Source of the DNA: Candidatus Methylomirabilota bacterium
GTDB taxonomy: Bacteria; Methylomirabilota; Methylomirabilia; Rokubacteriales; CSP1-6
Direction: 5' to 3'
Length of the DNA stretch: 64,000 nucleotides
Assembly: GCA_035936835.1 (NCBI GenBank)
Contig: DASYVT010000113.1
Location: 8,072 to 72,071 of the forward strand
The notes beneath the pieces are model-generated. The model ran no database searches, was not told where the DNA came from, and saw only the letters and a list, made by a program, of their open reading frames with translations. Shown in pieces: positions 1-64,000 of this stretch (the stretch's first letter is position 1; every line of letters begins with the position of its first letter). Made by a program: the position numbers and the translations under genes.

Positions 1-4
1 AGCC

Positions 5-34
5 TTGACAGTGAAAAGAGCGCGGGGGTATAAG
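5..34 (+). promoter_or_regulatory. Sigma70-like promoter: TTGACA (5-10), 18-nt spacer, TATAAG (29-34). Followed by a GAGGAGG RBS and the ATG at 76.
   Basis: Motifs read directly from the sequence. The element lies just upstream of the first ORF. Confidence 0.4.
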
Positions 35-75
35 GAGGCGACACGGCCGCAACATCACCCGACGAGGAGGTCCAC

Positions 76-306
76 ATGGCCGATCTGGAATTGCTGATCG
101 CGCGTTTGTCCGCTGAGAACCCCGAGTTCCGCCAGCTCCAGGAAGAGCACGCCCGATACGAGCAGGAGCTGAAGGAGCTCAACAGTCGCGGGTTTCTCAC
201 GGCGGACCAGCAGTGGCGGGTCAGCGAGCTCAAGAAGCTCAAGCTGATGGGCAAGGACCAGATGGAGTCGATGGTCCGTCACGCGCGCGACGCCGCGCAC
301 GCCTGA
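76..306 (+). CDS. DUF465 (YdcH-like) small coiled-coil protein
   Basis: 76-aa ORF with the charged coiled-coil composition typical of the DUF465 family. Strong RBS (GAGGAGG) 8 nt upstream of the ATG. Confidence 0.6.
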   Translation: MADLELLIARLSAENPEFRQLQEEHARYEQELKELNSRGFLTADQQWRVSELKKLKLMGKDQMESMVRHARDAAHA

Positions 307-332
307 CGCGGAGCACCCGAGCCGGGAACGCC

Positions 333-842
333 ATGCCGCCGTCACGGGAGGCGCCGGGATTTCGCGGCCTCTCCCACCTGACGCCGTCCGGCGACGCCCG
401 GATGGTGGACGTCTCGCCGAAGAAGGAAACGGCCCGGGAAGCGGTGGCCCGCGTCGTGCTGAAGATGCGCCCCGCTACGCTCAGCGCGATCCGCGCCGGG
501 CAGATGGCCAAGGGTGACGTGCTGGGCGTGGCGCGTACGGCCGGCATCATGGCGGCCAAGCGCACCCCCGATCTGATCCCCCTCTGCCACCCGCTGCGCA
601 TCACCGGCTGCGACATCGCCTTCGCCCTCGACCCCAAGCGCTCGACCGTCACCATCGAGGCGCGCGTCCGCACCGTGGACAAGACGGGCGTCGAGATGGA
701 GGCGCTGACCGCCGCGGCCGTCGCTGGGCTCACGGTCTACGACATGGTCAAGGCGGTGGACCGGGGCGTGGTGCTGTCGGGGCTGTGTCTGCTCGAGAAG
801 TCCGGCGGCAAATCCGGTATCTGGCGGCGACGGAAGCCGTGA
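333..842 (+). CDS. moaC: Cyclic pyranopterin monophosphate synthase MoaC
   Basis: Matches MoaC throughout (LTHL...ARMVDVS..K, GDVLGVARTAGIMAAKRT, LIPLCHPL, EMEALTAAAVAGLTVYDM). The ORF track starts at 213, but the conserved N-terminus begins at the ATG at 333. Confidence 0.85.
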   Translation: MPPSREAPGFRGLSHLTPSGDARMVDVSPKKETAREAVARVVLKMRPATLSAIRAGQMAKGDVLGVARTAGIMAAKRTPDLIPLCHPLRITGCDIAFALDPKRSTVTIEARVRTVDKTGVEMEALTAAAVAGLTVYDMVKAVDRGVVLSGLCLLEKSGGKSGIWRRRKP

Positions 843-1966
843 AGACCGCGCTCGTCCATTCCGAGGAGTGGCGGCGCTTCGACTATGGCTCCGAGCACCC
901 GCTCCGTATGGAGCGCCTGGGCCTGACGTGGCGGCTCATGGAGGCCTACGGCCTCACGTCGGGGCCGAACCTCAAGGTGCTGACGCCCGAGCCCGCCTCC
1001 GTCGACGCTATCACCCGCTTCCACAGCCGCGACTACATCGAGATCCTGCGCGCCGTCAGCGCGGGCGACTCGGTGCCTCACGCCGCGCGCTACGGGCTCG
1101 GGGCCGGCGACAACCCGATCTTCCCGGGCCTCTGGGAGGCGGCTCAGCTCGTGGCCGGCGGCTCGCTGCTCGCCTCGCGGCTCGTTCTCGACAATGAGGC
1201 CGCGCGCGCCTTCCACTTCGCGGGCGGGCTCCACCACGCCATGCCCGAGCGCGCCTCGGGCTTCTGCTACGTCAACGACGCGGTGCTGGCCATCATGGAG
1301 CTGCGCCGGCGCGACTGGAAGGTTGCCTACGTGGACATCGACGCGCATCACGGCGACGGCGTCCAGTTCGCCTTCTACGATGACCCGCGCGTGCTGACGA
1401 TCTCGAGCCACGAGCGCGGTGACCGGCTCTTCCCGGGCACAGGCTTCGTCGAGGAGATGGGCGAGGGCAAGGGGATCGGCTATTCGGTCAACCTGCCGCT
1501 CCAGCCCTACACGGACGACGCGGTCTACGAGCCCGCGTTCGAGGCGGTGGTGCCGCCGCTCCTGCGCGCCTTCGAGCCCGACGTGGTCGTGCTCCAGCTC
1601 GGCATCGACTCGCACCGGACCGATCCGCTGACCCATCTCGCATGGACGGTGCAGGGCTTCACCAAGATCGTGGCGCGGCTTCTCGAGCTGTCCCCCCGCG
1701 TGGTCGCGCTCGGCGGCGGCGGCTACGACCTGCCGAACGTCGCGCGGGCGTGGACCGCGGCGTGGGCCGCGATGAACGGCGCGGAGCTTCCTGCCGAGAT
1801 TCCGCGCGCCTGCCAGAAGGAGCTGGCCGCCCATGGTCTGAAGAGCATGCGCCTCTGGGACCCGCCGCTCGAGTTGCCCGCCGACACGCGGCAGTGGGCT
1901 GAGGAGTACGCCATGCGCCAGGTCAAGGCCATCCGCGAGCACATCTTCCCGATCCACGCGTTGTAG
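839..1966 (+). CDS. Histone deacetylase family protein (acetoin utilisation AcuC-like)
   Basis: Arginase/deacetylase-fold motifs present (HPLRMERL, FHFAGGLHHA, DIDAHHGDG, GGGGY). A GTG at 839 overlaps the moaC stop by 4 nt (GTGA). The alternative ATG at 785 would overlap moaC by 58 nt. Confidence 0.75.
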   Translation: MKTALVHSEEWRRFDYGSEHPLRMERLGLTWRLMEAYGLTSGPNLKVLTPEPASVDAITRFHSRDYIEILRAVSAGDSVPHAARYGLGAGDNPIFPGLWEAAQLVAGGSLLASRLVLDNEAARAFHFAGGLHHAMPERASGFCYVNDAVLAIMELRRRDWKVAYVDIDAHHGDGVQFAFYDDPRVLTISSHERGDRLFPGTGFVEEMGEGKGIGYSVNLPLQPYTDDAVYEPAFEAVVPPLLRAFEPDVVVLQLGIDSHRTDPLTHLAWTVQGFTKIVARLLELSPRVVALGGGGYDLPNVARAWTAAWAAMNGAELPAEIPRACQKELAAHGLKSMRLWDPPLELPADTRQWAEEYAMRQVKAIREHIFPIHAL

Positions 1967-1982
1967 GCTTTTCAGCCTCCGC

Positions 1983-2414
1983 ATGATTCCCAAGCGGATC
2001 GATCCTGACATTACGGTCGAGGTGGACGGCCTGGCCTGGACGCGCGTCGAGAGCTTGAGGCGCGCGCGGCCGGACGAGCGCGTCTATGCCGTCACCATCG
2101 AAGACGACGGGATTGGCGAGCTCCGCTTCGGCGACGGCCGGCGCGGCCTGCGCCCGCCGGCGAACTCGACGGTGAAGGTGACCTATAGAACGGGCGGCGG
2201 CGTGGTTGGTAGCGTGAGCCGGGTGGTCGAGGACGCGCGTGACGAGCCGCGCTTCTGGATGATGGCGAAGGACGGCGCGGGCGCCGTGGGGTGGCAGACC
2301 GTGGACCGGACACGAGGGCGGAGTGCGCTGTCCGCGCTCGCCTGCGCCGTCGGCATGGCCCTGGCCATCGCCGCCATGCTCGGGCTGGCCCATCACGACC
2401 GCGACGAGCCCTGA
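1983..2414 (+). CDS. Hypothetical protein with a C-terminal transmembrane segment
   Basis: 143-aa ORF that fills the gap between the AcuC-like and ADH genes. No family recognised. The high GC content makes ORF length alone weak evidence. Confidence 0.35.
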   Translation: MIPKRIDPDITVEVDGLAWTRVESLRRARPDERVYAVTIEDDGIGELRFGDGRRGLRPPANSTVKVTYRTGGGVVGSVSRVVEDARDEPRFWMMAKDGAGAVGWQTVDRTRGRSALSALACAVGMALAIAAMLGLAHHDRDEP

Positions 2415-2432
2415 ACGGCCTCCAGCAGTTTT

Positions 2433-3476
2433 CTAAAAGACGAAGACCCCTTTCCCCGTCGTCTGAGTGTCGAAGAGCTTGTAGGCCTTCTCGGCCTCGT
2501 CCAGCTTGAAGCGGTGGGTCAGGAGCTTCTTGAGCGGCACCTTCTTGTCCACGATGAAGCGCGCGCACTCGGCCTGCCCCATCGCGCTGAAGGTCCACGA
2601 GGCGTGGATGGTCAGCTGGCGGCGCAGCAGGTGCTTGCTGATGTCGAAGGTCGCGGTGCCGCCCTCGCCAACAAATGCGACGCGCCCCCAGGTGCCGGCG
2701 CTCCTGACGGCGGCGACGCGCGCCTCGGCGACCCCCGTGCAGTCCATCGTTGTCTCGGCGCCTTCGCCGTGGGTCAGGTCGTGGATGGCGGCGACCGGAT
2801 CGCTTTCCTTCGAGTTGACCACCGCGTCGGCACCGAACTCCTTGGCGAGCTTGAGCCGCTCGACGGAGACGTCCACGGCGATGACGCGCGCGCCCATGGC
2901 GTGACCGAGCATTGTTGCAGAGAGGCCTACAGGGCCCTGGCCGAACACTGCGAGCGTGTCGCGTCCCGAAGCGTCGATGCGCTTGAGCGCACCGTAGGCG
3001 GTGCCGGTACCGCAGGAGACGGCCGCGCCTTCCTCGAAAGAGAGCTCGTCGGGCAGCGGGACCATGGTGAACGCGGGCGCCTTCATGAAGGGCGCGTGGC
3101 CGCCGTGCCCCGTCATGCCGTAGACGGTGATGCCGCCCCGGCAGAGCTGGGACCAGCCGACGCGGCAGTGCTTGCAGCGGCCGCAGCCCTTGTAGTGGTG
3201 ATTCATCACCCGCGCGCCGACGGGCGCGAAATCGGCCGGCACGCCGGCGCCGACGGCCGCCACCACGCCGCAGGGCTCGTGGCCCGCGATGACGGGCCCG
3301 CCGCTGCCCAGCCCCAACGCGGCCGCGGCATTGCCGGCTGCGCGGTAGGGGTGCAGGTCGCTGCCGCACATGCCCGACGCCTTGATGGCGAGGACGACCT
3401 CGCCCGGCCCCGGGGTGGGATCGGGGAACTCCTGGATCTCCAGCTTCCGCTCTCCGAGAAAGACGACGCCGCGCAT
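2433..3476 (-). CDS. Zinc-dependent alcohol dehydrogenase (MDR family)
   Basis: Motifs GHEPCGVV, structural-zinc Cys cluster CGRCKHC and Rossmann GQGPVGL. Length 347 aa. Confidence 0.85.
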   Translation of the reverse strand: MRGVVFLGERKLEIQEFPDPTPGPGEVVLAIKASGMCGSDLHPYRAAGNAAAALGLGSGGPVIAGHEPCGVVAAVGAGVPADFAPVGARVMNHHYKGCGRCKHCRVGWSQLCRGGITVYGMTGHGGHAPFMKAPAFTMVPLPDELSFEEGAAVSCGTGTAYGALKRIDASGRDTLAVFGQGPVGLSATMLGHAMGARVIAVDVSVERLKLAKEFGADAVVNSKESDPVAAIHDLTHGEGAETTMDCTGVAEARVAAVRSAGTWGRVAFVGEGGTATFDISKHLLRRQLTIHASWTFSAMGQAECARFIVDKKVPLKKLLTHRFKLDEAEKAYKLFDTQTTGKGVFVF

Positions 3477-3562
3477 GATCGGTGACCCCTCCTGTGGACC
3501 TCCGGTGAGCCGCTAGGAGCTGTAGCGTACCACCGGAAGGCGCCGCCGTCCCTCCGGGGCGC

Positions 3563-3598
3563 TTGACTATATCTGGCAGATGTGTATCTTATAGATAT
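3563..3598 (+). promoter_or_regulatory. AT-rich promoter/operator: TTGACT (3563-68) and two short palindromes (ATCTGgCAGAT; TATCTtatAGATA). It abuts the PadR ATG, so the transcript may be leaderless.
   Basis: Read directly from the sequence. The AT-rich patch stands out against about 70% GC. The -10-like TATCTT sits 16 nt after the -35, which would place the transcription start at or next to the ATG at 3599. Confidence 0.4.
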
Positions 3599-4180
3599 AT
3601 GGAGCGCAAGGCCGGCACGACCGAATACGCGGTGCTCGGGATGCTCGGGTGGGGCCCCGCCTCTGGCTACGACCTCAAGAAGCGGTTCGAGGGCAGCGTC
3701 GGCCACTTCTGGAGCGAGAGCTACGGGCAGATCTACCCGATCCTCGCGCGCCTGGCGGCCGAGGGACTGGCCGAGCGGCGCCTCGAGCGCCAGAAGGGCA
3801 AGCCCGACCGCTACGTGTACTCCATCACCGCCGAGGGACAGGAGCGGCTCGGGGCATGGCTCGGAGAGCCCGCGCGGGAGCAGGGCTTCAGGAGCGAGCT
3901 GCTGCTCAAGCTCTTCTTCGGACGGCGCCGTCCGGTTGAGGAGAGCATCCGTCACGTGGAGCGCTTTCGTGAGCGACAGCAGGCGCTCAAGCGGGGCTAC
4001 GCCGACCGGGAGCGCGAACTGCTGAGAAAGCACCGCGCGCATCCCGAGCTGCCGTACTGGCTGATGACGCTCCGCTTTGGGGCGAGTCGGGCCAACGCGC
4101 TCCTTCGTTGGAGCGACGAGACACTCAAGACGCTCGAGCGGCTCCACCGCGCGCCTGTGCGGCGGGCGAAAAGCCGCTGA
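3599..4180 (+). CDS. PadR family transcriptional regulator
   Basis: Winged-HTH PadR N-terminus (EYAVLGMLGWGPASGYDLKKRFE...FWSESYGQIYPILARL). Start set at the ATG matching the conserved family N-terminus. The track ORF starts 12 codons earlier. Confidence 0.8.
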   Translation: MERKAGTTEYAVLGMLGWGPASGYDLKKRFEGSVGHFWSESYGQIYPILARLAAEGLAERRLERQKGKPDRYVYSITAEGQERLGAWLGEPAREQGFRSELLLKLFFGRRRPVEESIRHVERFRERQQALKRGYADRERELLRKHRAHPELPYWLMTLRFGASRANALLRWSDETLKTLERLHRAPVRRAKSR

Positions 4181-4191
4181 GGAGGGCTTCC

Positions 4192-4875
4192 ATGGAAACG
4201 GCGATACGGCTCACGCTCTGGGTCCACATCCTGGCGGGCGCGGTGGCGCTCGTCGTCGCGCCGATCGCGCTCATGACGGTCAAGGGCGGCCCGACTCACC
4301 GGAGGTGGGGCAAGGTCTACTTCTGGGCGATGGGGGTGGTCGCGGCGACGGCCATCGTCGTCGGCCTCTGGCGATCGATCCTGTTCCTGGTGCTGACGGC
4401 GGTGTTCAGCTTCTACGCGGCGCTTTCCGGCTACCGCGTGCTCTACCGAAAGCGCCCCGATCTCGGACAGCGCCCGTCCGCGCTCGACTGGGCAGCCGCC
4501 GGGATCACGGTCGCGGCGAGCGCGACCCTGGTGATACTCGGCATCGCCAAGCCGACGCCCAGATTCCAGCAGCTCTCCACGGTCGCCATCGTCTTCGGCT
4601 TCGTCGGGCTCGCGATCGCCGGCCTCGACGTCCTGCGGTTCATCCGTCCGCCGGCCGAGAAGCGCGCGTGGTGGTACAAGCACATGGCGAACATGATCGG
4701 GTCCTACATCGCGGCGGTGACGGCCTTCTCGGTGGTGAACTTCCACAGCCTGCCGACGACGGTGCGCTGGCTCTGGCCGACCGCGATCGGCACGCCCCTC
4801 ATCGCGATCTGGATCACCTACTACAAGCGCCGCTTCAACGCCCCCAAGCTCCAGCGCGCCGCTGGCACCGCCTAG
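4192..4875 (+). CDS. Polytopic membrane protein of unknown function (PadR-associated)
   Basis: Five or six hydrophobic helices. Start at an internal ATG with GAGGAGGG 6 nt upstream, 11 nt after the PadR stop, so likely co-transcribed. Confidence 0.6.
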   Translation: METAIRLTLWVHILAGAVALVVAPIALMTVKGGPTHRRWGKVYFWAMGVVAATAIVVGLWRSILFLVLTAVFSFYAALSGYRVLYRKRPDLGQRPSALDWAAAGITVAASATLVILGIAKPTPRFQQLSTVAIVFGFVGLAIAGLDVLRFIRPPAEKRAWWYKHMANMIGSYIAAVTAFSVVNFHSLPTTVRWLWPTAIGTPLIAIWITYYKRRFNAPKLQRAAGTA

Positions 4876-7800
4876 TCGAGCGCACCGAGATCGTAGACCT
4901 GCCGGATCAGTGGAGTGCGCTCGAAGCTCACCAGCAGTTCCGGGTTGCGAAAACCTGCCTTGACGTGGTCGACAACGGCGAGGGCAGCCTGATACGCGGT
5001 GCGGGCCAGGTCAGGCCTCTTTGCCTCACTGTGGAGCCGGCCCACGGCCAGATGCGTTTTCCATAGCTGAGTCGGGCTGGCGATGGCCCGAGCGATGTGC
5101 AAGGCCTGGCGAAGTGCGGCCTCGCCCTCGTCCCACCGCCGCCGGGCCAGCGCGATCTCGCCTTTGAGCCGCCAGGCCTTCACCAGGTACTTCCGCGAAT
5201 TCGTGCGAGTGGCCAGCTCGAGGCAGTGGTCGGCCAGTTCGCGCGCCTTCACGAGGTCACCACGGGCCAGCTCGAGCTCCGCCAGGCTCGCGAAAAGGTG
5301 CAGCGAGTAGCGCCAGCGCATCCACTCGCTGGTCGCCGGGTTCTTCACCTGGCGATGCACGCCGTCGAGGATCTCGTGGGCGAGCGGTAGGTCGCCCGTG
5401 ATGAGACAGATGTCGCCCAGGTTGAGCTCGGCGTTGGCGATCGACTCATCGGCGTCCTGAGCGCCTCGATCCCGCCGCCTCCGCCCCCCTTCGCTCCCGC
5501 GGCGGTTCAACTCGCGCGCGCGATCCAGATCTCCGCACTCGATGTAGAGCCACCCGAGCGAGTTCAGATAGCGGGGCGTGTAGTTCTCGTCGCCGACCTT
5601 CTCGGCGAGCGCGAGTCCCTCCTCGAGCATCGCGAGCGCACCGTCATAGTCGCCCTTGCCCGTGAGGTTGATGGCCCACATGAAGAGTCCTTCGAGCATG
5701 GGGAGCAGGACGTTGTGGGCGCGGGCGATCTGGAGGCCATCGGCGTACATCCGCGAGGCCTCGTCGAACGCGGCTTCCCACCCCTTGATCTCGGCCGCGA
5801 AAACGAGCGCCCAGGATTCGTTCACGACATCTCCCACCGCCCGGCTGATGCTGATGACCTGTTCGAATTTCTCTCTTGCCTCGCGGATGCGGCCGGTCAC
5901 GTCGTAGACGAGGCCGGTGCTGAGATGCCCGCCGGCCAGGGCCGACTGGGCCCCCACGGCCTCGGCGACAGCGATGCCCTGCCGAGCGTCCTCCAGAGCC
6001 TGGTCGAACTTGTGTCCCAGCCAGGAGGCGAACGACATGGCGACGAGGGCTGCCGCCTCGGCGGGCCCGTCGGCGATCTGCCGGGCGAGCGCCAGGACAC
6101 GTTCGCCCTCGGTGCGGGCGCGTTCGAAGTCGCTCACGAGAAGATAGAGGTCGGCCTTGGCCTGATGGATCCCGATCCGAGTCGTGCCGGGAACATCGTC
6201 GCCGAGGCGAGCGGCCGCCGCTTCGGCCTGCTCGTAGAGAGCGATCGCCCCGCGGGTCGCGAAGGCCTTGGCGGCCTTGTCGGCGGCCTTGAGGAGATAC
6301 TTGAGCGCCTTCTGCCAGGCTTCGCTCCTCTCGAAGTGGTAGGCGAGGACCTCGTACAGCTCGGTCAGCCGGTCACCATACAGCTCCTCGATGGCCAAGC
6401 CGATTTTTTCGTGCAGCTCCTTTCGTCGCTGGATGAGGAGCGAGCCGTACGCCACCTCGTGGGTCAGCGCGTGTTTGAAAGTGTACGAGAGCTCGGGGAG
6501 GACGGCCTTCTCGTATATGAACTCGACGGCCTTCAGCTGGCCAAGGACGTTCTCGGTCCGTTCTCCGGCGTCCGAGAGCCGATCCAGGAGGCGACGGCTG
6601 AAGTCGCGTCCGATCACGGAGGCCATCTGGAGAGTGCGCTTCGCCGCTTCCGGGAGGCGGTCGACACGTGCCATGAGGACGTCCTGGATGGTGTCGGGCA
6701 CCACGATCTCGTGGACCGGCCTGGCCAGGACATAGCGGTCTCCGACCGGCCTTATGGCCTCCGCCTCCTGCAGGGACTTCACGACCTCCTCGACGAAGAA
6801 CGGGTTTCCTTCGGCCTTCCGGACGATCAGCGCCGTCAGCTCCTCGGGCAGGTCCGAGGTGGCGAGCATCGCCTCGGCCATCCGCACGCTCGCTTGGCTC
6901 GGCAGCGCGGTGAGGGCGAGGCGGGTGTGGTAGGTCCGCTCCCCGAATGGATGGCTGTACCCCGTGCGGTAGGACAGGACGTGAAGGACACGGCTGGCCG
7001 GGATGCTGTCGGCGAAGGACAGGAGGTACTCTTCTGTCGCCTGATCGATCCAGTGAAGGTCCTCATAGACCACGACTTGCGGCCGCGCCTCCGCTGCGCG
7101 GGCCGTCAGGCGCCGGAGGGCGTCGAAGATTTCCCCGCGACGCTGCTGAGGATCCATGTCCAGCACGGCCGTATCGCCAGAGCCGACGGTGAGGAGGTGG
7201 AGGACGAACGGTAGGATGGGCCGGAGATCCTCGCCCAAAGCGAGGACGCCCCGCTCGATCTTCCCGACCATCGTCGCTTCGGGATCGCCTTCCTCGATCC
7301 CGAAGCTCCGCCTCAGCAAGTCGATGAGCGGGGAAAATGCCGTCGACTGGCCGAAGGGCACACAGTGCCCCTCGAGCCAGGTGGCTTCCGCGCCGAGGCC
7401 GCGCCGGAACTCGTAGAGAAGCCGGGATTTGCCGATCCCTGGCTCTCCGACGATGAACACGATCTGCCCCCGGCCGCCCCGCGCCTGCTCGAAGCAGTCC
7501 ATCAGGATACCGAGCTCCCGCTGCCGGCCCACGAAGGGGGTGAGCCCGTGCTCGGCCCCGATCTCGATCCGGGTTCTCGCCGCTCGCGCCGCCGTCACCT
7601 CCCACGCGGCCACGGGCTCACTCTTTCCTTTGAGGGTCATCTCGCCGAGCGGCAGGGTGTGGAAATAATCCGCGATGAGGCGGTGGGTCGCCTCGGCGAT
7701 CAGGACCTGCCCTGGGGCGCCCGCCTGCTGCATCCGCGCGGCGACGTTGGTCGTGTCGCCCATCGCGGTGTAGTCCATCCGGAGATCGCTCCCAATGCTT

Positions 7801-8390
7801 CCCACGACCACGAGCCCCGTGTTCATGCCCTGCCGGACCCGGAAGGTGATCCCGCGCGGTCGGAGCTCTTCCTGGTAGCGCGCCAGGGCGGCGCCGATGC
7901 CAAGCGCGGCATGCACCGCTCGCTGGGCATGATCCTCGTGGGCGATCGGAGCGCCGAAGAGGGCCATGATGCCATCGCCGAGGAATTGGTTGACCGTGCC
8001 TTCGTAACGGTGGACTTCGGCTAGGATTAGGTCGAAGGCCCTGGTCATCAGCCGATGCACCTCCTCGGGGTCGAGCCGCTCCGAGAGCGCCGTGAAGCCA
8101 GAGACGTCGGCGAAGAGCACGGTGACTTGCTTGCGCTCTCCTTCCAAGGCGCTCCGGGTGGTCAGGATCTTGTCCGCGAGGTGCTTGGGAGTGTAGCTCT
8201 CGGGTGAGGCGAATCGCGCCGCGGGAATGGGAGCCGCCGCAGTGACCGGGCGCCCGCATGCGAAACAGAAAGCGGCACCCACGGGCAGCTCGGTGCTGCA
8301 GTGGCTGCAGCTCGGCGTGAAGCCCGCACCACACCTCATGCAGAACCGCGCCTGAGATGGGTTGTCCTGCTGGCACTGGGGACACTGCAT
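4872..8390 (-). CDS. Multidomain signalling protein: double zinc-ribbon / class III adenylate-guanylate cyclase / AAA(STAND-like) ATPase / TPR repeats
   Basis: N-terminal CPQC..CMRCG..CSHC..CFACG ribbons. Cyclase core (KQVTVLFADVSGFTALSE...GDGIMALFGAP). Walker A (GEPGIGKS). Long C-terminal TPR-like region. Start chosen at the MQCPQCQ ATG at 8390 (GGAGG upstream). The track ORF extends to 8486. Confidence 0.8.
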   Translation of the reverse strand: MQCPQCQQDNPSQARFCMRCGAGFTPSCSHCSTELPVGAAFCFACGRPVTAAAPIPAARFASPESYTPKHLADKILTTRSALEGERKQVTVLFADVSGFTALSERLDPEEVHRLMTRAFDLILAEVHRYEGTVNQFLGDGIMALFGAPIAHEDHAQRAVHAALGIGAALARYQEELRPRGITFRVRQGMNTGLVVVGSIGSDLRMDYTAMGDTTNVAARMQQAGAPGQVLIAEATHRLIADYFHTLPLGEMTLKGKSEPVAAWEVTAARAARTRIEIGAEHGLTPFVGRQRELGILMDCFEQARGGRGQIVFIVGEPGIGKSRLLYEFRRGLGAEATWLEGHCVPFGQSTAFSPLIDLLRRSFGIEEGDPEATMVGKIERGVLALGEDLRPILPFVLHLLTVGSGDTAVLDMDPQQRRGEIFDALRRLTARAAEARPQVVVYEDLHWIDQATEEYLLSFADSIPASRVLHVLSYRTGYSHPFGERTYHTRLALTALPSQASVRMAEAMLATSDLPEELTALIVRKAEGNPFFVEEVVKSLQEAEAIRPVGDRYVLARPVHEIVVPDTIQDVLMARVDRLPEAAKRTLQMASVIGRDFSRRLLDRLSDAGERTENVLGQLKAVEFIYEKAVLPELSYTFKHALTHEVAYGSLLIQRRKELHEKIGLAIEELYGDRLTELYEVLAYHFERSEAWQKALKYLLKAADKAAKAFATRGAIALYEQAEAAAARLGDDVPGTTRIGIHQAKADLYLLVSDFERARTEGERVLALARQIADGPAEAAALVAMSFASWLGHKFDQALEDARQGIAVAEAVGAQSALAGGHLSTGLVYDVTGRIREAREKFEQVISISRAVGDVVNESWALVFAAEIKGWEAAFDEASRMYADGLQIARAHNVLLPMLEGLFMWAINLTGKGDYDGALAMLEEGLALAEKVGDENYTPRYLNSLGWLYIECGDLDRARELNRRGSEGGRRRRDRGAQDADESIANAELNLGDICLITGDLPLAHEILDGVHRQVKNPATSEWMRWRYSLHLFASLAELELARGDLVKARELADHCLELATRTNSRKYLVKAWRLKGEIALARRRWDEGEAALRQALHIARAIASPTQLWKTHLAVGRLHSEAKRPDLARTAYQAALAVVDHVKAGFRNPELLVSFERTPLIRQVYDLGALD

Positions 8391-8508
8391 GGGGGGACCT
8401 CCAGCATAATGCCCGGTTGTGGGGTGGAAGGGCTGCCGGGAGACTAGCGCCAGACCCGAGCGGAAGCAAGGTGTCGGGGAGGGCACCCCCCAGCCCCGCC
8501 CGACGGAA

Positions 8509-10863
8509 CTACGCCCCCGCGCCCGCCCGCAGCAGCTCGAAGATGCGCGCGGGCGTGAGCGGCACGCGCGTGACGCGGACGCCGCGGTCCCAGAGCGCGT
8601 CCTCGACGGCGTTGCCGATGGCGGCGGCGGGGGAGACGACGCCGCTCTCGCCCACGCCCTTAATGCCGAGCTCGTTGATCGGCGAGGGGAAGTCGAGGTG
8701 GTGGATCTCGAGCGGCGGCATGACGCCCGCGCGCGGCATCGGGTAGTCCATGAAGGTGCCGGTCAGGAGCTGGCCGGCTTCGTCATAGATCAGCTCCTCG
8801 CCGAGCGCCGTGCCTATGCCCTGGGCCAGCCCGCCGTGGATCTGTCCCTCGACGATCATCGGGTTGATGGGCCGGCCGCAGTCGTGCGCCGCGACGTACT
8901 TGAGGAGGCGGAGCGCGCCCGTCTCGACGTCCACCTCGAGCGCGACGGCGTGGACGCCGAAGGCCCAGGCGACGGTGCCCGGGTAGTGGAAGGCGCAGGC
9001 GTTGAGCCCGGGGCCGCCCGCATCCGCGAGCGCGCGGCTCCGCACCGCGGCCTTCGCCACGGCGGCCAGCGGCAGGCTCTTGCTCGGCACTCCCGCCACC
9101 ATGATCCGCCCCTGCTCGAGCACGACGTCCTCGGGAGCGCATTCGAAGATGCTCGCGGCGACGATCCTGGCCTTGCGGGCGGTCTCGTGCGCGGCGCGAG
9201 AGACGGCGGGGCCGGCCACGGCCGCCACGCGGCTCGCGATCGTGCCCATGCCGTAGCCGACGAGCTGGGTGTCGCCGCCGCGAATCACCACCTGCTCGAT
9301 CGGCACCGAGAGGACATCGGCGCAGATCTGGGCCAGTGTTGTCTCGTGGGCCTGGCCCTGGGACGACACGCCGATGTCGACGAAGACGGTGCCACCCGGA
9401 TCCACGCGGACGTTGGCGCCCTCGAAGGGCCCGAGGCCGGTGCCCTCGACGTAGGCGGAGATCCCGATACCGATCGGTCGGGATGAGCCCCGCCGCTTCG
9501 TTTGCTCGGCGCGCCAGCCCGCGTAGCCGAGCTTCTCGAGCGTGAGGTCGAACATCTTCACGTAGTCGGCGGGGTCGTAGGCGATGGGCACGCCGTCGCG
9601 GTACGTCAACCCCGTCCGCCACGGCATCTCCTCGAGGCGCACGAGGTTCTTCCGCCTGAGATCGGCCGGGTCCATGCCGATCTGCCGCGCGGCGCGGTCG
9701 AGGAGGCGGTCCAGGACGAAGTTGGCCTCGGGGCGCCCCGCGCCGCGATACGCGGCGGCGAAGGTCTTGTGGGTCACGACGTTCTGTCCCACGGCGTGGA
9801 AGTTGGGGACGCGGTAGGGGCCGACCAGGTGATTGATGGTGTTGTAGGTGATGGCCTCGCCGAGCGTCGTGTGCGCGCCGTGGTCTCGCGTGAACTCCGT
9901 CTCGAGTGCCACGATGGCGCCGTCCCTGGTGACGCCGAGCCGTGCCCGGTGCGCCTGGTCGCGGTCGGCCGCCGCCGTCATGAAATGTTCCCGCCGCGTC
10001 TCGATCCACTTGACCGGGCGCCCGAGGTGCCGCGCGACCGCAGGCACCAGGATGTCCTCGGGATAGACGTGGCCCTTGACCCCGAAGCCCCCGCCGACTT
10101 CAGGGGCGATCACGCGCACGTGTTCCTCGGCCATGCCGAGCACGCCCGCGATCGCGCTCCGCACCGCGAAAGGCACCTGGGTCGAGAGCCAGACCGTGAG
10201 CAGACCCGCCGCGGGATCGTGTGAGGCCAATACCGCGCGCGGCTCGATCGGCATGCCCGCGACGCGCGGGTAGTAGAGCTGCATCTCGACGACGGCGTCG
10301 GCCTTGGCGAAGCCTTCGGCGACGCTGCCCGTCCCGGATTCGGACACTCCCGCCAGGTTACCCGGCCAGCTCTCGTGGACTTTCGGCGCGCCCAGGGCGA
10401 GCGCCGCCTCGACGGTGGCCGCCGCCGGCAGCGGCTCGTATTCCACGCGGACGCTCTCGACGCCGTCGGCTGCGATGTACGCGGTGTCCGCGACGACGGC
10501 GGCCACGGCTTCGCCCGCATGCGTGACCCGCTCGGCTGCCAACACGGGATGGTGGTAGGGGTGGAACTCGGGCGCGGGGACGAGCGGCGGGACTGAGCCT
10601 GCGAGGGCGGGCAGCTCGGCCCGCGTCAGCACCGCGGCGACGCCGGGGATCCGCGCGGCATCGGCGCCGTCGATGCGCGCGATCACCGCGTGAGAGTGGG
10701 GGCTCCGCACGACAGCCAGCCAGAGCATGCCGGGCAGCGCGAAGTCGTCCGTGAAGCGGCCGGCGCCGCGCAGGAGACGGTCGTCTTCTTTGCGTCGGAT
10801 GGAGGCGCCGACAAGCTCGCCGGCCAGTTTTTTGTCGGGGTCGGGGTCCAGGCGTCCGCTCAG
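8509..10863 (-). CDS. Xanthine dehydrogenase family molybdopterin-binding subunit (CoxL / aldehyde oxidase large-subunit-like)
   Basis: Conserved N-terminus ([15 protein letters not shown]), a/b-hammerhead and MoCo-binding regions. The start is uncertain: no ATG/GTG/TTG lies between the upstream cupin stop (10860-62) and the conserved N-terminus. The track ORF runs to an ATG at 11031, which would overlap the cupin gene by 171 nt. Confidence 0.75.
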
Positions 10864-11351
10864 GCGCGGGTCGGCCGGAGATGCGCGTCGCGCTGCTTCG
10901 CGAGCTCGGGGTCGGCGTAGCCCATGAGTCCCGGCTGGGCGGCGCCGAGCATCACTTGAAGATACGCGCCCTCGAGACCCACGTTCTCGAAGCCGTGGAC
11001 GACGTTGGCCGGGCAGGAGATGCAGTCCCACTTGCCGAGCACCGTCTCGGCGCGGCCGCCCTTGCCGTCCTCGAGGAAGACCTTGACCTTGCCCTCGAGG
11101 ATGAAGAAGGCTTCCTCGACGGGATGCGTGTGGGGCGCGTTTCCCTGTCCGGGCGGCACGTACATGATGGACAGCGTGAAGTGCTCGGCGGGGATGGCCC
11201 TCGCGTCGCCTTTGCCCGAGGCGCCGGCGCCGATGAAGCGGTGTTGCGCGCGGCGGAAGCCCTCGACGCGCGCGTCCGCGAAGGCGTCCCAGTCGGCCAC
11301 GCGGTCGGTGAAGCGCGCAATGCGGCGCTCCAGCTGCTCGTGGATCTCCAT
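10860..11351 (-). CDS. Cupin domain protein
   Basis: RmlC-like cupin motif (GNAPHTHPVEEAFFILEGKVKVF...ANVVHGFENVG). Length 163 aa. Confidence 0.8.
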   Translation of the reverse strand: MEIHEQLERRIARFTDRVADWDAFADARVEGFRRAQHRFIGAGASGKGDARAIPAEHFTLSIMYVPPGQGNAPHTHPVEEAFFILEGKVKVFLEDGKGGRAETVLGKWDCISCPANVVHGFENVGLEGAYLQVMLGAAQPGLMGYADPELAKQRDAHLRPTRA

Positions 11352-11423
11352 GGCGTCAGTCGTACCACAGCGTCGTGGGGAAGTCGAGAGACACTCGCTT
11401 TTTTAGTGTGTTAGATTACCCAC

Positions 11424-12062
11424 ATGCGCGGCTTTTTCATCACGGTCGAAGGAGTTGAGGGCTCGGGCAAGTCCACGCACTGTCGGCTCCTCGGGCAGTG
11501 GCTCAGCGCCCGCGGGCTCGAGGTGCTCCTGACCAGCGAGCCTGACGGCACGCCGCTCGGCTCGGCCATCCGTAGGGTCTTTGAGCAGGACGGTGTGCCG
11601 CCGACGCCCCTTACGCAGACGTTCCTCTTCATGGCGGCGCGCCAGCAGCACGTCGCCCAGGTCATCCGCCCGGCGCTCGCGCGCGGGGCCGTCGTCGTCT
11701 CCGACCGCTACGCCGACGCAACGCTCGCCTACCAGGGATTCGGCGGCGGCATGGAGCTCGAGACGATCCGGGATCTCAACGCGCTCGCCACGGGTGGCGT
11801 CATGCCGGACCTGACCCTGCTCCTCGACCTCGACCCCTCGGAGGGCATCAAGCGGATCAGCGACCGCACGCTCGACGCATTTGAGAAGATGGATCTCGCC
11901 TTTCATCGCCGCGTGCGCGAGGGCTACCTCGAGATCGCGCGCGCCGAGAAGAACCGGGTCGTCGTGCTCAGCGCCGCGCAGCCCGAGGACGCGCTCCACG
12001 CCGCGGTCGTCCGCGCGGTCGAAGGATTGCTGCTGAAGCAGGAGGCGGGCCGTGGTGCTTGA
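11424..12062 (+). CDS. tmk: Thymidylate kinase
   Basis: P-loop GVEGSGKST, DRY motif (VVSDRYADATLAYQG) and lid region. Length 212 aa. Confidence 0.9.
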   Translation: MRGFFITVEGVEGSGKSTHCRLLGQWLSARGLEVLLTSEPDGTPLGSAIRRVFEQDGVPPTPLTQTFLFMAARQQHVAQVIRPALARGAVVVSDRYADATLAYQGFGGGMELETIRDLNALATGGVMPDLTLLLDLDPSEGIKRISDRTLDAFEKMDLAFHRRVREGYLEIARAEKNRVVVLSAAQPEDALHAAVVRAVEGLLLKQEAGRGA

Positions 12063-12969
12063 CACGCCCAACGCACTTAACGTGCCCAATGCACTTAACG
12101 TAATCGTCGGCCAGCCCGAAGCGGTGGATCTTCTCCGCCGCGCCGTCGAGGGAGGCCGCGTCGCGCACGCCTGGGCCTTCATCGGCCCGCACGGCGCCGG
12201 GCGCAGGACGACCGCGCTGGCCTTCGCCAAGGCCCTGGTGGCGCCGTCGGGCGGCGCCGCGGCCTCGCGGGTGGACCGCGGTCTCCACCCCGACGTCCAC
12301 CTCCTCGGCCCTACGCCGCCCGCGAGCAACCCCAAGGGCACGCTCGCCATCCGCGTCGAGAACATCCGCGAGCTGGAACGGCTGGCGTCGCTCAAGGCCG
12401 CCGAGGCGCCGTGGAAAGTCTTCATCGTGGACGAGGCGGAGACCATGACGGGCGCGGCGCCCCAGGCCTTCCTGAAGACTCTTGAGGAGCCGCCGGCGCG
12501 GACCGTGATCATCCTGGTCCTGAGCCAGGTCCGCGCGCTGCCGGCCACGGTGCTCTCGCGCTGCCAGATCGTCCGCTTCCGTCCCCGCGCTGCCGAGGGC
12601 GCCGTCGCGCTCCTACCCGGCGGCGCCGGCGAGGACCGCGCGCGCGCGCTCGGATGGCTCGCGCAGGCGCAGACGCGCGGCGTCGAGGCCGTCCTCCAGG
12701 TCGGCGAGGCCGTCGGCCGCGACCGCGAAGCGGCGCTGGCCGTGGTCGAGACCTGCTGGCTGTGGTACCGCGACCTCCTCTGCTCCCAGGGCGGTGCCGA
12801 TTCCCGCCTTGCCGTGTTCGCCGGGAAAGCCGATGGTTCGGGACGGTCGCTGGACGAAGTCGTGGCGGGTCTTTCCGCCTGCCGTGAAGCATGGCAGGCC
12901 ATCCAAGGAAGCGTCTCACCTCGGCTCACGGTCGAGGTGCTGCTGAGCCGCCTGACGAAGGCGGCATAG
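12052..12969 (+). CDS. holB: DNA polymerase III subunit delta-prime
   Basis: AAA+ clamp-loader motifs (HAWAFIGPHGAGRRT, FIVDEAETM, ALLKTLEEPP, SRCQIVRF). An alternative GTG start at 12082 sits inside an 18-nt tandem duplication. Confidence 0.85.
   Translation: MVLDTPNALNVPNALNVIVGQPEAVDLLRRAVEGGRVAHAWAFIGPHGAGRRTTALAFAKALVAPSGGAAASRVDRGLHPDVHLLGPTPPASNPKGTLAIRVENIRELERLASLKAAEAPWKVFIVDEAETMTGAAPQAFLKTLEEPPARTVIILVLSQVRALPATVLSRCQIVRFRPRAAEGAVALLPGGAGEDRARALGWLAQAQTRGVEAVLQVGEAVGRDREAALAVVETCWLWYRDLLCSQGGADSRLAVFAGKADGSGRSLDEVVAGLSACREAWQAIQGSVSPRLTVEVLLSRLTKAA
12066..12101 (+). repeat. 18-nt AT-rich tandem duplication (CCCAAyGCACTTAACGTr x2). It encodes NALNVPNALNV at the holB 5' end.
   Basis: Direct repeat seen in the sequence. 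Its local GC is far below the genome background. Confidence 0.7.
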
Positions 12970-12977
12970 GGGCGATC

Positions 12978-13862
12978 ATGAGCGAGACCACTGACACTGA
13001 GGCGGCGGTGGAGCCCGAGGCGCAGCTGCCGTATCTCATCGGCGTGCGGCTGCGCGTTCCGCTCCAGGCCGAGGACCACTTGACGGATCAAGAGGATCTG
13101 GCCGTCGGCGATTTCGTCGTCGTAGCGACGGGCCAGGGCACCGCTGTGGGCGAGATCAGGCGGCCCAAGCGCCCGCTGCCGGAGTTCAAGCGGGGCCGGC
13201 TCTACCGGCAGGTGATGCGTCGCGCGACGGACGCGGAAGTGGCCGAGTGGCGCGCGCGCCGCGAGCGCGAGCTCCAGCACGCCGAGACGTGCCGCCAGCG
13301 CGCCCGGGCGCGGGGGCTCAGGCTCAAGGTCGTGGACGTCGAGATCGATCCGAAGCACCGCCGCGTCACCGTCCTCTTCAATGCCGAGGACCGCGTGGAC
13401 TTCCGCGACCTCGTGCGCGATCTCGCCCATGAGTTCCACGCGCGCATCGAGATGCGGCAGATCGGCGCGCGCGACACGACCAAGCTCATGGACGGCATCG
13501 GCCCGTGCGGCCGGCAGCTCTGCTGCACGTCGTATCTCAAGAAGTTCGACCCGATCTCGGTCAAGATGGCCAAGACTCAGGACATGCCGCTCACGGACAG
13601 CCGGCTCCTCGGCAACTGCGGCCGGCTCAAGTGCTGCCTGCTCTACGAGTTCTCCACCTACGACCAGCTGCGCAAGCACCTGCCCAAGGTCGGCTCGGCC
13701 TGCCAGGCCGACTGCGGCACGCAGGGGTGCATGACGGGCAAGGTGCGCTCGCTGCGCGTGCTCAAGCAGACCGTGGTGGTGGGCTTCCAGGACGGCACCG
13801 AGGCCGAGGTGCCGCTCGAGGCCTTGACGTGGGAAGGCCGCCCCCACGTCCAACCGCTCTGA
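12978..13862 (+). CDS. PSP1 C-terminal domain protein (RicT/YaaT homolog)
   Basis: PSP1 domain with a conserved Cys cluster (GPCGRQLCCTSYL...GNCGRLKCCLLYE). Lies immediately downstream of holB, as in Firmicutes. Start taken at the ATG at 12978. The track ORF extends upstream across the end of holB. Confidence 0.75.
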   Translation: MSETTDTEAAVEPEAQLPYLIGVRLRVPLQAEDHLTDQEDLAVGDFVVVATGQGTAVGEIRRPKRPLPEFKRGRLYRQVMRRATDAEVAEWRARRERELQHAETCRQRARARGLRLKVVDVEIDPKHRRVTVLFNAEDRVDFRDLVRDLAHEFHARIEMRQIGARDTTKLMDGIGPCGRQLCCTSYLKKFDPISVKMAKTQDMPLTDSRLLGNCGRLKCCLLYEFSTYDQLRKHLPKVGSACQADCGTQGCMTGKVRSLRVLKQTVVVGFQDGTEAEVPLEALTWEGRPHVQPL

Positions 13863-13872
13863 GAGGCCACCC

Positions 13873-15417
13873 ATGATCACGCGAATCGCCACGCTCGTCG
13901 CCCTCGCGCTCCTGACCACCGCGCCCGGCGCGACGGCGCAGGAGCAGCCGCGCATGGGCGGCGTACTCAAGGCCGGGATGATCGGCGAGGCGCCGACGCT
14001 CGACCTCCACGCGACGACCGCCGTCATCACGCAGCAGATCACCTGGCACGTGTACGAGACGCTCTACACGTACGACAAGAACATGAGCCCGATCCCGATG
14101 CTGGCCGAGGGGCACGCGATCGCCGACAACGGACGTCGCTACACCATCACGCTCCGCAAAGACGTGCGGTTCCACAACGGCAAGGAGATGATCTCGGCCG
14201 ACGTCGTGCCCTCGCTCCAGCACTGGGGCAAGCTCGCCACGCCGGGTAAGGCGATCTGGAAGAACGTCGAGGCCGTCGAGGCCAAGGATCCGTATACGGT
14301 CGTGATCTACCTCAGGGAGCCCTCGGGCTCGCTCTTGTTCGCTCTGGGCTCGCCCAACAACGGCGCGGCGATCTATCCCAAGGACATCCTCGCCGCCGCG
14401 GGCGACCTGCCGGTCAAGGAGTACATCGGCACGGGCCCCTACCGCTTCGTCGAGCACAAGCCCGACCGGCACGTCCGGCTGGCGCGCTTCAAGGAGTACT
14501 CGGCCCGCTCGGAGCCGCCCAACGGCTACGGCGGCAAGCGCACGGCGTACATCGACGAGATCTACTTCATCCCGGTCCCGGAGGCCTCCGTGCGGCTGGC
14601 CGGCACAGAGACCGGCGAGTACAACTTCGCGCAGAGCATCCGGCAGGACCAGGTGGACCGCGTCAAGGGCCAGCCGGCCCTCGAGGCGCAGATCGTCAAG
14701 CCCTACGGCTGGATCACCGCCGTGCCGAACCACAAGGAAGGCGTGATGGCCAACCGCAAGGTGCGGCAAGCCTTCCAGGCCGTGCTCGACATGGAGCCGA
14801 TCATGTCGGCCGGCATCGGCAACAAGGCCTTCTACCGGCTCGACGGCGCGCTCTTCTACCCCGAGCAGGGGCTGTTCCACTCGCAGGCGGGTGTAACGGG
14901 CTACAACCAGAAGAACAAGGCAAAGGCGCGCCAGCTCCTGAAGGAAGCCGGCTACGCCGGCCAGCCCGTACGCTGGATCACCACCAAGGAGTACGAGTGG
15001 ATGTACAACACGGCGCTCATGTCCTCGCAGCAGATGGAGGACGTGGGCTTCAAGGTCGACCTCCAGGTCCTCGACTGGGCGACGCTGGTCCAGCGGCGCG
15101 GCAAGCCCGAGCTCTTCGACATCTTCTCGACGGGCTTTACGCTCAACCCCGACCCGGCCATCGCGACCGCCGTCCAGTGCAACTGGCCGGGCTCGTGGTG
15201 CCTCGAGGAGAAGGACAAGCTCCTCGCCGAGATGGCGCGGGAGACCGACCCCAAGAAGCGCCGCACGATGATCGAGAAGGTCCAGGCGCTGTTCTACGAG
15301 GACGTCGGGCGCATCAAGTTCGGGGACTACTTCGACCTCTGGGTGACGCGCAAGGAAGTGCGCGGCTTCAAGCCGGGTCCGTATCTGTACTTCTGGAACG
15401 CCTGGATCGCGAAGTAA
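13873..15417 (+). CDS. ABC transporter substrate-binding protein, family 5 (Dpp/Opp/Nik-like). Orphan: no cognate permease nearby.
   Basis: Signal peptide followed by family-5 SBP architecture. 514 aa. Confidence 0.8.
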   Translation: MITRIATLVALALLTTAPGATAQEQPRMGGVLKAGMIGEAPTLDLHATTAVITQQITWHVYETLYTYDKNMSPIPMLAEGHAIADNGRRYTITLRKDVRFHNGKEMISADVVPSLQHWGKLATPGKAIWKNVEAVEAKDPYTVVIYLREPSGSLLFALGSPNNGAAIYPKDILAAAGDLPVKEYIGTGPYRFVEHKPDRHVRLARFKEYSARSEPPNGYGGKRTAYIDEIYFIPVPEASVRLAGTETGEYNFAQSIRQDQVDRVKGQPALEAQIVKPYGWITAVPNHKEGVMANRKVRQAFQAVLDMEPIMSAGIGNKAFYRLDGALFYPEQGLFHSQAGVTGYNQKNKAKARQLLKEAGYAGQPVRWITTKEYEWMYNTALMSSQQMEDVGFKVDLQVLDWATLVQRRGKPELFDIFSTGFTLNPDPAIATAVQCNWPGSWCLEEKDKLLAEMARETDPKKRRTMIEKVQALFYEDVGRIKFGDYFDLWVTRKEVRGFKPGPYLYFWNAWIAK

Positions 15418-15424
15418 GGGTTCG

Positions 15425-17320
15425 ATGGCCGACCGCACCTTCTACCTGACCACGCCGATCTACTACGTCAACGCGCGGCCGCACCTCGGGCACGCGTGCA
15501 CGACCATCATGGCCGACGCGATGTGCCGATACCGGCGTCTGCGCGGCGAGCGCGTCTACCTCCTGACGGGCACCGACGAGCACGGGGAAAGGATCGCCCA
15601 GGTTGCGGCCGCCGCGGGCGTGACACCGCAGGCCTACGCCGACGAGATCTCCGGCGTCTTCCGCGAGACCTGGCGCCAGCTCGGGATCACCAACGACGAC
15701 TTCATCCGCACGACGGAGCCGCGCCACAAGGCGGTCGTCCAGGCCATCCTTCAGAAGCTCTACGACGCCGGCGAGATCTATTTCGGCGAGTACGGCGGGT
15801 GGTACTGCTACGGCTGCGAGCGGTTCTACACCGAGAAGGAGATCGTGGACGGGAAATGCCCGGACCACCAGACGGCGCTCACCTTCATCAAGGAGAAGAA
15901 CTACTTCTTCAGGATGTCGAAGCATCAGACGTGGCTGATCAAGCATCTCCAGGATCACCCGGACTTTATCCAGCCCGAGCGCTACCGGAACGAGGTGCTG
16001 GGCTTCCTCCGCGAGCCGCTCCAGGACCTCTCGATCAGCCGGCCCACGTCGCGGCTCACGTGGGGCATCCCGCTGCCCTTTGACGACCAGTACGTCACGT
16101 ACGTCTGGTTCGACGCGCTGATCAACTACGTCTCGGCGCTCGGCTACCCGGACGGCGCGCTCTACAAGGAGCTCTGGCCCCACGTCGAGCACCTGATCGG
16201 CAAGGACATCCTCCAGCCCCACGGCGTCTACTGGCCGACCATGCTCCACGCGGCCGGGATCCCGCTCTACCAGCGCCTGAACGTCCACGGGTTCTGGTCG
16301 CTCGGCGGCGGGAAGATGTCGAAGTCGGTCGGCAACGTCGTCGAGGCCTTCCAGCTCACGGACAAGTACGGCCACGACGCCTTCCGCTACTTCCTCCTGC
16401 GCGAGATGAACTTCGGGCTCGACGCCTCCTTCACCGAGGAGGCCCTGGTCGGCCGTCTCAACGCCGACCTCGCCAACGACCTCGGCAACCTGGCGAGTCG
16501 CGCCACGACTCTGTTGTCGAGGTTCGGGGCCATCGCGGAGGCCGGCGGGCAGCCGACTCCCGAGGACCAGCAGATCCATGCGCTCGCGGTCCAGGCCCGG
16601 AGCGGCGTCGAGCGCGAAATGTCGGATTTTGCGTTCCAGAAGGCGCTCGGCGGGATCTGGGAGTTCATCGGCGCTCTCAACCGCTACGTGGATACGGCCG
16701 CGCCCTGGGAGCTCGCCAAGGACCCCGCCAAGCGGCCGAGACTCGAGAGAGTTCTCTGCACGTTGGCCGACGCGCTTCAGTTCCTCGGCATCATCCTCGA
16801 TCCGTTCGTGCCTGACGCGGCGGCCAAGATACGCGGCGCGCTCGGCTACACGAAGCCGCCGAGGCTCGAGGATGCCGTCGTGGGGCAGCTCACGAGCGTT
16901 CCAGCCGTCCAGAAGATGGCTGCCCTCTTCCCGAGAATCGAGGCCAAGGTGAGCGAAGAAACCAAATCGGCAGCGGCGGCCGCGCCGGCAGGCCCCGTCA
17001 AGATCCCCATCGACGACTTCATGAAGGTCGAGCTCCGCGTGGCCGAGGTGCTCGCCGCCGAGCGCGTGCCGAAGTCGAAGAAGCTCCTCAAGCTCACTGT
17101 CAAGGTGGGGGACGAAACCCGCACCGTCGTGGCCGGCATCGCGGAGCAGTACGAGCCCGAGCCGCTCGTCGGCCGCAAGGTCGTCATCGTCGCGAATCTC
17201 CAGCCCGCCACGCTGATGGGCGTCGAGTCCAACGGCATGGTGCTGGCCGCCTCGCACGAGGGCACCGTGTCCCTTCTCACGCTCGACAAGGACGTGCCGC
17301 CCGGGTCCAAGGTCAAGTAG
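15425..17320 (+). CDS. metG: Methionine--tRNA ligase with a C-terminal tRNA-binding (EMAP/Trbp111-like) domain
   Basis: HIGH-type motif (YVNARPHLGHA), KMSKS motif, zinc knuckle CYGCERF...CPDH, and a C-terminal VELRVAEVL...VANL domain. Confidence 0.95.
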   Translation: MADRTFYLTTPIYYVNARPHLGHACTTIMADAMCRYRRLRGERVYLLTGTDEHGERIAQVAAAAGVTPQAYADEISGVFRETWRQLGITNDDFIRTTEPRHKAVVQAILQKLYDAGEIYFGEYGGWYCYGCERFYTEKEIVDGKCPDHQTALTFIKEKNYFFRMSKHQTWLIKHLQDHPDFIQPERYRNEVLGFLREPLQDLSISRPTSRLTWGIPLPFDDQYVTYVWFDALINYVSALGYPDGALYKELWPHVEHLIGKDILQPHGVYWPTMLHAAGIPLYQRLNVHGFWSLGGGKMSKSVGNVVEAFQLTDKYGHDAFRYFLLREMNFGLDASFTEEALVGRLNADLANDLGNLASRATTLLSRFGAIAEAGGQPTPEDQQIHALAVQARSGVEREMSDFAFQKALGGIWEFIGALNRYVDTAAPWELAKDPAKRPRLERVLCTLADALQFLGIILDPFVPDAAAKIRGALGYTKPPRLEDAVVGQLTSVPAVQKMAALFPRIEAKVSEETKSAAAAAPAGPVKIPIDDFMKVELRVAEVLAAERVPKSKKLLKLTVKVGDETRTVVAGIAEQYEPEPLVGRKVVIVANLQPATLMGVESNGMVLAASHEGTVSLLTLDKDVPPGSKVK

Positions 17321-18021
17321 TGCGCCGGGACATCATCGAGGAGACGTTCCGGCTCCTCGCCCGGCACTTCGACCTGTTCACGCTCATCGCGCTGACCGTG
17401 TGGCTGCCGGGCCACCTGATCATCAACTACATCGATTTCTTCGCGACTTCCAAAGGCGCCGCGGATGCCGGCGCGCGCGGCTTCCGGGTCGGCCTGATGG
17501 TGGAAGGCGCCTTCGGCCCGCTGGTGGTGGCTGCCACGCTGGCCGCGTTGGCGCGCATCACGCGCGGCGAGCCCGCCAGCTATGCCCAGGCCATGCGGCA
17601 TGGCTTCGCCATCTGGCCGCGGCTCTTTATCGCCCGGCTCGTCGCGAGCGCGCTCGTCCTGGCAGGGCTGATCGCGCTCGTCGTGCCCGGCGTGCTCGCC
17701 CTGGTCCGGCTCTCGTTCGTGGACGCGCTCGTGGTCCTCGACGGGGCGCCTCTCGGCTCCGCGCTCCGCGCCAGCAACGCGCTCACCGTCGGCCGCCGCC
17801 TGGCCATCTTCTGGACGGGCGGATCCCTCTTCGTGGCCGTCTTCTCCGTCGCGATGACGCTCTCGGCGCTGGCGGGCGCGGCCGACCACTTCGTCGTCCA
17901 GGTGCTGGTCGACTGCGTGATCGCGGTGACACAGACCGTGTTCACGATCGCGCTCTTCCTCTTCTACCGGGAAGCCCGGCATGCCGCCGCGACTGCAATC
18001 CCCAGCGCCCCCGCCGACTGA
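17320..18021 (+). CDS. Membrane protein of unknown function
   Basis: 233-aa ORF with 5-6 hydrophobic helices. GTG start overlapping the metG stop. Confidence 0.5.
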   Translation: MRRDIIEETFRLLARHFDLFTLIALTVWLPGHLIINYIDFFATSKGAADAGARGFRVGLMVEGAFGPLVVAATLAALARITRGEPASYAQAMRHGFAIWPRLFIARLVASALVLAGLIALVVPGVLALVRLSFVDALVVLDGAPLGSALRASNALTVGRRLAIFWTGGSLFVAVFSVAMTLSALAGAADHFVVQVLVDCVIAVTQTVFTIALFLFYREARHAAATAIPSAPAD

Positions 18022-19018
18022 CGCGCCCGCCGCGCGGCGGACGCGGATCGACTGGCTCAAGCGTTGGGGAATCTCCGCCTTCTCGCTCGGCCTGGGGCTC
18101 GCGACGCTCTTCGTCTTCAGGCGCGGGCTGCCTCACGTGGGCTGGATCGTCGGCTACCTTCTCCTGCTCGTGGTGCTCGTGGCCGCGGTCACCGAGCTTC
18201 GCCAGCCGCTCGAGCGCCGCGGCCGGCGCCGCATCCTCAGCGCCGCGGACTACGCCATACAGTCCCTCTACCACGGGCTCCTGCTCTTCGTGCTCCCCGC
18301 CTACTACGCGAGCGCGACGCTCGACTCACTGAACGCGCTGTTTCTCGCCGGCGTCGTGGCGGGAGCCCTCGTGACGGCGATCGATCCCTGGTACGCAGCC
18401 ATCGTCCACCCACGGCGCTGGCTCAACCAGGCGCTGCTGGCCTTCTCCATCTTCGCCGCGCTCAACGTGGCGCTGCCGCTCCTCGGCATTCGGCCCATCC
18501 TGGCGCTCGAGGGGGCGGCGGCGCTGACCGCAGTGGCGATGATGCCGGTGTTCCGCGAGCGGGGCGCGCTCAGCTGGCGGCAAGCGTACGTGCGCTCGAC
18601 CGTGCTCGCCGTCGCGGCCATGGCGGCGCTGTGGCTCGGGCGCGCGGCGGTGCCGCCCGCCCCGCTCTTTGTCGCGACCGCGACCGCCGCCCGCAGCGTA
18701 ACCATGCTCGAGCCGGTCGAACCTGTCGAGAGCCCGATCCCCGCGCAGACAGTCGAGGGCTGGGGGGGCATCGCGGCCTATACCGCCGTGTACGCGCCGG
18801 CCGGACTGCGGCAGCCCATCGAGCATGTCTGGTGGAAGGACGGGCAACTCCTCGGGCGTGTACCGCTCGCGCCGCTTCGCGGCGGACGCAAGGAAGGCTT
18901 CAGGACCTACTCGCGGAAGACCGACCTCAAGCCGCCCTACGACGGGCGCTACCGCGTGGATGTGGTGACGGCATCGGGCCAGCTGATCGGACGCCTGCGC
19001 TTCACCGTCACACCCTGA
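17981..19018 (+). CDS. Membrane protein with a C-terminal soluble beta-rich domain (DUF2914-like)
   Basis: N-terminal polytopic region and a C-terminal WWKDGQLL...GRYRVDVVTASGQLIGRLRFTV module. Overlaps the previous gene by 41 nt. Confidence 0.5.
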   Translation: MPPRLQSPAPPPTDAPAARRTRIDWLKRWGISAFSLGLGLATLFVFRRGLPHVGWIVGYLLLLVVLVAAVTELRQPLERRGRRRILSAADYAIQSLYHGLLLFVLPAYYASATLDSLNALFLAGVVAGALVTAIDPWYAAIVHPRRWLNQALLAFSIFAALNVALPLLGIRPILALEGAAALTAVAMMPVFRERGALSWRQAYVRSTVLAVAAMAALWLGRAAVPPAPLFVATATAARSVTMLEPVEPVESPIPAQTVEGWGGIAAYTAVYAPAGLRQPIEHVWWKDGQLLGRVPLAPLRGGRKEGFRTYSRKTDLKPPYDGRYRVDVVTASGQLIGRLRFTVTP

Positions 19019-19035
19019 GCTATCATGAGCGCCTG

Positions 19036-19815
19036 ATGCGGCTCTTCGACACCCACGCGCACCTGCACTTCCCCGACTACGCGGAGGATCTCGACGCCGT
19101 CCTCGAGCGCGCGCGCGGGGCGGGCGTGCGCGGCCTGGTGACGATCGGGACGGATCGGGATACCAACCGCGCCACGGTGGAGCTGGCGAAGCGGCTGCCC
19201 GACGTGTGGGCGACGGTCGGGATCCATCCTCACGACGCCGCCGAAGCGACGGAGGCCGATTTCGAGGAGATGGAGCGGCTCGCGAGTGAAGAGGCCAAGG
19301 TCGTCGGCTTCGGCGAGATGGGCCTCGATTTCTTCCGCAACCTCTCGCCGCCGGACGTCCAGCGCCAGGTCTTCCGCCGCCAGATCGACATCGCCCGCCG
19401 CGCGGGCAAGCCGCTGGTCATCCATTGCCGCGACGCGCACGCCGAGACGCTCGCGATCCTCGCCGAGGAGCGAGCGGGGGAGACCGGGGGCGTCATGCAC
19501 TGCTTCTCGGGGGACGTGGAAATCGCGCGGCGCTGTCTCGACCTGGGGCTCTACATCTCGCTGGCGGGGCCAGTGACCTACAAGAACGCCCGCGCGCTTC
19601 CCGACGTCGCCCGGTTCGTGCCCGAGGACCGCCTGGTCGTCGAAACCGACTGCCCGTACCTGCCGCCCACGCCGCACCGGGGGAAGCGCAACGAGCCCGC
19701 CTTCGTCGCGCTGACCGCCGCGCTCATCGCGGAGCTCCGAAACGCAGATCCCGAAGCGCTCTGCGATGCGCTCACGGCCAACGCGGCCAAGCTCTTCCGC
19801 ATCACGCTGACCTAA
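19036..19815 (+). CDS. tatD: TatD family hydrolase
   Basis: Motifs FDTHAHL, GIHPHD, GEMGLDF, HCRDA and ETDCPYL. Downstream of metG as in the conserved metG-tatD arrangement. The track ORF (18064) is an N-terminal over-extension. Confidence 0.9.
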   Translation: MRLFDTHAHLHFPDYAEDLDAVLERARGAGVRGLVTIGTDRDTNRATVELAKRLPDVWATVGIHPHDAAEATEADFEEMERLASEEAKVVGFGEMGLDFFRNLSPPDVQRQVFRRQIDIARRAGKPLVIHCRDAHAETLAILAEERAGETGGVMHCFSGDVEIARRCLDLGLYISLAGPVTYKNARALPDVARFVPEDRLVVETDCPYLPPTPHRGKRNEPAFVALTAALIAELRNADPEALCDALTANAAKLFRITLT

Positions 19816-19837
19816 CCCGTCTCACGGAGGCCCGACC

Positions 19838-20617
19838 ATGTCCTACGCCGACGTCCTGTACGAGGTCACGAACCAGATCGCGTGGCTGACCATCAACCGC
19901 CCGGACAAGGGCAACACCTTTCGGCGCCAGACCGTGCTCGATCTGATCGCCGCGCTCAACGACGCGCGCAATGACGCGGGCGTGCGCGTGGTCGTGCTGA
20001 CCGGCGCGGGCGACCGCTTCTTCTGCATCGGTGGCGAGAAGGAGCCCAACGACGGCCGGCTCCACTACCACAATACGCCGCCCGTCGTGGACCTCTACAG
20101 CCTCATCGACCTCATGCCCGTGCCCGTCATCGCCATGGTCAACGGCTTCGCAGTGGGCGGCGGCAACGTGCTCGCCAACATGTGCGACCTGACGGTGGCG
20201 AGCGATCAGGCGACCTTCCGGCAGGTGGGGCCGATGATGGGCTCCTACGACGCGGGCTTCGGCACCTGGTACCTGGAAGACTCGGTGGGCAGAAAGCGCG
20301 CCAAGGAGATCTGGTACCTCAACCGCAAGTACGGCGCGAAGGAGGCGCAGGCGATGGGTCTCGTGAACGACGTGGCGCCGCACGCGGAGCTGCGCGCGCG
20401 CACCGAGGCGATCTGCGAGGAGCTGAAGAAGCGCGGGCCGCAGGCGCTCGCCGCGCTCAAGGCCGCCTTCCACGCGCGCCACAACGGCGTCTTCGGCATG
20501 AGCCGCATCACCATCGACCACCTCGTGGCGAACTACTACCACACGGACGAGGCGAAGGAGATGGGCCGCGCCTTCAACGACAAGAAGGACCCGAACCCCG
20601 AGAAATTCTACCGCTAG
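19838..20617 (+). CDS. Crotonase-superfamily enzyme of the MenB/BadI subfamily (1,4-dihydroxy-2-naphthoyl-CoA synthase / 2-ketocyclohexanecarboxyl-CoA hydrolase-like)
   Basis: Strong similarity to the MenB C-terminal signature (GSYDAGFGTWYLEDSVGRKRAKEIWYLNRKYGAKEAQAMGLVN...FNDKKDPNPEKFYR). Confidence 0.8.
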   Translation: MSYADVLYEVTNQIAWLTINRPDKGNTFRRQTVLDLIAALNDARNDAGVRVVVLTGAGDRFFCIGGEKEPNDGRLHYHNTPPVVDLYSLIDLMPVPVIAMVNGFAVGGGNVLANMCDLTVASDQATFRQVGPMMGSYDAGFGTWYLEDSVGRKRAKEIWYLNRKYGAKEAQAMGLVNDVAPHAELRARTEAICEELKKRGPQALAALKAAFHARHNGVFGMSRITIDHLVANYYHTDEAKEMGRAFNDKKDPNPEKFYR

Positions 20618-20886
20618 GCGCGGGCGAGGAGCGACAGGGCTTGGTCGGCGTCGGCCGCGGCGACGAAAAGGGTTACCGCGCCCGCGTCGCCGACGCTGAA
20701 CGGATGCACGGACTGGACGAACTGCCCGCGCATCACCGCGGGGATGCCGTGACCGTCCAGGAGCGCGCGCACCACGAGCGCCTCGGCCTGGTCCCGGCAG
20801 CGGCGCACCTTGACGAGGGCAGGAGCAGCGGGCTCGGCCGGCGGCTGCCGCTTCGGGAACTGGATGACCTTGCCCCGGCGTGTCAT
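20614..20886 (-). CDS. DUF2007 domain protein (putative signal-transducing protein)
   Basis: A 90-aa core from an internal ATG that overlaps the upstream gene stop by 4 nt. The track ORF start is an over-extension. Confidence 0.5.
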   Translation of the reverse strand: MTRRGKVIQFPKRQPPAEPAAPALVKVRRCRDQAEALVVRALLDGHGIPAVMRGQFVQSVHPFSVGDAGAVTLFVAAADADQALSLLARA

Positions 20887-21752
20887 CGTGAGGCCTTGTA
20901 CCACTCGTAGATGTCCTCGCCGGTGGTGAACCAGACGCCCTTCTTCTTCCGCATGTAGTCGTAGACCGCCTCGAAGTACTTGATCCGGTGCGGCACGCCC
21001 GAGATGTAGGGATGCACGGCGAGGGCCATCACGCGCGGGTTCCTGGCGCCCTCGGCGTAGAGCCGGTCGAACTGGTCTTTGGCGCGCTGCAGCCATTCGG
21101 ATGACGTGTGGTGCTGGATCACCATCATCGGGATGTCGTTGAGCTCGATCGTGTACGGCACCGAAACGAGCGGGCCCGCCGTCGTGCGGATCTCGTAGGG
21201 CTGGTCATCGTTGACCCAGTCGGACACGTACTCGATCCCCTCCTGGGCGAGGTAGTCGAGCGTCTCCCAGGTCTCGGTCAGTCCCGGGCCCAGCCAGCCC
21301 TTGGGCTTCTTGCCGGTGAACTTCTTGAGCATCTCGACGGACTGGCGGATGGCCGCGCGCTGGTCGGGCAGGAGGTGCATCGCGCCCTGGATCACGCCGT
21401 GGGCCATGAACTCCCACCCCGCGTCGAGCATCGCCTTGGCCACGGGCGTGTACGACTCGACCACGTGGGCGTTGATCGACGTAGTCGCGCGGATCTTGCG
21501 CTTGGCGAGCGCCTCGAGCAGCCGCCAGAAGCCCACGCGCATCCCGTAGTCGTGCCACGCCCAGTTCGGCACGTCGGGCACCGTGCTGACGCCCTGCGGC
21601 GCCGTCAGGTACTGGCGGGCCATCGGCTTCTCGATGTCCCACTCTTCGATGTTGACGATCGTCCAGACGGCGATGCGCGCGCCCTTGGGCAGTGTCCACG
21701 GGCGGCGGCTCGTGATCGGTGAATAGTCGAAGCGGTCGCGGGGGAGTCTCAC
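20883..21752 (-). CDS. Polysaccharide deacetylase family protein (NodB-fold, PuuE-like)
   Basis: 289-aa NodB-like fold (…WHDYGMRVG…FMAHGV…). Family-level call. Confidence 0.7.
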   Translation of the reverse strand: MRLPRDRFDYSPITSRRPWTLPKGARIAVWTIVNIEEWDIEKPMARQYLTAPQGVSTVPDVPNWAWHDYGMRVGFWRLLEALAKRKIRATTSINAHVVESYTPVAKAMLDAGWEFMAHGVIQGAMHLLPDQRAAIRQSVEMLKKFTGKKPKGWLGPGLTETWETLDYLAQEGIEYVSDWVNDDQPYEIRTTAGPLVSVPYTIELNDIPMMVIQHHTSSEWLQRAKDQFDRLYAEGARNPRVMALAVHPYISGVPHRIKYFEAVYDYMRKKKGVWFTTGEDIYEWYKASR

Positions 21753-21803
21753 GGTAACCTTGAGACTACCATCGCCTGAGCATTAAGGGTAGAATCCCGA
21801 CCC

Positions 21804-22808
21804 ATGACCAAGCCCCTCGGCATCGACGTCCACGCCCACTTTTTCCCCGAGACCTTCATCCGCGTCGTTGAGGAGGCGGGGGCGTCGTTCGGCGCGGGCG
21901 TGGACCGCTCGAACCCGAGAGGCCCCGTCCTCGTGATCGGCGGATCGCGCACGGCGGTGCTCGAGGCGCGCTACTGGGACCTCGATCTTCGCATCCGCTC
22001 GATGAACCGGCAGGGCGTGGCCGTGCAGGCGCTCTCGCTCACCGCCCCGATGGTGTACTGGGCCGACGGCGCGACCGGCGCGCGCCTCGCAGCATCGTTC
22101 AACGACGCCGCGAGCGCGGCGCACGTCGCGCACCCGGACCGCTTCGTTGCCTGCGCCACGCTGCCGATGCAGGATCCTGCGCGGGCGCTCGCTGAACTCC
22201 AGCGCGCGGCCAACCTGCCCGGCATCAGGGGTGTCTACATGGGCACCAATGTCGGCGGCCGCGAGCTGTCCGACCCGGCGTTCTTCCCCATTTTCGAGCG
22301 CGCAGCGGCGCTCAGGCTGCCCGTGCTGCTGCATCCCCTCCGCGTGGTCGGCGCCGAGCGGTTGACGCCCTTCTACCTCGGCAACCTCCTCGGCAACCCG
22401 TTCGACACCGCGATCGCCGCCGCGCACCTGGTGTTCGGAGGCGTCCTCGACCGGCTGCCGAAGCTCGAAGTCTGCCTGCCCCACGCGGGCGGCGCCATGC
22501 CGTACCTCCACGGCCGTCTCCGTCACGGCCAGGGCGTGAGGCCGGAAACGAAAGACCGGGCGAAGAAACCCTTCAGCGCCTATCTCCGCCGCTTCAGCTA
22601 CGACATCATCAGCCACGACGCGGGCGCGCTTCGCTACCTCGTCGACACGGTCGGCGCGGACCGCGTGATGCTCGGCACCGACTTCTGCTTCGACATGGGG
22701 TACGAGCGGCCGCTCGCGATCATCCAGGCCAAAGCAACGGCGCTCAGCCGGAAGAACCAGGACCGCGTCGTCCGCGGGAACGCCGCCCGCTTGCTGCGCT
22801 TGGGCTAG
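21804..22808 (+). CDS. Amidohydrolase-2 family protein (ACMSD / LigJ-like metal-dependent hydrolase or decarboxylase)
   Basis: N-terminal IDVHAHFFP start and TIM-barrel metal ligands. PF04909-like. Confidence 0.75.
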   Translation: MTKPLGIDVHAHFFPETFIRVVEEAGASFGAGVDRSNPRGPVLVIGGSRTAVLEARYWDLDLRIRSMNRQGVAVQALSLTAPMVYWADGATGARLAASFNDAASAAHVAHPDRFVACATLPMQDPARALAELQRAANLPGIRGVYMGTNVGGRELSDPAFFPIFERAAALRLPVLLHPLRVVGAERLTPFYLGNLLGNPFDTAIAAAHLVFGGVLDRLPKLEVCLPHAGGAMPYLHGRLRHGQGVRPETKDRAKKPFSAYLRRFSYDIISHDAGALRYLVDTVGADRVMLGTDFCFDMGYERPLAIIQAKATALSRKNQDRVVRGNAARLLRLG

Positions 22809-22815
22809 GCCTCGC

Positions 22816-23676
22816 GTGCGGCCGGACTTCTGGGTCGTCCAGACGTTCAACGGCGTGTCGTACGGCGCGCTCCTCTTCCTCCTCGCGAGCGGGCTCTCGC
22901 TGATCTTCGGCGTCATGCGCATCGTCAACATGGCCCACGGCTCCTACTTCATGCTGGGCGGCTACCTGGGGTTGACGGTGGCGCTCCGCACCCGGAGCTT
23001 CGCGATGGCAGTGATCGTTGCGACCGTCGCGATCGCGCTGGTCGGGATGGGGATGGAGCGCTTCTTCCTGCGCAGGCTTCGCGGCCAGGACCTGGGACAG
23101 GTGCTCATGACGATCGGCTTCGCGCTGATCTTCCAGGACCTGGCGCTCCTGATCTGGGGCGGCGATCCCTACAACCTGCCGGTGCCCGCGGCCCTCTCGG
23201 GTGCGCTGCGCATGGGCGGCGCCGTCTTCCCCGTCTACCGCATCTTCATCGTGGGCGTCGCCGTCGCCGTCGGTGTCGGGCTCTGGCTCCTGCTGGACCG
23301 GACGCGGGTCGGCGCCATGATCCGCGCCGCGGTGGACGACGGCGAGATGGCGCAGGGCGTGGGGATCAACGTGCCGCGGATCTCCCTCGCCGTCTTCGGG
23401 CTCGGCGCGGGGCTGGCCGCGCTCGGCGGCGTCATCGGCGCCGGCTTCCTCGGCGTCTACCCGGGCGCCGACTTCGAGGTGCTCCCGTACGCCTTCGTCG
23501 TCGTGATCGTGGGCGGCCTCGGCAGCCTGCCGGGCGCCATGGCGGGCAGTCTCCTCGTCGGGCTCCTCGACAACTTCGGCAAGGCGCTCTTTCCCGAGCT
23601 GGCCTACTTCACGCTGTTCGCTCCGATGGCCCTGATCCTCGCCATCCGGCCCACCGGGCTCTTCGGCCGGGGCTGA
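22816..23676 (+). CDS. Branched-chain amino acid-type ABC transporter permease (LivH-like)
   Basis: Multi-TM protein with LivH-type motifs. First gene of a permease-permease-SBP-ATPase-ATPase block. Confidence 0.85.
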   Translation: MRPDFWVVQTFNGVSYGALLFLLASGLSLIFGVMRIVNMAHGSYFMLGGYLGLTVALRTRSFAMAVIVATVAIALVGMGMERFFLRRLRGQDLGQVLMTIGFALIFQDLALLIWGGDPYNLPVPAALSGALRMGGAVFPVYRIFIVGVAVAVGVGLWLLLDRTRVGAMIRAAVDDGEMAQGVGINVPRISLAVFGLGAGLAALGGVIGAGFLGVYPGADFEVLPYAFVVVIVGGLGSLPGAMAGSLLVGLLDNFGKALFPELAYFTLFAPMALILAIRPTGLFGRG

Positions 23677-23698
23677 TGATCGCGGCGAGCCGCTTCGC

Positions 23699-24622
23699 GT
23701 GATTCGCCGGCGCGCGGCCTTTGCAGTGGTTGTCGTTGGTGGGCTGGCCGCCCTTGGGCCGGTGATGCCCGCGTATCCGCTGACCCTCCTTACCCAGGCG
23801 CTCATCTTCGGCATTCTCGCCATGAGCCTCGATGTGCTGCTGGGCTACACGGGGCTGCCGTCGCTCGGTCAGGCCGCGTATTTCGGCGTCGCCGCGTATG
23901 CCGTCGCGCTGCTTGCCACCGAACGCCAGGTCGGCCTCCTCGGCTGCGCCGCGGCCGGCATCGCCCTGGCGGCCGTCACCGCCGCCGTCTTCGGCGTCAT
24001 CGCCATCCGCGCGAGGGGCACGTACTTTCTCATGATCACGCTCGCCTTGGGCATGGTCGTGTGGGGGCTCGCTTTCCGGTGGGTGTCGCTCACCAAGGGA
24101 GACAACGGCGTCTCGGGCGTGCCGCGGCCGGAGCTCGGCGCGCTGAGCCTCAGCGCGCCTCTGCCCTTCTTCTACTTCTCGCTCCTGACGGCGGCCGCGG
24201 CGTGGGCGCTGCTCGGGCTCCTCGTGGTGTCGCCCTTCGGGCTCGGGCTCAAGGGCATCCGCGGCAGCGAGTCGCGCATGGAGGCGCTCGGCTACAACGT
24301 GTGGCTTCACAAGTACGTCGCCTTCGTGCTCGCCGGCACCTTCGCGGGCGTGGCCGGCGTCCTCTGGGCCTACTACAACGGCTTCGTCGGCCCAACAGAC
24401 GTCCAGCTCGTGACATCCGTCGAGGCGCTCCTGATGACGGCGCTCGGCGGCCCGGGCACCCTGATCGGCCCCGCGATCGGCGCCGGGATCATCGTGTTCC
24501 TCAAAAACTTCGTGAGCGTGTACACCAAGCGCTGGCTCCTCATCCTGGGAGCCGTCTACATCGGCGTCATCCTGTTCGCCCCGCACGGCGTCGTCGGCGC
24601 GCTCCGCGGCCGACGGCGCTGA
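23699..24622 (+). CDS. Branched-chain amino acid-type ABC transporter permease (LivM-like)
   Basis: Multi-TM LivM-like protein that follows LivH. Confidence 0.85.
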   Translation: MIRRRAAFAVVVVGGLAALGPVMPAYPLTLLTQALIFGILAMSLDVLLGYTGLPSLGQAAYFGVAAYAVALLATERQVGLLGCAAAGIALAAVTAAVFGVIAIRARGTYFLMITLALGMVVWGLAFRWVSLTKGDNGVSGVPRPELGALSLSAPLPFFYFSLLTAAAAWALLGLLVVSPFGLGLKGIRGSESRMEALGYNVWLHKYVAFVLAGTFAGVAGVLWAYYNGFVGPTDVQLVTSVEALLMTALGGPGTLIGPAIGAGIIVFLKNFVSVYTKRWLLILGAVYIGVILFAPHGVVGALRGRRR

Positions 24623-24639
24623 ACGCAAGGAGGCCCGTC

Positions 24640-25881
24640 ATGTTCATTCGCTTCGCCGTGTTCATCGCGCTGCTGGCGCTGGCGTCGGCCGGAACGGCCC
24701 CGGCGCCCGCCGACGCCCAGAGCGGTCCCATCAAGATCGGCCTGCTGGCGCCGCTCAGCGGCGCCGCCTCGGCCCTCGGCAAGGACATGCTGAGCGGCAG
24801 CGAGCTGTACCTGGACGAGATCAACCGGCAGGTCGCGGGCCGGAAGATCGAGCTGATCGTCGAGGACACCGAGGGCGTCACGGCCACGGCGCTGACCAAG
24901 GCGCGCAAGCTGGTGGACCAGGACCACGTGGCGCTCCTCACGGGCGGTCTCCTCGCCTCGACGGGGTACGCGCTCCATCCCTTCGCCGACGCGGCGAAGA
25001 TCCCGACGACATACCCGGTCATGTCCTCCGACGACCTGACCCAGCGCAAGCCCGCCAAGTGGGTGGTGCGGACGGGATGGAACAGCAGCCAGTCGATGCA
25101 GCCCTTCGGCGAGTGGGTCGCCAAGAACCTCAAGTACAAGAAGGTCGCCACCATCGGCTTCGACTACGCCTTCGGGTGGGAGACGGTGGGCGGCTTCCAG
25201 CGCACCTTCGAGGAGTCGGGCGGCCAGATCATCCAGAAGATATGGACGCCGCTGAACACCACCGACTTCTCGCCCTTCATCGCCCAGATCAAGGGCGACG
25301 CCGATGCCGTCTTCGCCGTCTTCTTCGGCCGCGGGTCGCTCCAGTTCGTGAAGCAGTACGCCGACTCGGGGCTGAAGGCGAAGATCCCGCTCCTCGGAAA
25401 CGGCACGGTCACGGACGAGTCGGTGCTGCCGCAGATGAGCGACGAGGCGCTGAACGTCTACACCGCGCTCCACTACTCGGCCGCGCTCGACACCCCCGCC
25501 AACAAGAAGTACGCGAAGGCCTTCGAGGCCAAGGCGGGCAAGGTGCCCTCCTACTACGCCGAGACCTGCTACACCAACATGCGCTGGATCGTGGAGGCCA
25601 TCAAGGCGATCAACGGCAAGGTCGAGGATCGCGAGGCCTTCCTGGCCGCGCTCAAGAAGGTGGAGTTGAAGGACTTCCCGCGCGGCCCGGTCGTGATAGA
25701 CAAATGGGGCAACCCGATCCAGAACGTCTACATCCGCAAGGTCGAGCGCGTGGGCGGCCAGCTCCAGAACTCCGTGATCTTCACGTACCCGGCGGTGAGC
25801 CAGTTCTGGAAGTACAACCCCGACGAGTTCCTGAAGATGCCGCTGTACACGCGCGACTACCCGCCATGCAAATACTGCTAG
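24640..25881 (+). CDS. Liv-type ABC transporter substrate-binding protein (periplasmic binding protein type I)
   Basis: Signal peptide and IKIGLLAPLSGAAS motif. AGGAGG RBS upstream. The track ORF (24061) is an N-terminal over-extension. Confidence 0.85.
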   Translation: MFIRFAVFIALLALASAGTAPAPADAQSGPIKIGLLAPLSGAASALGKDMLSGSELYLDEINRQVAGRKIELIVEDTEGVTATALTKARKLVDQDHVALLTGGLLASTGYALHPFADAAKIPTTYPVMSSDDLTQRKPAKWVVRTGWNSSQSMQPFGEWVAKNLKYKKVATIGFDYAFGWETVGGFQRTFEESGGQIIQKIWTPLNTTDFSPFIAQIKGDADAVFAVFFGRGSLQFVKQYADSGLKAKIPLLGNGTVTDESVLPQMSDEALNVYTALHYSAALDTPANKKYAKAFEAKAGKVPSYYAETCYTNMRWIVEAIKAINGKVEDREAFLAALKKVELKDFPRGPVVIDKWGNPIQNVYIRKVERVGGQLQNSVIFTYPAVSQFWKYNPDEFLKMPLYTRDYPPCKYC

Positions 25882-25919
25882 TACCGGGCCGATTCACTTC
25901 GCCATACTTCGTTCTCGGT

Positions 25920-25975
25920 CGGCGCGGGCCCTCAACGTACGGCAAGTACGCCTCGGGCCCGCGCCTCCCTCGGGC
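25920..25975 (+). other. GC-rich 11-bp stem (CGGCGCGGGCCC...GGGCCCGCGCC) with a 25-nt loop, located between the SBP and ATPase genes
   Basis: Inverted repeat read directly from the sequence. Intercistronic hairpins downstream of SBP genes commonly stabilise the upstream mRNA or attenuate readthrough. Confidence 0.45.
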
Positions 25976-26027
25976 CTCGTCTGGCTCGTGACTAGGCCCG
26001 GCACACCGTGAAGCGAGTGCGCTGAGG

Positions 26028-26768
26028 ATGGAGTTCGCGCTGCAGCTCGAGGGCGTGTCCAAGTCCTTCGGCGGGCTTCAGGCGCTCGCGGGCGTGACGC
26101 TTGCCGTGCGTCCGGGAGAGCGGCGCGCGCTCATCGGGCCGAACGGGGCGGGGAAGACCACGCTGTTCAACCTCATCTCGGGGTCCTTGCCCGTCACGGC
26201 CGGCACCATCACGCTCTTCGGGCGCGACGTGACGGACACTCCTGCCCACGTCCGCGCCGCCGAGGGTCTCGCCCGCACCTTTCAGATCACCAACCTCTTC
26301 CCTGACCTGACGGTGCTGGAGAACTGCCTGCTCGCCGTCCAGGCGCTGACGCCAACGCGCTTCGCCATGCTGCGCCCGGTCGGCGCCTATATCGGCCTCC
26401 ACGCCCGCGCGCGCGCCACGCTCGAATCGGTCGGGCTCGACGGCGTCGGCGACGCCCTGGTGAAAAATCTCTCCCACGGCGAGCAGCGCCAGCTCGAAAT
26501 CGCACTGGCCCTGGCCGGGCGGCCCCGCGTGCTCCTGCTCGACGAGCCCACGGCCGGGCTGTCGCCGGCGGAGTCCCGCCTCATGGCCGGTCTCCTGGCC
26601 CGCCTCGACCCCGCCATCACCGTCCTCATGATCGAGCACGACATGGACATCGCCCTCGAGCTCTCGCCCCACGTGACGGTGCTCCACTACGGGCGCGTCA
26701 TCGCCGACGGCCCGCGCGCCGAGGTCCGGCGCGATCCACAAGTTAGGGAGATCTACCTCGGTGCCTGA
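26028..26768 (+). CDS. ABC transporter ATP-binding protein (LivG-like)
   Basis: Walker A (GPNGAGKTT), ABC signature and Walker B. Confidence 0.9.
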   Translation: MEFALQLEGVSKSFGGLQALAGVTLAVRPGERRALIGPNGAGKTTLFNLISGSLPVTAGTITLFGRDVTDTPAHVRAAEGLARTFQITNLFPDLTVLENCLLAVQALTPTRFAMLRPVGAYIGLHARARATLESVGLDGVGDALVKNLSHGEQRQLEIALALAGRPRVLLLDEPTAGLSPAESRLMAGLLARLDPAITVLMIEHDMDIALELSPHVTVLHYGRVIADGPRAEVRRDPQVREIYLGA

Positions 26769-27471
26769 ACCCCACGCGGCGCTCGAGGTCGAGGACATCC
26801 ACACGTACTACGGCGAGAGCCACGTGCTCCAGGGCGTCTCGCTCCGCGTCGCCCCAGGCGAGGTGCTGGCCATCCTCGGCCGGAACGGGATGGGCAAGAC
26901 GACCCTCATCCGCTCCATCATCGGCTTCACCCCTCCAAGGCGCGGCAGCGTCCGCTTCAAGGATCAGGACATCACGCGCTGGCCTCCGTATCGGATGATC
27001 GAAGCCGGGATGGCGCTCGTGCCGCAGGGCCGGCGCGTCTTCCCCTCGCTGACGGTGCGGGAGAACCTGGACGTCGCCAGGAGCGGCGGCGGCCGCTGGA
27101 CCATCGAGCGCGTGCACGCGCTCTTCCCACGCCTGGCCGAGCGCGGCAGGAACCGCGCCAACAAGCTATCCGGCGGTGAGCAGCAGATGCTGGCGATCGG
27201 CCGGGCGCTCATGACCAACCCCGACCTGCTCCTGCTCGACGAGCCCACCGAGGGGTTGGCACCTCTCCTCGTGAGAGAAGTCGGCCGGGTCATCGGCGAG
27301 CTGAAGCGCGAAGGCCTGTCCATCCTGCTCGTGGAGCAGAACCTGCCGCTGGCGCTCTCCGTGGCGGATCGCACGCATATCCTGAGCCGCGGCCAGATCG
27401 TCCACTCGTCGCGGCCCGACGAGCTTCTCGCCAACGAGGACGTGAAATCGCGCTATCTTGGAGTGGCGTGA
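26761..27471 (+). CDS. ABC transporter ATP-binding protein (LivF-like)
   Basis: Walker A (GRNGMGKTT), LSGGEQQ signature and LLLDEP Walker B. Overlaps livG by 8 nt. Confidence 0.9.
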   Translation: MPEPHAALEVEDIHTYYGESHVLQGVSLRVAPGEVLAILGRNGMGKTTLIRSIIGFTPPRRGSVRFKDQDITRWPPYRMIEAGMALVPQGRRVFPSLTVRENLDVARSGGGRWTIERVHALFPRLAERGRNRANKLSGGEQQMLAIGRALMTNPDLLLLDEPTEGLAPLLVREVGRVIGELKREGLSILLVEQNLPLALSVADRTHILSRGQIVHSSRPDELLANEDVKSRYLGVA

Positions 27472-27484
27472 CGGAGGTCACGGC

Positions 27485-28546
27485 ATGAAATTCGGCACCT
27501 TCTACTTCTTCCAGGCCACGCCGGGACAGCGCCACGCCGACATCATCCGTGGCGAGCTCGACCAGATCGAGTGGACGGAAGAGCTGGGCTTCGACGAGAT
27601 CTGGCTCACCGAGCACCACTTCATCGAGTACGGGCTCTCGGTCGACCCGGCGGCGCTCGCCTCCGCGGCCGCCTCGCGCACGCGACGGATCCGCATCGGC
27701 CTGGCCGCCGCCATCCTGCCCTTCCATCACCCGATCCGGCTCGCCGAGCAAATGGCGCTGGTGGACATCATCTCGAACGGCCGGCTCGATGTCGGCGTCG
27801 GCCGCGGCAACCGCCCCGCCGAGTTCCGCGGCTATCGCGTCCCGCAGGAGGAGAGCCGCGAGCGCTTCGACGAGGCCGTGGAGATCATGCAGCGCGCGTG
27901 GACCGAGGACCGCTTCAGTTACGACGGGCGCTTCTTCACGGTGTCCGAGGTGTCCGTCATCCCCAAGCCCGTGCAGCGGCCGCACCCGCCGCTCTACCAG
28001 GTGTGCGTGACGAAGGACGGCATCGAGAACACGGCGCTCCGCGGCTGGCCCATGCTCAACTCCGTCCTCTTCGGCCCCGTCAGCCAGCTCGTCACCAACC
28101 GCGATACCTACGTCGAGACTCTGAAGAAGTCGGGGCGCAGCCCGGAAGAGATCGCGGGCCTTCTCTCCCGCTGGGGCGTCTCGCGCCAGATCTACGTGGC
28201 GGAGACCGATGCGAAGGCGCTCGCCGAGGCCAAGGACGCCGAGCTCTGGTACCAGGAGTCCTTCAAGAAGTTCGTCGTCCCCGACCGCATCGAGGACGCG
28301 CACCCGTCGCTCCAGCCCGGCTTCCGTGCCATGGCGGAGCGCCTCTCCAAGGTCACGTGGGAAGGGCTCGTCGCCGAGACGCTCGCCTTCGGCTCGCCCG
28401 ACACGGTCGCGCGGCACATCGAGGAGATGCGCCAGCTGGGCGTCGGGCAGGTGATGTGCTGGATGAACTTCGGCGGTCTCTCTCAGGACAGGGTGCGCCG
28501 CTCCATGGAGCTCTTCGCGAGCGAGGTCATGCCGCGCTTCCGCTAG
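27485..28546 (+). CDS. LLM-class (luciferase-like) flavin- or F420-dependent oxidoreductase
   Basis: Motifs MKFGTFYFFQ, GFDEIWLTEHHF and a TIM-barrel LLM fold. GGAGG RBS. Confidence 0.8.
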   Translation: MKFGTFYFFQATPGQRHADIIRGELDQIEWTEELGFDEIWLTEHHFIEYGLSVDPAALASAAASRTRRIRIGLAAAILPFHHPIRLAEQMALVDIISNGRLDVGVGRGNRPAEFRGYRVPQEESRERFDEAVEIMQRAWTEDRFSYDGRFFTVSEVSVIPKPVQRPHPPLYQVCVTKDGIENTALRGWPMLNSVLFGPVSQLVTNRDTYVETLKKSGRSPEEIAGLLSRWGVSRQIYVAETDAKALAEAKDAELWYQESFKKFVVPDRIEDAHPSLQPGFRAMAERLSKVTWEGLVAETLAFGSPDTVARHIEEMRQLGVGQVMCWMNFGGLSQDRVRRSMELFASEVMPRFR

Positions 28547-28550
28547 CCAC

Positions 28551-28573
28551 ACCCCTCTCCCCTCAGGGGAGAG
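28551..28573 (+). repeat. REP-like palindromic hairpin CCCTCTCCCCT-c-AGGGGAGAGGG. A nearly identical copy lies at 31715-31739, and a second short palindrome (CGCTCGcttCGAGCG) at 28592-28606.
   Basis: Perfect inverted repeat seen in the sequence. Dispersed second copy within 3.2 kb. Confidence 0.7.
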
Positions 28574-28639
28574 GGTCGCAGTTCGAGCTGAGACGCTCGC
28601 TTCGAGCGGCGAGGCGAGGGCTGAGAAGATGAGGGGTTC

Positions 28640-29413
28640 ATGAAGACCAACTACCGCCTCGAAGGCCCTTCCGGAGCGCCCGTCGTCACGCTGACCCATC
28701 CGCTCGGCGTCACGCTCGCCCTCTGGGACGACCACGTGGCGGCCCTCACGAAGGGCTATCGTGTCCTGCGCTACGACGTGCGCGGCCACGGCGGCTCCGA
28801 GATCCCGCCGGGCCCGTACACCCTCGAGCAGATGGCGGACGATCTCTTCGATCTGCTGGATTCCCTCGGCATCGCGGAGACGCACTTCGTTGGCGTCTCC
28901 ATGGGCGGGCTCATCGGCATGACGGCGGCCCTCACGCGCCCGTCGAGGATCCGGAGCCTCGTGCTCTGCGACACGACGGCCTGCTACCGCCCCGGCGTGC
29001 GCCCGATGTGGGAGGACCGGATGCGCGTGGCCGAGAACGAAGGCATGACCGCGGCCCTCGTCGACCGCACCATGGCGATCTGGTTTACCGATGCGTTTCG
29101 CACCAAGCGTCCCGAGGTCGTGGAGCGCATCGCCGACATGCTGCGCAAGAGCGACCCGCGCGGCTACGCCGCCTCCATCCGCGCCATAGGCTTCGTGGAC
29201 CTCAGCGAGCGCGTCCGCGCCATCCGCTGCCCGACGCTGGTCGTAGTCGGCGAGCAGGACCCCGGCACCCCGCCCGCCATGGCCCGCGTCATCCACGAGC
29301 GCATCGTGGGCTCGGAGCTGCTCGTCCTCCCAGGTGCCATGCACTGCGCCGTCGTCGAGGACGCCGACCGCTTCCTGGCCGCTTTGGTCGATTTCCTCGG
29401 AGCGCGGAGCTAG
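28640..29413 (+). CDS. Alpha/beta hydrolase (3-oxoadipate enol-lactonase-like)
   Basis: VGVSMGG nucleophile elbow. N-terminal region typical of PcaD-like hydrolases. Confidence 0.75.
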   Translation: MKTNYRLEGPSGAPVVTLTHPLGVTLALWDDHVAALTKGYRVLRYDVRGHGGSEIPPGPYTLEQMADDLFDLLDSLGIAETHFVGVSMGGLIGMTAALTRPSRIRSLVLCDTTACYRPGVRPMWEDRMRVAENEGMTAALVDRTMAIWFTDAFRTKRPEVVERIADMLRKSDPRGYAASIRAIGFVDLSERVRAIRCPTLVVVGEQDPGTPPAMARVIHERIVGSELLVLPGAMHCAVVEDADRFLAALVDFLGARS

Positions 29414-29572
29414 CCCGGCGCGCGGGGACCGTTCAGGAAATGCTCGGCCATACCCTTCCCGGGCGGCGAGGTATTGATCCCCGGCGGTAATAGACTGCTG
29501 CCGATGCAACCTTCGGCGAACCATATGGTTCCGTCTATTTCTAGTTCGCCGCAACGGGGGAGCGACTGACCG

Positions 29573-30622
29573 TTGAGGAGCTTCATGCGCCGGCGCCGAG
29601 TCTGGAGACGCGCAAGGTCCATGCACGCCATCACGTTCATCGCCGTTCTCATCGCGCTTCTCGCCGTCGCAGTCCTCGTTGTGCCGCTCGCCGGCGAGGC
29701 ACAGCAGCCGGCGAGCCTCCCCCGCATAGGTTGGCTATCCCCGGGCTCCGTTTCTGACGCACGAACCTCGCGTTACCTTCAGGCCTTCCGGCAAGGCCTG
29801 CGCGAGCTGGGCTATGTGGAAGGTCAGAACATCGCCATTGAGTTCCGATGGGCGGAGGGGCAATACGACCGGCTACCCGGCCTCGCGGCCGAGCTGGTCC
29901 GTCTCAAGGTGAACGTCATCGTGACACCTAGTACGCCGGCGACCCGGGGGGCAAAGCAAGCGACGGAGACAATCCCCATCGTCATGACGTCGTCTGGTGA
30001 TCCTGTGGCGTCGGGACTCGTCGCCAGCCTCGCGCGCCCAGGAGGAAACATCACCGGGATGTCGACGATGACGCCCGAGCTGGTCGGGAAGCAGTTGGAG
30101 ATGCTCAAGGAGGTCGTCCCCAAGGTCTCTCGGGTGGCCCTCCTCGGGAATCCGGCCAATCCCTTCTACGCACAGCAGGTGCGAGAGGCGCAGGATGCGG
30201 CCCGGGCATTGGGGGTACGGCTTTAACCCCTGGAGGCACGGGACCCCAGCGAGATCGACCACGCCTTCGCGGCGATCACCACGGACCGGGTCGACGCCGT
30301 CATCCTTCTCGTGGACTCGGTGCTCCTGAATCACCGAACACGAATCGCCGACCACGCGGCACGGCGCCGCCTGCCGACGGTGTCCGGGCAGAGTGACGAC
30401 GCCGAGGCCGGTAGTCTCCTGGCTTACAGGCCAAGCCTCTCTGACAACTTTCGGCGGGCGGCCACCTACGTGGACAAGATCCTCAAGGGCGCCAAGGCTG
30501 CCGACCTCCCGGTCGAGCAGCCGAGGACGTTCGAGCTGGTGATCAACCTCAAGACGGCCAAGGCGCTGGGGCTGACGATCCCCCAGGCGCTGCTCCTGCG
30601 AGCGGACCGGGTCATCCAATGA
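29573..30622 (+). pseudogene. ABC_sub_bind (PF04392-type) substrate-binding protein gene interrupted by an in-frame TAA at 30224-30226
   Basis: Both ORF halves (29573-30226 and 30227-30622) align to a single SBP family. Reading through the TAA gives ...ALGVRL*PLEARDPSEIDHAFAAI..., where family members have Q. The C-terminus is the family-typical KAADLPVEQPRTFELVINLKTAKALGLTIP. Confidence 0.75.
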
Positions 30623-30725
30623 GCGTCTGAGCGGGAAGGATAGGGGTCAGGTCTTGAGTTCCAACATTCCCGTCGGCAGATGCGGCGGCCGCCAGGGGTG
30701 AAGGTGTCGGGATGATCTCGAACCG

Positions 30726-31691
30726 TCATCTGTGCCGAGGGCGCCGTCTTCCGCTGCTCTTGGGAGCTGGTTTCGCGCGTCGGCGGGTAGGCTTCGCGGA
30801 ACGTGAAGCCTTCCGCCCTCCCGCTCCCTGCTTCTCGAGCGCCGTCACCACCACCGCGAGATCTTCGCTGCCGTGGCCTGCCGCCTGGGCGGCGGCATAG
30901 AGGCGCTCGGCCAGGTCGGTGAAGGGGATTGGCGCGCCGACGGCCGCCGCGGCCTCCTGCATCAGGTGAAGGTCTTTCATGAAGAGGTCGAGCTTCATCT
31001 GGGCGGGGAACTCGTTGCGCACGATCATGGGGCCACGGACCTTCAGCATGGCCGACGCCGCGGCGCTCGAATTGAGCACCTCGAGCGTGAGATCGAGATC
31101 CAGGCCGGCCCTGCGCGCGAGGGTCAGGGCCTCGGCGGCCGCCGCGCTGTGGAGCGCCACGAGGAGATTGGCCACGAGTTTCAGCGTCATGGCCTGACCG
31201 ACGCGGCCGACGTGAACCACGCGCGGCAGGGCGAATTCGAGCACCGGCCGCCAGCGATCGTAGAGGGCACGCTCCCCTCCCACGAAGAAGCTGCCGTCGC
31301 CGCGCTCGATCATGGAGGTGGTGCCGCTGACGGGGCAGTCGAGGAAGCCCAGGCCCTTGCCCGTGACCTCGCGCGCCAGCCGCTCAGTGAGCGCCGGGGA
31401 GATCGTGCTCATCTGGATGACGGTGAGGCCCGGCCGCGCGCCAGCCAGGATGCCGTCACGCCCGAGCACCGCCGTCTCGGCTGCCGCGAGCGAGGGCAGG
31501 AGGGTGCAGACGGCCTCGGCCGATTGCGCGACGGCGGCGGCCGAGGGCGCGGCCTTGCCGCCCAGGGCGGTGAGGGCTGTGACGCGGGCGGGCAGGATGT
31601 CGAAGCCGACGACGACATGGCCCGCCTTGATGAAGCGCGAGGCGATGGCGGAGCCGAGGAGACCGAGCCCGACGATGCCGACGGCGGTCAT
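30726..31691 (-). CDS. NAD(P)-dependent oxidoreductase, 3-hydroxyisobutyrate dehydrogenase / 6PGDH family
   Basis: Motifs GIVGLGLLGSAIA and SGTTS. About 30 extra basic C-terminal residues before the stop. Confidence 0.8.
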   Translation of the reverse strand: MTAVGIVGLGLLGSAIASRFIKAGHVVVGFDILPARVTALTALGGKAAPSAAAVAQSAEAVCTLLPSLAAAETAVLGRDGILAGARPGLTVIQMSTISPALTERLAREVTGKGLGFLDCPVSGTTSMIERGDGSFFVGGERALYDRWRPVLEFALPRVVHVGRVGQAMTLKLVANLLVALHSAAAAEALTLARRAGLDLDLTLEVLNSSAAASAMLKVRGPMIVRNEFPAQMKLDLFMKDLHLMQEAAAAVGAPIPFTDLAERLYAAAQAAGHGSEDLAVVVTALEKQGAGGRKASRSAKPTRRRAKPAPKSSGRRRPRHR

Positions 31692-31695
31692 GGAG

Positions 31696-31806
31696 TCACA
31701 GCCCCCTCACCCTGCCCTCTCCCCCGGTGGGGGAGAGGGGACCCGTCTCCGGCAGAATGAGCCCGACGGCGACGAGAGCGAGCGTGATGCCGAGCAGCTT
31801 GCGCAT
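31696..31806 (-). CDS. Small (35-aa) hydrophobic peptide (MRKLLGITLALVAVGLILPETG...)
   Basis: Perfect AAGGAGG RBS 6 nt upstream of the ATG. Single TM or signal-like helix. The C-terminal codons are supplied by the REP hairpin. Confidence 0.4.
   Translation of the reverse strand: MRKLLGITLALVAVGLILPETGPLSPTGGEGRVRGL
31715..31739 (+). repeat. Second copy of the REP-like hairpin: CCCTCTCCCCC-ggt-GGGGGAGAGGG
   Basis: Near-identical to 28551-28573. It lies inside the 3' end of a small ORF. Confidence 0.7.
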
Positions 31807-31901
31807 GAGCGCCTCCTTGTCGATCTTCTGGCGCGACGGCGTGAGAAGTAGCACAGGGTCCGGGCGATGGCAACCGGCCTGCCCCACTGCGGGGGGTGAG
31901 G

Positions 31902-32444
31902 TCACCGCTGCGGGTCCGGCGAGTAGGGAATGGAGCCCGCGTATTCGGCCCGGAGGGGTGCCCATCGAAGCGCCCAGATCCGCGCGAGTGTCCCGGCGAG
32001 CTGTGCCAGATGGATGCGGTCGTGAGCCACCCATGCCGCGAGGATGTCGCGCCCCGAGAGGCGCCCGAGCCGTTTGTGAGTCCGCGATCCCTCGAGCGCC
32101 TCCGGCGTGACGGAAGCGAGCAGGTCGAGGCTGGCCTGGCGGCGCACCCGGAGCGCCTCAAGCACATCGGGCAAATTCGCCTCGTGGTAGCGCCGCTCTT
32201 TGGCCCAGCGCTCCGGATCGATCGGGGCGAATTCGTCGGCGCCGTCCACGATGACGCGCAGGCGGGCGCCGAAGTCTTCGGTCTCCTCATCGCGCAGGTG
32301 GCAGACGATCTCGACCGGCGACCACTCGTCCGTCGCCGGTCGCGTACGCGCGCCCGCCTCGTCGAGACCGGACAGCAGGGCCTCCAGTACCGAGGGCAGC
32401 CGCGCCAGCTCGCGGCGGGCTTCCACAAGGAGCGTATCGGTCAT
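31902..32444 (-). CDS. DinB/YfiT-like (DinB_2) metal-dependent hydrolase superfamily protein
   Basis: Conserved His positions (VCHLRDEE...AWVAHDRIHLAQL) in a 180-aa protein. Confidence 0.7.
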   Translation of the reverse strand: MTDTLLVEARRELARLPSVLEALLSGLDEAGARTRPATDEWSPVEIVCHLRDEETEDFGARLRVIVDGADEFAPIDPERWAKERRYHEANLPDVLEALRVRRQASLDLLASVTPEALEGSRTHKRLGRLSGRDILAAWVAHDRIHLAQLAGTLARIWALRWAPLRAEYAGSIPYSPDPQR

Positions 32445-32486
32445 TGGCTCACAACCTAAGTTGGGGCTCAGGCCATCACCTGGGGC

Positions 32487-33239
32487 TTACGCCATGACCT
32501 GGCCGCCGTTGACGTCGAGCGTGGCGCCGTTGATGAACGCCGCCGAGTCTGACGCGAGAAAGACCACGGCCTCGGCGATCTCCCCGGGCTCGCCCAGACG
32601 TCTCACGGGGATGGCCTCGGCCACCCGCCGCGTTTCCTCGGGCGTCCGGGCCTTCAGCACGCGCTCGGTCGCGGTGGTGCCGGGCGCCACCGCGTTGACG
32701 GTGATGCCGTCGGCGCCGACCTCGAGGGCCAAGTGACGCGTGAACCCGATCACGCCGGCCTTGGCCGCCGCGTAGTGGGAGGTGACGCGGACCGCGCCGG
32801 CGCGGCCGACCACGGAGGCCAGGTTCACGATCCGGCCGTAGCGCTGCCGCTTCATGATCGGCAGGACCGCCTTGGAGCAGAGGAACACGCTCGTCAGGTT
32901 GGAGGCGACGATTGCGTCCCATTCCTCTTCAGTGATGTCCTCGGTGGCGCGGATCACCGCGAAGCCGCCCGCGTTGTTGATGAGGATGTCCACCCGTCCC
33001 CAGCGCGCCAGGACGGCATCGAGAGCCCGGCCGATCTCGGCCGAGCGCGTCACGTCGGCACGGAGCGCGAGCATGTCGGCGCCGCGCCCTCGCAGCTTCT
33101 CCGCCAGCGCCTCCACACCGCCGCCGTCGAGGTCGAGCCCGGCGACGCGCGCGCCCTCGCGCACGCAGGTCTCGACGATGGCTGCGCCTATCCCCTTGGC
33201 CGCGCCCGTGACGATCGCAACTTTCCCGTCGAGCCGCAT
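32487..33239 (-). CDS. SDR family oxidoreductase (FabG-like)
   Basis: TGAAKGIG Rossmann motif, NNAG, and catalytic YxxxK (YAAAK). 250 aa from an internal ATG. The track ORF is a long N-terminal over-extension. Confidence 0.85.
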   Translation of the reverse strand: MRLDGKVAIVTGAAKGIGAAIVETCVREGARVAGLDLDGGGVEALAEKLRGRGADMLALRADVTRSAEIGRALDAVLARWGRVDILINNAGGFAVIRATEDITEEEWDAIVASNLTSVFLCSKAVLPIMKRQRYGRIVNLASVVGRAGAVRVTSHYAAAKAGVIGFTRHLALEVGADGITVNAVAPGTTATERVLKARTPEETRRVAEAIPVRRLGEPGEIAEAVVFLASDSAAFINGATLDVNGGQVMA

Positions 33240-33329
33240 CCTGGACCCCCTTGTGGTGAATGAGACGGATAGCATACCCGGAGCGCCGATGCTAGTCTTG
33301 GGCCCCGACAGCTCGATGGAGGGGATGAC

Positions 33330-34799
33330 ATGGCGAGAGTGAAGTTCCCATATGCGTGGCGCAGGTGGGGGGCCCCGGGGTTCGTCCTGGCGTTCGTAAC
33401 TCTCCTTGCCTCCCATGGCGCGGCTCAGCAACCGCCTGCCCGCGAGGCGGAGCAGCACGACATGCGGCTCCTTGCCCACGACGATCTCCAGGGCCGCTCG
33501 GCCTACCAGCCCGTCATCCATCACCAGGGCAATCGCTGGATCGCCTACGTCGGCCATCACGGCGGTACGCGGCTCAATCCGCTCACGGGCCAGGTCGAGC
33601 GGAACGGCACCTCCATCGTGGATGTGACGGACCCGCGCCGCGCCCGCTACCTCCACCACATTCCGGGCGCCTCCGGCGAGGCGGAGGCGGGTGGGGCATC
33701 GATGGTCCGGGTGTGCGACGGCAAGACACTTCCCCGTGGAACGGCCGAGAAAACGTATCTTCTTCGCACCCTCGGCAACCTCGCCCACGAGGTCTGGGAC
33801 GTCAGCGACCCTGCCCGTCCGGCATTCCTCACCACGGTGGTCTCCGGCCTCGACGCCACGCACAAGAACTGGTGGGAGTGCGACACGGGCATCGCCTACC
33901 TCGTCTCCGACGGGCGGCCCGCCGGCTGGCGAACCCATCGCATGACCAAGATTTACGATCTTTCCGATCCCGCGCAGCCGCGCTTCATTCGCGACTTCGG
34001 GCTCGTGGGTCAGGAGCCGGGGTCGACCGGGCCGGCGCCGGAGGGCGTGCACGGGCCCATCGCCTACCGGAAGCGCGTCTACTTCGCCTATGGCACGGGC
34101 GCGGACGGCGCGCTGCAGATCGTGGATCGCGACAAGCTCCTGGCCGGCGACCCGGGCGCCGCCGACCGGTTCGCGCCCACCAGGGAGAATCTCCTCTACC
34201 CGCAGGTGGGACGCCTCGACATGTCGCCCGCGTGGGGCGGGCACACGAGCTTCCCCATCCTGGGCGTGCCCATCACCGACAGGACGGGCGACGCCAAAGG
34301 GCAGGTGCGGGACTTCGTGCTGCTCGTCTCCGAGTCGCTCCGCAACGAGTGTCAGGAGTTTCGCCAGCTCACCTTCCTGGTGGACGTCACCACGGAGGCG
34401 CGCCCCTTCTCCGTCTCGACCTTCGAGGTGCCCGCCAACCCGGGCGACTTCTGCCGCCGGGGCGGGCGGTTCGGGCCGCATTCGAGCAGCGAGTCATTCA
34501 CGCCGATCTACCATGGCCGGCTCGTCTTCATCGCGTACTTCAACGCGGGCGTGCGCGCCGTGGACATCCGCGATCCCTTCCACCCGCGCGAGGTCGCGTA
34601 CTTCATCCCGGCGGCAACGGCCAATACCGACAAGCGCTGTGTCAAGGTGAATGGCGCCGACCGCTGCAAGGTCGCCATCCAGACCAACAATGTCGAGGTG
34701 GACGACCGTGGGCTCGTCTATCTCGCCGATCGCGCGAACACGGGAGTGCACATCGTGGAGCTCAGCGGGGCGGCGCGCGCCATCGCGCGCAAGCCCTAG
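33330..34799 (+). CDS. Secreted beta-propeller-like protein (LVIVD-repeat-like)
   Basis: Signal peptide and repeated hydrophobic-Asp beta-strand motifs (GLVYLADRANTGVHIVE). Family assignment is tentative. Confidence 0.55.
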   Translation: MARVKFPYAWRRWGAPGFVLAFVTLLASHGAAQQPPAREAEQHDMRLLAHDDLQGRSAYQPVIHHQGNRWIAYVGHHGGTRLNPLTGQVERNGTSIVDVTDPRRARYLHHIPGASGEAEAGGASMVRVCDGKTLPRGTAEKTYLLRTLGNLAHEVWDVSDPARPAFLTTVVSGLDATHKNWWECDTGIAYLVSDGRPAGWRTHRMTKIYDLSDPAQPRFIRDFGLVGQEPGSTGPAPEGVHGPIAYRKRVYFAYGTGADGALQIVDRDKLLAGDPGAADRFAPTRENLLYPQVGRLDMSPAWGGHTSFPILGVPITDRTGDAKGQVRDFVLLVSESLRNECQEFRQLTFLVDVTTEARPFSVSTFEVPANPGDFCRRGGRFGPHSSSESFTPIYHGRLVFIAYFNAGVRAVDIRDPFHPREVAYFIPAATANTDKRCVKVNGADRCKVAIQTNNVEVDDRGLVYLADRANTGVHIVELSGAARAIARKP

Positions 34800-34811
34800 G
34801 AGGCAGGCCGG

Positions 34812-35477
34812 ATGGGAAGCTTTATCGATCTCTCCGTCACCGTGGACTCGAGCACCATGAGCCCGCCTTCGACCAACATGCGGCTCGAGGTCACGCCGCA
34901 CAATCGGGGGCCCGGCTTCTGGCAGGTCTCGAGCGTCCACCAAAGCCTCCACACCGGGGCGCACATCGACTCGCCGCTCCACGTCTTCAAGAACGGCATC
35001 ACGACCGCGGAGATCTCGCTGGACCAGGTGATGGGAGAGGCGCTGGTCGTGGACCTCTCCTGGGTCGGCGCCAATCACGCGATCACGATCGACGACCTCA
35101 AGAAGGCCGGCGCCGGCGACGTCAAGCGCGGTGATATCGTCCTGCTGCGAACCGGCTGGACCGACAAGATGTACGGGACGTGGCCCGACTACTTCACGCA
35201 GTCGCCGTACTTCCCACCGGAGTCTGCGCAGTGGCTGGTGGACCGGGGTCCAAAAAACATCGGCTTCGACTTCTTCGAGGAGTACTGCGCGCGGCTGGCT
35301 GACTTCACCTCCGAGGATTTCGCGATGCACCGGGTCATCCTCGGCGCGGGCGTGGTCATCATGGAAGGGCTGACCAACCTGGGCGCGCTGCCCCGCCGCC
35401 GCGTCGACTTCGCCGCGCCCTTCTACAAGATCGCGGGCACCGAGGGGGCGCCCGCGCGCTTCTTCGCCACCGTCTAG
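34812..35477 (+). CDS. Cyclase family protein (kynurenine formamidase-like, PF04199)
   Basis: HxGxHxDxPxH motif (HTGAHIDSPLH). 221 aa. Confidence 0.8.
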   Translation: MGSFIDLSVTVDSSTMSPPSTNMRLEVTPHNRGPGFWQVSSVHQSLHTGAHIDSPLHVFKNGITTAEISLDQVMGEALVVDLSWVGANHAITIDDLKKAGAGDVKRGDIVLLRTGWTDKMYGTWPDYFTQSPYFPPESAQWLVDRGPKNIGFDFFEEYCARLADFTSEDFAMHRVILGAGVVIMEGLTNLGALPRRRVDFAAPFYKIAGTEGAPARFFATV

Positions 35478-35501
35478 GCACAGCTGACTCAGGAGGCGAC
35501 C

Positions 35502-36797
35502 ATGGAGAAATTCGAGTACTTCAGCGGAGTGCCCGAGGTCGGGATCGTGCCGCGCGCACCGCACGCGGGACCGCTCATGCGCCACGTGTACGAGCAGGAG
35601 CACGGCCGCGGCGGCTTCGCCGGCAAGGTCAGCCACACCTACCACCTCTACCCGCCCACGAACTGGCTGCCCGAGGAGAGCCGTCTGCTCGACGGCGCGA
35701 CCTTCGCGCCGCACTGGGAGTCGGCGCTCCGTCCTGTCGGCGGCGTCCACCACGCGCTCGGAGTGCTCAAGCCCGAGGCGCCGCGTGATGTCTATCGCGG
35801 CATGGGGCGCCTGATCGCCAACGCGACGGCGGCGATGAACGTGACGGCGCCGGCGGCGCCTATGGACTACTTCTTCGAGCACCACTCGGCTACCCTCGTC
35901 TTCTTCGTCCACGAGGGCTCGGGCACGCTCGAGACCACGTTTGGTCCCATCGCCTACCGCAAGGGCGACTTCCTGATCATCCCCAAGGGCATCACGCACC
36001 GCTTCGAGTGCGACCCGGGCCCGCAGTACTACTGGGTCTACGAGAGCTTCGCGGGCGACCCGGAGAAGGCCGAGGCCGTGACGACGGGGCAGTTCCTCAC
36101 CCACAGCCGGAGCGACTACAAATTCCCGCGCTCGCTCGACACGCGCAACGAAGCCGGGCGCTTCGAGATCGTCTCGAAGACCGACGGCACTTACGCGCGC
36201 CGCGTGCACGCGACGCATCCGTTCGACGCGGTCGGCTGGCGCGGCACGTACCTGCCGTACAAGTTCGCCGTGGAGGACGTGCGTCCCTTGGTCGCCGACC
36301 GCTCGCACGTGCCGCCCTCGGGGCACACGGTCTTCATCCTGCCCGGCTGCTACATCTGCGTCTTCACCGTGCGCTCGGCCGAGAAGGAAGGGCTCTGGGT
36401 GCCCTTCTTCCACAACAATCTCGACTACTGCGAGACTCTCGGGTACCACACCGGCAAGTTCTTCAGCCGCGGCGGTGTTTTTTCGGAGGGCATGGTTTCG
36501 GTGCACCCCGTCGGGCTGCCCCACGGGCCCCATCCCAAGGCCCTCGGGGCCCTTCTTGACGACAAGCGCCCGCAGCTCTTCGGAGAGGTCGGCATCATGG
36601 CGGACTTCGCCAACCCGGCGAAGATCTCCGACTTCGCGCTCGGGCTGTCACGGCCCGACTACATGGCGAGCTGGTCGGGCTACACGACGGAGCCGCGCTT
36701 TCTCTACGACCCGGGACGATTGGCGAAGGTGCGGAGCGAGGCCGAGCGCCTGGCGGACGCCCGCGACACGCTGAGGCCTGGAGCATCGGAGGAGTAG
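35502..36797 (+). CDS. Homogentisate 1,2-dioxygenase family protein
   Basis: Motif GDFLIIPKGITHRFE. C-terminal region HNNLDYCETLGY...FSEGMVSVHPVGLPHGPHP matches the HgmA active-site region. 431 aa. Confidence 0.65.
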   Translation: MEKFEYFSGVPEVGIVPRAPHAGPLMRHVYEQEHGRGGFAGKVSHTYHLYPPTNWLPEESRLLDGATFAPHWESALRPVGGVHHALGVLKPEAPRDVYRGMGRLIANATAAMNVTAPAAPMDYFFEHHSATLVFFVHEGSGTLETTFGPIAYRKGDFLIIPKGITHRFECDPGPQYYWVYESFAGDPEKAEAVTTGQFLTHSRSDYKFPRSLDTRNEAGRFEIVSKTDGTYARRVHATHPFDAVGWRGTYLPYKFAVEDVRPLVADRSHVPPSGHTVFILPGCYICVFTVRSAEKEGLWVPFFHNNLDYCETLGYHTGKFFSRGGVFSEGMVSVHPVGLPHGPHPKALGALLDDKRPQLFGEVGIMADFANPAKISDFALGLSRPDYMASWSGYTTEPRFLYDPGRLAKVRSEAERLADARDTLRPGASEE

Positions 36798-36808
36798 AGC
36801 CGCTTAGG

Positions 36809-37657
36809 ATGGCCTGCGGCGCCGCGCGCGACATCGAGGTGAACGGTCTGCGCCTCCGGCTCCACGAGTGGGGCGAGCCCGGCAGGACGCCGGCGCTCCT
36901 CCTCCACTCGCTGGCGGCCCACAGCCACTGGTGGGACTGGACCGCGCCGCTCCTGGCCGAGCGCTTCTCCGTCGCCGCCCTCGACTTGCGCGGCCACGGC
37001 GGCAGCGGCTGGTCCGAGCCCCCTGCCTACCGGCCCGCGGACTACGCCGCCGACATCGTCGCCGTCCTCGACGCCCTCGGCTGGCGGTCTCCGCTCGTCA
37101 TCGGTCACTCGCTGGGAGGCTACGTCGGCGCGTATCTCGCCGCCCGATTCCCAGATCGGGTGGGCGCCCTCGTCATCACCGACACCATGACCCAATGGTC
37201 GGAGGACGAGACGGCTTGGGCGCTCAAGCAGGTCGAGCGCCCGGGCCCTGAGTTCGCGAATCCGTCCGAGGCGGGCGCGCGCTACCGGCTCTCGCCGCCG
37301 GAGACGAAGGCGCCCGCGGACTGGATCCGCCATCTCGGCGAGGCGGCCGTCGTCGAACGGAAGTGCGGCGTCTGGCACTACGCTTTCGATCGTCGCGTCT
37401 TCGCCCAGGCGCGGCCCGACGCCTGGCCGCTCCTGCCCGGCGTCGTCTGCCCCACGCTTGTGGTGCGCGGCGAGGGCAGCCGGATCATGGACCGCGACGC
37501 GTGGCTCCGCGTCGCCACCGCGGTGCAGCGCGGCCAGTTCGCCGAGGTGAAGGACGCCTGGCACCACTTGATCCTCGACGACCCCGCGGGCTTCTGCTCG
37601 ATCGTGACAACCTGGCTCGATCGGGTCGTGACGCCCAGCCCGGCACGCCGCGGGTGA
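36809..37657 (+). CDS. Alpha/beta hydrolase
   Basis: GHSLGG nucleophile elbow and HG oxyanion motif (LLLHSLAAHS). Confidence 0.75.
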   Translation: MACGAARDIEVNGLRLRLHEWGEPGRTPALLLHSLAAHSHWWDWTAPLLAERFSVAALDLRGHGGSGWSEPPAYRPADYAADIVAVLDALGWRSPLVIGHSLGGYVGAYLAARFPDRVGALVITDTMTQWSEDETAWALKQVERPGPEFANPSEAGARYRLSPPETKAPADWIRHLGEAAVVERKCGVWHYAFDRRVFAQARPDAWPLLPGVVCPTLVVRGEGSRIMDRDAWLRVATAVQRGQFAEVKDAWHHLILDDPAGFCSIVTTWLDRVVTPSPARRG

Positions 37658-37715
37658 CGTTCTTGACGGCGCCTGCGGGCGCCCGTATGCTGAAGCACTT
37701 TCCTACGTCACCTGG

Positions 37716-38777
37716 GTGGAGATGAACGTGGATTCTAGCTCGATGACGACCCGCGATCCGAACTTGCCCGCCGAGTACTCGGCGGGGCTGGACCGGCTCT
37801 CCCTGGCGCCGCTGTGGACGGCGCTGCACGCGCTCTTGCCTCAGGAGCGTATGACCCGCGCGGTGCCCCACCGCTGGCGCTGGACCGAGATGCGCGGGCC
37901 GCTGCTCGAGGCGGCGCGCCTCGTGCCGATCGAGCAGGCCGAGCGCCGCGTGCTCGTGCTGCGCAACCCGGGCCTGGGTGGAGCGTACGCGGCGACGGCG
38001 ACCTTGTTCGCGGGGCTCCAGATCATCCTGCCGGGCGAGACGGCGCCGAGCCACCACCACACCCCGGCCGCGCTCAGGCTGATCGTCGAGGGGCGCGGCG
38101 CCTTCACGACCGTGGACGGCGTCAAGTGCGCGATGGAGCCGGGAGACCTCATCATCACCCCGCCGATGCGCTGGCACGACCACGGCCACGAGGGGACGGA
38201 GCCGGTGATCTGGCTTGACGGGCTCGACATCCCGCTCGTCCGGAGCTTCGAGGCGGCCTGGGCGTCGAAGATGCGCCCGGCGGCCGCCCCCTCGACGACA
38301 GGCGATTCCTCCCAGGACGAGTTCACCGCCGCGGGCATGGTGCCCCGCGCCTCGCGGTACGAGGACACGGGCTACCCGCAGGTGCGCTGGCCGTGGAGCA
38401 CGGTGCGGGGCGCGCTCGAGGCGATGGCGGCTGAGGCGACGGCCGGCCGGCCGGTCGTCCTCCGCTACGTCAACCCGCGCACCGGAACCTTTCCGCTCCG
38501 CACGATGGGCTGCGAGGCGCAGTGGCTGCGCCCCAGCGAGCGGACGCCGGCAGAGCGCCGGACTGCGAGCGGGGTCTTCCACGTGATCGAAGGCCGCGGC
38601 GAGAGCAAGATCGGGGATGAGACCTTCACTTGGGAGCAGGGCGACTGTGTCGCCGTTCCGCCCTGGCAGTGGGTCCAGCACCAGAACCTCTCGGCGTCGG
38701 CTCCGGCCTGTCTTTTCCACTTCAATGACGAGCCGGCGCTGCGCGCGCTCGGGCTCTGGATGGAAGAAACGCGTTAA
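37716..38777 (+). CDS. Gentisate 1,2-dioxygenase family bicupin
   Basis: LVLRNPGL...ATATLFAGLQIILPGETAPSHHH...WHDHGH motifs characteristic of gentisate/salicylate 1,2-dioxygenases. Confidence 0.8.
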   Translation: MEMNVDSSSMTTRDPNLPAEYSAGLDRLSLAPLWTALHALLPQERMTRAVPHRWRWTEMRGPLLEAARLVPIEQAERRVLVLRNPGLGGAYAATATLFAGLQIILPGETAPSHHHTPAALRLIVEGRGAFTTVDGVKCAMEPGDLIITPPMRWHDHGHEGTEPVIWLDGLDIPLVRSFEAAWASKMRPAAAPSTTGDSSQDEFTAAGMVPRASRYEDTGYPQVRWPWSTVRGALEAMAAEATAGRPVVLRYVNPRTGTFPLRTMGCEAQWLRPSERTPAERRTASGVFHVIEGRGESKIGDETFTWEQGDCVAVPPWQWVQHQNLSASAPACLFHFNDEPALRALGLWMEETR

Positions 38778-38867
38778 TTCATCACGTGCACCGTGGTGCG
38801 CCCGAGCTGAGGGGCGACTCGATCGCCCCGAGTGCCAATCTAAAGGAGCATTGCGCTGAAGGCCCGG

Positions 38868-39287
38868 CTAGCTCTTGGTCAGCCCGAGGGCGCCCGTGCC
38901 GAGGAAGCACTGGGCGAGGATCGCAGCCAGGACGAACAGCGCGTACTCGTAGCCCACCACGTCCGCCTTGCCCCACGCGGCGTCGATGATCACCCCTCGC
39001 AGGAAGAACCCCTGGTCGAACTGGAACAGCACTACCGCCCCCATCATGATGGGCAGGTTCGCCATCGCCGCAATGCGAGTGAAGACCCCGAGGATCAGCA
39101 TGATGCCGCCGACGAAATGGGCGAGGAGTATGTATGACGTGATGTAGTCGCCGAGGGGCAGGCCGAGCCGCTTGGTGATCATCGCGCTGGGCGCGTCGGA
39201 AGTGACTACGTCGTAGACGTAGTAGCCGTGGGCGATAAAGACCACGCCCAGCATGATCCGGAGAACGGCGGCGCCGAGTGGGCGCAA
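38868..39287 (-). CDS. DoxX family membrane protein
   Basis: 139-aa protein with 4 TM segments and a DoxX-like pattern. Confidence 0.7.
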   Translation of the reverse strand: MRPLGAAVLRIMLGVVFIAHGYYVYDVVTSDAPSAMITKRLGLPLGDYITSYILLAHFVGGIMLILGVFTRIAAMANLPIMMGAVVLFQFDQGFFLRGVIIDAAWGKADVVGYEYALFVLAAILAQCFLGTGALGLTKS

Positions 39288-39332
39288 AGCAACTTCTACT
39301 CCCGGATTCTACCCCGTGCCGCGCGCGGCACT

Positions 39333-40286
39333 TCAAGAATTCTGGGCTTCGATCTCCCGCGCCGCCGGGAGGCCCGGCAGTGACGTCGCGCAGAGCACGG
39401 CTCGCGCGATCGCCGCCGCCACGGCCTCCGCCGCCGCCCTGCCCAGCGACGCGAGATCGGCCCGCGCGTCCCCGACGGACAGGCAGAAGAGGGCGTCGCC
39501 GTCCGTCGGCAGGTGAGGGGGAGAGAGCGCCCGCTCGAATCCCTGGAGGCCCAGCCGCGCCACGCGCGCGGCCTCGGCCTTGCCGAGGGCGGCCGACGTG
39601 ACGACGACGCCGATGGTGGTGTTGACGGGGCGGAATCCGGGAGGCGGTGCGCCGCTCTCGAGGGCCGCGGCTGAGTCCACCAGCCGCCTGCCGTCGGCCG
39701 CGTCCCGCGCTCCCGCAATGAGGCGGCCCGTGACGGGGTCGCGCACGTCGCCGACCGCGTTGACGACCATGAGCGCGGCCGTGACGACGCCATCCCGCTC
39801 CACGCGCGAGACGCCGAGGCCGCCGCGCATGGCGCGCTCGATGCCGTAGAGCTTCCCCACCGTCGCGCCCGTCCCGGCGCCCACGCTGCCTTCCTCCACC
39901 GGCCCCGGCCGGGCCGCGGCGCACGCGGCGTAGCCCATGGCGCGGTCCGGCCGGACGCGGTGATCGCCCACGTTCAGATCGAAGATGATCGCGCCCGCGA
40001 CGTGCGGCACCACGGTGCGGGAGACCGGGAAGCCCCGGCCATGCTCCTCGAGATACTCCATCGCGCCCCAGACGGCCTCGAGGCCGAAGGCGCTGCCTCC
40101 TGCTAAGACGATGCCGTCCACCGTCGGCGCCAGGTGGCGGGGGTCGAGGAACTCGATGCCGTGGACCCCCGCCGCCCAGCCGGCGATCTCGAGCGCGCCC
40201 ACCGCCGGCCGCTCAGGCAGGATGGCCGTGCAGCCGGTGAGCGACCGGAGATCGGTGACGTGGCCCACGTGGACGCCCGGAATCAC
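39333..40286 (-). CDS. Peptidase S58 (DmpA / P1 aminopeptidase) family protein
   Basis: DmpA/ArgJ-fold motifs (VGHVTD, TGCTAIL, GAGTGATVG). Confidence 0.75.
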   Translation of the reverse strand: MIPGVHVGHVTDLRSLTGCTAILPERPAVGALEIAGWAAGVHGIEFLDPRHLAPTVDGIVLAGGSAFGLEAVWGAMEYLEEHGRGFPVSRTVVPHVAGAIIFDLNVGDHRVRPDRAMGYAACAAARPGPVEEGSVGAGTGATVGKLYGIERAMRGGLGVSRVERDGVVTAALMVVNAVGDVRDPVTGRLIAGARDAADGRRLVDSAAALESGAPPPGFRPVNTTIGVVVTSAALGKAEAARVARLGLQGFERALSPPHLPTDGDALFCLSVGDARADLASLGRAAAEAVAAAIARAVLCATSLPGLPAAREIEAQNS

Positions 40287-40345
40287 GGCCGCACTCTAGC
40301 AAATTCTGGCGGCGCCCGACCCCGTGATGCTAGTCTCGAAGTGAC

Positions 40346-40693
40346 ATGCGCAGGGATCGCTCCCCAGAGGACGAGCAGGACGCCGGCCCGCTGCGGGACG
40401 AGCGGCCGCCGCGGCGTCCCTGGGCCCTCATCGCCGCCTGCCTGGTCCTCGTGGTGCTCTCGGCGGTGCTCTGGGTCAAGTGGTCCGGTGCGCGGCACGA
40501 AGCGGCCAAGCTCCAGAAGGAAATGACGCGCGTCTACAAGGAAGCCGAGGACCTGCGACTGCAGGCGGCCCTGGCCCAGGAGCGCATCGGCAAGTTCGAA
40601 CGGGACCTCCGCGCGCTGCACGCCGAGCGGGAAGCGGCGACCAAGGCGGGGGACGACAAGGCGCGGGGCGCCAAGCCGCCCGCTCGCTGGTAA
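40346..40693 (+). CDS. Membrane-anchored coiled-coil protein
   Basis: N-terminal TM helix (WALIAACLVLVVLSAVLWV) followed by a charged heptad-like region. 11 nt upstream of the cNMP-binding gene. Confidence 0.5.
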   Translation: MRRDRSPEDEQDAGPLRDERPPRRPWALIAACLVLVVLSAVLWVKWSGARHEAAKLQKEMTRVYKEAEDLRLQAALAQERIGKFERDLRALHAEREAATKAGDDKARGAKPPARW

Positions 40694-40709
40694 CGCCGAA
40701 GGAGGCCGC

Positions 40710-41219
40710 ATGGAACTGATCGGCAGGATCCTCGACGGTTCGATCCCGCAGGACCTCAAAGATGCCCTGCGCCGAGCGGACCCCTCCGGGCCTCGCGTGA
40801 GCCATGACGAGAAGATCCGTCACCTGGAGGAAGTCCCGCTGCTCGCCGACTGCACCCAGAAGCAGCTGCGCTCGCTCTCCGACATCTCGCGCGTGGTCGA
40901 GGTGCCCGAGGGCACGTCGCTCACGCGGGCCGGGCAGCCCGGCGACGAGTTCTTCGTCATCCTCGACGGGTCGGCGGCCGTGGAGAAGCCGGGTAAGAAG
41001 CGGGTCTTCCTCAAGCCCGGCGATTTCTTCGGCGAGATGAGCCTCCTCGACGGAGGACCGCGCTCCGTGACGGTGCGGGCGGCGACGTCGCTCCGCGTGC
41101 TGGTGATCGACAGGAAGAACTTCCAGGAGCTGTTGCGCGAGGTGCCCGAGCTGACCCAGCGGCTCCTCGTCACGCTGTCCCGCCGCATCCGCTCGCTCGA
41201 GAGCGCCGACCGCAGCTGA
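40710..41219 (+). CDS. Cyclic nucleotide-binding domain protein (stand-alone cNMP-binding, no HTH)
   Basis: CAP-family cNMP-binding signature (GDEFFVILDGSAAV...PGDFFGEMSLLDGGPRSVTVRA). 169 aa. Confidence 0.8.
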   Translation: MELIGRILDGSIPQDLKDALRRADPSGPRVSHDEKIRHLEEVPLLADCTQKQLRSLSDISRVVEVPEGTSLTRAGQPGDEFFVILDGSAAVEKPGKKRVFLKPGDFFGEMSLLDGGPRSVTVRAATSLRVLVIDRKNFQELLREVPELTQRLLVTLSRRIRSLESADRS

Positions 41220-41250
41220 CCTGTTGAGACGTTGCGACTGGGTAGGAGCG

Positions 41251-42342
41251 CTAGCTGGCGGCGCGGTCCCAGGCTTTGAGCAGGCGGTCGTTGTTTTCGC
41301 GGGTGCTGACGGCGATCCGGAGATGGCCGGGGAAGCCCACGGCCGCGCCGTCCCGCACCAGGATCCCCGCCTTGAGGAGAGCCGCCCTGAGCGCATCCGC
41401 CTGCCCGCCGACACGCGGGAGGATGAAGTTCGACTGTGAGGGGGGCGCGGGCGCGCCGCGCCGCGCCACTTCAGCGAGGAGCCTCGGGCGCTCGGCGAGG
41501 ATGAGCGCGCGGGTCCGCTCGAGATGCGCGGCATCCTCGAGCGCCGCGACGCCCGCGACCTGGGCGAAGCGATTGACGTTGAAGGGTGCGCGCACGCGGC
41601 CCAGCCAGCTGATAACCTCCTCCTGCGCCACCGCATAGCCCACCCGCAGCCCCGCCAGCCCCGCGATCTTCGAGAAGGTGCGGAGCGAGATCAGCCGCGG
41701 GTACCGCTTCGCGAGCGGGACGCCGTCTGCCGTCTCCGGATCGTCGCAGAAATCGCGGTACGCCTCGTCGAGGACCACGAGCGGCGGGTCATCGCCGAGC
41801 GCGGCGAGGAACCGCTCGAGCGGCTCGCGTCTGATAATGGTCGTCGCCGGGTTGTGAGGCGTGCAGAGGAAGACGGTCTTGGTGCGCGGGGTCACGCGCG
41901 CCAGGATGTCGTCGAGGTCGGTGTCGTAGCCCTTGAGCGGGCTTCTGATGGGCGTGGCGCCCGAGAGGCGCGCCTCGATGTCGTAGGGCTCGAAGGCCGG
42001 GTGCGGCATCAGGATCTCGTCGCCGGGCTCGAAGGCCGCGCGCGCGATGAGCCCCAGGATCTCGTCGCCGCCGTTGCCGGCGATGATCCAGCCTGGCGGA
42101 ACACCCAGCCGCCGCCCGATCGCTTCGCGGAGCGCCGTCGAGCCGCCGTCCGGGTAGAGGTGGGCGCGCGGCGCTTCGCGGCGCAGCGCTTCGATGACCA
42201 TCGGGGAAGGGCCCAGCGGGCTCTCGTTGGCCGAGAGCCTGAGGATGGCCGCCAGCCCCAGCTCCTTCTCGAGCGCCTCGAGCGGCTTGCCTGCCTCATA
42301 GGGCGTCACTGCCGAGAGCGCCTCGCGCCAGATCCGTCTCAT
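41251..42342 (-). CDS. hisC: Histidinol-phosphate aminotransferase
   Basis: Motifs LSANESP, RTFSKIAGLAGLRVGY (PLP lysine) and class-II aminotransferase length. Confidence 0.85.
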   Translation of the reverse strand: MRRIWREALSAVTPYEAGKPLEALEKELGLAAILRLSANESPLGPSPMVIEALRREAPRAHLYPDGGSTALREAIGRRLGVPPGWIIAGNGGDEILGLIARAAFEPGDEILMPHPAFEPYDIEARLSGATPIRSPLKGYDTDLDDILARVTPRTKTVFLCTPHNPATTIIRREPLERFLAALGDDPPLVVLDEAYRDFCDDPETADGVPLAKRYPRLISLRTFSKIAGLAGLRVGYAVAQEEVISWLGRVRAPFNVNRFAQVAGVAALEDAAHLERTRALILAERPRLLAEVARRGAPAPPSQSNFILPRVGGQADALRAALLKAGILVRDGAAVGFPGHLRIAVSTRENNDRLLKAWDRAAS

Positions 42343-42356
42343 GGGCCGTTATTGTA

Positions 42357-42440
42357 ATTCGAGGCGCAGCCGGAGGCGAGCCGAGTGCTGGGTAGATCGT
42401 TCGAGGCGCAGCCGGAGGCGAGCCGAGTGCTGGGTAGATC
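42357..42440 (+). repeat. Perfect 42-nt tandem direct repeat (TTCGAGGCGCAGCCGGAGGCGAGCCGAGTGCTGGGTAGATC x2) in the hisC-glnD divergent intergenic region. Followed by a TTGACA-N17-TAGGGT promoter-like element.
   Basis: Identical copies read directly from the sequence. Confidence 0.75.
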
Positions 42441-42502
42441 ATCCCGCCGTCCAAGTCCGCGCCACGTTTGACATCCCTGGCCCTGCCATGTAGGGTTTCG
42501 AC

Positions 42503-45208
42503 ATGTCTGCGGACTTGTTCCGCCAACTCCGGCGCGTGGAGGCGCAGGCGGAGCGGGGCTTCGAAGGCACGGCCGCCGAAGGTGCGGAGCGCCGGCGCCG
42601 GCTGAGGCTCGAGCTCCTCCGCCAGCACCTTGCCCAGAACGTCGATTTCCTCAAGGCCGCCCACCTCGGCGGCGCCTCGGGCCAGCAGTCGGTGCAGGCC
42701 TATGCGGCCTTCATGGACGGCTTCCTCTCGACGATCTTCCGCCTGGCCGTGGAGGACGCCAAGAAGGAGGGCGCCGTCCCCGGGGTGATCGTGCTCGTGG
42801 CCCTGGGCGGCTACGGGCGCGGGGAGCTGGGCCCGCTCTCCGACTTGGACCTCATGGTCATCTACGACGGGGAGATGGGGCCCTTCGTCCAGCGCGTCAC
42901 ACAGGTGCTGCTCTACACGCTGTGGGACCTGGGGTTGACGGTCGGGCATTCGGTCCGGAGTCTTCCCGACTGCGTCGCCATGGCCCGCACGGATTTCGCG
43001 TCGCGTACCTCCATGCAGGAGGCGCGCTACGTGGTCGGCGACCGGCGGCTCTTCCAGCGCTTCCGCCGCGTGCTGGCCGAGAACGTCTACCGCAAGGACT
43101 TCGGCCAGTTCCTGGAGACGGCGCTGACCGAGCGGGACCAGCGCTACCGGAAGTTCGGCGGCTCGCCCTACATGGGCGAGCCCAACGTCAAGGAGTCGGC
43201 GGGCGGCCTGCGAGACCTCCACACGGCGATGTGGCTCGCCTCGACCAAGTTCGGCGCGCGCACCCTGCGGGATCTCCTCGAGAAGGGGCTGATCACCCAG
43301 CGCGAGGAGCGGCTGACGGACGCGGCCCTGACCTTTCTCTGGCGCGTGCGCAACGAGCTCCACTTCCTCTCGGGCCACAAGAACGACGTGCTCTCGCGCG
43401 ACGTCCAGCCGCAGATCGCCAAGCGCTTCGCGTACGAGAGCGACGAGGTCTCGCTCGACGTCGAGAAATTCATGCGCGACTACTACCTCCACGCCCGCGT
43501 CATCCACCGGGTGTCGAGCCGCCTGATCGCGCGCTGCCAGGAGACGCTCTCGCGGAGAGGCACCGCGCTGCGCCGGCTCCGCCAGGAGGCGCTGGCCGAC
43601 GGGCTCTTCGTGATGGACGAGCGCATCCACCTCGTCCACCCCGACGGGCGCGACTTCCGCGCCGAGCCCGCGCGGCTCATGAAGGCCTTCTGGCACTCGC
43701 ACCGGCTCGGGTTCGAGCTGGGCGTGGACGTGGAGCGGGCGGTTGAGGAGGCCCTCGACCTCGTGGACGACGGCTTCCGCCGCTCGCCGGAGGCGCGCGA
43801 ACTCTTCCTCGACATCTGCCGCAACTGGGGACGCGTGGCGCAGACGCTCCGCCAGATGCACGAGGTGGGCTTTCTCGGGCGCTACCTGCCCGAGTGGGAC
43901 GCGCTGACCTGCCTCGTCCAGTACGACGTCTACCACAAGTTCACGGCGGACCAGCACTCGCTCCTCGCCGTGGAGAATCTCGAGGCGCTGGCGCCCGGCG
44001 CGTCCGCCTCCTCCGAAGGGATCGCGCAGGTCCTGAACGAGGTCCACCGGCCGGACCTGCTGATGCTGGGCATGCTCCTGCACGACATCGGCAAGGGCAA
44101 GGGGCACGGCCACGTCGCCAAGGGCATTCCGCTCGCCGAGGAGCTGACGGCGCGCATCGGGCTCGAGGGAGAGGCCGCAGGCGCGGTGGTCTTCCTGGTC
44201 GCCCAGCACGTCGCGCTCTCGCACATCGCCCAGCGGCGTGACGTCAACGATCCCAAGACGGTCGAGGCGCTGGCCGCGCTCTGCGGCACGCCCGAGCGCC
44301 TCCGCAAGCTCTACCTTCTCACCTTTGCCGACATGCGTGCCGTCGGCCCCGGCGTCATGACGGGCTGGCAGGCGCAGATCCTCTGGGAGCTCTATGGCGC
44401 CGCGCTCCAGCGGTTGACGGGCGGCCGCCCTGAGAAGCTCACGCTCCAAGACGTCGCCCAGCGCGTCCTGACCGAGCTCCGGGACGCAGGCCTCAAGCGC
44501 GCGGTGCCGGGGCACCTCGCCATGACCTCGGAGCGCTACTTGGCGACGACACCGCCGGCGAGGATCGCCGCGCACATGCGGCTCATCGAGCGCCTCGAGG
44601 ACGAGCCGGTGGCGACCGAGCTCTTCCACCACCCGGACCTGGGCTCCTCGGACCTCGTCATCGTCACGCGCGACGTGCCGGGGCTCTTCTCCCTCATCGC
44701 GGGCAGCCTGGCCGCCAACGGCATCAACATCCTCTCGGCCCAGATCCACACACGCGCCGACGGCGTCGCCATCGACACCTTCCAGGTCAACGACCCCTTC
44801 GGCGAGGCGGTGACCGAGGAGGCGCGCTGGCGCCGGACGCTCCAGTCGCTGCGCCGCGTGCTCCTGGGCGAGCAGACGGTGGAAGAGCTCCTGGCCGCGC
44901 GGCGGGGCAGCCGCTCCGGCGACGAGCCGGTCCCGGGCCCGGCCAAGGTCTCCGTCGACAACCACCTGTCGGACACGCACACCGTGGTCGAGGTCAAGTG
45001 CCCCGACCGCGTGGGCCTCCTCCACCTCATTACCCGGACGCTGGCGGGGTTCGAGCTGTCGATCGCGAGCGCGCGCATCGCCACGGACATCGACCACGCC
45101 TTCGACACCTTCTACGTCGCGGACCCGCACGGCCTCCGCATCGAAGATCCCGACGAGATGGCCCGCGTGCGGGGAGCGCTGGAAGACGCGCTCCTGAAGC
45201 CGCTGTAG
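42503..45208 (+). CDS. glnD: [Protein-PII] uridylyltransferase / uridylyl-removing enzyme
   Basis: Nucleotidyltransferase region (GGYGRGELGPLSDLDL), HD domain (LLHDIGKG) and two C-terminal ACT domains. 901 aa. Confidence 0.9.
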   Translation: MSADLFRQLRRVEAQAERGFEGTAAEGAERRRRLRLELLRQHLAQNVDFLKAAHLGGASGQQSVQAYAAFMDGFLSTIFRLAVEDAKKEGAVPGVIVLVALGGYGRGELGPLSDLDLMVIYDGEMGPFVQRVTQVLLYTLWDLGLTVGHSVRSLPDCVAMARTDFASRTSMQEARYVVGDRRLFQRFRRVLAENVYRKDFGQFLETALTERDQRYRKFGGSPYMGEPNVKESAGGLRDLHTAMWLASTKFGARTLRDLLEKGLITQREERLTDAALTFLWRVRNELHFLSGHKNDVLSRDVQPQIAKRFAYESDEVSLDVEKFMRDYYLHARVIHRVSSRLIARCQETLSRRGTALRRLRQEALADGLFVMDERIHLVHPDGRDFRAEPARLMKAFWHSHRLGFELGVDVERAVEEALDLVDDGFRRSPEARELFLDICRNWGRVAQTLRQMHEVGFLGRYLPEWDALTCLVQYDVYHKFTADQHSLLAVENLEALAPGASASSEGIAQVLNEVHRPDLLMLGMLLHDIGKGKGHGHVAKGIPLAEELTARIGLEGEAAGAVVFLVAQHVALSHIAQRRDVNDPKTVEALAALCGTPERLRKLYLLTFADMRAVGPGVMTGWQAQILWELYGAALQRLTGGRPEKLTLQDVAQRVLTELRDAGLKRAVPGHLAMTSERYLATTPPARIAAHMRLIERLEDEPVATELFHHPDLGSSDLVIVTRDVPGLFSLIAGSLAANGINILSAQIHTRADGVAIDTFQVNDPFGEAVTEEARWRRTLQSLRRVLLGEQTVEELLAARRGSRSGDEPVPGPAKVSVDNHLSDTHTVVEVKCPDRVGLLHLITRTLAGFELSIASARIATDIDHAFDTFYVADPHGLRIEDPDEMARVRGALEDALLKPL

Positions 45209-45796
45209 ATGCTCGGTCACTACAAGGCCCCGCTGCACCGTTTCTTCGACCCTGTCGCGCGGCTCCTCTTTCGCGCGCGGGTCCGCCCGAACCATCTCAC
45301 CGTGCTGGGGCTCGGCGTGAGCATCGCCGCGGCCTACGTCTTCTCCGTGGGGCGCCTGCGCTGGGGGGCGGCGCTGCTCGCGGTGGCGGGGCTCTTCGAC
45401 TTCTTCGACGGTGCGGTCGCGCGCCTCGCCGGCTCGGACAGCGACTACGGCGCGTTCCTCGATTCCGTGGTGGATCGCTACTCGGACCTGGCCGTCCTGC
45501 TCGGCATCCTGGTCTACTACGAGCACACGACCGACACGCCGGGCGCGATCCTGACCATGGCCACGCTCGCCGGCACGGTCATGGTCAGCTACACGAAGGC
45601 GCGCGCCCAGTCCATCGGCGTGAGTTGCGAGATCGGCGTGATGGAGCGTCCGGAGCGGCTCATCGCTCTCATCGTGGGGGCGACGTTCCATCTGCTCACG
45701 CCCGTCATGGCGCTGCTCGCCCTGCTGACCAACCTGACGGCGATCCAGCGGATCGTCTACACCCGGAAAATCGCCCGCGACACGTCCCTGCGGTAG
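45209..45796 (+). CDS. CDP-alcohol phosphatidyltransferase family protein
   Basis: Motif DFFDGAVAR...G...D..D..D. The ATG immediately follows the glnD stop (TAGATG). Confidence 0.8.
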   Translation: MLGHYKAPLHRFFDPVARLLFRARVRPNHLTVLGLGVSIAAAYVFSVGRLRWGAALLAVAGLFDFFDGAVARLAGSDSDYGAFLDSVVDRYSDLAVLLGILVYYEHTTDTPGAILTMATLAGTVMVSYTKARAQSIGVSCEIGVMERPERLIALIVGATFHLLTPVMALLALLTNLTAIQRIVYTRKIARDTSLR

Positions 45797-45805
45797 ACTC
45801 GAAGT

Positions 45806-47899
45806 ATGCGACGGGCGCTCGCTGCCGTCGGATGCCTCGCCCTCCTGGTCCTCACCGTCCCCGTCCGGGCGGCAGGACCCGCGGTCCCGCGCTTGTCGCC
45901 CGAGGCGCGCGAGCGCTTCGCCGCCGCGCTCGGGGCGTACAGGGCCCAAGACTGGGCGCAGGCCGCGCGCGAGCTGGGCGACGTCAGCCGCATCGCATCC
46001 CCCATCGCCGAGTACGCGCTGCTCCACCAGGCCGAGAGCCTGGCGCGCCTTGGCGACGCCTCCGCCGCGCGCGCCGCGGCGCTGCAGGCCGCCGACGCCG
46101 CGCCCGACAGCCGCGCCGCGGCGCCCGCGCTTCTCCTTGCCGCCGAACAGGCTTCGCGGATTGGAGACGACGCGGGCGCGGCCGGGCTCTGGCGCCGCTT
46201 CCTCGACCGGTTCCCCGACGACGCCCAGGCGCCGCGGGCGCGGCTCCGCATGGGCCAGTCTCTCGCCGCGGCCGGCCGCGCGGGCGAGGCCGCGGTCGCG
46301 TTCCGCGATCTCTGGCTCTCAGCCCCCGCCACGCCGCAGGCCGATGCGGCGGCGCGGGAGCTTCGCGCCCTCGAGGCGCGAGGCCTTCCCGTCGCCCCAC
46401 TCACCCCGGTCCAGCGCGTCGAGCGCGCGGAGCGCCTGGCGGCAGCCGGTGTCGGTGACCAGGCGCGCACCGAGGCGGAGGCGGTCCTCGCCGGAGCGCG
46501 GCCCGTGGACTTGACGCTGAGGGCGCTCCGCGTGGTGGTGGACGGCGCGCGGCGCTCGGGGCGGGACGATGTGGCGCTCGCGGCGGTCAACCGCGGGCTC
46601 GGGCTGTCGCCCGCCGACAAGCGCGCGCCGTGGCTCCTCGAGTCGGCGAAGATCCAGCAGAGGAAGAACCGGGACGGCGCGATCGCCGCCGTGGACCGGC
46701 TCGCTGCCGATTCCCCGAAGGCGCCGGAAGTCCCCGAAGCGCTCCTTCTCAAGGCGCGGCTCCTCGAATCGGGCCCCGACCCGAAGTCGGCCGAGCCCGC
46801 CTATCTCAGGCTGGCGCACGGCTATCCGGAGTCCGAGGAGGGGCTGCGCGCGGCGTGGCGGCTCGGCTGGCTTTCGTGGCTGCGCGCAGAGTATGCCGAG
46901 GCCGCCGAGCGCTGGGGCCGCATCCAGGGCGTCCGGACGGCCAGCCCGGGCTATCGCGACGCCTCGATGTACTGGATCGGGCGCACGCATGAGCAGCGTG
47001 GAGATGCGGAGGGCGCGGCCAGGCAGTTCGCCAATGTCGTGGCCGAGGCGCCGCGCAGCTACTACGGCGTATTGGCCGCTCGCCGCGCGCCTCGCGCCCA
47101 GGCGAACCCGGCGCGCAACCCCGCCTCGGCCCAGCTCGCGGCCTCGCTGCCGGTCGACCCGCGCGAGACGCTCCAGGCCGACGCGCCATACGCGCGGGTC
47201 GAGGCGCTCCGCGCCGTCGGGCTCGGCGATTTCGCCGACGAGGAAATGGACGAGGCCGTGCGGGGTTCGACGGGCGACCCCCGTCGGCTCTACGCGCTCT
47301 CGGCCGCCTACGCGCAGGAGGCGCGACACTTCCAATCGCTTCGCATCCTGAGGCGGCATTTCATCGGCCTCGCCCGAAGCGCCCCACCCTCGCTACCGCG
47401 GGCCTTCTGGGACTTCTTCTACCCGCTCGGCTGGCGCACGGAGCTGAACGACGCCGCTACGCGCGCGGCGCTGGACCCGTATTTCGTCGCCGCCGTCGTG
47501 CGCGAGGAATCATCTTTCGACCCGCAGGCGCGATCGCGCGTGGGCGCGCGCGGGCTCATGCAGCTCATGCCCGACACCGCGCGCCAGCTGGCCAAGGGGC
47601 GCGGGCTGCCGGCGGGCGACGACATGCTGGCCGATCCCGGCGCCAACCTCGCTCTCGGCAGCCTCTACCTGGCGGGGCTCATGAAGGAGTTCGGGGAGCC
47701 GCGGCTGGCCATCGCTGCCTACAACGCGGGGCCCGCGCGGGTGCGCGAATGGTGGAAGGCGCGGGCCACGGACGATGTCGAGGTCTGGGTGGAGCTCATT
47801 CCCTTCGATGAGACGCGGTTCTTCGTGCGGCGCGTGATGCTCTCGTGGGAGGAGTACCGCCGCCTCTACGGCGCGCCGCTGGCGGGCGCAAGGCCGTGA
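45806..47899 (+). CDS. Lytic transglycosylase domain protein (Slt-like) with an N-terminal TPR/superhelical region
   Basis: SLT catalytic motif (GARGLMQLMPDTA...AYNAGPARV) and a signal peptide. Confidence 0.85.
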   Translation: MRRALAAVGCLALLVLTVPVRAAGPAVPRLSPEARERFAAALGAYRAQDWAQAARELGDVSRIASPIAEYALLHQAESLARLGDASAARAAALQAADAAPDSRAAAPALLLAAEQASRIGDDAGAAGLWRRFLDRFPDDAQAPRARLRMGQSLAAAGRAGEAAVAFRDLWLSAPATPQADAAARELRALEARGLPVAPLTPVQRVERAERLAAAGVGDQARTEAEAVLAGARPVDLTLRALRVVVDGARRSGRDDVALAAVNRGLGLSPADKRAPWLLESAKIQQRKNRDGAIAAVDRLAADSPKAPEVPEALLLKARLLESGPDPKSAEPAYLRLAHGYPESEEGLRAAWRLGWLSWLRAEYAEAAERWGRIQGVRTASPGYRDASMYWIGRTHEQRGDAEGAARQFANVVAEAPRSYYGVLAARRAPRAQANPARNPASAQLAASLPVDPRETLQADAPYARVEALRAVGLGDFADEEMDEAVRGSTGDPRRLYALSAAYAQEARHFQSLRILRRHFIGLARSAPPSLPRAFWDFFYPLGWRTELNDAATRAALDPYFVAAVVREESSFDPQARSRVGARGLMQLMPDTARQLAKGRGLPAGDDMLADPGANLALGSLYLAGLMKEFGEPRLAIAAYNAGPARVREWWKARATDDVEVWVELIPFDETRFFVRRVMLSWEEYRRLYGAPLAGARP

Positions 47900-48390
47900 C
47901 GACGCCGGCCACGGCCGGCTTCTGGCGCCGGCTGCTGGCCCACTGCCTCGACTGCCTGGTCGGCCTCGCCGCCTGGCTCCTCTGCTCGATGTGGCTCGTG
48001 ATCGGCCTCTGGGCGCTCGAGAACCCGCCGCGCGATCTCCTCGACCTGGCGCTGGTGCTCCTGACCACGCCGGCGCTGGCGTTCGCGCTCCACATCGCCT
48101 ACCACGTCGTGCTCGTCGGGGGCTGCGGCCAGTCGCTCGGCAAGATGGCGCTGGGGATCGTGGTGATCGGGCGCGACGGCGGCGCGGTCGGCTATGGACG
48201 CGCGGGGCTCCGGTGTCTCGGCGGGCTCCTCTCCCTTGCGAGCTTCGGGCTGGGCTATGCGGGCGTGCTGTTCACGGCGGAGCGGCGGGGCCTGGCAGAT
48301 TGGCTCGCAGGCACGAGGGTGGTCGTGGTGTCAGCGGCGCCGGCTGCCGCAGCGCCGGGCCCGGCGGAGATGAGCCCGCTCGGCGCCTGA
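47896..48390 (+). CDS. RDD family membrane protein
   Basis: RDD topology. GTG start overlaps the Slt stop (GTGA). Confidence 0.6.
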   Translation: MTTPATAGFWRRLLAHCLDCLVGLAAWLLCSMWLVIGLWALENPPRDLLDLALVLLTTPALAFALHIAYHVVLVGGCGQSLGKMALGIVVIGRDGGAVGYGRAGLRCLGGLLSLASFGLGYAGVLFTAERRGLADWLAGTRVVVVSAAPAAAAPGPAEMSPLGA

Positions 48391-48402
48391 ACGCAGCCCG
48401 GC

Positions 48403-49077
48403 TCAGGGCTTGGGCGCGGCCTCCGCCACGGGCAGGGGTTCCAGAGGCTCGAGCGCGCTGAGCCGCTCTTTGAGCGACGGGCGGATGTCCAGCGCGCCGC
48501 CCGCGCCGGCCAGGCTCCTGACCGGCGCCTCGTCCACGGCGCGGAGCGCCTCGGCAAGGCTCCGGCGCGGCGTTGGCTCGCCCATGTCGCGCAGGATCTC
48601 CACGGCGCGCTGGTCGGCCGCGAGCTCCTGCTTGCGCGAGAAGGCGCGCACCACCAGCGGGTTGACCATGAAATCGAGCAGCCCCACTCCGGGGACGAAC
48701 AAGCCCGCGGCGCCGAAGCCCCCGGTCATGCCGACAGCCATGCGCCGCCGTGTGCCGATATGGTCGAGCACCTCGTGGGCCACCTCGTGGGCGATCACGG
48801 CCTGGAGCACCGGCGTCGGCATCCGCGCGAGCCCGTCCGAGAAGTAGAAGGTCGCGTCCTCGTCCGTGAAGGCCGTCGGGTGCCGGGTCTTGATGAGGGC
48901 AAAGGTGTAGCGCGCCGGGTCGTCGCCGGCGGCCACTGCCGCGCGGTGCAGCGTGTTGGCCACGCGGAGGGTGTTCGGGTCGCCGGGCGGGGGGTAATAG
49001 GTCCCGGCGGGCAACCCCGCGCAGCCTGCGACGAAGATGGCCAGGACGAAGAGCGGCACCGCGGCCCAGCGTGCCAT
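48403..49077 (-). CDS. M48 family metallopeptidase (lipoprotein)
   Basis: HEVAHEVLDH zinc motif and a lipobox (LAGC) in the signal peptide. Confidence 0.75.
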   Translation of the reverse strand: MARWAAVPLFVLAIFVAGCAGLPAGTYYPPPGDPNTLRVANTLHRAAVAAGDDPARYTFALIKTRHPTAFTDEDATFYFSDGLARMPTPVLQAVIAHEVAHEVLDHIGTRRRMAVGMTGGFGAAGLFVPGVGLLDFMVNPLVVRAFSRKQELAADQRAVEILRDMGEPTPRRSLAEALRAVDEAPVRSLAGAGGALDIRPSLKERLSALEPLEPLPVAEAAPKP

Positions 49078-49241
49078 AGGACCTAATATCGTAGACCCAG
49101 GGGCCGCCCATGCCCCAAGGAAAAGGGACGCTTAGGGGCCGGCCAGATCGGGAGGCCCGGGAGTTCACAGCCGCGTGACACGGCTCCCGGCGAACCTGTT
49201 AGCATCGAAGGTGAGTCTCACCACCAGGGAGGCCACAACGC

Positions 49242-50210
49242 ATGCTCGTCAGGCGCGATAGCGACAGAAGGCTCCGCGGAGAGGGCATCCCCTCCCGGGA
49301 GATCACAGACCACGGGGTGTACCTCAACCGCCGGGCCTTCATGACAGGCGCCGCGGCGCTGGCGCTCCTGCCCTGGGGCCGGGAGGCATTCGCCCAGGGC
49401 GCTCTCGAGCCGCTCCAGGCCTCGAAGAGCGCTGCCTATCAGGTGCAGGACGCGCTGACCCCGTACAAGAGCGTGACGACCTACAACAACTTCTACGAGT
49501 TCGGCACCGACAAGGGCGACCCTGCGGCCCATGGCGCGTCGCTCAAGACCCGCCCGTGGACCCTCAAGGTGGACGGGCTCTGCGCCAAGCCCAAGACCTT
49601 CGACATCGACGAGCTGCTCAAGTTCCCGCTCGAAGAGCGTGTCTACCGCCTGCGCTGCGTCGAGGCCTGGTCCATGATCATCCCGTGGATCGGCTTCCCG
49701 CTCTCCGCCCTGCTCAAGCGGGTCGAGCCCACGGGGCAGGCCAAGTACGTGGAGTTCACCACGCTCGTCAACCCGAAAATGTTCCCCGGCCAGAAGCGCG
49801 GGCTCTTCGGCTTCGTGATCGACTGGCCGTACACGGAAGGGCTGCGCCTCGACGAGGCGATGCACCCGCTGACGCTCATGACGGTCGGCCTGTACGGCCA
49901 GGTGCTGCCCAACCAGAACGGCGCGCCGATTCGCGTGGTCGTGCCATGGAAGTACGGCTTCAAGAGCGCCAAGTCGCTGGTGCACATCCGGTTCACGTCC
50001 GAGGAGCCCAAGACCTCCTGGAACAAGGCGTCGCCCGACGAGTACGGCTTCTACTCGAACGTCAACCCCCAGATCAGCCACCCGCGCTGGAGCCAGGCGA
50101 CCGAGCGGCGCATCGGCGAGCTGCGGCGCCGCGATACGCTCATGTTCAACGGCTACGCCGACCAGGTCGCGTCGCTCTACAGCGGGATGGACCTCAAGAA
50201 AGCCTTCTAG
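49242..50210 (+). CDS. msrP: Protein-methionine-sulfoxide reductase catalytic subunit MsrP (YedY)
   Basis: Tat signal ([13 protein letters not shown]) and a sulfite-oxidase-fold MoCo domain. Confidence 0.9.
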
Positions 50211-50217
50211 ACGCCCA

Positions 50218-50868
50218 ATGGGCTACCGGGTTCGCGTCGCGCTCAAAGCCGCCGTCTGGATCGGCAGCCTCTGCCCGCTCGGCGTGCTGGTGCGCGGCTT
50301 CCTGACGGACGACCTCGGCGCCAATCCCATCGACTACATCACCCGCACGCTCGGCCTGACGGCCCTCGTGCTGCTGCTGACGAGCCTCGGCATGACACCG
50401 CTCCGCGCGCTCTTCGGCTGGTCCTGGCCGATTCAGATGCGGCGACTGTTCGGGCTCTTCGCCTTCTTCTACGTGTGCCTCCACTTCGCCGTGTGGATCG
50501 GTCTCGACCACTTCTTCGCCTGGCGGCGCATGTGGGAAGACGTGCTCAAGCGCCCGTTCGTCACGGTGGGCATGCTGGCGCTCCTGCTGCTGATCCCGCT
50601 GGCGGCGACCTCCACCTCGGGGATGATCAAGCGGCTGGGCGGGGCCAACTGGCGGCTCCTGCACAAGCTCGCGTACGTGATCGGGGGCCTGGGTGTGCTG
50701 CACTTCCTGTGGCTGGCGAAAAAGGGGCGGACGACGCCGTACTATTTCGCGATCGCGCTGGCGGTCCTGCTGGGCGTGAGGCTCTGGGGCTGGCTGGGCC
50801 GGCGCGCGGCACGCCTCCGGCCGGTGCTGGCTGACGACGGCCGGAACCGGGCGCCCCGGCCGTCGTAG
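50218..50868 (+). CDS. msrQ: Protein-methionine-sulfoxide reductase heme-binding subunit MsrQ (YedZ)
   Basis: Six-TM ferric-reductase-like protein immediately after msrP. Confidence 0.85.
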   Translation: MGYRVRVALKAAVWIGSLCPLGVLVRGFLTDDLGANPIDYITRTLGLTALVLLLTSLGMTPLRALFGWSWPIQMRRLFGLFAFFYVCLHFAVWIGLDHFFAWRRMWEDVLKRPFVTVGMLALLLLIPLAATSTSGMIKRLGGANWRLLHKLAYVIGGLGVLHFLWLAKKGRTTPYYFAIALAVLLGVRLWGWLGRRAARLRPVLADDGRNRAPRPS

Positions 50869-50880
50869 CCCGTCTCGGCG

Positions 50881-51159
50881 CTACTTGGCCGGCGTGTAGT
50901 AGGGGTTGGTGCCCGACGCGTGGTCGGTTGAGTCCAGCACTTCCTCGATCTCGGGCATCTCTTCCTTGATCAGGCGCTCGATGCCGGCCTTGAGCGTCAC
51001 GTCCGCCGCGCCGCACCCCTGGCAGCCGCCGCCCATCTGTATGTAGACCTTCTTGTCCTTCACGTCGACGAGCTGAACGAAGCCGCCGTGCCCCGCCACC
51101 GCGGGGTTGATGGTCGAGTCGATCAGCTCCTGCACCCTGGTCATCAGATCGTCGCTCAT
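50881..51159 (-). CDS. NifU-family Fe-S cluster scaffold (Nfu-type)
   Basis: CxxC motif (GGGCQGCGAA) and a NifU C-terminal domain. Internal ATG start (MSDDLMTRV). Confidence 0.75.
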   Translation of the reverse strand: MSDDLMTRVQELIDSTINPAVAGHGGFVQLVDVKDKKVYIQMGGGCQGCGAADVTLKAGIERLIKEEMPEIEEVLDSTDHASGTNPYYTPAK

Positions 51160-51272
51160 GGGCCCACCTCCCTGGGGCCCATAGCTTACACCCGATCGGC
51201 TCCCTCGCGCCTTGACAGTGACGGCGCCGGCCCCTAGCATCGCCCGAGACCCCCCACCCGGAGGATTCAGCC

Positions 51273-52070
51273 ATGGACTACGCGGAGTACCGGCACCTGA
51301 CCTTCGACCGCCGCCCGAGCGGCGTCGTGCTCATCACCATCAACCGCCCCGAGGTGATGAACGCGACCAACGCGCGGCTTCACTGGGAGCTGACCCAGGT
51401 CTGGCTGACCATCGACGCCGACCCGGCCGCCCGGGTCGCCCTCGTCACCGGCGCGGGACGCGCCTTCTCGGCGGGCGGCGACATGTCGCTGGTGGAGGAG
51501 ATGGCGGGCAACGCCGCCGCGGCGGCCCGCACCATGCGCGAGGCCTCCGACCTCGTCTACAACATCATCAACCTCGACAAGCCCGTCGTCTCGGCGATCA
51601 ACGGCCCTGCGGTAGGCGCCGGGCTCGTCGTCGCGCTCCTCGCGGACGTGAGCATCATCGCCGAGACCGCGCGCATCACCGACGGCCACACGCGGCTGGG
51701 GGTCGCGGCCGGCGACCACGCCGCCATCATCTGGCCGCTCCTCTGCGGCATGGCCAAGGCCAAGTACTATCTCCTGACGAGCGAGTTCCTCGACGGGCGC
51801 GAGGCCGAGCGCATCGGGCTCGTGAGCCGGGCCGTGCCGGCCGACAAGGTCCTGGACGTCGCGTGGACCGTGGCCGAGTCGCTGGCGCGGGGCAGCCAGC
51901 CCTCGATCCGCTTCACCAAGCGCGCGCTCAACAACTGGCTGAGACAAGCGGGACCGATCTTCGACCAGTCGCTGGCCCTCGAGATGCTGACCTTCATGGG
52001 CGACGACGTCCGCGAGGGCATCCAGGCGATCCGCGAGAAGCGCCAGCCGGTCTTCCCCTCGGCGCGGTGA
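51273..52070 (+). CDS. Enoyl-CoA hydratase/isomerase family protein
   Basis: Crotonase-fold motifs ([20 protein letters not shown]). Confidence 0.8.
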
Positions 52071-53644
52071 CCCGGGGCCTCGCGCTCGCCCTGCTGCTCT
52101 GCTGGCCCGGCTGGGCCGCCGCCCAGTCCCCAGGCTGGGAGGAGATCCTCGGCGCGGCCGACCGCGCGTTGGAAGCCGGGCAGGTCGGGGACGCCGAACG
52201 CCTCTACGTCGCCGCGATTACGAAGGCGGAGAGCTTCGGCGAGTCCGACCTGAGGCTCGCCCGGAGCCTGAGCGCCCTCGGTGTCTTGTATCGCGAGCAG
52301 GGCCGTTACCGCGACGCATCGCCGCTCTTCGGCCGCGCGCTGTCCGTGACCGAGAAGGCCGTGTCGCCGGGCGACCGAGCCCTCGTCCCGGCTCTCAACA
52401 ACCTGGGCGCCGTGTGGCTCCAGCAGGGGCAGGCGTCCGCCGCCGAGCCGCTCTTCCGCCGCTCCATGGCGATCGCCGAGAAGGCGCTCGGTCCCGACGA
52501 CCCTTCGACGGCCGCCTCCATGGCCGGGCTCGCCGCCGTGTACCAGGCCCGCGCGCGCTACGCCGAGGCCGAGCCGCTCTATCGCGGCGCCATCCGCATC
52601 TACGAAAAGGCTCTGGGCCTCGCCGACCCCGTGGTGGCGCGGCCGCTGTCGAGCCTGGGCGGTCTATTCAGGGAGCAGGGGCGCTACCGCGACGCCGAGC
52701 CGCTCTATCGGCGCGCGCTGTCCATCGTCGAGCAGGCGCTCGGCCCCGACCACATCCAGACGGCCTTGCCCCTGGGCGGCCTGGCCGCGCTCTACAACGC
52801 GCAGGGGCGGTACCGTGAGGCCGAGCCGCTCTACCGCCGCACGCTCGCCATCCAGGAGCGCGCGTTGGGTCCCGATCACCCGGCGCTGGCGGGCACGCTC
52901 AATGACCTCGGCGACCTCTACCGCGTGCAGGGGCGCTACGTCGACGCCGAGCCGCTCTTCCTCCGCAGCATCGCCATCCGGGAGGCGCGGCTGGGCCCGC
53001 GGCACCCGGACGTGGGGGCGACGCTCGGCAACCTCGGGCTCCTCTACTTCGACCAGCGGCGCTACGCCGACGCCGAGGCCGCCTACAAGCGCGCGCTGGC
53101 CATCCTCGATCCGGGCCCCGGCCGCGAGACTCCGGTGGTGACCGAGTCGTTGAACAACCTGGCGGAGCTCTACCGGGTCCAGGGGCGCTACGCCGAGGCG
53201 GAGCCGCTCTACCGCCGCGCGCTCTCGATCCGCGAGCAGGCGTTAGGTCCCGAGCATCCGAGCGTCGCCACGAGCCTCAACAACCTGGCGGCCTTCTACC
53301 ATGTCCAGGGGCGCTACGCCGAGGCCGAGCCGCTCTACAGGCGCACGCTCGTCATCCTCGAGAAATCAGTAGGCCCGGCGCATCAACGCGTCGGCATCAC
53401 GCTCAACAACCTGGCGGAGGTCTACCGCGCCCAGGGGCGCTGGGAGGACGCGGCCCGGCTCTACCCGCAGGCGATCGCCATCGTCGAGAAGAATCTCGGC
53501 CCGGATCACCCGACGCTGGCGGGCCTGCTGGAGAACTACGCCGGGGTGCTTCGCCGCGCCCGCCGGGACGCCGAGGCGCTCGAGATCGACGAGCGCGCCC
53601 GCGACATCCGCGCGCGCCACTCTATACAAAACCCCCGCCGCTAG
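52067..53644 (+). CDS. Secreted tetratricopeptide-repeat protein (about 11 TPR_12-type repeats)
   Basis: Signal peptide followed by repeated AEPLYRRALxIxExxLGPDHP units. GTG start overlaps the ECH stop (GTGA). The track ORF (51212) over-extends upstream in this frame. Confidence 0.7.
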   Translation: MTRGLALALLLCWPGWAAAQSPGWEEILGAADRALEAGQVGDAERLYVAAITKAESFGESDLRLARSLSALGVLYREQGRYRDASPLFGRALSVTEKAVSPGDRALVPALNNLGAVWLQQGQASAAEPLFRRSMAIAEKALGPDDPSTAASMAGLAAVYQARARYAEAEPLYRGAIRIYEKALGLADPVVARPLSSLGGLFREQGRYRDAEPLYRRALSIVEQALGPDHIQTALPLGGLAALYNAQGRYREAEPLYRRTLAIQERALGPDHPALAGTLNDLGDLYRVQGRYVDAEPLFLRSIAIREARLGPRHPDVGATLGNLGLLYFDQRRYADAEAAYKRALAILDPGPGRETPVVTESLNNLAELYRVQGRYAEAEPLYRRALSIREQALGPEHPSVATSLNNLAAFYHVQGRYAEAEPLYRRTLVILEKSVGPAHQRVGITLNNLAEVYRAQGRWEDAARLYPQAIAIVEKNLGPDHPTLAGLLENYAGVLRRARRDAEALEIDERARDIRARHSIQNPRR

Positions 53645-53768
53645 AAGGCCGGCGAGAAGGGTCCAGATGCGAGGCGGCGCCCGATGGCCGCACGCGAGGC
53701 GTACTCCTGTACGTTGAGCGAGGAGCGACCGAGCCAACGAAGCAGATGGGCCCTTATCGGCGGCCTGG

Positions 53769-54137
53769 TCAGGTGTCGCCGCGGGGGCGGCGGCGGGGGC
53801 GGCGCGGGCCGGGGTCGAGCTCGACCACGAGGCCGTCGCCCCAGCCGTATTTCCTCTTCGAGCGCGCCTGGATGTCGCGGACCAGCGCGGGCGCCGTCTC
53901 GGCCCTGACCACACGCGCCCGCCCACGGAGCCGAGCCGTGCCGACCCGCCAACGCACGCGCGGCTCGATCAGGAGGTTCTGGACCCAGTGGGCGCGCGGG
54001 CCGTGCTCGGACACGAGGTAGTAGCTGCGCCCTCGGCGCGTGAACCAGATCTCGATCTGGCGCGCGTGCCCGGTCTTCCTGCCGCGCGTCGTGAGGTAGA
54101 GGAACTCCTGCTCGTCGCCCGCCGCCGGGTGCGCCAT
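53769..54137 (-). CDS. Deazaflavin (F420)-dependent nitroreductase family protein (DUF385, Ddn-like)
   Basis: YLTTRGRKTGHARQIEIWF and HWVQNL motifs of the PNPOx-like DUF385 family. Confidence 0.7.
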   Translation of the reverse strand: MAHPAAGDEQEFLYLTTRGRKTGHARQIEIWFTRRGRSYYLVSEHGPRAHWVQNLLIEPRVRWRVGTARLRGRARVVRAETAPALVRDIQARSKRKYGWGDGLVVELDPGPRRPRRRPRGDT

Positions 54138-54144
54138 CCTCGCG

Positions 54145-54999
54145 CTACGGGCGCGCGACGCGGGCCGGCTGCCCTGACCACTCCCAGCCGACCGTCGTGC
54201 GAGAGACGCCGAGGAGAAGGCCGCAGAGCGCGGACGGGTGGACCCAGAGCCCGTCGAGCTCGGTCGCGGGGTCCGGGCCGCGGGTCGTGAAGCGGCCGCC
54301 GCGCGCCGCGAGCCGCTCGATGATGGGCCGGACGTCGTCGGCCTCGACGTAGCACATGTAGAGCGAGTCGCCGCGCTTGGCGACCCAGCGCCCCATGGCC
54401 GACTTGGAGTTGGTCACCTGCGAGATCTCGATACGGTCGAGACGGTCCTTCGGGTTGAACATGGCCAGCGTGCCGACGTAGCCGAAGCGCTCGCTCGCGA
54501 TCGGCGAGACCCGCGACGGGTCGAGGTCGAAGATCCGCCTGTAGCGGTCGGCCGCCGCGCGCCAGTCGGAGATGAGCGTGTTGGTCACCTCGTAGAGATG
54601 GCTGACGAGCCCGACGGAGGGGCGCGCGGCGTCGGGCGTAAGCACCACGCGCATGCCGAGGGTTACCGACGGCTCGAGGTAGACCTGCGCGCCCTCCGAG
54701 GCGAAGCGGCAGCCGTGGCGCTCGAGGTTGGCCGTCAGCGCCGCCATGTCGCGCGTCGAGAAGCCTGCGGTCATCAGCCCCTCGCCCTGGGCGCTCAAGT
54801 GCTCGGCGGCCGGACCCGGGCCCGAGGGCTCGCAGAGCTCCACCTCGCTCGAGCCCAGGGCCAGGACGAGCCGCGCGGCGCCGAGATACGCGCTCGGCGC
54901 CGCGCGCACGGGTTGAGCGCCCAGCACCTCGCCGAAGGTCCGCGCGGCAGCCTGCCTGTCCTTGACGACGAGCTGCACCCGGTCGACCCGCTCGAGCAT
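54145..54999 (-). CDS. VOC family protein (two glyoxalase/extradiol-dioxygenase-like modules)
   Basis: Two repeated bab-bbb modules. 8 nt upstream of the DUF385 gene on the same strand. Confidence 0.6.
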   Translation of the reverse strand: MLERVDRVQLVVKDRQAAARTFGEVLGAQPVRAAPSAYLGAARLVLALGSSEVELCEPSGPGPAAEHLSAQGEGLMTAGFSTRDMAALTANLERHGCRFASEGAQVYLEPSVTLGMRVVLTPDAARPSVGLVSHLYEVTNTLISDWRAAADRYRRIFDLDPSRVSPIASERFGYVGTLAMFNPKDRLDRIEISQVTNSKSAMGRWVAKRGDSLYMCYVEADDVRPIIERLAARGGRFTTRGPDPATELDGLWVHPSALCGLLLGVSRTTVGWEWSGQPARVARP

Positions 55000-55106
55000 G
55001 CCGCCTCCCGGAGGGCGGGGCTCATTCGCCGCCGCCTCTGTGCGATAATCCTGACACAAAACGCCCGGATCCGGTCGGAGACCCGAGGGCTCCCGAGGAC
55101 AGAGAC

Positions 55107-55979
55107 ATGCCGAAGCTCAAGAAGCCGCAGGTTGTGGAGACGGCCGCACCCGAGCTGGCGCGGCCCGACTGGATCCTGGTGGCGCTGGCCCTCGTGGGGC
55201 TGGGCGTCGCGGGGTACCTAAGCGCGCTCAAGCTCGGCGGCACCCAGGCCTTCCTCTGCCGGGGCGGCAGCGGCTGCGATCTCGTCCAGGCGAGCCGCTA
55301 TTCGCTGCTGGCCGGCGTGCCGACCGCGATGTGGGGCGCCGGAATCTACCTGGCCATCGCCGTGCTCGCCGCGATGCCGCGGACCGCGCGCCGCTGGCAG
55401 GCGGCCTTCATGCTGGTTTCCGGCGCCGTCGCCTTTTCCCTCTACCTGACGTACATCTCGATCTTCGTCATCGGCGCGACCTGCCCGTACTGCCTAGGCT
55501 CGGGCGGGATCTCCGTGGCGCTCCTCGTGGCCATGCTGTGGCGGCGCCCACCGGCGCAGGGCCGGCAGGCCGCGGTCTACAAGCCCGGCAGGCTGGCGGC
55601 GCTCGGGATCACCGCGGGCATCTTCACCGTCGTCTTCGGCGCCTTCATCTTCGCCGCCGACTTCTCGGTGCCGGCCGGCTACCAGTCCGCGCTCGCCCAG
55701 CACCTGGCGAAGAGTCAGGGCATCTTCTACGGCGCCTTCTGGTGACCCGCGTGCACAGAGCAAAAGGCCCGGTTCGGGTCTGCCGCGCGAGAGCTTCCGT
55801 ACATCGAGTGCGATCCCAAGGGCGTCAACCCGCGCCAGGATCTCTGTGAGAAGGTGCCCGTGCGCTCCTATCCGACCTGGGTGATCGACGGGCAGAAATA
55901 CGAGGGCGTCATGTCCCTCGACAGGCTGGCCGAGCTGTCGAAGTTCCGCTACGCCACGCCGACTGCGGCAAAGCCGTGA
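55107..55979 (+). CDS. Vitamin K epoxide reductase (VKOR)-thioredoxin-like fusion with an in-frame TGA at 55743-55745 in the position of the Trx first active-site Cys (FYGAFW-U-PAC). Candidate selenoprotein, or alternatively a Cys-to-stop pseudogene.
   Basis: VKOR loop Cys pair (CRGGSGC) and TM CPYC. Downstream, in the same frame across the TGA: the FYGAxW(C)xxC motif, cis-Pro (SYPTWVIDG) 43 residues later, and a stop overlapping the next gene start (GTGA). A GC-rich hairpin lies 20-40 nt after the TGA. Confidence 0.6.
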
Positions 55980-57646
55980 CAGGGGCCGAGCTCTCCTCGC
56001 TGATGGCGGGCCCGAGCCCGCACGCGGTCCTCGACCTGCGCGAGCGGGCCGCGTACGCGGGCGGCCATATCTTCCGGGCCACCAATTTGCCGCGCTGCCT
56101 CCTCGAGTTCCGGCTGTTCCAGCTGGTGACGGCCAAGCGCACTCCGATAGTTCTCTGCGATGCGGACGGGCGGCTCGCGGCCCTGGCGTTGCCCGCGGTG
56201 CGCGCCATGGGCTTCACCGACGTGCGGGTGCTCGACGGCGGCCTCGAGGCGTGGCGCCGCGAGGGGCGCGGGACGATCACCGGCATCAACGTGCCGAGCA
56301 AGGCCTTCGGCGAGTGGGCGCTCCACACGCTGCGCACGCCGCAGATCCCGCCGCATGAGCTCCAGGCGTGGATCGACGGCGGCCGCGACATGGTCATCGT
56401 GGACTCGCGGACGCCCGAAGAATACGCGCGCGGCTGCATCCCCGGGGCCTGGAGCATGCCGGGGGGCGAGCTCATGCTGCGGATCGGCGAGCTGGCGAAG
56501 AGCCCCAAGACGACCATCGTTGTCCACTGCGGCGGCCGGACGCGGAGCTACATCGGCGCCGAGTCGCTTCGCCGTATGGGGCTGCCCAATCCCATCGTCG
56601 CGCTCGAGAACGGCACAATGGGCTGGGAGCTGGCCGGGCTGACCCTCGAGCGCGGCGCCGACCGCCGCGTGGCGGAGGTTTCCGAGGCGAGCCGGAAGCG
56701 CGCGGCGGCCGCGGCTTTGCTGATCGCGAAGGACGACGGCATCGCCTCGATCGCGCCGGCCGCGCTCGAAGCGCTCTGGGCCCGTCGCGCCGAGGAGAAC
56801 GTGGCGCTCCTCGACGTGCGCACGCGCGAGGAGTACGAGGAGGGTCACGTGGCGGGCGCCACCTGGGCGCCCGGCGGCCAGGCCGTCCAGGCGACCGATG
56901 AGTACATCGCCGTCCGCGCCGCGCGGGTGGTGCTGGTCTGCGACGGCGCGGGGCGGTCGACCATGACCGCCGCGTGGCTCAAGCGCATGGGGATGCCCGA
57001 GGTCTCCGTCCTGGCGGGCGGCCTGCCCGCGTGGAAGGCGGGCGGCGGCGCTGTCGAAACCGGCCACCCGGATCCCGAGCCCTGGGGTTATGTTGCAGCG
57101 CGAGCCGCCGTCGGCACGCTCGGCCCCGTCGAGCTCTTGGCCGCTCTCGGCGGCGCGCAGGCGCCACCCGCTCCCGCGAAGGCTCTCCCCGCTCCCGCGA
57201 AGGCTCTCCCCGCCCCCGCGAAGGCTCCCCCCGCCCCCGCGAAGGCTCCAATGGTCCTGAGCGTGGACCAGAGCGACGTGTATGCGCGCGGCCACGTGCC
57301 GGGCGCGGCGTGGCTCTGCCGGAGCCGCCTCGAATGGAAGGCGCCCCAGGCGCTGTCCGACCGCGCGCAGGCGCTCGTCCTCACGTGCCGCGACGGGCGC
57401 CACTCGACGCTTGCCGCCGCCGCGCTCGCGCGGCTCGGGTATGCGTCGGTCCGCGTGCTCGAGGGCGGCACCCAGGCCTGGGAGCGCAAGGGGCTGGCGC
57501 TCGAGACGGGCAAGACCCTGCTCCTCGACGAGACCGACGACGTCGTGCTCAAGCCCTACGAGAAGGGCCGCGAAGCCATGGAGGCGTATCTGAAATGGGA
57601 AGTCGATCTCGACCCCGCCGCCCTCGACGCCGCGCGGTCAAAGTAG
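55976..57646 (+). CDS. Multi-domain rhodanese sulfurtransferase (4 tandem rhodanese domains, 3 with catalytic Cys)
   Basis: Catalytic loops HCGGRTRS, VCDGAGRS and TCRDGRHS. PAPAKA-type repeat linker. Confidence 0.85.
   Translation: MTGAELSSLMAGPSPHAVLDLRERAAYAGGHIFRATNLPRCLLEFRLFQLVTAKRTPIVLCDADGRLAALALPAVRAMGFTDVRVLDGGLEAWRREGRGTITGINVPSKAFGEWALHTLRTPQIPPHELQAWIDGGRDMVIVDSRTPEEYARGCIPGAWSMPGGELMLRIGELAKSPKTTIVVHCGGRTRSYIGAESLRRMGLPNPIVALENGTMGWELAGLTLERGADRRVAEVSEASRKRAAAAALLIAKDDGIASIAPAALEALWARRAEENVALLDVRTREEYEEGHVAGATWAPGGQAVQATDEYIAVRAARVVLVCDGAGRSTMTAAWLKRMGMPEVSVLAGGLPAWKAGGGAVETGHPDPEPWGYVAARAAVGTLGPVELLAALGGAQAPPAPAKALPAPAKALPAPAKAPPAPAKAPMVLSVDQSDVYARGHVPGAAWLCRSRLEWKAPQALSDRAQALVLTCRDGRHSTLAAAALARLGYASVRVLEGGTQAWERKGLALETGKTLLLDETDDVVLKPYEKGREAMEAYLKWEVDLDPAALDAARSK
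57170..57250 (+). repeat. 21-nt tandem repeat x4 (GCyCCCGCGAAGGCTCyCCCC), encoding an (A)PAPAKA linker inside the rhodanese gene
   Basis: Direct repeats read from the sequence. Confidence 0.7.
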
Positions 57647-57705
57647 CCCGGAAGGCGAAGCGCCCCGCGCGCTCCGCGAAGCGCCGGCCGGCGCGCGCGA
57701 AGCCG

Positions 57706-58596
57706 GTGCGGCTCAAGGCGCCCGGCGCCCTCGTCAGCACCGAGTGGCTGGCCGCCCACCTGTTAGAGCCTCGCGGGGGCGCGGCTGAGCCTCGCGGGGG
57801 CGCGGCTGGCCCGCGCGTGCGCGTCCTGGACGGGACGTGGCACATGCCCCAGCTCCAGCGCGATCCCCGGCGCGAGTTCGAGGACGCGCACATCCCGGGC
57901 GCGGCCTTCTTCGACATCGACGGCATCGCCGACCGCGCGAGCCTGCTTCCCCACATGCTGCCGGGCGCGGCCCAGTTTGCCCGCCAGGTGGGCGCGCTCG
58001 GCATCTCGAACGCCGACCTGGTGGTGGTCTACGACGCGCGGGGAGTGGTCAGCGCCGCGCGAGTCTGGTGGACCTTCCGCGCCTTCGGCCATGACCGGGT
58101 TGCCGTGCTCGACGGGGGCCTGCGCAAGTGGCGGGCAGAAGGGCGGCCCGTCGAGTCGGGCCCCGCGACGCCTGCGCCGCGGCGATTTACCGCGCGGCGC
58201 AGGCTTGCGCTCGTGCGCGACCTCGGGCAGATGCGGCGCAACATGGAAAGCCGCCGCGAGCAGACGCTTGACGCCAGATCGCGCGGCCGCTTCGCCGGCA
58301 CCGAGCCCGAGCCGCGCGCGGGACTGCGCGGCGGCCACATTCCGGGCAGCCTGAACCTGCCGTACGACATGCTCTACCGCCCCGACGCCACGCTCCTGCC
58401 GCCCGACGGGCTCCGCCAGGCTTTCGCCGCAGCCGCCGTGGATCTGGGCAAGCCCGTCGCGACGACGTGCGGCTCGGGCATCACGGCCTCGGTGCTGGCG
58501 CTTGGACTGCATCTCATCGGCCACAAAAAGGTCGCGGTGTATGACGGCTCGTGGACAGAGTGGGCCGGCCGCTCCGACACCCCCGTCGAACCCTAG
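57706..58596 (+). CDS. sseA: 3-mercaptopyruvate / thiosulfate sulfurtransferase (two-domain rhodanese, SseA-like)
   Basis: Motif LVSTEWLAAHL...VRVLDGTWHMP and catalytic CGSGITAS. GTG start at 57706 is inferred. The track ORF (56974) is an over-extension overlapping the previous gene. Contains a 21-nt x2 repeat (EPRGGAA). Confidence 0.8.
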   Translation: MRLKAPGALVSTEWLAAHLLEPRGGAAEPRGGAAGPRVRVLDGTWHMPQLQRDPRREFEDAHIPGAAFFDIDGIADRASLLPHMLPGAAQFARQVGALGISNADLVVVYDARGVVSAARVWWTFRAFGHDRVAVLDGGLRKWRAEGRPVESGPATPAPRRFTARRRLALVRDLGQMRRNMESRREQTLDARSRGRFAGTEPEPRAGLRGGHIPGSLNLPYDMLYRPDATLLPPDGLRQAFAAAAVDLGKPVATTCGSGITASVLALGLHLIGHKKVAVYDGSWTEWAGRSDTPVEP

Positions 58597-58607
58597 GAGG
58601 CTTTGTT

Positions 58608-59168
58608 ATGACGGCGTATACGCTCAAGCAGTTCGTGGACCACCTCGACGCCATCACCGCCGCGGAAGGCGATCCGGCGGTGATCACGGCGAAGGCGGCG
58701 CCGCTCCTGAAGCGACTGTGTCTGAACCCCGACGCCCTCCCGGCCGAGTACCGCACGGCGCCCGCGGGGCAGCGCGGCCGCTACCTGCTCCACCGCGCCC
58801 CGCGCTTCAACGTCACGTCCGTGATCTGGCGCCCGGGCGACGAGGCGGGATCCCACGACCACGAGACCTGGGGGCTGGTCGGCGTCGTGGAGAACGAGAT
58901 ACAGGAGACGCGCTACACGTCAGCCGGCACACGCGACCTCGGCGGCAAGATCACCCTCAAGGTCAAGGAAGTCTTCCACCACAAGGCCGGCGCGGTCTCC
59001 ACGCTCGTTCCGCCCCACGACGAGATCCACGCCATGTACAACCCGACCAAGCGGGATACGGTCGAGATCCACGTCTACGGCAAAGACCTCGCGGGGCTCC
59101 AGCGCCACACCTTCGACAGGGACGGCACGGTCAAGTCCCTCGTCAGCTCCAAGTACATGAATTGCTGA
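58608..59168 (+). CDS. Cysteine dioxygenase type I family cupin (thiol dioxygenase)
   Basis: CDO-family motif (VIWRPGDEAGSHDHETWGLVGVVEN) and metal His ligands. GGAGG RBS. Confidence 0.75.
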   Translation: MTAYTLKQFVDHLDAITAAEGDPAVITAKAAPLLKRLCLNPDALPAEYRTAPAGQRGRYLLHRAPRFNVTSVIWRPGDEAGSHDHETWGLVGVVENEIQETRYTSAGTRDLGGKITLKVKEVFHHKAGAVSTLVPPHDEIHAMYNPTKRDTVEIHVYGKDLAGLQRHTFDRDGTVKSLVSSKYMNC

Positions 59169-59401
59169 CGGACTCTCCCCGAGCGCGGACGCCGGCGCCG
59201 AAGAGGCGCTCGGGCGAGCGATCGACGCCGATCCAGGCTTCGAGGCGGTGCACGCGGCCCCCGCGCGTGCTCCACCTGCGCGGCGCCATGCCCGAGGTCC
59301 GCGCCGCCGCGAGGATCGAGGAGCCGCGCCGGGCCGAGCAGGAGGCGCGACAGCCGGCGGGGCGCGTCGCCGCGGACCTGGCCGAGGCCATGGCGGTCTC
59401 C

Positions 59402-59923
59402 TTATGGAAGCCTGCAGCGGTCGAAGAGCTCCCGGTCGATTGGGATGTATCGGGAGCTTTCGCGGACAAGATGCCACGAACGCCGGGTTCGTGGAATGGC
59501 ATTTTCCACGACGCGGCCGGTCCGCCTGATCTCCTGCACGGCCGGCGCGAGATCCCCATCGCCGCTGACCAGGATGGCCGCGTCGTAGAGATCGCGGTAC
59601 GCCAGAGAAACCATGTCGGTGGCGATCTTGACGTCCAGGCCTTTTTCGTGCCACACGCCGTCAGCCTGGGCCATCCGTCCCGTCCACACTACGAGTTCCT
59701 GCTGCTGCCTGAGGCGCCGGAGGAACCGTTGCTGGTCTGCGTATACATCGGCGCCCATCTCCTGTGGAACAGCGGCGATGTAGAAGGCCGTCCTCACAAC
59801 GTGTCGTCCCGCAGCCAGCCCAGCGGCGAGCTGCAGGGGAGAGTATCGAGTCCAGCCAAAGACGGTCTTGAACGCCCGGTAGACGTTAGCTCCGTCGATA
59901 AACACCGCGACGCGAACCGGCAT
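59402..59923 (-). CDS. NYN domain (LabA-like, PIN-like) protein
   Basis: Motif VAVFIDGANV...ILVSGDGDLAP. 173 aa. Confidence 0.7.
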   Translation of the reverse strand: MPVRVAVFIDGANVYRAFKTVFGWTRYSPLQLAAGLAAGRHVVRTAFYIAAVPQEMGADVYADQQRFLRRLRQQQELVVWTGRMAQADGVWHEKGLDVKIATDMVSLAYRDLYDAAILVSGDGDLAPAVQEIRRTGRVVENAIPRTRRSWHLVRESSRYIPIDRELFDRCRLP

Positions 59924-60083
59924 GGGTCAGAGAAAGACCCGGCGTCCCGGGGGGGCGCCGGGATACTGACCCACCGTCGCGGATAACCGGGACATGTGGG
60001 GGGGTAATTCGCAGCTGCATTCACATCTAACCGCTACCACGCCCTCCCTGTCAAGCCAATGTCCTGAGCCGGATACACCCGCG

Positions 60084-60923
60084 TCAATAGACCTCGTCGC
60101 GCTCGCCGAACTCGAAGGCCTCGGTGCGATCCTCGAGCTCTTCGGGCGTGACGAGGCCCTTGTCCGCGAGCAGCCGCTCGAAGGAGGCGAGCCAGCGCTC
60201 GTAGTAGCGCGACTCCTCGCCGCGCGCCTCGGCCTGGGCGATCTGGGCGATCAACTGGCGCTGGAACTCCCCCCAGCCGTAGAGACGGTGATCGTGGAGC
60301 GCGACGGCCATGCCGAAGACGCGCCCTTCCCACGGCTCCTCGAAGACCAGCTCGCCGTTCTTGCGCGGCACGGCCGCGGGCCCGTCCATGTTGGCGAGAA
60401 GCCTGTCCGACGCGGCATTGTCATGGAGCGCCGCGGGCGGGAGGCCCGCGGGCGGCGGGACGCGGCAGGCCTTCGGCTGCGGCGCGCCCTGGCGGAGGTG
60501 TAAGTCGGCCACGGGTTGGCCGTCGGGCCGCTCTTCCCACGTGGATGCGGTGAACTGGTAGGCCGCAAGGGCCGGCGGCGGCGGCGACCACTCCTCCGCG
60601 CGGACCAATCCCTCGATCCAGTCGTAGAGCGCCACGACCTGCGCGTCCGTCGCGATCGAGTGGAACCAGGCCTGCCGCCCGTCGAAGAGCAGCATCGCCA
60701 CATTGGCCAGCGCGCAGGGGCCGAGGCAGCCGCCGATGGTGAGATGCACGCGGTTGCGCAGGCTGCGCCGCTCCCATTCGGTATGGTAGAGGTCGCGCGG
60801 CACGGGCGCGTAGCCGTCCTGGACGCGCCCGCAGCAGCAGGCGTCGGCGCAGACGAAGAGCTGCCCGAGCATGCGCGCCACGTGAATGCGTCGGCCGTCC
60901 GGACGCGAGACGATATTGCGCAC
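60084..60923 (-). CDS. Nitrile hydratase accessory/activator protein: a fusion of an N-terminal Cys-rich thioredoxin-like [2Fe-2S]-ferredoxin-like (DUF1636-like) domain with a C-terminal NHase beta-homologous chaperone domain
   Basis: N-terminal Cys pattern CADACCC...GGCLGPCALANV. C-terminal VFEEPWEGRVFGMAVAL...ERWLASFERLLADKG resembles the NHase beta N-terminus and accessory proteins. The GTG start 2 nt after the alpha stop is inferred. The track ORF extends to 61205. Confidence 0.6.
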   Translation of the reverse strand: MRNIVSRPDGRRIHVARMLGQLFVCADACCCGRVQDGYAPVPRDLYHTEWERRSLRNRVHLTIGGCLGPCALANVAMLLFDGRQAWFHSIATDAQVVALYDWIEGLVRAEEWSPPPPALAAYQFTASTWEERPDGQPVADLHLRQGAPQPKACRVPPPAGLPPAALHDNAASDRLLANMDGPAAVPRKNGELVFEEPWEGRVFGMAVALHDHRLYGWGEFQRQLIAQIAQAEARGEESRYYERWLASFERLLADKGLVTPEELEDRTEAFEFGERDEVY

Positions 60924-60925
60924 GG

Positions 60926-61573
60926 CTACCGGGCCGCCGCGGGAGCCTGGCAGAGCGCCACGCCGATCATGGCATCGCGGGTGACGAGCGCCGCCAGCTC
61001 GGCATCCGAGAGCCCCTCGGTGCCTTCGGGGCGCAGCGGCAGCACCATGTAGCGGATCTCGGCGCTCGAATCCCAGACGCGGATCTCGGTGTCGGGCGGC
61101 AGCTCGACGCCGAACTCGACCAGAATCTTGCGCGGCTCGAGGACGGCCCGCGAGCGATAGGCGGGCGACTTGTACCAGACGGGCGGGAGTCCGAGCACGA
61201 TCCACGGGTAGCAGGAGCAGAGCGTGCAGACGACCAAGTTGTGAACGGCGGGCATGTTGTGACCGGGGGGCATGTTGTGGACGACGGGCGTGTTCTCGTG
61301 GACGACCAACTTGTCCCCGCCGCCGCGCCCGGTGAAGCCCAGCTCCGCGATGGCCGCCGTGCCGTCGGTGAGGAGCCGTTGCTTGTACGCCGGATCGACC
61401 CAGGCGCGGGCGACGACCCTGGCGCCGTTCATCGGCCCGACGTCCTTCTCGTAGGTCTGCACGACCGTGTCCACCACCTCGGTGGACAGCAGGCCCTTCT
61501 CGATCAGGAGCGACTCGATCGCGCGCACGCGATGGACCACCCAGGGCTCGGGCTCGGTATGATGGCTGCCCAT
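60926..61573 (-). CDS. nthA: Nitrile hydratase alpha subunit (Co-type, CTLCSC)
   Basis: Metal-binding motif [22 protein letters not shown] (the Thr variant indicates the cobalt type). Conserved N-terminus. The ATG follows the beta stop after 1 nt. Confidence 0.9.
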
Positions 61574-61574
61574 C

Positions 61575-62258
61575 TCAGGCCTCCAGCGGCTGGAGATAAC
61601 TTTCCCAGAGATCGATGTACACGCGCTCCTTCGGCTCCGCGGCGTCTCCCCACAGCTCGCCCGACTCGAAACGCACGCTGTAGAGCGGCTCGGGGCAGCG
61701 GCCGCGCCCGTGCGCATGGGCGTCCGGCAGTATGTAGACGCCGTGGATCGTGTGGATGCGCCCACAGTGCCCGCGAGCATAGCCCGGCAAGCGCGTGTGG
61801 CCGGCCGGCTGCCAATTGCGCGTGACGACGGCATCGCCCGGCTTGAAGCGCGGCGTGGGATTGGGCTCGCTCTTCTCGGCCATGCCCTTGCGTACCACGT
61901 TCATCACCGTGGCGAGAAGCTCCGGGTCCTTGCGATCCGGCAGCGGGGCGTTCAGGTTCCGCTCGAAGTGCTTGGTCCGCGCGTCGAGCTCGTCGCGGCC
62001 GATGACGCCCTTCTCGATCAGCAGGGTTTCGACCGAGGCGAGCCAGTGCTCGTAGTAGCTCGTGTCGAGGTAGCGCGCCTGTCCCATGCGCTCGATGGCG
62101 TGACGGAACTCGTCGATATTGTAGATTCGCTTGACCATGCCGACCAGGTTCATCACGAGCACGGCCTTTTCCCAATCCGCGTGGAAGGCGGGCTCGTTCG
62201 GCTCGCGTTCGATGGGGCCGAAACCATGCTTGCCGCCGAGGTCGTGGACGCCGTTCAT
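61575..62258 (-). CDS. nthB: Nitrile hydratase beta subunit
   Basis: N-terminus [15 protein letters not shown]...[16 protein letters not shown]-terminus GVYILPD...[16 protein letters not shown]. Confidence 0.9.
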
Positions 62259-62298
62259 GATGGGTGTGCGCGGATGATCCCGCGGCGCGGCAGGGCTG

Positions 62299-63132
62299 TC
62301 AAGCCGGCTTGCGGCCCCAGGTGAAGATGTGGAGCCTGCCGGCGATGACCGGCCCGCGCGCCTGCTCGGCGTGGAGCGCATCCAGCCAGCTGCGGCGCTC
62401 GGCTTCCGTGATGGCCCCGGCCGTGAGAGCCGTGTCGGCGGCACGCTCGGCCAGCCCGCCGTAGAAGCCACGCGGATCGGTCTCGAGCGGGAAGAAGCCG
62501 CGCACCCGCACGTCCTGGAGCCCGGCGCGCGCGAAGAGCAGCGGCAGTCGCCGCGCGAGCCAGCCGTCCACGGCGGTGGCGTCCGAGGCGGCGGCAACGA
62601 TCCGGCGCGTGAGCGCGCGGTCCGAATGTGTGATCGACGTCATGTCAGTGTCGAGATCGAAGACTCCCACGCGCCCGCCCGGGCACACCACGCGCGCCAT
62701 CTCGGGAATGGCACTCTCGCCGCCGGGAGTGTGCGAGAGCACCGTGACGGCGACCGCGACGTCGAAGGCGCCGACGGGGAAGGGGAGGCTGAGCGCGCTG
62801 CCCTCGAGGAATTCTACGCGGCCGCCGAGCCCCGCCCCCTCCGCGAGCTCGCGCGCCATAGCGAGGAACTGCGGGCTCTGGTCCACGCCGACCGCGCGCC
62901 CGGCCGGGCCGACGCGTCGAGCGATGTCGCGCGTGACGACGCCGCTGCCGCAGCCGACGTCGAGCACGCGCTCGCCCGCCGTCACGCCGAGCAGGTCGAG
63001 GTAGGCCGCCCGCGCCTCGATCTCGTCCTGGGCCTTGGCGCGGAGCTCGAGCCGGCCGGCAAGCTCGCGCGCCTTGGTCGGGTCGAGGCCAGCAGTGTCT
63101 CGCCATTGGCTCTGCCGTCCATACTGGGTCAT
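62299..63132 (-). CDS. Class I SAM-dependent methyltransferase
   Basis: Motif I (VLDVGCGSG) and a Rossmann-like fold. An alternative TTG start at 63156 is possible. Confidence 0.75.
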   Translation of the reverse strand: MTQYGRQSQWRDTAGLDPTKARELAGRLELRAKAQDEIEARAAYLDLLGVTAGERVLDVGCGSGVVTRDIARRVGPAGRAVGVDQSPQFLAMARELAEGAGLGGRVEFLEGSALSLPFPVGAFDVAVAVTVLSHTPGGESAIPEMARVVCPGGRVGVFDLDTDMTSITHSDRALTRRIVAAASDATAVDGWLARRLPLLFARAGLQDVRVRGFFPLETDPRGFYGGLAERAADTALTAGAITEAERRSWLDALHAEQARGPVIAGRLHIFTWGRKPA

Positions 63133-63182
63133 GACTAACCGCAGGTAGTCTAGCAAGTTCGAGGCGGGATATACTCCCGGCG

Positions 63183-64000
63183 GTGAAGACCGACCTGCTC
63201 CTCATTCCCATGGGCGCGCGCTGGGCCGAGGTCCGCGCCGCGGCCGTGGCCGCCGACGAGGCGGGCTTCGACGGCATCTGGACCTGGGACCACCTGCGCG
63301 ACCCCGACGGCGACCCCGCGGGCGTGCCGGAGTGCCTGACCACTCTCGCCGCGCTCGCCGAGGTGACCAAGCGCTTGGTACTCGGGCCGCTCGTGCTCAA
63401 CGTCTCGAGCCGCCACCCGGGGCTCCTCGCGAACATGGCGGCCACGATCCAGCAGGTGTCGGGCGGGCGTCTCATCCTGGGACTCGGCGCCGGAGGGAGC
63501 AAGGCCACGCCCTATGCGCGGGAGCAGGAGGCGCTCGGCCTCTCGGTCGAGCCAGACGCCGTGCGGGCCCAGCGCGTGGCCGAGGCCGCGCAGATCCTCC
63601 GCCGCCTCTGGTCGGGTGATCGCGCGAGCTTCGCCGGCGCGCACTATCGCCTCGACAAGCCCGAGGGCTATCTGCGGGCCGATCCCGCGCCGCCCATCGT
63701 CATCGGCGGCTTCGGGCCGCGCATGGCGGCCATCGCCGGGAAGCACGGCGACGGCTTCAACACGCAGGCGCGCCACCCGCGGCTCGCGGAGCTGGCGCAG
63801 ATCGCGCGCAGCGAGCACAAGGCGGCGGGGCGCGACCCCGCGCGCTTCAGCCTGAGCGTCTTCGCGGGCTGGGCACCCGCCTGGCTCCGCGCCGATTCCG
63901 AGAACCGCGCCGCCCTCGCGCGCGTGGGCGTCGACCGCGTCATCCTTTTAACGGAGCCGCCCTATGATCCTTCCCAGATCCGCGCCGCCTCCCGCCTCCT
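63183..64000 (+). CDS. LLM-class F420/flavin-dependent oxidoreductase (partial; runs off the window end)
   Basis: GTG start. LLM signature GFDGIWTWDHL. The ORF is open to position 64000. Confidence 0.7.
   Translation, partial: MKTDLLLIPMGARWAEVRAAAVAADEAGFDGIWTWDHLRDPDGDPAGVPECLTTLAALAEVTKRLVLGPLVLNVSSRHPGLLANMAATIQQVSGGRLILGLGAGGSKATPYAREQEALGLSVEPDAVRAQRVAEAAQILRRLWSGDRASFAGAHYRLDKPEGYLRADPAPPIVIGGFGPRMAAIAGKHGDGFNTQARHPRLAELAQIARSEHKAAGRDPARFSLSVFAGWAPAWLRADSENRAALARVGVDRVILLTEPPYDPSQIRAASRL

What the first reader, a model, noticed from the sequence alone, without database searches (positions are those of the whole stretch)
55107..55979. In-frame TGA at the first Cys of the thioredoxin CxxC motif in a VKOR-Trx fusion: candidate selenocysteine-containing VKOR
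The VKOR domain is complete, with its loop Cys pair (CRGGSGC) and CPYC. Its frame continues across a single TGA at 55743-45 into a canonical thioredoxin-like domain. The stop sits exactly where VKOR-Trx fusions and Dsb proteins carry the first Cys of FYGAxWCxxC; here it reads FYGAFW-TGA-PAC. A cis-Pro motif (SYPTWVIDG) follows 43 residues later, the spacing expected for a Trx fold. The combined ORF then ends with a stop overlapping the next gene start (GTGA), as expected for a functional full-length gene. A GC-rich stem-loop (GCA-aaa-GGCCCG-guu-CGGGUC-UGC, with flanking CGCG pairing) lies 20-40 nt after the UGA, where bacterial SECIS elements sit. Cys-to-Sec substitution at the resolving position of CxxC is the classic selenoprotein signature. 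I am not aware of VKOR among the listed bacterial selenoprotein families. The alternative is a recent TGC-to-TGA nonsense mutation (pseudogene).
Basis: partly seen in the sequence, partly recalled or inferred. Interest (0 to 1): 0.82.

Follow-up and report, generated by a model that had tools for sequence, protein, structure and literature searches.

The report
Selenocysteine-containing VKOR–thioredoxin fusion gene
The "stop" codon inside this membrane enzyme gene is almost certainly read as selenocysteine, so a disulfide-bond-forming VKOR–thioredoxin protein of soil Methylomirabilota (and of Nitrospirota relatives) is a selenoprotein that public annotation truncates and that a 2026 inventory of selenoprotein families does not list.

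Summary
ORF 55107-55979 encodes a complete VKOR domain, a fifth membrane helix and a thioredoxin-like domain, interrupted only by TGA at 55743-55745. That codon aligns with Cys209, the first Cys of the Trx CxxC in the crystallised Synechococcus VKOR-Trx fusion.

The pseudogene alternative is rejected:
- All 87 related loci examined (65-92% identity) have TGA here, never TAA, TAG or TGY.
- The 72-78 downstream codons are intact wherever the contig extends.
- dN/dS is 0.24 downstream against 0.26 upstream.
- P214, A215 and C216 directly after the TGA are invariant.

A 17-nt hairpin (55765-55781; 7 bp, GUU loop, 26 nt after UGA) meets the published bSECIS constraints. It holds the only invariant 4/6-fold-degenerate codons of the gene. 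Folding energy in context and formal covariation are not significant.

A second clade, largely Nitrospirota, has the same TGA with a different hairpin closer to the UGA. Sec machinery is not in the window. Support for it is at phylum level only, from the literature.

GenBank annotates the 212-aa truncation. A 2026 inventory of 119 prokaryotic selenoprotein families has no VKOR entry. Verdict: a real, apparently unlisted selenoprotein family of the familiar UxxC thioredoxin-fold kind.

The parts
55107..55979 (+). Full-length VKOR-Trx(U) gene, 290 codons including Sec213, plus the stop codon. GenBank annotates only codons 1-212 (HEV2055317.1).
   Evidence: end-to-end alignment (residues 23-279) to Synechococcus VKOR-Trx PDB 3KP9/4NV2, E 4e-41
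55170..55532 (+). VKOR core domain (residues 22-142, four membrane helices).
   Evidence: Pfam PF07884, E 1.1e-24, 87.5 bits against cutoff 27.5
55257..55277 (+). Loop cysteine pair C51...C57 (CRGGSGC), the shuttle cysteines. They align with Synechococcus Cys50/Cys56.
   Evidence: C51 in 60/61 unique sequences (the 61st has a gap in this column) and C57 in 61/61
55482..55493 (+). Quinone-site CxxC (C126-P-Y-C129) in membrane helix 4. It aligns with Synechococcus Cys130/Cys133.
55593..55661 (+). Fifth membrane helix / linker (about residues 163-185) that places the Trx domain outside the cytoplasm. Boundaries are approximate.
   Evidence: alignment to 3KP9; topology inferred from the solved homolog
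55743..55745 (+). In-frame UGA, the proposed Sec213 and first position of the U-P-A-C redox motif (55743-55754).
   Evidence: TGA in 87/87 related loci and in distant clades; aligns with Cys209 of 3KP9
55765..55781 (+). SECIS-like hairpin AGGCCCG-GUU-CGGGUCU: 7 bp, 3-nt loop beginning GU, loop 26 nt after the UGA.
   Evidence: consensus fold. -9.2 kcal/mol in isolation. Codons +7 to +11 are invariant at the nucleotide level in 61 unique sequences, and the only 3 invariant codons among 91 conserved 4/6-fold columns lie here. Pair 25:37 occurs as G-U, G-C and A-U.
55748..55789 (+). Extended lower stem (CGCGUG...CGCGCG) seen in the window's MFE fold. It is not conserved in relatives and is probably not part of the element.
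55689..55946 (+). Thioredoxin-like domain (residues 195-280). It contains U213, C216, the cysteines C235 and C247 (invariant and conserved in the Synechococcus homolog; their pairing as a disulfide was not tested) and cis-Pro P256 (55872-55874).
   Evidence: PDB 3KP8 (isolated Trx-like domain), E 5.5e-23. Pfam Trx models fall below cutoff. The residues are invariant.
55976..57646 (+). Downstream gene for a protein with four rhodanese domains. Its GTG start overlaps the VKOR-Trx stop (GTGA), suggesting translational coupling.
   Evidence: the same gene follows in 15+ relatives at offset +234
57640..58596 (+). Gene for a 3-mercaptopyruvate-sulfurtransferase-like protein with two rhodanese domains (start approximate). 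In most relatives it directly follows VKOR-Trx.

Best explanation
The gene encodes one 290-residue integral membrane protein, a bacterial VKOR (DsbB-type quinone-dependent disulfide generator) fused through a fifth membrane helix to an extracytoplasmic thioredoxin-like domain. The exposed nucleophilic cysteine of that domain's CxxC motif is replaced by selenocysteine, giving U213-P-A-C216.

During translation, UGA 55743-55745 is decoded by SelB with Sec-tRNA(Sec). SelB is recruited by the 17-nt hairpin at 55765-55781, which lies inside the coding sequence.

By analogy with the solved Synechococcus enzyme, the electron path is inferred as follows. Electrons from substrate thiols pass to the U213-C216 selenylsulfide. 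They then go to loop cysteines C51/C57, then to C126/C129, and finally to a membrane quinone. Sec would make the exchange steps faster. The dipeptide change from CPHC to UPAC fits a residue that no longer needs His to keep it deprotonated.

Shown here: the gene architecture, the Cys/Sec pair, conservation of the UGA, purifying selection downstream, and an RNA-level constraint on the hairpin.

Inferred: actual Se incorporation, SelB binding, membrane topology and the direction of electron flow.
For: 1. Sec/Cys pair. The UGA aligns with Cys209 of Synechococcus VKOR-Trx (3KP9/4NV2; E 4e-41 over residues 23-279). It also aligns with Cys in Leptolyngbya and in many ~290-aa representatives.

2. Conservation of the stop. 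More than 120 clusters at 80-93% identity all end at ...FYGAFW, mostly 212 aa long. At the DNA level 87/87 loci have TGA, never TAA, TAG or TGY, while the true terminal stop varies between TGA and TAA.

3. The downstream region is translated in this frame. The 72-78 codons are open in every locus that extends that far. Median dN/dS is 0.24 downstream against 0.26 upstream. P214, A215 and C216 immediately after the UGA are invariant. C235, C247 and P256 are invariant or nearly so. The next in-frame start codon lies 37 codons later.

4. The hairpin meets the four published bSECIS constraints quoted.
- Loop 3-9 nt: GUU.
- Stem 4-16 bp: 7 bp.
- G followed by G or U at the start of the loop: yes.
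- Spacing 16-37 nt: 26 nt.
- MFE at or below -7.5 kcal/mol: -9.2.

5. RNA-level constraint. Codons AAG GCC CGG TTC GGG are identical in 61 unique sequences. Of 91 amino-acid-conserved 4/6-fold-degenerate columns only 3 have an invariant codon, and all 3 are in the hairpin (1/C(91,3), about 8e-6).

6. An independent U-clade, largely Nitrospirota, has the same UGA but a different hairpin. It reads GAACAGA-AGGA-UCUGUUC and starts 12 nt after the UGA.

7. The closest Cys-form relative (L172, 48% identity) lacks the hairpin.

8. Code reassignment is excluded. TGA terminates this gene and about half of the window's ORFs. No other coding-flanked TGA exists in the window.

9. Sec use in the phylum. 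A Methylomirabilota MAG is predicted to have 63 selenoprotein genes (PMC13188914). Sec-type [NiFeSe] hydrogenases occur in Methylomirabilota (PMC13582414).

10. In L167 a U-form VKOR-Trx sits next to a MoeB/ThiF-type gene with an in-frame TGA in the motif ..GLVPS-U-NEAGVLGV. MoeB is a listed selenoprotein family.
Against: - No selA, selB, selD or tRNA-Sec is present in the 64-kb window or in the about 320 kb of related loci examined. Sec capacity of this particular organism is therefore unverified.
- No Rfam family matches.
- The hairpin is not more stable than shuffled sequence in context (z +0.96; about -0.3 to -0.7). Some Cys-form homologs fold as well or better at the same place.
- Formal covariation is not significant, with no pair changed on both sides relative to the commonest pair.
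- 7% of all TGA triplets in this GC-rich window are followed by a hairpin passing a simplified bSECIS filter. 2.6% have one at least as good as the target.
- The loop lies 7 nt further from the UGA than in E. coli fdhF (from my own knowledge of that element).
- There is no experimental evidence of Se incorporation.
Confidence: 0.88

Rival explanations
1. Recent TGC-to-TGA nonsense mutation: a pseudogene or truncated VKOR followed by a decaying Trx remnant.
For: Gene callers and GenBank stop at the TGA (212-aa HEV2055317.1). Stand-alone VKORs without a fused Trx domain exist among the homologs.
Against: TGA is fixed in 87/87 loci spanning 65-92% identity and in two deep clades. The downstream frame is intact everywhere it can be read, with dN/dS 0.24 equal to the upstream value. 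The redox residues P214, A215 and C216 are invariant.
Confidence: 0.01
2. Two genes: translation terminates at the UGA and the Trx part is made separately by re-initiation, or only the hairpin matters, for example as a terminator or attenuator.
For: Small ORFs of 41-69 aa are called downstream by some pipelines.
Against: No in-frame ATG, GTG or TTG occurs between the TGA and codon 250 in the window. Any restart would lose both redox residues, yet P214-A215-C216 are invariant. Exclusive use of TGA is unexplained, since a plain stop should drift to TAA or TAG as the real terminal stop does. The hairpin is not followed by a T run.
Confidence: 0.02
3. The UGA is recoded, but not to Sec. Either it is read as Cys by a SelB-dependent tRNA(ReC)/selC*-type tRNA, or it is read through by a near-cognate Trp or Cys tRNA.
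For: tRNA(ReC) (selC*) is described as enabling such decoding, and PMC13582414 searched for it in genomes encoding Sec-type hydrogenases. My data cannot tell which amino acid is inserted.
Against: A Cys outcome could be obtained by a single TGA-to-TGY change, yet none of 87 loci has one. The correlated change of CPHC to UPAC (68 of about 72 U-forms against mostly PH in Cys forms) suggests a chemically different residue. Methylomirabilota are reported as rich in selenoproteins.
Confidence: 0.05
4. UGA is a sense codon in this organism (reassigned genetic code).
For: None beyond the in-frame TGA itself.
Against: TGA ends this same gene in most relatives and about half of the high-GC3 ORFs in the window. 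Only one TGA in 64 kb has coding signal on both sides.
Confidence: 0.005

Closest known systems
Synechococcus sp. VKOR-thioredoxin fusion ('VKORC1/thioredoxin domain protein', PDB 3KP9, 4NV2, 4NV5, 4NV6; isolated Trx-like domain 3KP8)
   Same: Same architecture over the whole length: four-helix VKOR core, a loop Cys pair, a CxxC in helix 4, a fifth helix, and a Trx-like domain with the motifs FYGAxW-CxxC, YVEC and SYPTW. E 4e-41 over residues 23-279. It presumably uses the same electron relay to quinone (inferred).
   Different: Cys209 is replaced by UGA (Sec). The dipeptide is PA instead of PH. A conserved RNA hairpin is embedded in the codons for K-A-R-F-G-S. About 35-40% identity.
UxxC thioredoxin-fold bacterial selenoproteins (Trx, Grx, DsbA-like form 1, DsbG-like, thiol:disulfide interchange protein; PMC13188914 Table 1)
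   Same: Sec sits at the first position of the redox motif of a Trx fold. A Cys-containing homolog exists. A bSECIS-type hairpin lies just downstream within the coding sequence.
   Different: Those are free-standing proteins. Here the Sec domain is covalently fused to the membrane enzyme that reoxidises it. No VKOR or PF07884 entry appears among the 119 listed families. No NCBIfam selenoprotein model hits.
DsbB/DsbA and stand-alone bacterial VKOR (e.g. the Mycobacterium tuberculosis type)
   Same: Functional analog: quinone-linked generation of disulfides for extracytoplasmic protein folding (established knowledge).
   Different: DsbB is not homologous. The partner oxidoreductase is a separate protein. 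All are Cys-based.
E. coli fdhF SECIS
   Same: A short upper stem-loop with an unpaired G-U in the apical loop, located within the coding sequence downstream of the UGA.
   Different: From my own knowledge, the E. coli element starts 11 nt after the UGA, with G23/U24 and a bulged U17. Here the stem starts 19 nt after the UGA, GU is at nt 30-31 and there is no bulge. The Nitrospirota-type hairpin (12-nt spacer, loop at nt 23-26) is closer to the E. coli geometry.

Membership tests
VKOR family (Pfam PF07884) | Profile match above the curated cutoff | tested here: met
   87.5 bits against cutoff 27.5, E 1.1e-24, residues 22-142
VKOR family (Pfam PF07884) | Four catalytic cysteines: a loop pair plus a CxxC in the last core helix | tested here: met
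   C51, C57, C126 and C129 align with Synechococcus C50, C56, C130 and C133. They are invariant in 61 unique relatives.
VKOR-Trx fusion (Synechococcus type) | Extra membrane helix plus a C-terminal Trx-like domain homologous to 3KP8, with a cis-Pro | tested here: met
   Residues 195-279 against 3KP8, E 5.5e-23. Full length against 3KP9, E 4e-41. SYPTW is conserved.
VKOR-Trx fusion (Synechococcus type) | CxxC in the Trx-like domain | tested here: not met
   The first Cys codon is TGA (UxxC if Sec is inserted). The second Cys, C216, is present. This is the point of difference, so the gene is filed as a Sec variant.
Thioredoxin Pfam families (PF00085, PF13192) | Profile match above the curated cutoff | tested here: not met
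   15.7 bits against 23.5 and 18.1 bits against 24.8, even with Cys substituted. The fold assignment rests on homology to the solved 3KP8 domain.
Bacterial selenoprotein | In-frame UGA aligned with Cys in homologs (Sec/Cys pair) | tested here: met
Bacterial selenoprotein | UGA-containing homologs in other organisms, with the downstream sequence under purifying selection | tested here: met
   87/87 TGA. dN/dS 0.24 downstream. Distant clades also carry it.
Bacterial selenoprotein | bSECIS consensus: loop 3-9 nt, stem 4-16 bp, G in the first two loop positions, 16-37 nt from the UGA, MFE at or below -7.5 kcal/mol (PMC13188914) | tested here: met
   7-bp stem, GUU loop, 26-nt spacing, -9.2 kcal/mol. 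Background rate is 7% of TGA triplets in this window.
Bacterial selenoprotein | Evolutionary support for the RNA structure | tested here: inconclusive
   Strong synonymous-site invariance. Pair 25:37 is seen as G-U, G-C and A-U. The covariation measures do not exceed shuffles. A second clade has a different hairpin at a similar place.
Bacterial selenoprotein | selA, selB, selC and selD in the same genome | not testable with these tools
   None in the window or in related loci. The rest of the MAG could not be fetched. Only phylum-level reports are available.
Bacterial selenoprotein | Selenium in the protein (75Se labelling or mass spectrometry) | not testable with these tools
   An experiment is required.

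The most novel reading that the evidence does not exclude
The UGA acts as a selenium-dependent switch between two functional isoforms. With Se, the product is a self-contained VKOR-Trx(U) oxidase whose selenylsulfide gives faster exchange chemistry. Without Se, termination releases a five-helix stand-alone VKOR of 212 residues that works with a separate partner, as stand-alone VKORs do. The conserved operon with rhodanese sulfurtransferases might further link the enzyme to sulfane-sulfur or selenium trafficking rather than to general protein folding.
Probability: 0.15. Interest if true: 0.7.

Novelty: new member of a known kind. Interest (0 to 1): 0.55.

Why it matters
It would add the disulfide-generating VKOR–thioredoxin enzyme to the bacterial selenoproteome. 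As far as the literature searched here shows, it would be the first Sec residue in the DsbB/VKOR oxidative-folding pathway. It would sit on a membrane protein, in a domain predicted to face outside the cytoplasm.

It also exposes a systematic annotation error. Hundreds of database entries from Methylomirabilota and Nitrospirota are recorded as roughly 180-245-residue (mostly 212- or about 238-residue) 'VKOR family' or 'uncharacterized membrane' proteins that lack their catalytic partner domain.

Natural U-P-A-C and C-P-H-C pairs of the same enzyme offer a clean system for asking what selenium contributes to a thiol oxidase, as opposed to a reductase.

Because these lineages are abundant in soils, the gene may tie envelope protein folding to selenium availability.

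Tried and rejected
- **Rfam.** A scan of the whole window at gathering threshold and of 55600-55950 at E up to 10 found nothing relevant.
- **Folding energy as evidence.** The 68-nt and 45-nt contexts are no more stable than shuffles. Cys-form homologs are sometimes more structured. I dropped this as an argument. Only the isolated 17-mer stands out (z -2.8).
- **Covariation.** The count on 26 diverse U-form sequences was not significant.
- **Sec machinery.** ARAGORN on the window and on 53 loci found no tRNA. Pfam on 40 window ORFs found no SelA, SelB or SelD.
- **Other selenoprotein genes.** A scan for coding-flanked TGA found only the target in the window. In 318 kb of relatives it found only the MoeB-like gene of L167. 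The other hits were ordinary adjacent genes in the same frame.
- **Literature.**
  - Searches for a Sec-containing VKOR found only ferroptosis papers.
  - The deep-Sep paper has no VKOR mention.
  - The Haft & Tolstoy 2025 paper (PMC12013261) is not held in the library.
  - The groundwater paper with the 63-selenoprotein Methylomirabilota MAG (Deng et al. 2026) was not found in a library search, so their gene lists could not be checked.
- **Split rhodanese idea.** I considered that the downstream rhodanese might be split by a TGA in L001. It is not. L001 simply lacks the four-rhodanese gene.
Full report
**Observation**

An ORF starts at ATG 55107 and runs to TGA 55977-55979, with a single in-frame TGA at 55743-55745. 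Translation gives:
- a VKOR core with the loop pair C51/C57 (CRGGSGC) and the membrane CxxC C126-PY-C129;
- a further hydrophobic segment;
- ...GIFYGAFW-*-PACTEQKARFG...YIEC...LCEK...SYPTWVIDG...

The terminal TGA overlaps the GTG start of the next gene. Pfam scores the VKOR domain at 87.5 bits against a cutoff of 27.5. The Pfam thioredoxin models stay below their cutoffs.

The window has 70% G+C. The frame downstream of the TGA keeps the coding signature, with codon-position GC of 0.63/0.47/0.83. This is the only TGA in 64 kb, on either strand, with such a signature and an open frame on both sides.

**Identity of the protein**

With Cys substituted for the stop, residues 23-279 align end to end with the crystallised Synechococcus 'VKORC1/thioredoxin domain protein' (3KP9, 4NV2, 4NV5, 4NV6; E 4e-41). 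Residues 195-279 align with its isolated Trx-like domain (3KP8; E 5.5e-23).

The residue correspondences in that alignment are:

| Window | Synechococcus |
|---|---|
| C51 / C57 | C50 / C56 |
| C126 / C129 | C130 / C133 |
| TGA (213) | Cys209 |
| C216 | Cys212 |

Cys209 is the N-terminal, exposed cysteine of the Trx CxxC. One deposited variant (4NV6) carries C212A (visible). From general knowledge of Trx-fold proteins, such a mutation traps mixed disulfides formed by the N-terminal cysteine. The replaced residue is the nucleophilic one, which is the usual place for Sec in UxxC selenoproteins.

**Is the stop a lesion?**

No. A search of 5.8 billion proteins returned more than 120 clusters at 80-93% identity. 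Nearly all are exactly 212 residues long and end ...FYGA[FY]W.

I fetched DNA for 7 genome or assembly loci and 80 metagenome loci at 65-92% identity.
- All 87 have TGA at this codon, with no TAA, TAG, TGC or TGT.
- Every locus that extends far enough has an uninterrupted 72-78-codon continuation in frame.
- The genuine terminal stop, by contrast, varies between TGA and TAA.

Nei-Gojobori dN/dS against the window has a median of 0.26 for the 180 codons upstream and 0.24 for the codons downstream. P214, A215 and C216 directly follow the TGA and precede any possible restart codon. They are invariant in 61 unique sequences, as are C235 and C247 (P256 in 60 of 61).

These results exclude a pseudogene and a split gene. 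A reassigned code is also excluded, because TGA terminates this gene and about half of the window's ORFs.

The three GTDB species representatives carrying the gene are Candidatus Methylomirabilota or Rokuibacteriota MAGs. The window's own 212-aa product is GenBank HEV2055317.1, 'vitamin K epoxide reductase family protein [Methylomirabilota bacterium]'. The public annotation is therefore the truncated form.

**The RNA element**

The consensus fold of 34 sequences is a 7-bp stem with a GUU loop, AGGCCCG-GUU-CGGGUCU. It occupies nt 23-39 counted from the U of UGA, which is window 55765-55781.

It satisfies the published bSECIS constraints quoted in PMC13188914.

| Constraint | Required | Found |
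|---|---|---|
| Apical loop | 3-9 nt | 3 nt (GUU) |
| Upper stem | 4-16 bp | 7 bp |
| Loop start | G then G or U in the first positions | G then U |
| Spacing from UGA to loop | 16-37 nt | 26 nt |
| MFE | at or below -7.5 kcal/mol | -9.2 kcal/mol |

This filter is permissive in GC-rich DNA. 7.1% of the 1331 TGA triplets in the window pass a simplified version, and 2.6% have a hairpin at least as good.

The surrounding 45-68 nt are no more stable than shuffled sequence. No Rfam model matches. The formal covariation test is not significant.

The real evidence is constraint at synonymous sites:
- Codons +7 to +11 (AAG GCC CGG TTC GGG) are identical in all 61 unique sequences.
- Among 91 amino-acid-conserved columns with 4- or 6-fold-degenerate codons, only three have an invariant codon. 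All three lie in the stem (about 8e-6 by chance).
- Pair 25:37 occurs as G-U, G-C and A-U.
- The closest Cys-form relative found (L172, 48% identity, CPHC) has no such hairpin.

**Breadth**

HMMER against 1.84 billion representatives found 18 further 50%-identity representatives that end at ...YGA[FY]W. It also found about 30 full-length (~290-aa) representatives with ...YGAxWCxxC.

DNA for six of the truncated ones (29-51% identity, contig G+C 40-76%) shows TGA plus an in-frame Trx domain in every case.

One group stands apart:
- 94 of the 120 best hits to P0144 end at the same position. Two more end similarly but miss the strict pattern.
- Its named members include a Nitrospiraceae bacterium (CP070788.1), a Nitrospirae bacterium and Ca. 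Mariimomonas ferrooxydans.
- It has a different hairpin, GAACAGA-AGGA-UCUGUUC, starting 12 nt after the UGA. The hairpin is identical in the loci read (L165, L174, L175, L176/L177); one, L166, differs by a single loop base. Their G+C ranges from 40 to 61%.

A rough NJ tree places the two U-groups apart among Cys forms. Two independent Cys-to-Sec conversions are therefore possible but not established.

U-forms almost always read U-P-A-C (68 of about 72). Cys forms mostly read C-P-H-C.

**Sec machinery**

Nothing in the window or in the related loci encodes tRNA-Sec, SelA, SelB or SelD. The rest of the MAG could not be retrieved.

Indirect support is as follows:
- The 2026 review reports a Methylomirabilota MAG with 63 predicted selenoprotein genes.
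- Sec-type [NiFeSe] hydrogenases were found in Methylomirabilota.
- The same review mentions Nitrospirae among lineages in which selC overlaps selB.
- In L167 a U-form VKOR-Trx lies beside a rhodanese-MoeB/ThiF-type gene with an in-frame TGA in the motif ..GLVPS-U-NEAGVLGV. MoeB is a listed selenoprotein family.

**Mechanism (inferred)**

By homology with the Synechococcus enzyme, the N-terminus is cytoplasmic and five helices place the Trx domain outside.
1. The U213-C216 selenylsulfide oxidises substrate thiols.
2. It is re-formed by C51/C57.
3. These pass electrons to C126/C129 and on to quinone.

Sec is deprotonated at neutral pH and is a better nucleophile and leaving group. That fits the loss of the His which, in CPHC oxidases such as DsbA, stabilises the thiolate (established chemistry, not tested here).

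Termination at the UGA would yield a five-helix VKOR without its partner domain. Whether that product is used is unknown.

In Methylomirabilota the gene is always followed by rhodanese-domain genes, often with overlapping stop and start codons. The functional meaning is unknown.

**Novelty**

Full-text searches found no paper on a Sec-containing VKOR. Table 1 of PMC13188914 (May 2026; 119 prokaryotic selenoprotein families and subfamilies) has no VKOR, 'vitamin K' or PF07884 entry. NCBIfam release 20 has no selenoprotein model that hits this protein. The deep-Sep paper does not mention it.

The gene lists of Deng et al. 2026 and Haft & Tolstoy 2025 could not be read. Prior detection in a supplement therefore cannot be excluded.

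The kind, a UxxC Trx-fold selenoprotein with a coding-region bSECIS, is familiar. The family, and the fusion to the membrane oxidase, appears to be new to the lists.

**Verdict**

It is a new member of a known kind, of moderate interest (0.55).

Noticed in passing
L167 minus strand 669-1886 (TGA at about 963-965): A rhodanese-MoeB/ThiF-type gene is split by an in-frame TGA in the motif ..GLVPS-U-NEAGVLGV. It lies divergently next to a U-form VKOR-Trx. MoeB is a listed selenoprotein family. Gene callers split it into 307-aa and 90-aa products.
   Followed up: partly
L174 10001-10950 (CP070788.1, Nitrospiraceae), L175, L176/L177, L165, L166: A second, large clade of TGA-containing VKOR-Trx genes, largely Nitrospirota. 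It has its own near-invariant hairpin GAACAGA-AGGA-UCUGUUC starting 12 nt after the UGA. 94 of the 120 best hits end at YGA[FY]W (two more end similarly).
   Followed up: partly
L174 6595-7911: A gene of the SBP56 selenium-binding-protein family (PF05694) lies two genes upstream of the U-form VKOR-Trx in the Nitrospiraceae genome. This is possibly coincidence.
   Followed up: no
window 55743-55754 and homologs: The redox-motif dipeptide correlates with Sec or Cys. U-forms read U-P-A-C (68 of about 72). Cys forms are mostly C-P-H-C, then C-P-R-C and C-S-H-C.
   Followed up: partly
window 55976-59168: A conserved gene order follows VKOR-Trx(U) in Methylomirabilota: a four-rhodanese protein (present in some genomes, absent in others), then a two-rhodanese 3-MST-like protein, then a conserved ~190-aa ORF (58545-59168) with no Pfam hit at E 1e-5.
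   Followed up: partly
window 57154-57249: A 21-nt tandem repeat of 4.6 copies (92% match) lies inside the four-rhodanese gene. It encodes a PAPAKA(L/P) linker repeat between rhodanese domains.
   Followed up: partly
L057, L042, L082 (Cys-form homologs from candidate-phyla-radiation bacteria): Some Cys-form homologs have unusually stable RNA structure (z down to -4.1) in the 45 nt after the CxxC codons. That is the same place where U-forms carry the SECIS-like hairpin.
   Followed up: no
P0001 (262 aa, JGI contig of 1141 bp): A close relative carries an internal duplication of the helix-3 to helix-4 segment (..CPYCLALAIAVLAAMPRTARRWQ...CPYCLASG..). It may be an assembly artefact or a real duplication.
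   Followed up: no
window about 49215-50900 (by synteny with L001 4250-6230): An MsrP/MsrQ-like pair (Oxidored_molyb plus Ferric_reduct) and a NifU-like gene lie about 5 kb upstream of VKOR-Trx. This is another envelope redox-repair function in the neighbourhood. The assignment rests on synteny only.
   Followed up: no
window 33273-34796: A 508-aa high-GC3 ORF has no Pfam match at E 1e-5. It lies upstream of cyclase, cupin and hydrolase genes.
   Followed up: no
window 60929-61900 (minus strand): A nitrile hydratase alpha ORF of 324 aa matches the 184-position profile in two stretches. It sits within an NHase alpha/beta cluster that is syntenic with L001.
   Followed up: no

Follow-up and report, generated by a model that had tools for sequence, protein, structure and literature searches.

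A conserved rhodanese, 3-mercaptopyruvate sulfurtransferase and thiol dioxygenase gene cluster of Rokubacteria-type genomes as a candidate module for thiol-sulfur oxidation

The window analysed here, a stretch of 64,000 nucleotides, carries four consecutive genes on the forward strand, located where an earlier reading of the sequence alone had placed them. The first of these encodes a VKOR-Trx fusion (positions 55107 to 55979; Pfam VKOR, PF07884, E 1.1e-24), which is the upstream neighbour of Rhod4 (55976 to 57646), a four-domain rhodanese of the PA2603/1YT8 type. Then follow 3-MST (57706 to 58596), a two-domain 3-mercaptopyruvate sulfurtransferase of 296 amino acids with the catalytic loop CGSGITA, and TDO (58608 to 59168), a 186 amino acid thiol dioxygenase of the cupin type with a three-histidine iron site. 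The GTG start of Rhod4 overlaps the TGA stop of VKOR-Trx as GTGA (55976 to 55979). Overlapping start and stop codons (GTGA) had been read as a sign of one operon, and such an overlap exists at the VKOR-Trx/Rhod4 junction only: Rhod4 and 3-MST are 59 nucleotides apart when GTG 57706 is taken as the start, and 3-MST and TDO do not overlap either. This GTG is most likely the true start of 3-MST, because it is supported by homologs initiated by ATG (L001, L004, L026, L002). A Shine-Dalgarno sequence for TDO, AGGAGG, can be read from the sequence at 58595 to 58600, overlapping the stop codon of 3-MST and lying 7 nucleotides ahead of the ATG at 58608. No terminator-like site was found on the forward strand between the genes.

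Four rhodanese domains (PF00581, E 1.3e-66) were detected by Pfam in Rhod4, and the structure 1YT8 matches it with an E value of 3.3e-98, in agreement with the 556 amino acid four-rhodanese protein described before; its stop codon is TAG (57644 to 57646). The three catalytic cysteine loops claimed for it are right for the Rhod4 clade, where alignment places Cys185 (nucleotides 56528 to 56530, loop CGGRTRS), Cys322 (CDGxxRS) and Cys471 (CxDGxxS) at the catalytic-loop positions of domains 2 to 4 and finds them kept in 120 to 121 of 121 close homologs. Cys61 of domain 1 lacks such conservation. Cys322, Cys448 and Cys471 are specific to the clade, and Cys185 is the sole cysteine kept throughout the aligned family. 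The C-terminal tail DDVVLKPYEKGREAMEAYLKWE is kept across the Rokubacterial clade. Between domains 3 and 4 lies a linker of four PAPAKA(L/P) heptads, encoded by an in-frame 21-nucleotide tandem repeat on the forward strand (57154 to 57249; TRF 4.6 copies, score 143). The copy number differs among strains, with 0, 1 or 2 heptads in close homologs versus four in the window, and protein lengths across these variants are 528, 535, 542 and 556 amino acids.

The assignment of the following gene as a two-domain 3-MST was likewise borne out: Pfam finds two PF00581 domains, human MPST (3OLH, E 1.9e-85) is the top match among solved structures, and the NCBIfam model PRK11493 reaches 234 bits, short of its cut-off of 250. 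A second in-frame 21-nucleotide repeat is located here on the same strand (57766 to 57823; TRF 2.9 copies, score 88). Both repeats had been noticed in the sequence-only reading as encoding linkers rich in proline and alanine, a description which does not fit 3-MST, where the repeat yields two EPRGGAA units plus a partial copy in the N-terminal loop of domain 1. It is unique to the window and missing in L001, L082 to L086, L004, L026 and L002.

TDO had been labelled a cupin of the CDO family. Membership in the thiol dioxygenases is supported by phmmer (P. aeruginosa MDO from the PDB, E 1.4e-19) and by the fold, the AlphaFold (AF2) model with a pLDDT of 94 giving a Foldseek TM of 0.85 to 4TLF, P. 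aeruginosa MDO; Pfam CDO_I scores 19.9 bits, under its cut-off of 23. The label is too general, as the signature is neither that of CDO, nor of MDO, nor of MSDO. It consists of Arg56, Arg58, His83, His85, Gly89, His141, Glu153, His155, Tyr157, Arg166 and the C-terminal Cys186 (nucleotides 59163 to 59165), and was found in 113 of 119 homologs and in all 37 loci. The nearest solved structures are the MDOs of P. aeruginosa and A. vinelandii, from which TDO differs by Arg-x-Arg in place of Tyr-x-Gln, by Glu-His-Tyr in place of Ser-His-Tyr (Glu for Ser155), by a length shorter by about 15 amino acids and by the C-terminal cysteine, while the MDO-type Arg168 is kept. In MSDO, two carboxylates are bound by Arg66 and Arg175, and the sulfinate product lets go of sulfite spontaneously (bioRxiv 10.64898/2026.05.19.726356). 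The window protein shares this two-arginine arrangement, with arginines at both equivalent positions and a third one replacing Gln64, whereas its identity to MSDO is only about 24% and it has Glu for His161, Gly for Ala99 and the additional C-terminal cysteine. Judged by its active-site signature, TDO is a subtype apart from canonical CDO, MDO and MSDO.

The gene neighbourhood was surveyed in 81 loci with Rhod4 as anchor. In close relatives 3-MST lies directly downstream of Rhod4 (54 of 59 informative loci), and the full order Rhod4-3MST-TDO is present in 36 of 57. Proteobacterial loci have a TDO of the MDO or MSDO type directly upstream of Rhod4 (11 of 12 informative loci), with the MSDO type in Polaromonas and Rhodoferax; these are the 3mdo-tst pair of Pseudomonas and the msdo-rhodanese pair, both known before. 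In two Comamonadaceae genomes (L065, L067) TDO and Rhod4 are fused to one reading frame. In a Rokubacterial subclade the cluster is extended on the same strand by genes for a 1-Cys peroxiredoxin and for an FAD oxidoreductase of the DAO family. None of the components is strictly required: 18 close loci contain Rhod4 and 3-MST but no TDO, and five relatives (L082 to L086) contain 3-MST and TDO but no Rhod4. That every component is missing in some relatives could be taken to mean that unrelated sulfur enzymes with no common pathway have come to lie side by side by chance. The same order is, however, kept in dozens of species-level genomes, which puts the arrangement far beyond chance; pairs of TDO and Rhod4 recur in different phyla and involve three TDO subtypes; and the fusions occur naturally. 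Gene-order conservation and fusions together effectively refute chance adjacency. By the criterion of gene order, Rhod4, 3-MST and TDO are a conserved unit in dozens of soil Rokubacteria-type genomes.

A related arrangement is the 3mdo-tst pair of Pseudomonas, which is PA2602-PA2603 in P. aeruginosa (structures 3USS/4TLF and 1YT8) and c14110-c14100 in P. protegens CHA0. There too a thiol dioxygenase of the CDO family stands beside a four-rhodanese protein of about 530 amino acids, and a Pseudomonas-type partner (L070) aligns with Rhod4 over the full length with 38% identity, the domain-2 loop C(A/G)GRTRS being common to both and the C-terminal tail kept in parts. The window differs by the reversed order with TDO downstream, by the 3-MST in between, and by the extra conserved cysteine loops in domains 3 and 4 of Rhod4, which are Asp or variable in proteobacteria. 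In P. protegens the pair appears to be one transcription unit (PMC12947264). A dioxygenase beside a rhodanese-domain protein is also seen in Advenella and Variovorax, where a rhodanese gene lies in the same cluster as msdo (PMC5373536); in Variovorax paradoxus B4 and in Advenella mimigardefordensis the cluster consists of msdo, cystathionine beta-lyase and rhodanese. Since the Rhod4 partners in Polaromonas and Rhodoferax are of the MSDO type, the same Rhod4 family is involved in MSDO pairs; 3-MST as a partner is, by comparison with the MSDO clusters, confined to the Rokubacterial version. Compared in this way, the module is a Rokubacteria-type version of the known thiol dioxygenase/rhodanese operon, and a previously undescribed variant of it.

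The conserved unit, the TDO-Rhod4 pairs, the fusions and the lack of an intervening terminator make thiol oxidation plus sulfane-sulfur transfer, as suggested in the sequence-only reading, a reasonable interpretation. From the observed protein families, catalytic motifs, gene order and TDO-Rhod4 fusions elsewhere we infer a TDO substrate, thiosulfate as the end product and a direction of sulfur flow. With a probability of about 0.55, Rhod4, 3-MST and TDO form a cytoplasmic module for thiol-sulfur oxidation and sulfane-sulfur handling, whose most likely function is to convert a thiol into sulfinate and sulfite and to couple this with a persulfide transfer that ends in thiosulfate. At the iron of TDO, O2 would be added to a small thiol with negative charge, for which 3-mercaptopyruvate and mercapto-dicarboxylates (mercaptosuccinate, for example) are the leading candidates, and the sulfinate formed would break down to the carbon skeleton and sulfite. 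3-MST would take sulfur from 3-mercaptopyruvate as a persulfide on its catalytic cysteine, and the cysteine loops of Rhod4 would relay sulfane sulfur to sulfite or sulfinate, giving thiosulfate or thiosulfonate, so that neither sulfide nor sulfite would be set free in the cell. The DAO-family neighbour would fit an amino-acid oxidase making 3-mercaptopyruvate and H2O2, for which the mammalian D-cysteine/DAO/3-MST route is the model. A similar logic is found in the persulfide dioxygenase and rhodanese systems (ETHE1/TST in mitochondria, bacterial PDO-rhodanese fusions, S. aureus CstB), where an iron enzyme dependent on O2 yields sulfite and a sulfurtransferase adds sulfane sulfur to form thiosulfate; natural dioxygenase-rhodanese fusions are a further parallel. 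Unlike these enzymes with a metallo-beta-lactamase fold, TDO belongs to the cupin/CDO family and presumably acts on a thiol and not on glutathione persulfide. 3-Sulfinopropionate, the product of MDO, is stable and gives off no sulfite by itself; therefore one sulfite-trapping role does not obviously fit all three TDO types. Deletion of tst in P. protegens caused no significant change in 3-mercaptopropionate levels (PMC12947264). Two features of TDO, the Glu for Ser in the Ser-His-Tyr motif and the conserved C-terminal cysteine, are left unaccounted for by the model.

The same enzymes in the same conserved order might instead supply assimilation from organosulfur thiols or thiosulfate under sulfate limitation, TDO freeing sulfite from thiols and the rhodaneses, whose catalysis runs in both directions, splitting thiosulfate to sulfite and sulfane sulfur. 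A TctCBA carboxylate transporter lies directly before TDO in one locus (L090), a neighbour that also counts in favour of the oxidation module, and a persulfide dioxygenase-rhodanese fusion has reportedly been proposed for sulfur assimilation. Neither the cluster nor its recurrent neighbours include a sulfate-starvation regulator, a sulfite reductase or a cysteine synthase, however, and those neighbours that recur, a DAO-family oxidase, a peroxiredoxin and a CoA-transferase, seem to be catabolic, which leaves scavenging an unlikely alternative to catabolism or detoxification.

Rather less probable still is a mechanism in which the C-terminal cysteine of TDO, whose thiol together with the free alpha-carboxylate resembles a tethered 3-mercaptopropionate, swings into the iron site loaded with sulfane sulfur by 3-MST or Rhod4; the persulfide would be dioxygenated and leave as sulfite or thiosulfate, regenerating the cysteine. 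Of 120 homologs, 113 end in Y-x-N-C, as do the proteins of all 37 loci; the MDO- and MSDO-type partners of Rhod4 lack this ending. In remoter 50% clusters the cysteine co-occurs with Glu155, with positions 60 and 62 variable, and by alignment offset residues 180 to 186 correspond to the C-terminal lid loop of MSDO, which touches both active-site arginines. The subtype is always found near sulfurtransferases; in L087, where the gene looks like an 'orphan', a reading frame weakly similar to rhodaneses still lies ahead of it. All this is conservation and homology offsets; the cysteine might just as well serve as a latch for the lid, as a ligand in regulation or as a redox switch, and we know of no persulfide dioxygenase with the CDO fold. 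If the mechanism applied, the module would do with a CDO fold what persulfide dioxygenase and rhodanese do together elsewhere.

The VKOR-Trx gene had been regarded as a functional member of the module, and conservation of the complete neighbourhood had been proposed as a check. Such conservation is seen for the three downstream genes but not for VKOR, which occurs within 8 kb in 0 of 79 species-representative Rhod4-anchored loci. It is adjacent solely in relatives with identities of 80% or more, and in these all flanking genes, unrelated ones included, are syntenic as well. On this evidence VKOR-Trx looks like a lineage-specific neighbour outside the conserved module, probably co-transcribed with it in the window lineage. 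Its Trx domain is predicted to lie in the periplasm, both from the positive-inside rule and from its relationship with bacterial VKOR-Trx fusions; Rhod4, 3-MST and TDO have no signal peptides and would be cytoplasmic. An in-frame TGA (55743 to 55745) yields W-U-P-A-C in place of CxxC and is followed by an invariant hairpin (55766 to 55780). All 120 listed clusters of homologs end at ...YGAFW, and beyond the TGA the comparison with L084 gives 14 synonymous and 5 nonsynonymous codon differences. VKOR-Trx thus looks like a genuine selenoprotein and is a strong candidate for one, though none of the NCBIfam selenoprotein models matches it. In an extended form of the sequence-only reading, it would connect the rhodaneses to quinone-dependent exchange of disulfides or selenenylsulfides and might serve selenium trafficking. 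The GTGA overlap is kept in L001, VKOR-Trx directly precedes 3-MST and TDO in L082 to L086, and rhodanese domains act in selenium metabolism elsewhere, as NCBIfam names also indicate. The distribution, the widespread Rhod4/TDO pairing with no VKOR nearby, the predicted separation by the membrane and a window with neither tRNA-Sec nor obvious sel genes nevertheless make this extension of the module very improbable. VKOR-Trx would rather be a separately acting, disulfide-forming periplasmic selenoprotein which shares a transcript with the module in the window lineage only. It resembles the cyanobacterial and actinobacterial VKOR-thioredoxin fusions, analogues of DsbB/DsbA, in the VKOR domain, the C-terminal Trx-like domain, the loop pair Cys51/Cys57, the membrane CxxC (Cys126-Pro-Tyr-Cys129) and the fifth transmembrane helix, and differs from them in that TGA encodes the first cysteine of the Trx CxxC, giving U-P-A-C in 120 of 120 listed clusters.

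The sulfur-redox cluster consists of four plus-strand genes in series, lying in a region of about 72% G+C. The first encodes a VKOR-thioredoxin fusion (VKOR-Trx, 55107-55979) with an in-frame TGA at 55743-55745, and its stop codon is overlapped, as GTGA, by the GTG start of a 556 amino acid four-domain rhodanese (Rhod4, 55976-57646). A gap of 59 nt separates Rhod4 from the two-domain 3-mercaptopyruvate sulfurtransferase (3-MST), which runs from a GTG at 57706 to the end of the open reading frame at 58596, and after a further 11 nt a 186 amino acid cupin, the candidate thiol dioxygenase (TDO, 58608-59168), follows behind an AGGAGG which overlaps the preceding stop codon. Translation, Pfam and TRF bore out the sequence-only reading of the rhodanese, 3-MST and cupin genes with small corrections; the overlap of start and stop codons described there is found at the VKOR-Trx/Rhod4 junction and at neither of the other two. 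The 3-MST start was chosen by fit to homologs, and a longer version, of the kind selected by gene callers in the related locus L001, in which an ATG some 50 nt inside Rhod4 serves as the start, was rejected because homologs begin 5-10 residues before a conserved LV(S/T)T(E/D)WL motif. A promoter and terminator scan of the cluster found no promoter-like site, with the proviso that promoter types of this phylum may differ, and no convincing plus-strand terminator; that no plus-strand terminator-like site lies between the genes may be taken as weak evidence for one module. An Rfam search of positions 54000-60000 gave no match.

In Rhod4 Pfam PF00581 is found four times (E 1.3e-66), which fits the four-domain type of about 520-560 amino acids. 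Its closest solved relative is PDB 1YT8, a 539 amino acid 'thiosulfate sulfurtransferase' (E 3.3e-98), which we take to be PA2603 of P. aeruginosa. The family is large and well conserved, with at least 2399 database clusters matching at E <= 1e-10 among the 8000 candidates scored, the matches at this threshold coming mostly from Rokubacteria/Methylomirabilota metagenome bins; an exact look-up of the window protein in the contig collection returned no identical entry. Cys185, located in the six-residue loop C(A/G)GRTRS of domain 2 (CGGRTRS in the window), proved to be invariant in all 121 close homologs and was also kept in 18 of 18 compared loci, Proteobacteria included. Together with Cys322 of domain 3 and Cys448 and Cys471 of domain 4 it is retained in 120-121 of 121 close-clade sequences, and Cys61 of domain 1 is not conserved there. 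When the whole family including its proteobacterial members was compared, the domain-2 cysteine was the only universal one: the wider family has an aspartate at the domain-3 position, and the domain-4 position is variable. The C-terminal tail DDVVLKPY...YLxWE is conserved in the Rokubacterial clade, and proteobacterial members share only parts of it.

The second sulfurtransferase is assigned to the 3-MST type by its active-site loop CGSGITA, the class criterion being CG(S/T)G(V/I)TA for MST-type as against CRKGVTA for TST-type enzymes. Pfam finds two rhodanese domains in it, and among solved structures it matches human MPST best (3OLH, E 1.9e-85). With 234.1 bits it falls slightly short of the NCBIfam PRK11493 equivalog cut-off of 250; the window protein carries a unique repeat insertion of 14 amino acids.

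Rhod4 is paired in the window with a CDO-family thiol dioxygenase encoded downstream. This protein matches the 3-mercaptopropionate dioxygenase (MDO) of P. aeruginosa (PaMDO) in phmmer with an E of 1.4e-19, and only at about 0.015 the cysteine dioxygenase (CDO) of B. subtilis (4QM8, 3EQE), so that it is closer to MDO than to CDO. An AlphaFold model built with 30 homologs has a pLDDT of 94, and Foldseek retrieved as best matches MDO-type structures of P. aeruginosa, R. eutropha and A. vinelandii (TM about 0.85, 26-30% identity; TM 0.85 to 4TLF), rat and human CDO being 16-17% identical. Pfam CDO_I (PF05995) remained below threshold with 19.9 bits versus a cut-off of 23, and a precomputed Pfam match is likewise absent from most database homologs. 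His83, His85 and His141 align with His89, His91 and His142 of PaMDO, forming the three-histidine iron site (HxH...H). On alignment and predicted fold, the cupin is classed as a thiol dioxygenase. The earlier assignment to the CDO family holds for membership in the thiol dioxygenase superfamily, and the finer features differ. [quoted passage not shown] Gln62, by which Gln-type enzymes such as MDO are distinguished, is absent, Arg58 aligning with this position and Arg56 with Tyr60 (PaMDO numbering). Arg166, invariant in the family, aligns with Arg168 of MDO, which binds the iron-coordinating carboxylate of the substrate, and Arg58 occupies the place of CDO Arg60, which binds the cysteine carboxylate in Arg-type CDO.

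The comparison could be extended to mercaptosuccinate dioxygenase (MSDO; 8VNI), which the window protein matches with an E of 1e-4 as a single sequence and of 4.7e-9 as a profile. The profile alignment places Arg58 on MSDO Arg66, Arg56 on Gln64, Glu153 on His161 and Arg166 on Arg175, so that the two arginines of the MSDO set are present and Gln64, His161 and Ala99 are replaced by Arg, Glu and Gly. At PaMDO positions 60, 62, 95 and 155 the window clade has Arg, Arg, Gly and Glu, the MDO-type partners of Rhod4 (Pseudomonas, Paucimonas, Caulobacter) have Tyr, Gln, Gly and Ser, and the MSDO-type partners (Polaromonas, Rhodoferax) have Gln, Arg, Ala and His; common to all three are His at 89, 91, 142 and 157 and Tyr at 159. 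Arg at 168 is shared by the window clade and the MDO-type partners and corresponds to Arg175 in MSDO itself. The pattern of the MSDO-type partners agrees with the Gln64, Arg66, Ala99, His161, His163 and Tyr165 of a recent preprint, according to which CDO Arg60 and MSDO Arg66 are equivalent, Arg66 binds the distal and Arg175 the iron-bound proximal carboxylate, and the sulfinate that is formed breaks down spontaneously into succinate and sulfite (bioRxiv 10.64898/2026.05.19.726356). From the aligned residues the window enzyme would therefore join a two-arginine arrangement for dicarboxylate thiols with a third arginine and a Glu-His-Tyr motif. We know of no characterised thiol dioxygenase with this combination. 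All 37 proteins derived from the loci carry the signature, as do 113 of 119 database homologs, and judged by these residues the window enzyme is a distinct subtype, which comprises at least 853 clusters at 90% identity.

Conservation of the arrangement was examined with Rhod4 as anchor in 79 loci, one genome per species, plus two metagenome contigs, the other genes being placed by tblastn. In the close clade (Rhod4 at least about 55% identical) 3-MST lies directly downstream of Rhod4 in 54 of 59 informative loci, and TDO is also present after it in 36 of 57; Rhod4 and 3-MST stand alone in 18 loci. The distant clade (34-44% identity), which includes Pseudomonas, Caulobacter, Paucimonas, Limnohabitans, Polaromonas and Rhodoferax, is without 3-MST and has a CDO-family gene directly upstream of Rhod4 in 11 of 12 informative loci when a divergent-type query is included (9 loci in the first search, before this query). 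The neighbourhood seen in the window is preserved for Rhod4-3MST(-TDO) in most close loci, and a VKOR gene occurs within 8 kb of Rhod4 in none of the 79 genome loci.

Another finding was that the dioxygenase and Rhod4 are joined in one open reading frame of about 780-810 amino acids, with a Pro/Ala/Thr-rich linker and an MDO-type dioxygenase part, in a Limnohabitans sp. (L067, 7164-9536) and a Comamonadaceae bacterium (L065, 7110-9545). As these are two related, independently assembled genomes, the fusion argues strongly for joint action of the two proteins. A further fusion candidate, an 820 amino acid Rhod4-3MST call in L089 (3502-5964), translates in the wrong frame across rhodanese domain 4 and was rejected as a frameshift or assembly artefact.

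In a Rokubacterial subclade a 1-Cys peroxiredoxin and/or a DAO-family FAD oxidoreductase is added on the same strand, downstream of TDO in L013, L029, L037, L038, L049 and L050, and also in L039, L045, L055, L030, L042 and L060, which suggests that the DAO-family enzyme is an H2O2-producing amino-acid oxidase feeding the module. In L090 (2966-6540) a TctC-TctB-TctA carboxylate transporter is inserted between 3-MST and TDO, tctA overlapping the TDO start. A small glyoxalase-fold gene is convergent after TDO in L087, L088, L090 and L091, and an AMP-binding acyl-CoA synthetase gene also follows the TDO region in L087, L088 and L090. Neighbour clustering revealed no further partner in more than about a quarter of the loci; several of the clusters were antisense open reading frame artefacts of high-GC DNA.

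These enzymes could be combined to a route in which TDO would turn a small anionic thiol into a sulfinate that yields sulfite, 3-MST would make a persulfide from 3-mercaptopyruvate, and Rhod4 would pass the sulfane sulfur to sulfite or sulfinate to give thiosulfate or thiosulfonate, its relay running through the one universal cysteine loop and two clade-specific ones. The most economical candidate for the TDO substrate is 3-mercaptopyruvate, since its dioxygenation product 3-sulfinopyruvate decomposes to pyruvate and sulfite and since the constant neighbour is 3-MST; in the subclade, the DAO-family oxidase together with the peroxiredoxin would also fit a conversion of cysteine to 3-mercaptopyruvate and H2O2. 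A mercapto-dicarboxylate is the alternative to which the two-arginine site and the neighbouring TctCBA transporter would point. Confidence in the proposed route is weakened by the dispensability of each component in some genomes and by the finding that deletion of tst in P. protegens had no significant effect on 3-mercaptopropionate and no clear phenotype (PMC12947264).

Pairs of a thiol dioxygenase and a rhodanese have already been described: 3mdo-tst (PMC12947264) is one, and msdo, which has a rhodanese gene in its cluster (PMC5373536), is another. A full-text literature search found no paper on the three-gene cluster with 3-MST, on the Arg-x-Arg/Glu-His-Tyr/C-terminal-Cys subtype, on one Rhod4 family partnering three dioxygenase subtypes, or on natural TDO-Rhod4 fusions. 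Thiol dioxygenases have been intensively studied, and for the four-domain rhodaneses of the PA2603 type a structure has been solved and, to our knowledge, no function is known. The two occur as partners across phyla and with dioxygenases of three subtypes, and natural fusion proteins seal the association. That 3-MST joins the pair in Rokubacteria-type soil bacteria suggests that the missing link is the chemistry of 3-mercaptopyruvate or of persulfides, which may bear on the turnover of cysteine-derived sulfur in abundant, uncultured soil bacteria.

The large uncharacterised dioxygenase subtype which emerges is marked by Arg-x-Arg, Glu-His-Tyr and an invariant C-terminal cysteine. Encoded by the last codon of the gene (59163-59165), this cysteine closes the motif K/R-Y-x-N-C in all 37 loci and in 113 of 120 homologs, and neither the MDO-type nor the MSDO-type partners of Rhod4 possess it; in more distant 50%-identity clusters it co-occurs with Glu155 (PaMDO numbering), positions 60 and 62 being different there. 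Judged from the alignment offset, the C-terminal lid loop of MSDO, which touches both active-site arginines (bioRxiv 10.64898/2026.05.19.726356), has its counterpart in the last seven residues. One could imagine that this cysteine is loaded with sulfane sulfur by 3-MST and Rhod4, swings into the iron site of its own protein and is dioxygenated with release of sulfite or thiosulfate, which would make TDO the first CDO-fold enzyme acting on protein-tethered sulfur; we consider this quite unlikely. If true, the three genes would by themselves make up a complete unit for persulfide oxidation, an analogue of ETHE1 plus rhodanese with no relationship to it, and the association of PA2603-type rhodaneses with thiol dioxygenases, seen throughout bacteria, would be explained.

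The VKOR-Trx gene had been counted as part of the sulfur module, a view which is not upheld. Besides its absence from the genome loci, adjacency was found only in relatives whose VKOR shares 80% identity or more, and in these the surrounding genes are all syntenic as well; in five such loci VKOR-Trx is followed directly by 3-MST and TDO, without Rhod4. From homology to bacterial VKOR-Trx fusions and the positive-inside rule, the protein is predicted to have five helices with a Cys51/Cys57 loop, Cys126-x-x-Cys129 and a thioredoxin domain on the outer face, and the three sulfur enzymes are without signal peptides. Given the limited adjacency, the outer-face thioredoxin domain and the signal-less enzymes, VKOR-Trx is regarded as a neighbour and not as a functional member, though probably co-transcribed with the cluster in this lineage.

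The VKOR domain, its loop cysteine pair and the membrane CxxC are present in this protein, and the thioredoxin domain is below the Pfam cut-off (18.1 versus 24.8), the first cysteine of its redox motif being the TGA codon, so that the motif reads W-U-P-A-C instead of CxxC. Among the matches listed, 120 of 120 homolog clusters end at the same ...YGAFW (80-93% identical; one chimeric entry 71%). The 77 codons after the TGA differ from those of L084, a related locus, by 14 synonymous and 5 nonsynonymous changes and by this measure are under purifying selection. A hairpin GGCCCGGUUCGGGUC (GGCCCGGTTCGGGTC), 20 nt past the TGA and within 55743-55780, is invariant in six loci, and flanking synonymous sites vary. 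As SECIS folding statistics were uninformative in this GC-rich sequence (hairpin z = 0.45 versus shuffles), the case for selenocysteine is built on conservation, the pattern being the standard signature of a selenocysteine codon and a selenoprotein therefore probable. No tRNA-Sec or obvious sel genes were seen in the 64-kb window, NCBIfam selenoprotein models gave no match to VKOR-Trx, and a literature search yielded no paper on VKOR selenoproteins in bacteria.

TRF confirmed two in-frame 21-nt repeats, at 57154-57249 and 57766-57823, neither of which touches a catalytic motif. Both had been described as encoding linkers, which is correct for the PAPAKA(L/P) heptads of the first, situated between domains 3 and 4 of Rhod4; the repeat in 3-MST lies in an N-terminal loop. 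The heptads occur in 0, 1, 2 or 4 copies among Rhod4 homologs 85-93% identical, which makes them an in-frame repeat that varies between strains, in a linker that tolerates it, and the EPRGGAA duplication of 3-MST was found in the window alone.

Downstream, an NYN-domain gene (59402-59923, minus strand) parts the sulfur cluster from a cobalt-type (VCTLCSC) nitrile hydratase operon on the minus strand (60084-62261), which encodes the beta and alpha subunits and a 275 amino acid protein with an accessory-protein domain. Thiocyanate hydrolase, which would provide a link to rhodanese chemistry, was considered for this operon and dismissed, as the NCBIfam model fails with 201 bits versus a cut-off of 291; the alpha subunit is a nitrile hydratase according to NCBIfam (294 bits, cut-off 250). 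Just upstream of VKOR-Trx, and divergent from it, a 304 amino acid two-domain glyoxalase/VOC-fold protein is encoded on the minus strand (54145-55059), homologous open reading frames of which recur near Rhod4 in 14 loci, and adjoining it is a gene of the deazaflavin (F420)-dependent nitroreductase family (53769-54137, minus strand). Further upstream, a plus-strand open reading frame of 322 amino acids with a twin-arginine-like N-terminus (49242-50210) is the Oxidored_molyb gene by synteny with L001 and L082, two related loci in which a Ferric_reduct gene follows it. This pair is probably MsrP/MsrQ-like, in which case a further extracytoplasmic redox system would lie upstream of VKOR-Trx at a distance of a few kb.

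Follow-up and report, generated by a model that had tools for sequence, protein, structure and literature searches.

A cysteine-rich, thioredoxin-like domain fused to the accessory protein of a cobalt-type nitrile hydratase

The nitrile hydratase cassette and its surroundings

The window, a stretch of 64,000 nucleotides from the genome of a Candidatus Methylomirabilota bacterium (contig DASYVT010000113.1), carries on its minus strand a three-gene cobalt-type (Co-type) nitrile hydratase cassette, in which the beta gene is followed by the alpha gene and then by a fused third gene. The features of the two subunit genes are as follows.

61575..62258, minus strand: nitrile hydratase beta gene, including the stop codon; 227 aa (TIGR03888, PF21006, PF02211)
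60926..61573, minus strand: nitrile hydratase alpha gene, Co-type, including the stop codon; 215 aa (TIGR01323, PF02979)
61238..61294, minus strand: in-frame 18-nt tandem repeat in alpha, 3.2 copies (Tandem Repeats Finder)
61202..61231, minus strand: metal-binding motif of alpha, 10 residues containing C-T-L-C-S-C (from the translation)

The beta subunit scores 268 bits against TIGR03888 (cutoff 152.2), and its nearest solved chain is the Co-type beta subunit of Pseudomonas putida (3qxe_B, E=1e-60). The alpha subunit scores 294 bits against TIGR01323 (cutoff 249.85) and 285 bits against PF02979. Its scores against the solved Co-type alphas 4ob1, 3hht and 3qxe are 253-289 bits, as compared with about 189 bits against the Fe-type alphas. 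The metal-binding motif is invariant across the alpha alignment. In C-T-L-C-S-C, the threonine is the mark of the Co-type enzymes, while a serine marks the Fe-type. Judged by their sequences, alpha and beta form a cobalt-type nitrile hydratase that is predicted to bind non-corrin Co(III), to have oxidised Cys ligands and to hydrate nitriles. The tandem repeat appears to add 12 residues to alpha immediately ahead of the metal-binding motif. This insertion is missing in five homologous alphas, including that of a syntenic relative (L081), and also in the solved structures.

A single nucleotide separates the beta stop codon from the alpha ATG, and the GTG of the third gene sits 2 nt past the alpha stop codon. 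The first-pass annotation had placed the three genes here and had read them as a Co-type operon with the order beta-alpha-accessory and a 1-nt spacing. The positions are confirmed by the open reading frames and their coordinates, and the type of the operon by the TIGR03888 and TIGR01323 scores, both above their cutoffs, together with the Co-type motif.

The cassette holds the only cobalt-related genes found within the window. Its neighbours encode rhodaneses, a CDO-like cupin, NYN, a methyltransferase, a luciferase-like monooxygenase and VKOR. The gene upstream of beta is the methyltransferase in the window and a SUI1 gene in the syntenic relative. Because the neighbours are not related to cobalt and the upstream gene differs between the two, a larger operon was dropped as a candidate. 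An Rfam scan of the whole window gave no match, and thus neither a cobalamin riboswitch nor any other known RNA near the operon. All-against-all clustering of the flanking ORFs of 80 loci returned no universal partner besides alpha and beta; this clustering is noisy because the high GC content gives many spurious ORFs.

The fused accessory protein

The third gene encodes a protein of three parts.

60084..60923, minus strand: fused accessory gene, including the stop codon; single ORF, 279 aa, GTG start at 60923
60498..60923, minus strand: N-terminal domain (N-domain), residues 1-142, a six-cysteine module with a thioredoxin-like-ferredoxin fold (AlphaFold2, Foldseek, profile search)
60825..60857, minus strand: motif F-V-C25-A-D-A-C29-C30-C31-G-R (family conservation)
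60714..60734, minus strand: motif G-G-C66-L-G-P-C70 (family conservation)
60390..60497, minus strand: Pro/Ala-rich linker, residues 143-178, variable in length and sequence among homologues
60087..60389, minus strand: C-terminal nitrile hydratase accessory domain, residues 179-279 (TIGR03889, PF21006, Foldseek)

The gene carries both stretches that the first-pass annotation had cited, FVCADACCCGR...GGCLGPCALANV in its Cys-rich half and VFEEPWEGRVFGMAVAL...ERWLASFERLLAD. The start given in the mechanical ORF list, a GTG at 61205 within alpha, is a spurious extension. The residues ahead of the first ATG (RNIVxRxDGRxVxVxR) are conserved at the protein level in 21 homologues, which supports the GTG at 60923 as the start, and the Cys-rich N-terminal half is therefore coding. 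The reading frame has no internal stop and gives one polypeptide in more than 100 homologues despite their unequal linker lengths. The linker has a pLDDT below 50 in the full-length AlphaFold2 model and is disordered. The third gene is a true fusion, composed of the N-terminal domain, a disordered linker and the accessory domain. An exact-sequence look-up of the 279-aa protein of the window returned no public record.

The C-terminal domain scores 73.2 bits against the equivalog model TIGR03889 (cutoff 46; residues 194-263) and 59 bits against PF21006 (residues 179-270), the latter reflecting homology to the N-terminal region of beta. Its Foldseek match is 3qyg_B, the beta subunit of a Co-type nitrile hydratase. 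These matches agree with the initial description of this half as a beta-like chaperone. The gene resembles those of the Co-type activators NhlE, NhhG and P14K (TIGR03889) in following alpha directly, with the order beta-alpha-activator, and its product is, like theirs, homologous to the N-terminal region of beta. The known Co-type activators are small single-domain proteins of about 100-150 aa. In contrast to NhlE, NhhG and P14K, the protein of the window is 279 aa long and possesses an additional folded, Cys-rich domain of 142 residues and a flexible linker. No role of an Fe-S or Cys-rich module in nitrile hydratase maturation is mentioned in PMC3511329 or PMC7329996.

The fold of the N-domain was derived from AlphaFold2 models. 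The first model, which covers the whole protein and was built with 22 close homologues, has a pLDDT of 69, and its N-domain gave weak Foldseek matches only (E 0.3-0.9). The second, of the N-domain alone with an alignment of 44 diverse family members, has a pLDDT of 93 and a pTM of 0.83. NuoE/NDUFV2, 1m2a, 5abr, 9jn8 and HydC are matched by Foldseek with a probability of 1.0 (8iuf_V2, 2e-4; 1m2a_A, 5.5e-4; 5abr_A, TM 0.64), and all the top matches are thioredoxin-like [2Fe-2S] proteins. In a profile search against the PDB sequences, 5abr comes out at E=8e-6, and 7t2r_B and 7q4v_B, both HydB N-terminal domains, follow at E=5e-5 to 9e-5. The alignments set C25, C31, C66 and C70 against C-x4-C...C-x3-C.

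These four are the sole invariant cysteines among the 44 diverse members. G32 is likewise invariant, and conservation of C29 and C30 reaches at least 90%. In the HydB N-terminal domains, the counterparts of C25 and C31 are the two cysteines of the C-x4-C pair. The G-G-C66-L-G-P-C70 motif has its counterpart in TGCLGPC of 5abr, the FeSI [2Fe-2S] ferredoxin of Azotobacter vinelandii. C25, C66 and C70 fall on canonical ferredoxin ligands; C31 is displaced, yet it fits the HydB C-x4-C spacing. The 19 sequences of the subfamily of nitrile-hydratase-linked fusions share 55 invariant positions in the N-domain.

The N-domain thus has the same fold as the thioredoxin-like [2Fe-2S] ferredoxins (Aquifex aeolicus Fd4, 1m2a; FeSI, 5abr; NuoE/NDUFV2; the HydB/HydC N-terminal domains), with a TM of 0.58-0.64 normalised to the target, and the F-V-C and G-C-x-G-x-C ligand motifs are common to both. 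Unlike in the classical ferredoxins of this type (about C-x12-C), the second putative ligand of the N-domain is near the first one (C-x5-C) and accompanied by a CCC run. At its N-terminus, residues 2-16 form an additional beta-hairpin, and its C-terminal part contains a PPPP segment. Furthermore, it is found as a module on cobalt-insertion proteins rather than as an electron carrier of its own or a subunit of a dehydrogenase. Among the curated ferredoxin models, PF01257 is not matched and NF041613 stays below its cutoff (23 bits; cutoff 195).

The first-pass annotation had likened the N-terminal half both to thioredoxin-like [2Fe-2S] ferredoxins and to DUF1636. The former likeness stands, on the 5abr profile match and the Foldseek probability of 1.0, and the latter needs correction. 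A Pfam scan of residues 1-159 at E<=10 yielded no match to DUF1636 (PF07845) or 2Fe-2S_thioredx, only a chance match to SOCS; PF07845 is matched weakly by 7 of 150 representatives of the N-domain family (best 4.3e-5). On these comparisons, the N-domain is a sister family or distant relative of DUF1636 and not a member of it. DUF1636 is a predicted thioredoxin-like [2Fe-2S] protein, reported to be encoded by the first gene of the Phaeobacter inhibens cobalamin biosynthesis operon, with the same predicted fold as the N-domain, three canonical cysteines and a displaced one; its proteins are described as single-domain (PMC4520260), whereas the N-domain is fused. The CCCG motif also sets the N-domain apart. 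The genomic company of the two families is similar, namely cobalamin and cobalt-insertion genes (bioRxiv 10.64898/2025.12.19.695462). For the N-domain family, the association with the cobalt-insertion genes of cobalamin synthesis holds via CobN fusions, outside this window. No report linking DUF1636 to nitrile hydratase was found in the literature searched.

Recurrence of the fusion and the domain on CobN

Full-length homologues of the fused protein number at least 120, with identities of 59-95%, and occur in two phyla. The fused gene directly follows alpha at about 57 genome loci in species-representative MAGs, mostly of Rokubacteria and Chloroflexota, and 54 loci have the beta-alpha-[N-C] arrangement, so that the recurrence beside Co-type nitrile hydratase that was to be looked for is indeed found. 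In the databases, the fusion is labelled generically as 'nitrile hydratase accessory protein' or wrongly as 'cobaltochelatase CobN' (JGI data). Metagenomes also carry the activator fusion. The first-pass annotation did not recognise the fusion as described. No paper describing it was found in the literature searched, and 'undescribed' is limited to that literature; the fusion itself is common among MAGs of Rokubacteria and Chloroflexota and already present in the databases.

The reverse order, C-N, is found as a single ORF at 6 loci of Thermomicrobiales, and at 1 locus a Co-type alpha is immediately preceded by a separate N-domain gene. An NJ tree groups the reverse-order N-domains with CobN-fused N-domains in 100/100 bootstraps, apart from the N-C clade (74/100 support). 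This separation points to two independent activator fusions, the reverse-order fusion having apparently arisen independently of the N-C fusion.

At 14 loci, an N-domain with 55-65% identity and the same Cys motifs forms the N-terminus of CobN, in proteins of about 1450-1550 aa. In these Chloroflexota proteins, the partner of the domain is a chelatase of the B12 pathway of approximately 1300 aa and not a nitrile hydratase chaperone. The neighbourhoods have the form CbtB-CbtA-[N-CobN]-ChlID-CbiC/X-CbiD and CbiD...CobW-[N-CobN]. Identification of the partner as the Mg-chelatase BchH of phototrophic Chloroflexia is rejected in view of the CbtA/CbtB, CobW and Cbi neighbours. The presence of the same domain on CobN inside B12 clusters upholds the link with cobalt and cobalamin genes that had been suggested for the N-terminal half. 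Other members of the family are fused to YHS, HMA, TRASH or CbtA. New here are the identity of the N-terminal extension of CobN with this domain, the reverse-order fusion, and the separate gene beside Co-type nitrile hydratase.

Possible role in cobalt insertion

In vitro, apo-alpha-activator complexes take up cobalt only if DTT, 2-mercaptoethanol or GSH is present (PMC3511329), and the reductant presumably acts by opening a key disulfide (PMC7329996). A possible course of maturation with the fused protein can be described as follows. The C-terminal domain would act as the usual self-subunit-swapping chaperone, which holds apo-alpha during cobalt insertion and passes the loaded alpha to beta. 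The N-domain, attached by the flexible linker, would most likely carry a [2Fe-2S] cluster bound via C25, C31, C66 and C70, with C29 and C30 as two further conserved thiols beside the cluster. Acting in cis, it would provide the alpha subunit bound to the C-terminal domain with the reducing or electron-transfer step that is needed for cobalt loading in vitro, and it may also hand on Co(II) via its exposed thiols. We give about an even chance to this main explanation, in which the protein is a two-domain activator and its N-domain probably a [2Fe-2S] module that aids cobalt loading in cis.

As the domain is also attached to CobN in the B12 clusters of other bacteria, it is not specific to nitrile hydratase and is probably a shared helper for cobalt insertion into enzymes, most likely a redox or cobalt hand-off module. 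To our knowledge, CobN does not require electrons to insert Co(II), so that a redox role common to both settings does not readily suggest itself. Delivery of cobalt as the common role would explain the nitrile hydratase and CobN contexts equally well or better. Classical Co-type nitrile hydratases mature, as far as we know, without any such domain, which makes it dispensable in principle. The fusion partners YHS, HMA and CbtA are metal-trafficking and not electron-transfer modules, an observation that speaks against a redox role.

It is possible, although we hold it less probable than the [2Fe-2S] module, that the N-domain is a cobalt metallochaperone and not an Fe-S protein, and that C25, C29, C30, C31, C66 and C70 bind Co(II) and pass it to alpha or CobN. 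Such a function would agree with the attachment of the domain to two unrelated cobalt-inserting machines and with the fusion of its relatives to YHS, HMA, TRASH and CbtA, which are modules that bind or transport metals. The CCC run is conserved well beyond the need of four cluster ligands, and C25-x3-C29 lies just past strand 1, at the site of the active Cys pair in thioredoxin-fold proteins. Parallels are known in Sco, which combines a thioredoxin fold with a copper-loading CxxxC, and in CobW, which uses CxCC for Co(II). According to a published review, no one has demonstrated the route by which cobalt passes from CobW to CobNST, and an intermediary may exist (PMC11672702). However, the best structure and sequence matches are all [2Fe-2S] proteins, and the motif by which 5abr binds its cluster is likewise G-C-L-G-P-C. 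One B12 cluster, moreover, holds both CobW and the N-domain-CobN protein, so that the N-domain is no simple replacement of CobW.

The thioredoxin-type fold and the Cys pairs at C-x3-C spacing would also suit a thiol-disulfide oxidoreductase or a redox or oxygen sensor. The task of such a protein would be to hold the three metal-ligand cysteines of apo-alpha in the reduced state, or to control maturation in response to the redox state, and it would neither carry cobalt nor transfer electrons as a ferredoxin does. We know of no function assigned to the Fe-S clusters of chelatases. Their occurrence in several of these enzymes, ferrochelatases and BchH among them (PMC7689651), is consistent with this possibility, and so is the need of cobalt loading in vitro for thiol reductants, ascribed to disulfide breakage (PMC3511329, PMC7329996). 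On CobN, however, the domain would lack an obvious disulfide substrate, and the invariant Cys pattern fits cluster ligands and not a single CxxC pair, which leaves an oxidoreductase or sensor unlikely. The absence of the domain from classical activators and the disordered, poorly conserved linker might even suggest that the fusion has no functional meaning, being a lineage-specific accident or a gene-calling artefact that combines an upstream cobalamin-related ferredoxin gene with the activator. The recurrence of the fusion contradicts this and makes it highly improbable: over 100 homologues from two phyla, some with as little as about 55% identity, retain the single ORF; nitrile hydratase genes are elsewhere accompanied by a reverse-order fusion, apparently of independent origin, or by a separate N-domain gene; and 55 N-domain positions do not vary among the 19 nitrile-hydratase-linked fusions.

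By analogy with Sco, we tentatively suggest a combined function, which is possible rather than probable. The N-domain may be a dedicated cobalt-insertion helper, a thioredoxin-fold CCC protein that maintains the acceptor ligands in reduced form and also delivers Co(II), for both corrin (CobN) and non-corrin (nitrile hydratase) centres. If this is true, the N-domain would take, in the cell, the missing part that DTT or GSH plays when Co-type nitrile hydratase matures in vitro, and it would be a candidate intermediary between the cobalt supply and CobNST.

The maturation of Co-type nitrile hydratase is industrially relevant, and the cellular source of its reducing step and the route of cobalt to alpha are at issue. 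The N-domain is physically joined to CobN and, apparently through two independent events, to the activator, which makes it a concrete, testable candidate for the missing step. Co-expression of the fused activator might improve the heterologous production of Co-type nitrile hydratases. The 'cobaltochelatase CobN' labels borne by activator fusions in the JGI data need re-annotation. Finally, the N-domain offers a starting point for work on the uncharacterised DUF1636-like proteins encoded in B12 operons.

The cassette and its fused activator

The nitrile hydratase cassette consists of three co-directional genes on the minus strand:

61575-62258, minus strand: beta subunit, 227 aa (TIGR03888, 268 against a cutoff of 152)
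60926-61573, minus strand: alpha subunit, 215 aa (TIGR01323, 294 against a cutoff of 249.85)
61202-61231, minus strand: Co-type metal-binding motif within alpha
60923 (GTG start) to 60084, minus strand: fused accessory gene, 279 aa, starting 2 nt past the alpha stop

The beta stop and the alpha ATG are separated by 1 nt. Both subunits exceed the curated NCBIfam equivalog cutoffs, and their nearest solved structures are Co-type subunits (Pseudonocardia thermophila, Bacillus, Pseudomonas putida), ranking above Fe-type ones. The cassette is thus assigned to the Co-type nitrile hydratases, which confirms the beta-alpha-third-gene operon of the first-pass annotation. In a mechanical ORF list the third ORF begins within alpha, at GTG 61205; this start is spurious, and the real one is GTG 60923. 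The stretch RNIVxRxDGRxVxVxR, encoded between GTG 60923 and the first ATG, shows protein-level conservation in an alignment with 21 homologues, and the Cys-rich part is therefore coding under either start, which settles an earlier concern about start placement.

The full-length AlphaFold2 model of the third gene product has two folded parts and a disordered stretch between them, the core of which (residues 143-178) differs in length and sequence between homologues. The C-terminal part matches TIGR03889, 'nitrile hydratase accessory protein' (residues 194-263, 73.2 bits, cutoff 46), PF21006 (NHase_beta_N, residues 179-270) and, in Foldseek, the Co-type beta subunit. By these matches it belongs to the TIGR03889 accessory family, in line with the chaperone resemblance noted earlier.

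An in-frame 18-nt tandem repeat within the alpha gene (3.2 copies, 61238-61294, minus strand) adds 12 residues, three residues ahead of the metal-binding motif. Neither the solved structures nor five homologous alphas, that of the syntenic soil contig L081 among them, have this insertion, which may be a true polymorphism or may have arisen in assembly. The G+C content of the cassette and downstream spacer (59750-62250) is 0.65-0.70, against 0.72-0.77 in the flanks, a possible sign that the cassette was acquired horizontally. Sulfur-chemistry genes beside the operon (55107-59168: a VKOR-family protein, two rhodanese proteins and a weak cysteine-dioxygenase-like cupin) have no evident link to nitrile hydratase. 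L081 keeps VKOR and one rhodanese, as well as the glyoxalase and F420H2 quinone reductase just outside that interval. A four-rhodanese-domain protein (55976-57646, plus strand) carries about four copies of a short peptide repeat, PAPAKAL/PAPAKAP, between its domains.

Fold and cysteines of the N-terminal domain

The Cys-rich N-terminal domain (residues 1-142, the N-domain) has no Pfam match, even at E<=10, and matches an NCBIfam 2Fe-2S ferredoxin model weakly (E=5e-5, 23 bits against a cutoff of 195). Its profile finds the thioredoxin-like [2Fe-2S] ferredoxin of Azotobacter vinelandii, 5abr (E=4e-5); the broader family profile finds 5abr at E=8e-6 and the N-terminal thioredoxin-like domains of HydB-type hydrogenase subunits (7t2r_B, 7q4v_B) at E=5e-5 to 9e-5. 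A second AlphaFold2 model, of the N-domain alone, built with 44 diverse family members, is confident (pLDDT 93, pTM 0.83). The PDB chains that Foldseek ranks best against it all belong to the thioredoxin-like [2Fe-2S] proteins: NDUFV2/NuoE, Aquifex Fd4 (1m2a), FeSI (5abr), Rhodobacter thioredoxin-like ferredoxin (9jn8) and HydC, with probability 1.0 throughout and TM 0.58-0.64, normalised to the small targets. The predicted fold is that of a thioredoxin-like ferredoxin, although the sequence does not pass the curated models, and the resemblance first noticed in the sequence holds.

Six cysteines, C25, C29, C30, C31, C66 and C70, are invariant in the nitrile-hydratase-linked subfamily. Across the 44 diverse members only C25, C31, C66 and C70 are strictly invariant cysteines, as are G32 and N74, while C29 and C30 are conserved to at least 90%. 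Three canonical ligands of 5abr have their counterparts in C25 (F-V-C), C66 and C70 (G-C-L-G-P-C). The distance from C25 to C31 is much shorter than that to the canonical second ligand, and in the alignment with the HydB N-terminal domains these two cysteines fall on a C-x4-C pair. As an analysis of DUF1636 describes a comparable pattern, three canonical cysteines and one displaced (PMC4520260), a four-Cys [2Fe-2S] site would be the most economical reading; the near-invariant thiols of C29 and C30 remain unexplained by it.

The family is a small one: clustered at 50% identity, it accounts for 511 clusters out of 1.84 billion representatives. Pfam partners among its top 150 representatives are CobN, the cobaltochelatase of the B12 pathway (13), NHase_beta_N (7), YHS (4), NHase_alpha (3), FecCD (2), HMA (1) and CbtA (1); DUF1636 itself is matched weakly in 7. 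The N-domain stands outside DUF1636, as a distant relative with analogous gene neighbours. Some metagenomic proteins among P0121-P0270 join the domain to YHS/TRASH, HMA, CbtA and FecCD/ABC-transporter modules, and the C-terminal tail of P0211 is clearly YHS-type (C-x-M...F-C-x-x-x-C); part of these fusions may be merged gene calls.

Recurrence with nitrile hydratase and CobN

A protein database search returned 1206 relatives, the best 120 of which all have full length (257-355 aa, 59-95% identity). Relatives are encoded in 370 stretches of a species-representative genome collection. The best 80 of these come nearly all from Rokubacteria/Methylomirabilota and Chloroflexota MAGs, the closest being a Rokuibacteriota MAG (84% identity), which makes that phylum the probable source of the window. 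When four modules were searched against these 80 loci by tblastn, the order of the window, beta-alpha-[N-C] (Cys-rich domain first, accessory domain second in one ORF), was found in 54, and a few more are interrupted by contig ends. No flanking gene beyond the cassette is universally conserved among the 80. In a syntenic contig from a soil metagenome, a SUI1 gene takes the place that the methyltransferase has upstream of beta in the window. A pair of amidases comes after the cassette in one Dehalococcoidia genome, an arrangement that suits a nitrile-to-amide-to-acid route.

In 14 Chloroflexota loci the N-domain (55-65% identical, with the same motifs) is an N-terminal extension of proteins of ~1450-1550 aa, an architecture whose family representatives match Pfam CobN-Mg_chel. 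Two such genes lie in Pfam-annotated cobalamin clusters, CbtB-CbtA-[N-CobN]-ChlID-CbiC/CbiX-CbiD-... and CbiD-...-CbiJ-CobW-[N-CobN]. Database names for the best 120 relatives are 'nitrile hydratase accessory protein' and, at JGI, 'cobaltochelatase CobN'; many activator fusions of ~275 aa among P0001-P0120 carry the latter name, a misnaming explained by the N-domain that they share with the extended CobN proteins.

Six Thermomicrobiales/Chloroflexia loci have beta-alpha-[C-N], where one ORF of 276-301 aa encodes the accessory domain ahead of the Cys-rich one. In a neighbour-joining tree their N-domains group with the CobN-fused domains of the same lineage (100/100 bootstraps), apart from the N-C clade (74/100), so that the domain was apparently joined to the activator on two occasions. 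These fusions (L071, L074, L076, L078, L079, L080) share a conserved His/Glu-rich inter-domain linker motif, D-E-H-E-H-Y-E-T-T, which could be an extra metal-binding site.

Stand-alone copies also occur. In the divergent metagenomic contig L085 (863-2505; Logan ERR13602196) a separate N-domain gene lies directly upstream of a Co-type alpha, which beta follows. This alpha has a twin-arginine-like N-terminal extension (RRRFMTDAAVTAAAIVG), which suggests that the enzyme may be exported. On the MAG contigs L063 (2662-4916; Rokuibacteriota) and L064 (Gemmatimonadales) the stand-alone domain precedes the ATPase and permease of an ABC transporter, and neither nitrile hydratase nor CobN lies within reach.

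The first-pass annotation was thus largely right on domain identities, and wrong in taking the fusion as rare and the N-half as DUF1636; the CobN extension, the [C-N] fusion and the stand-alone gene are findings beyond it. Neither the activator-ferredoxin fusion nor the CobN extension is described in the searched literature, which covers few subscription-journal papers.

A possible role in cobalt insertion

Co-type activators hold alpha, are required for cobalt insertion and cysteine oxidation, and then swap the loaded alpha into the apo-enzyme. In the window protein a redox-type Cys-rich module is joined by a flexible linker to this very alpha-holding chaperone. The apo-alpha-activator complex takes up cobalt in vitro only if DTT, 2-mercaptoethanol or glutathione is present (PMC3511329), a requirement ascribed to disulfide breakage (PMC7329996). 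The reading we prefer, with about even confidence, is that the N-domain binds a [2Fe-2S] cluster. While the C-terminal domain holds alpha, the N-domain would act on that subunit in cis and provide a reducing or electron-transfer step. The extra thiols might help to hand on Co(II).

In the main rival reading the N-domain would be a direct cobalt-thiolate chaperone, much as Sco is for copper and as the CxCC site serves in CobW. Its partners CobN and the activator both insert Co(II), and the remaining family partners are metal-trafficking modules; its motifs and fold, however, are identical with those of bona fide [2Fe-2S] proteins, and in one B12 cluster it occurs alongside CobW. We regard this role as less likely than the [2Fe-2S] one. 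That the domain is purely a thiol reductase or a sensor seems rather improbable, and that the fusion is meaningless highly improbable. The main interest of this system is that one small module connects non-corrin and corrin cobalt insertion.
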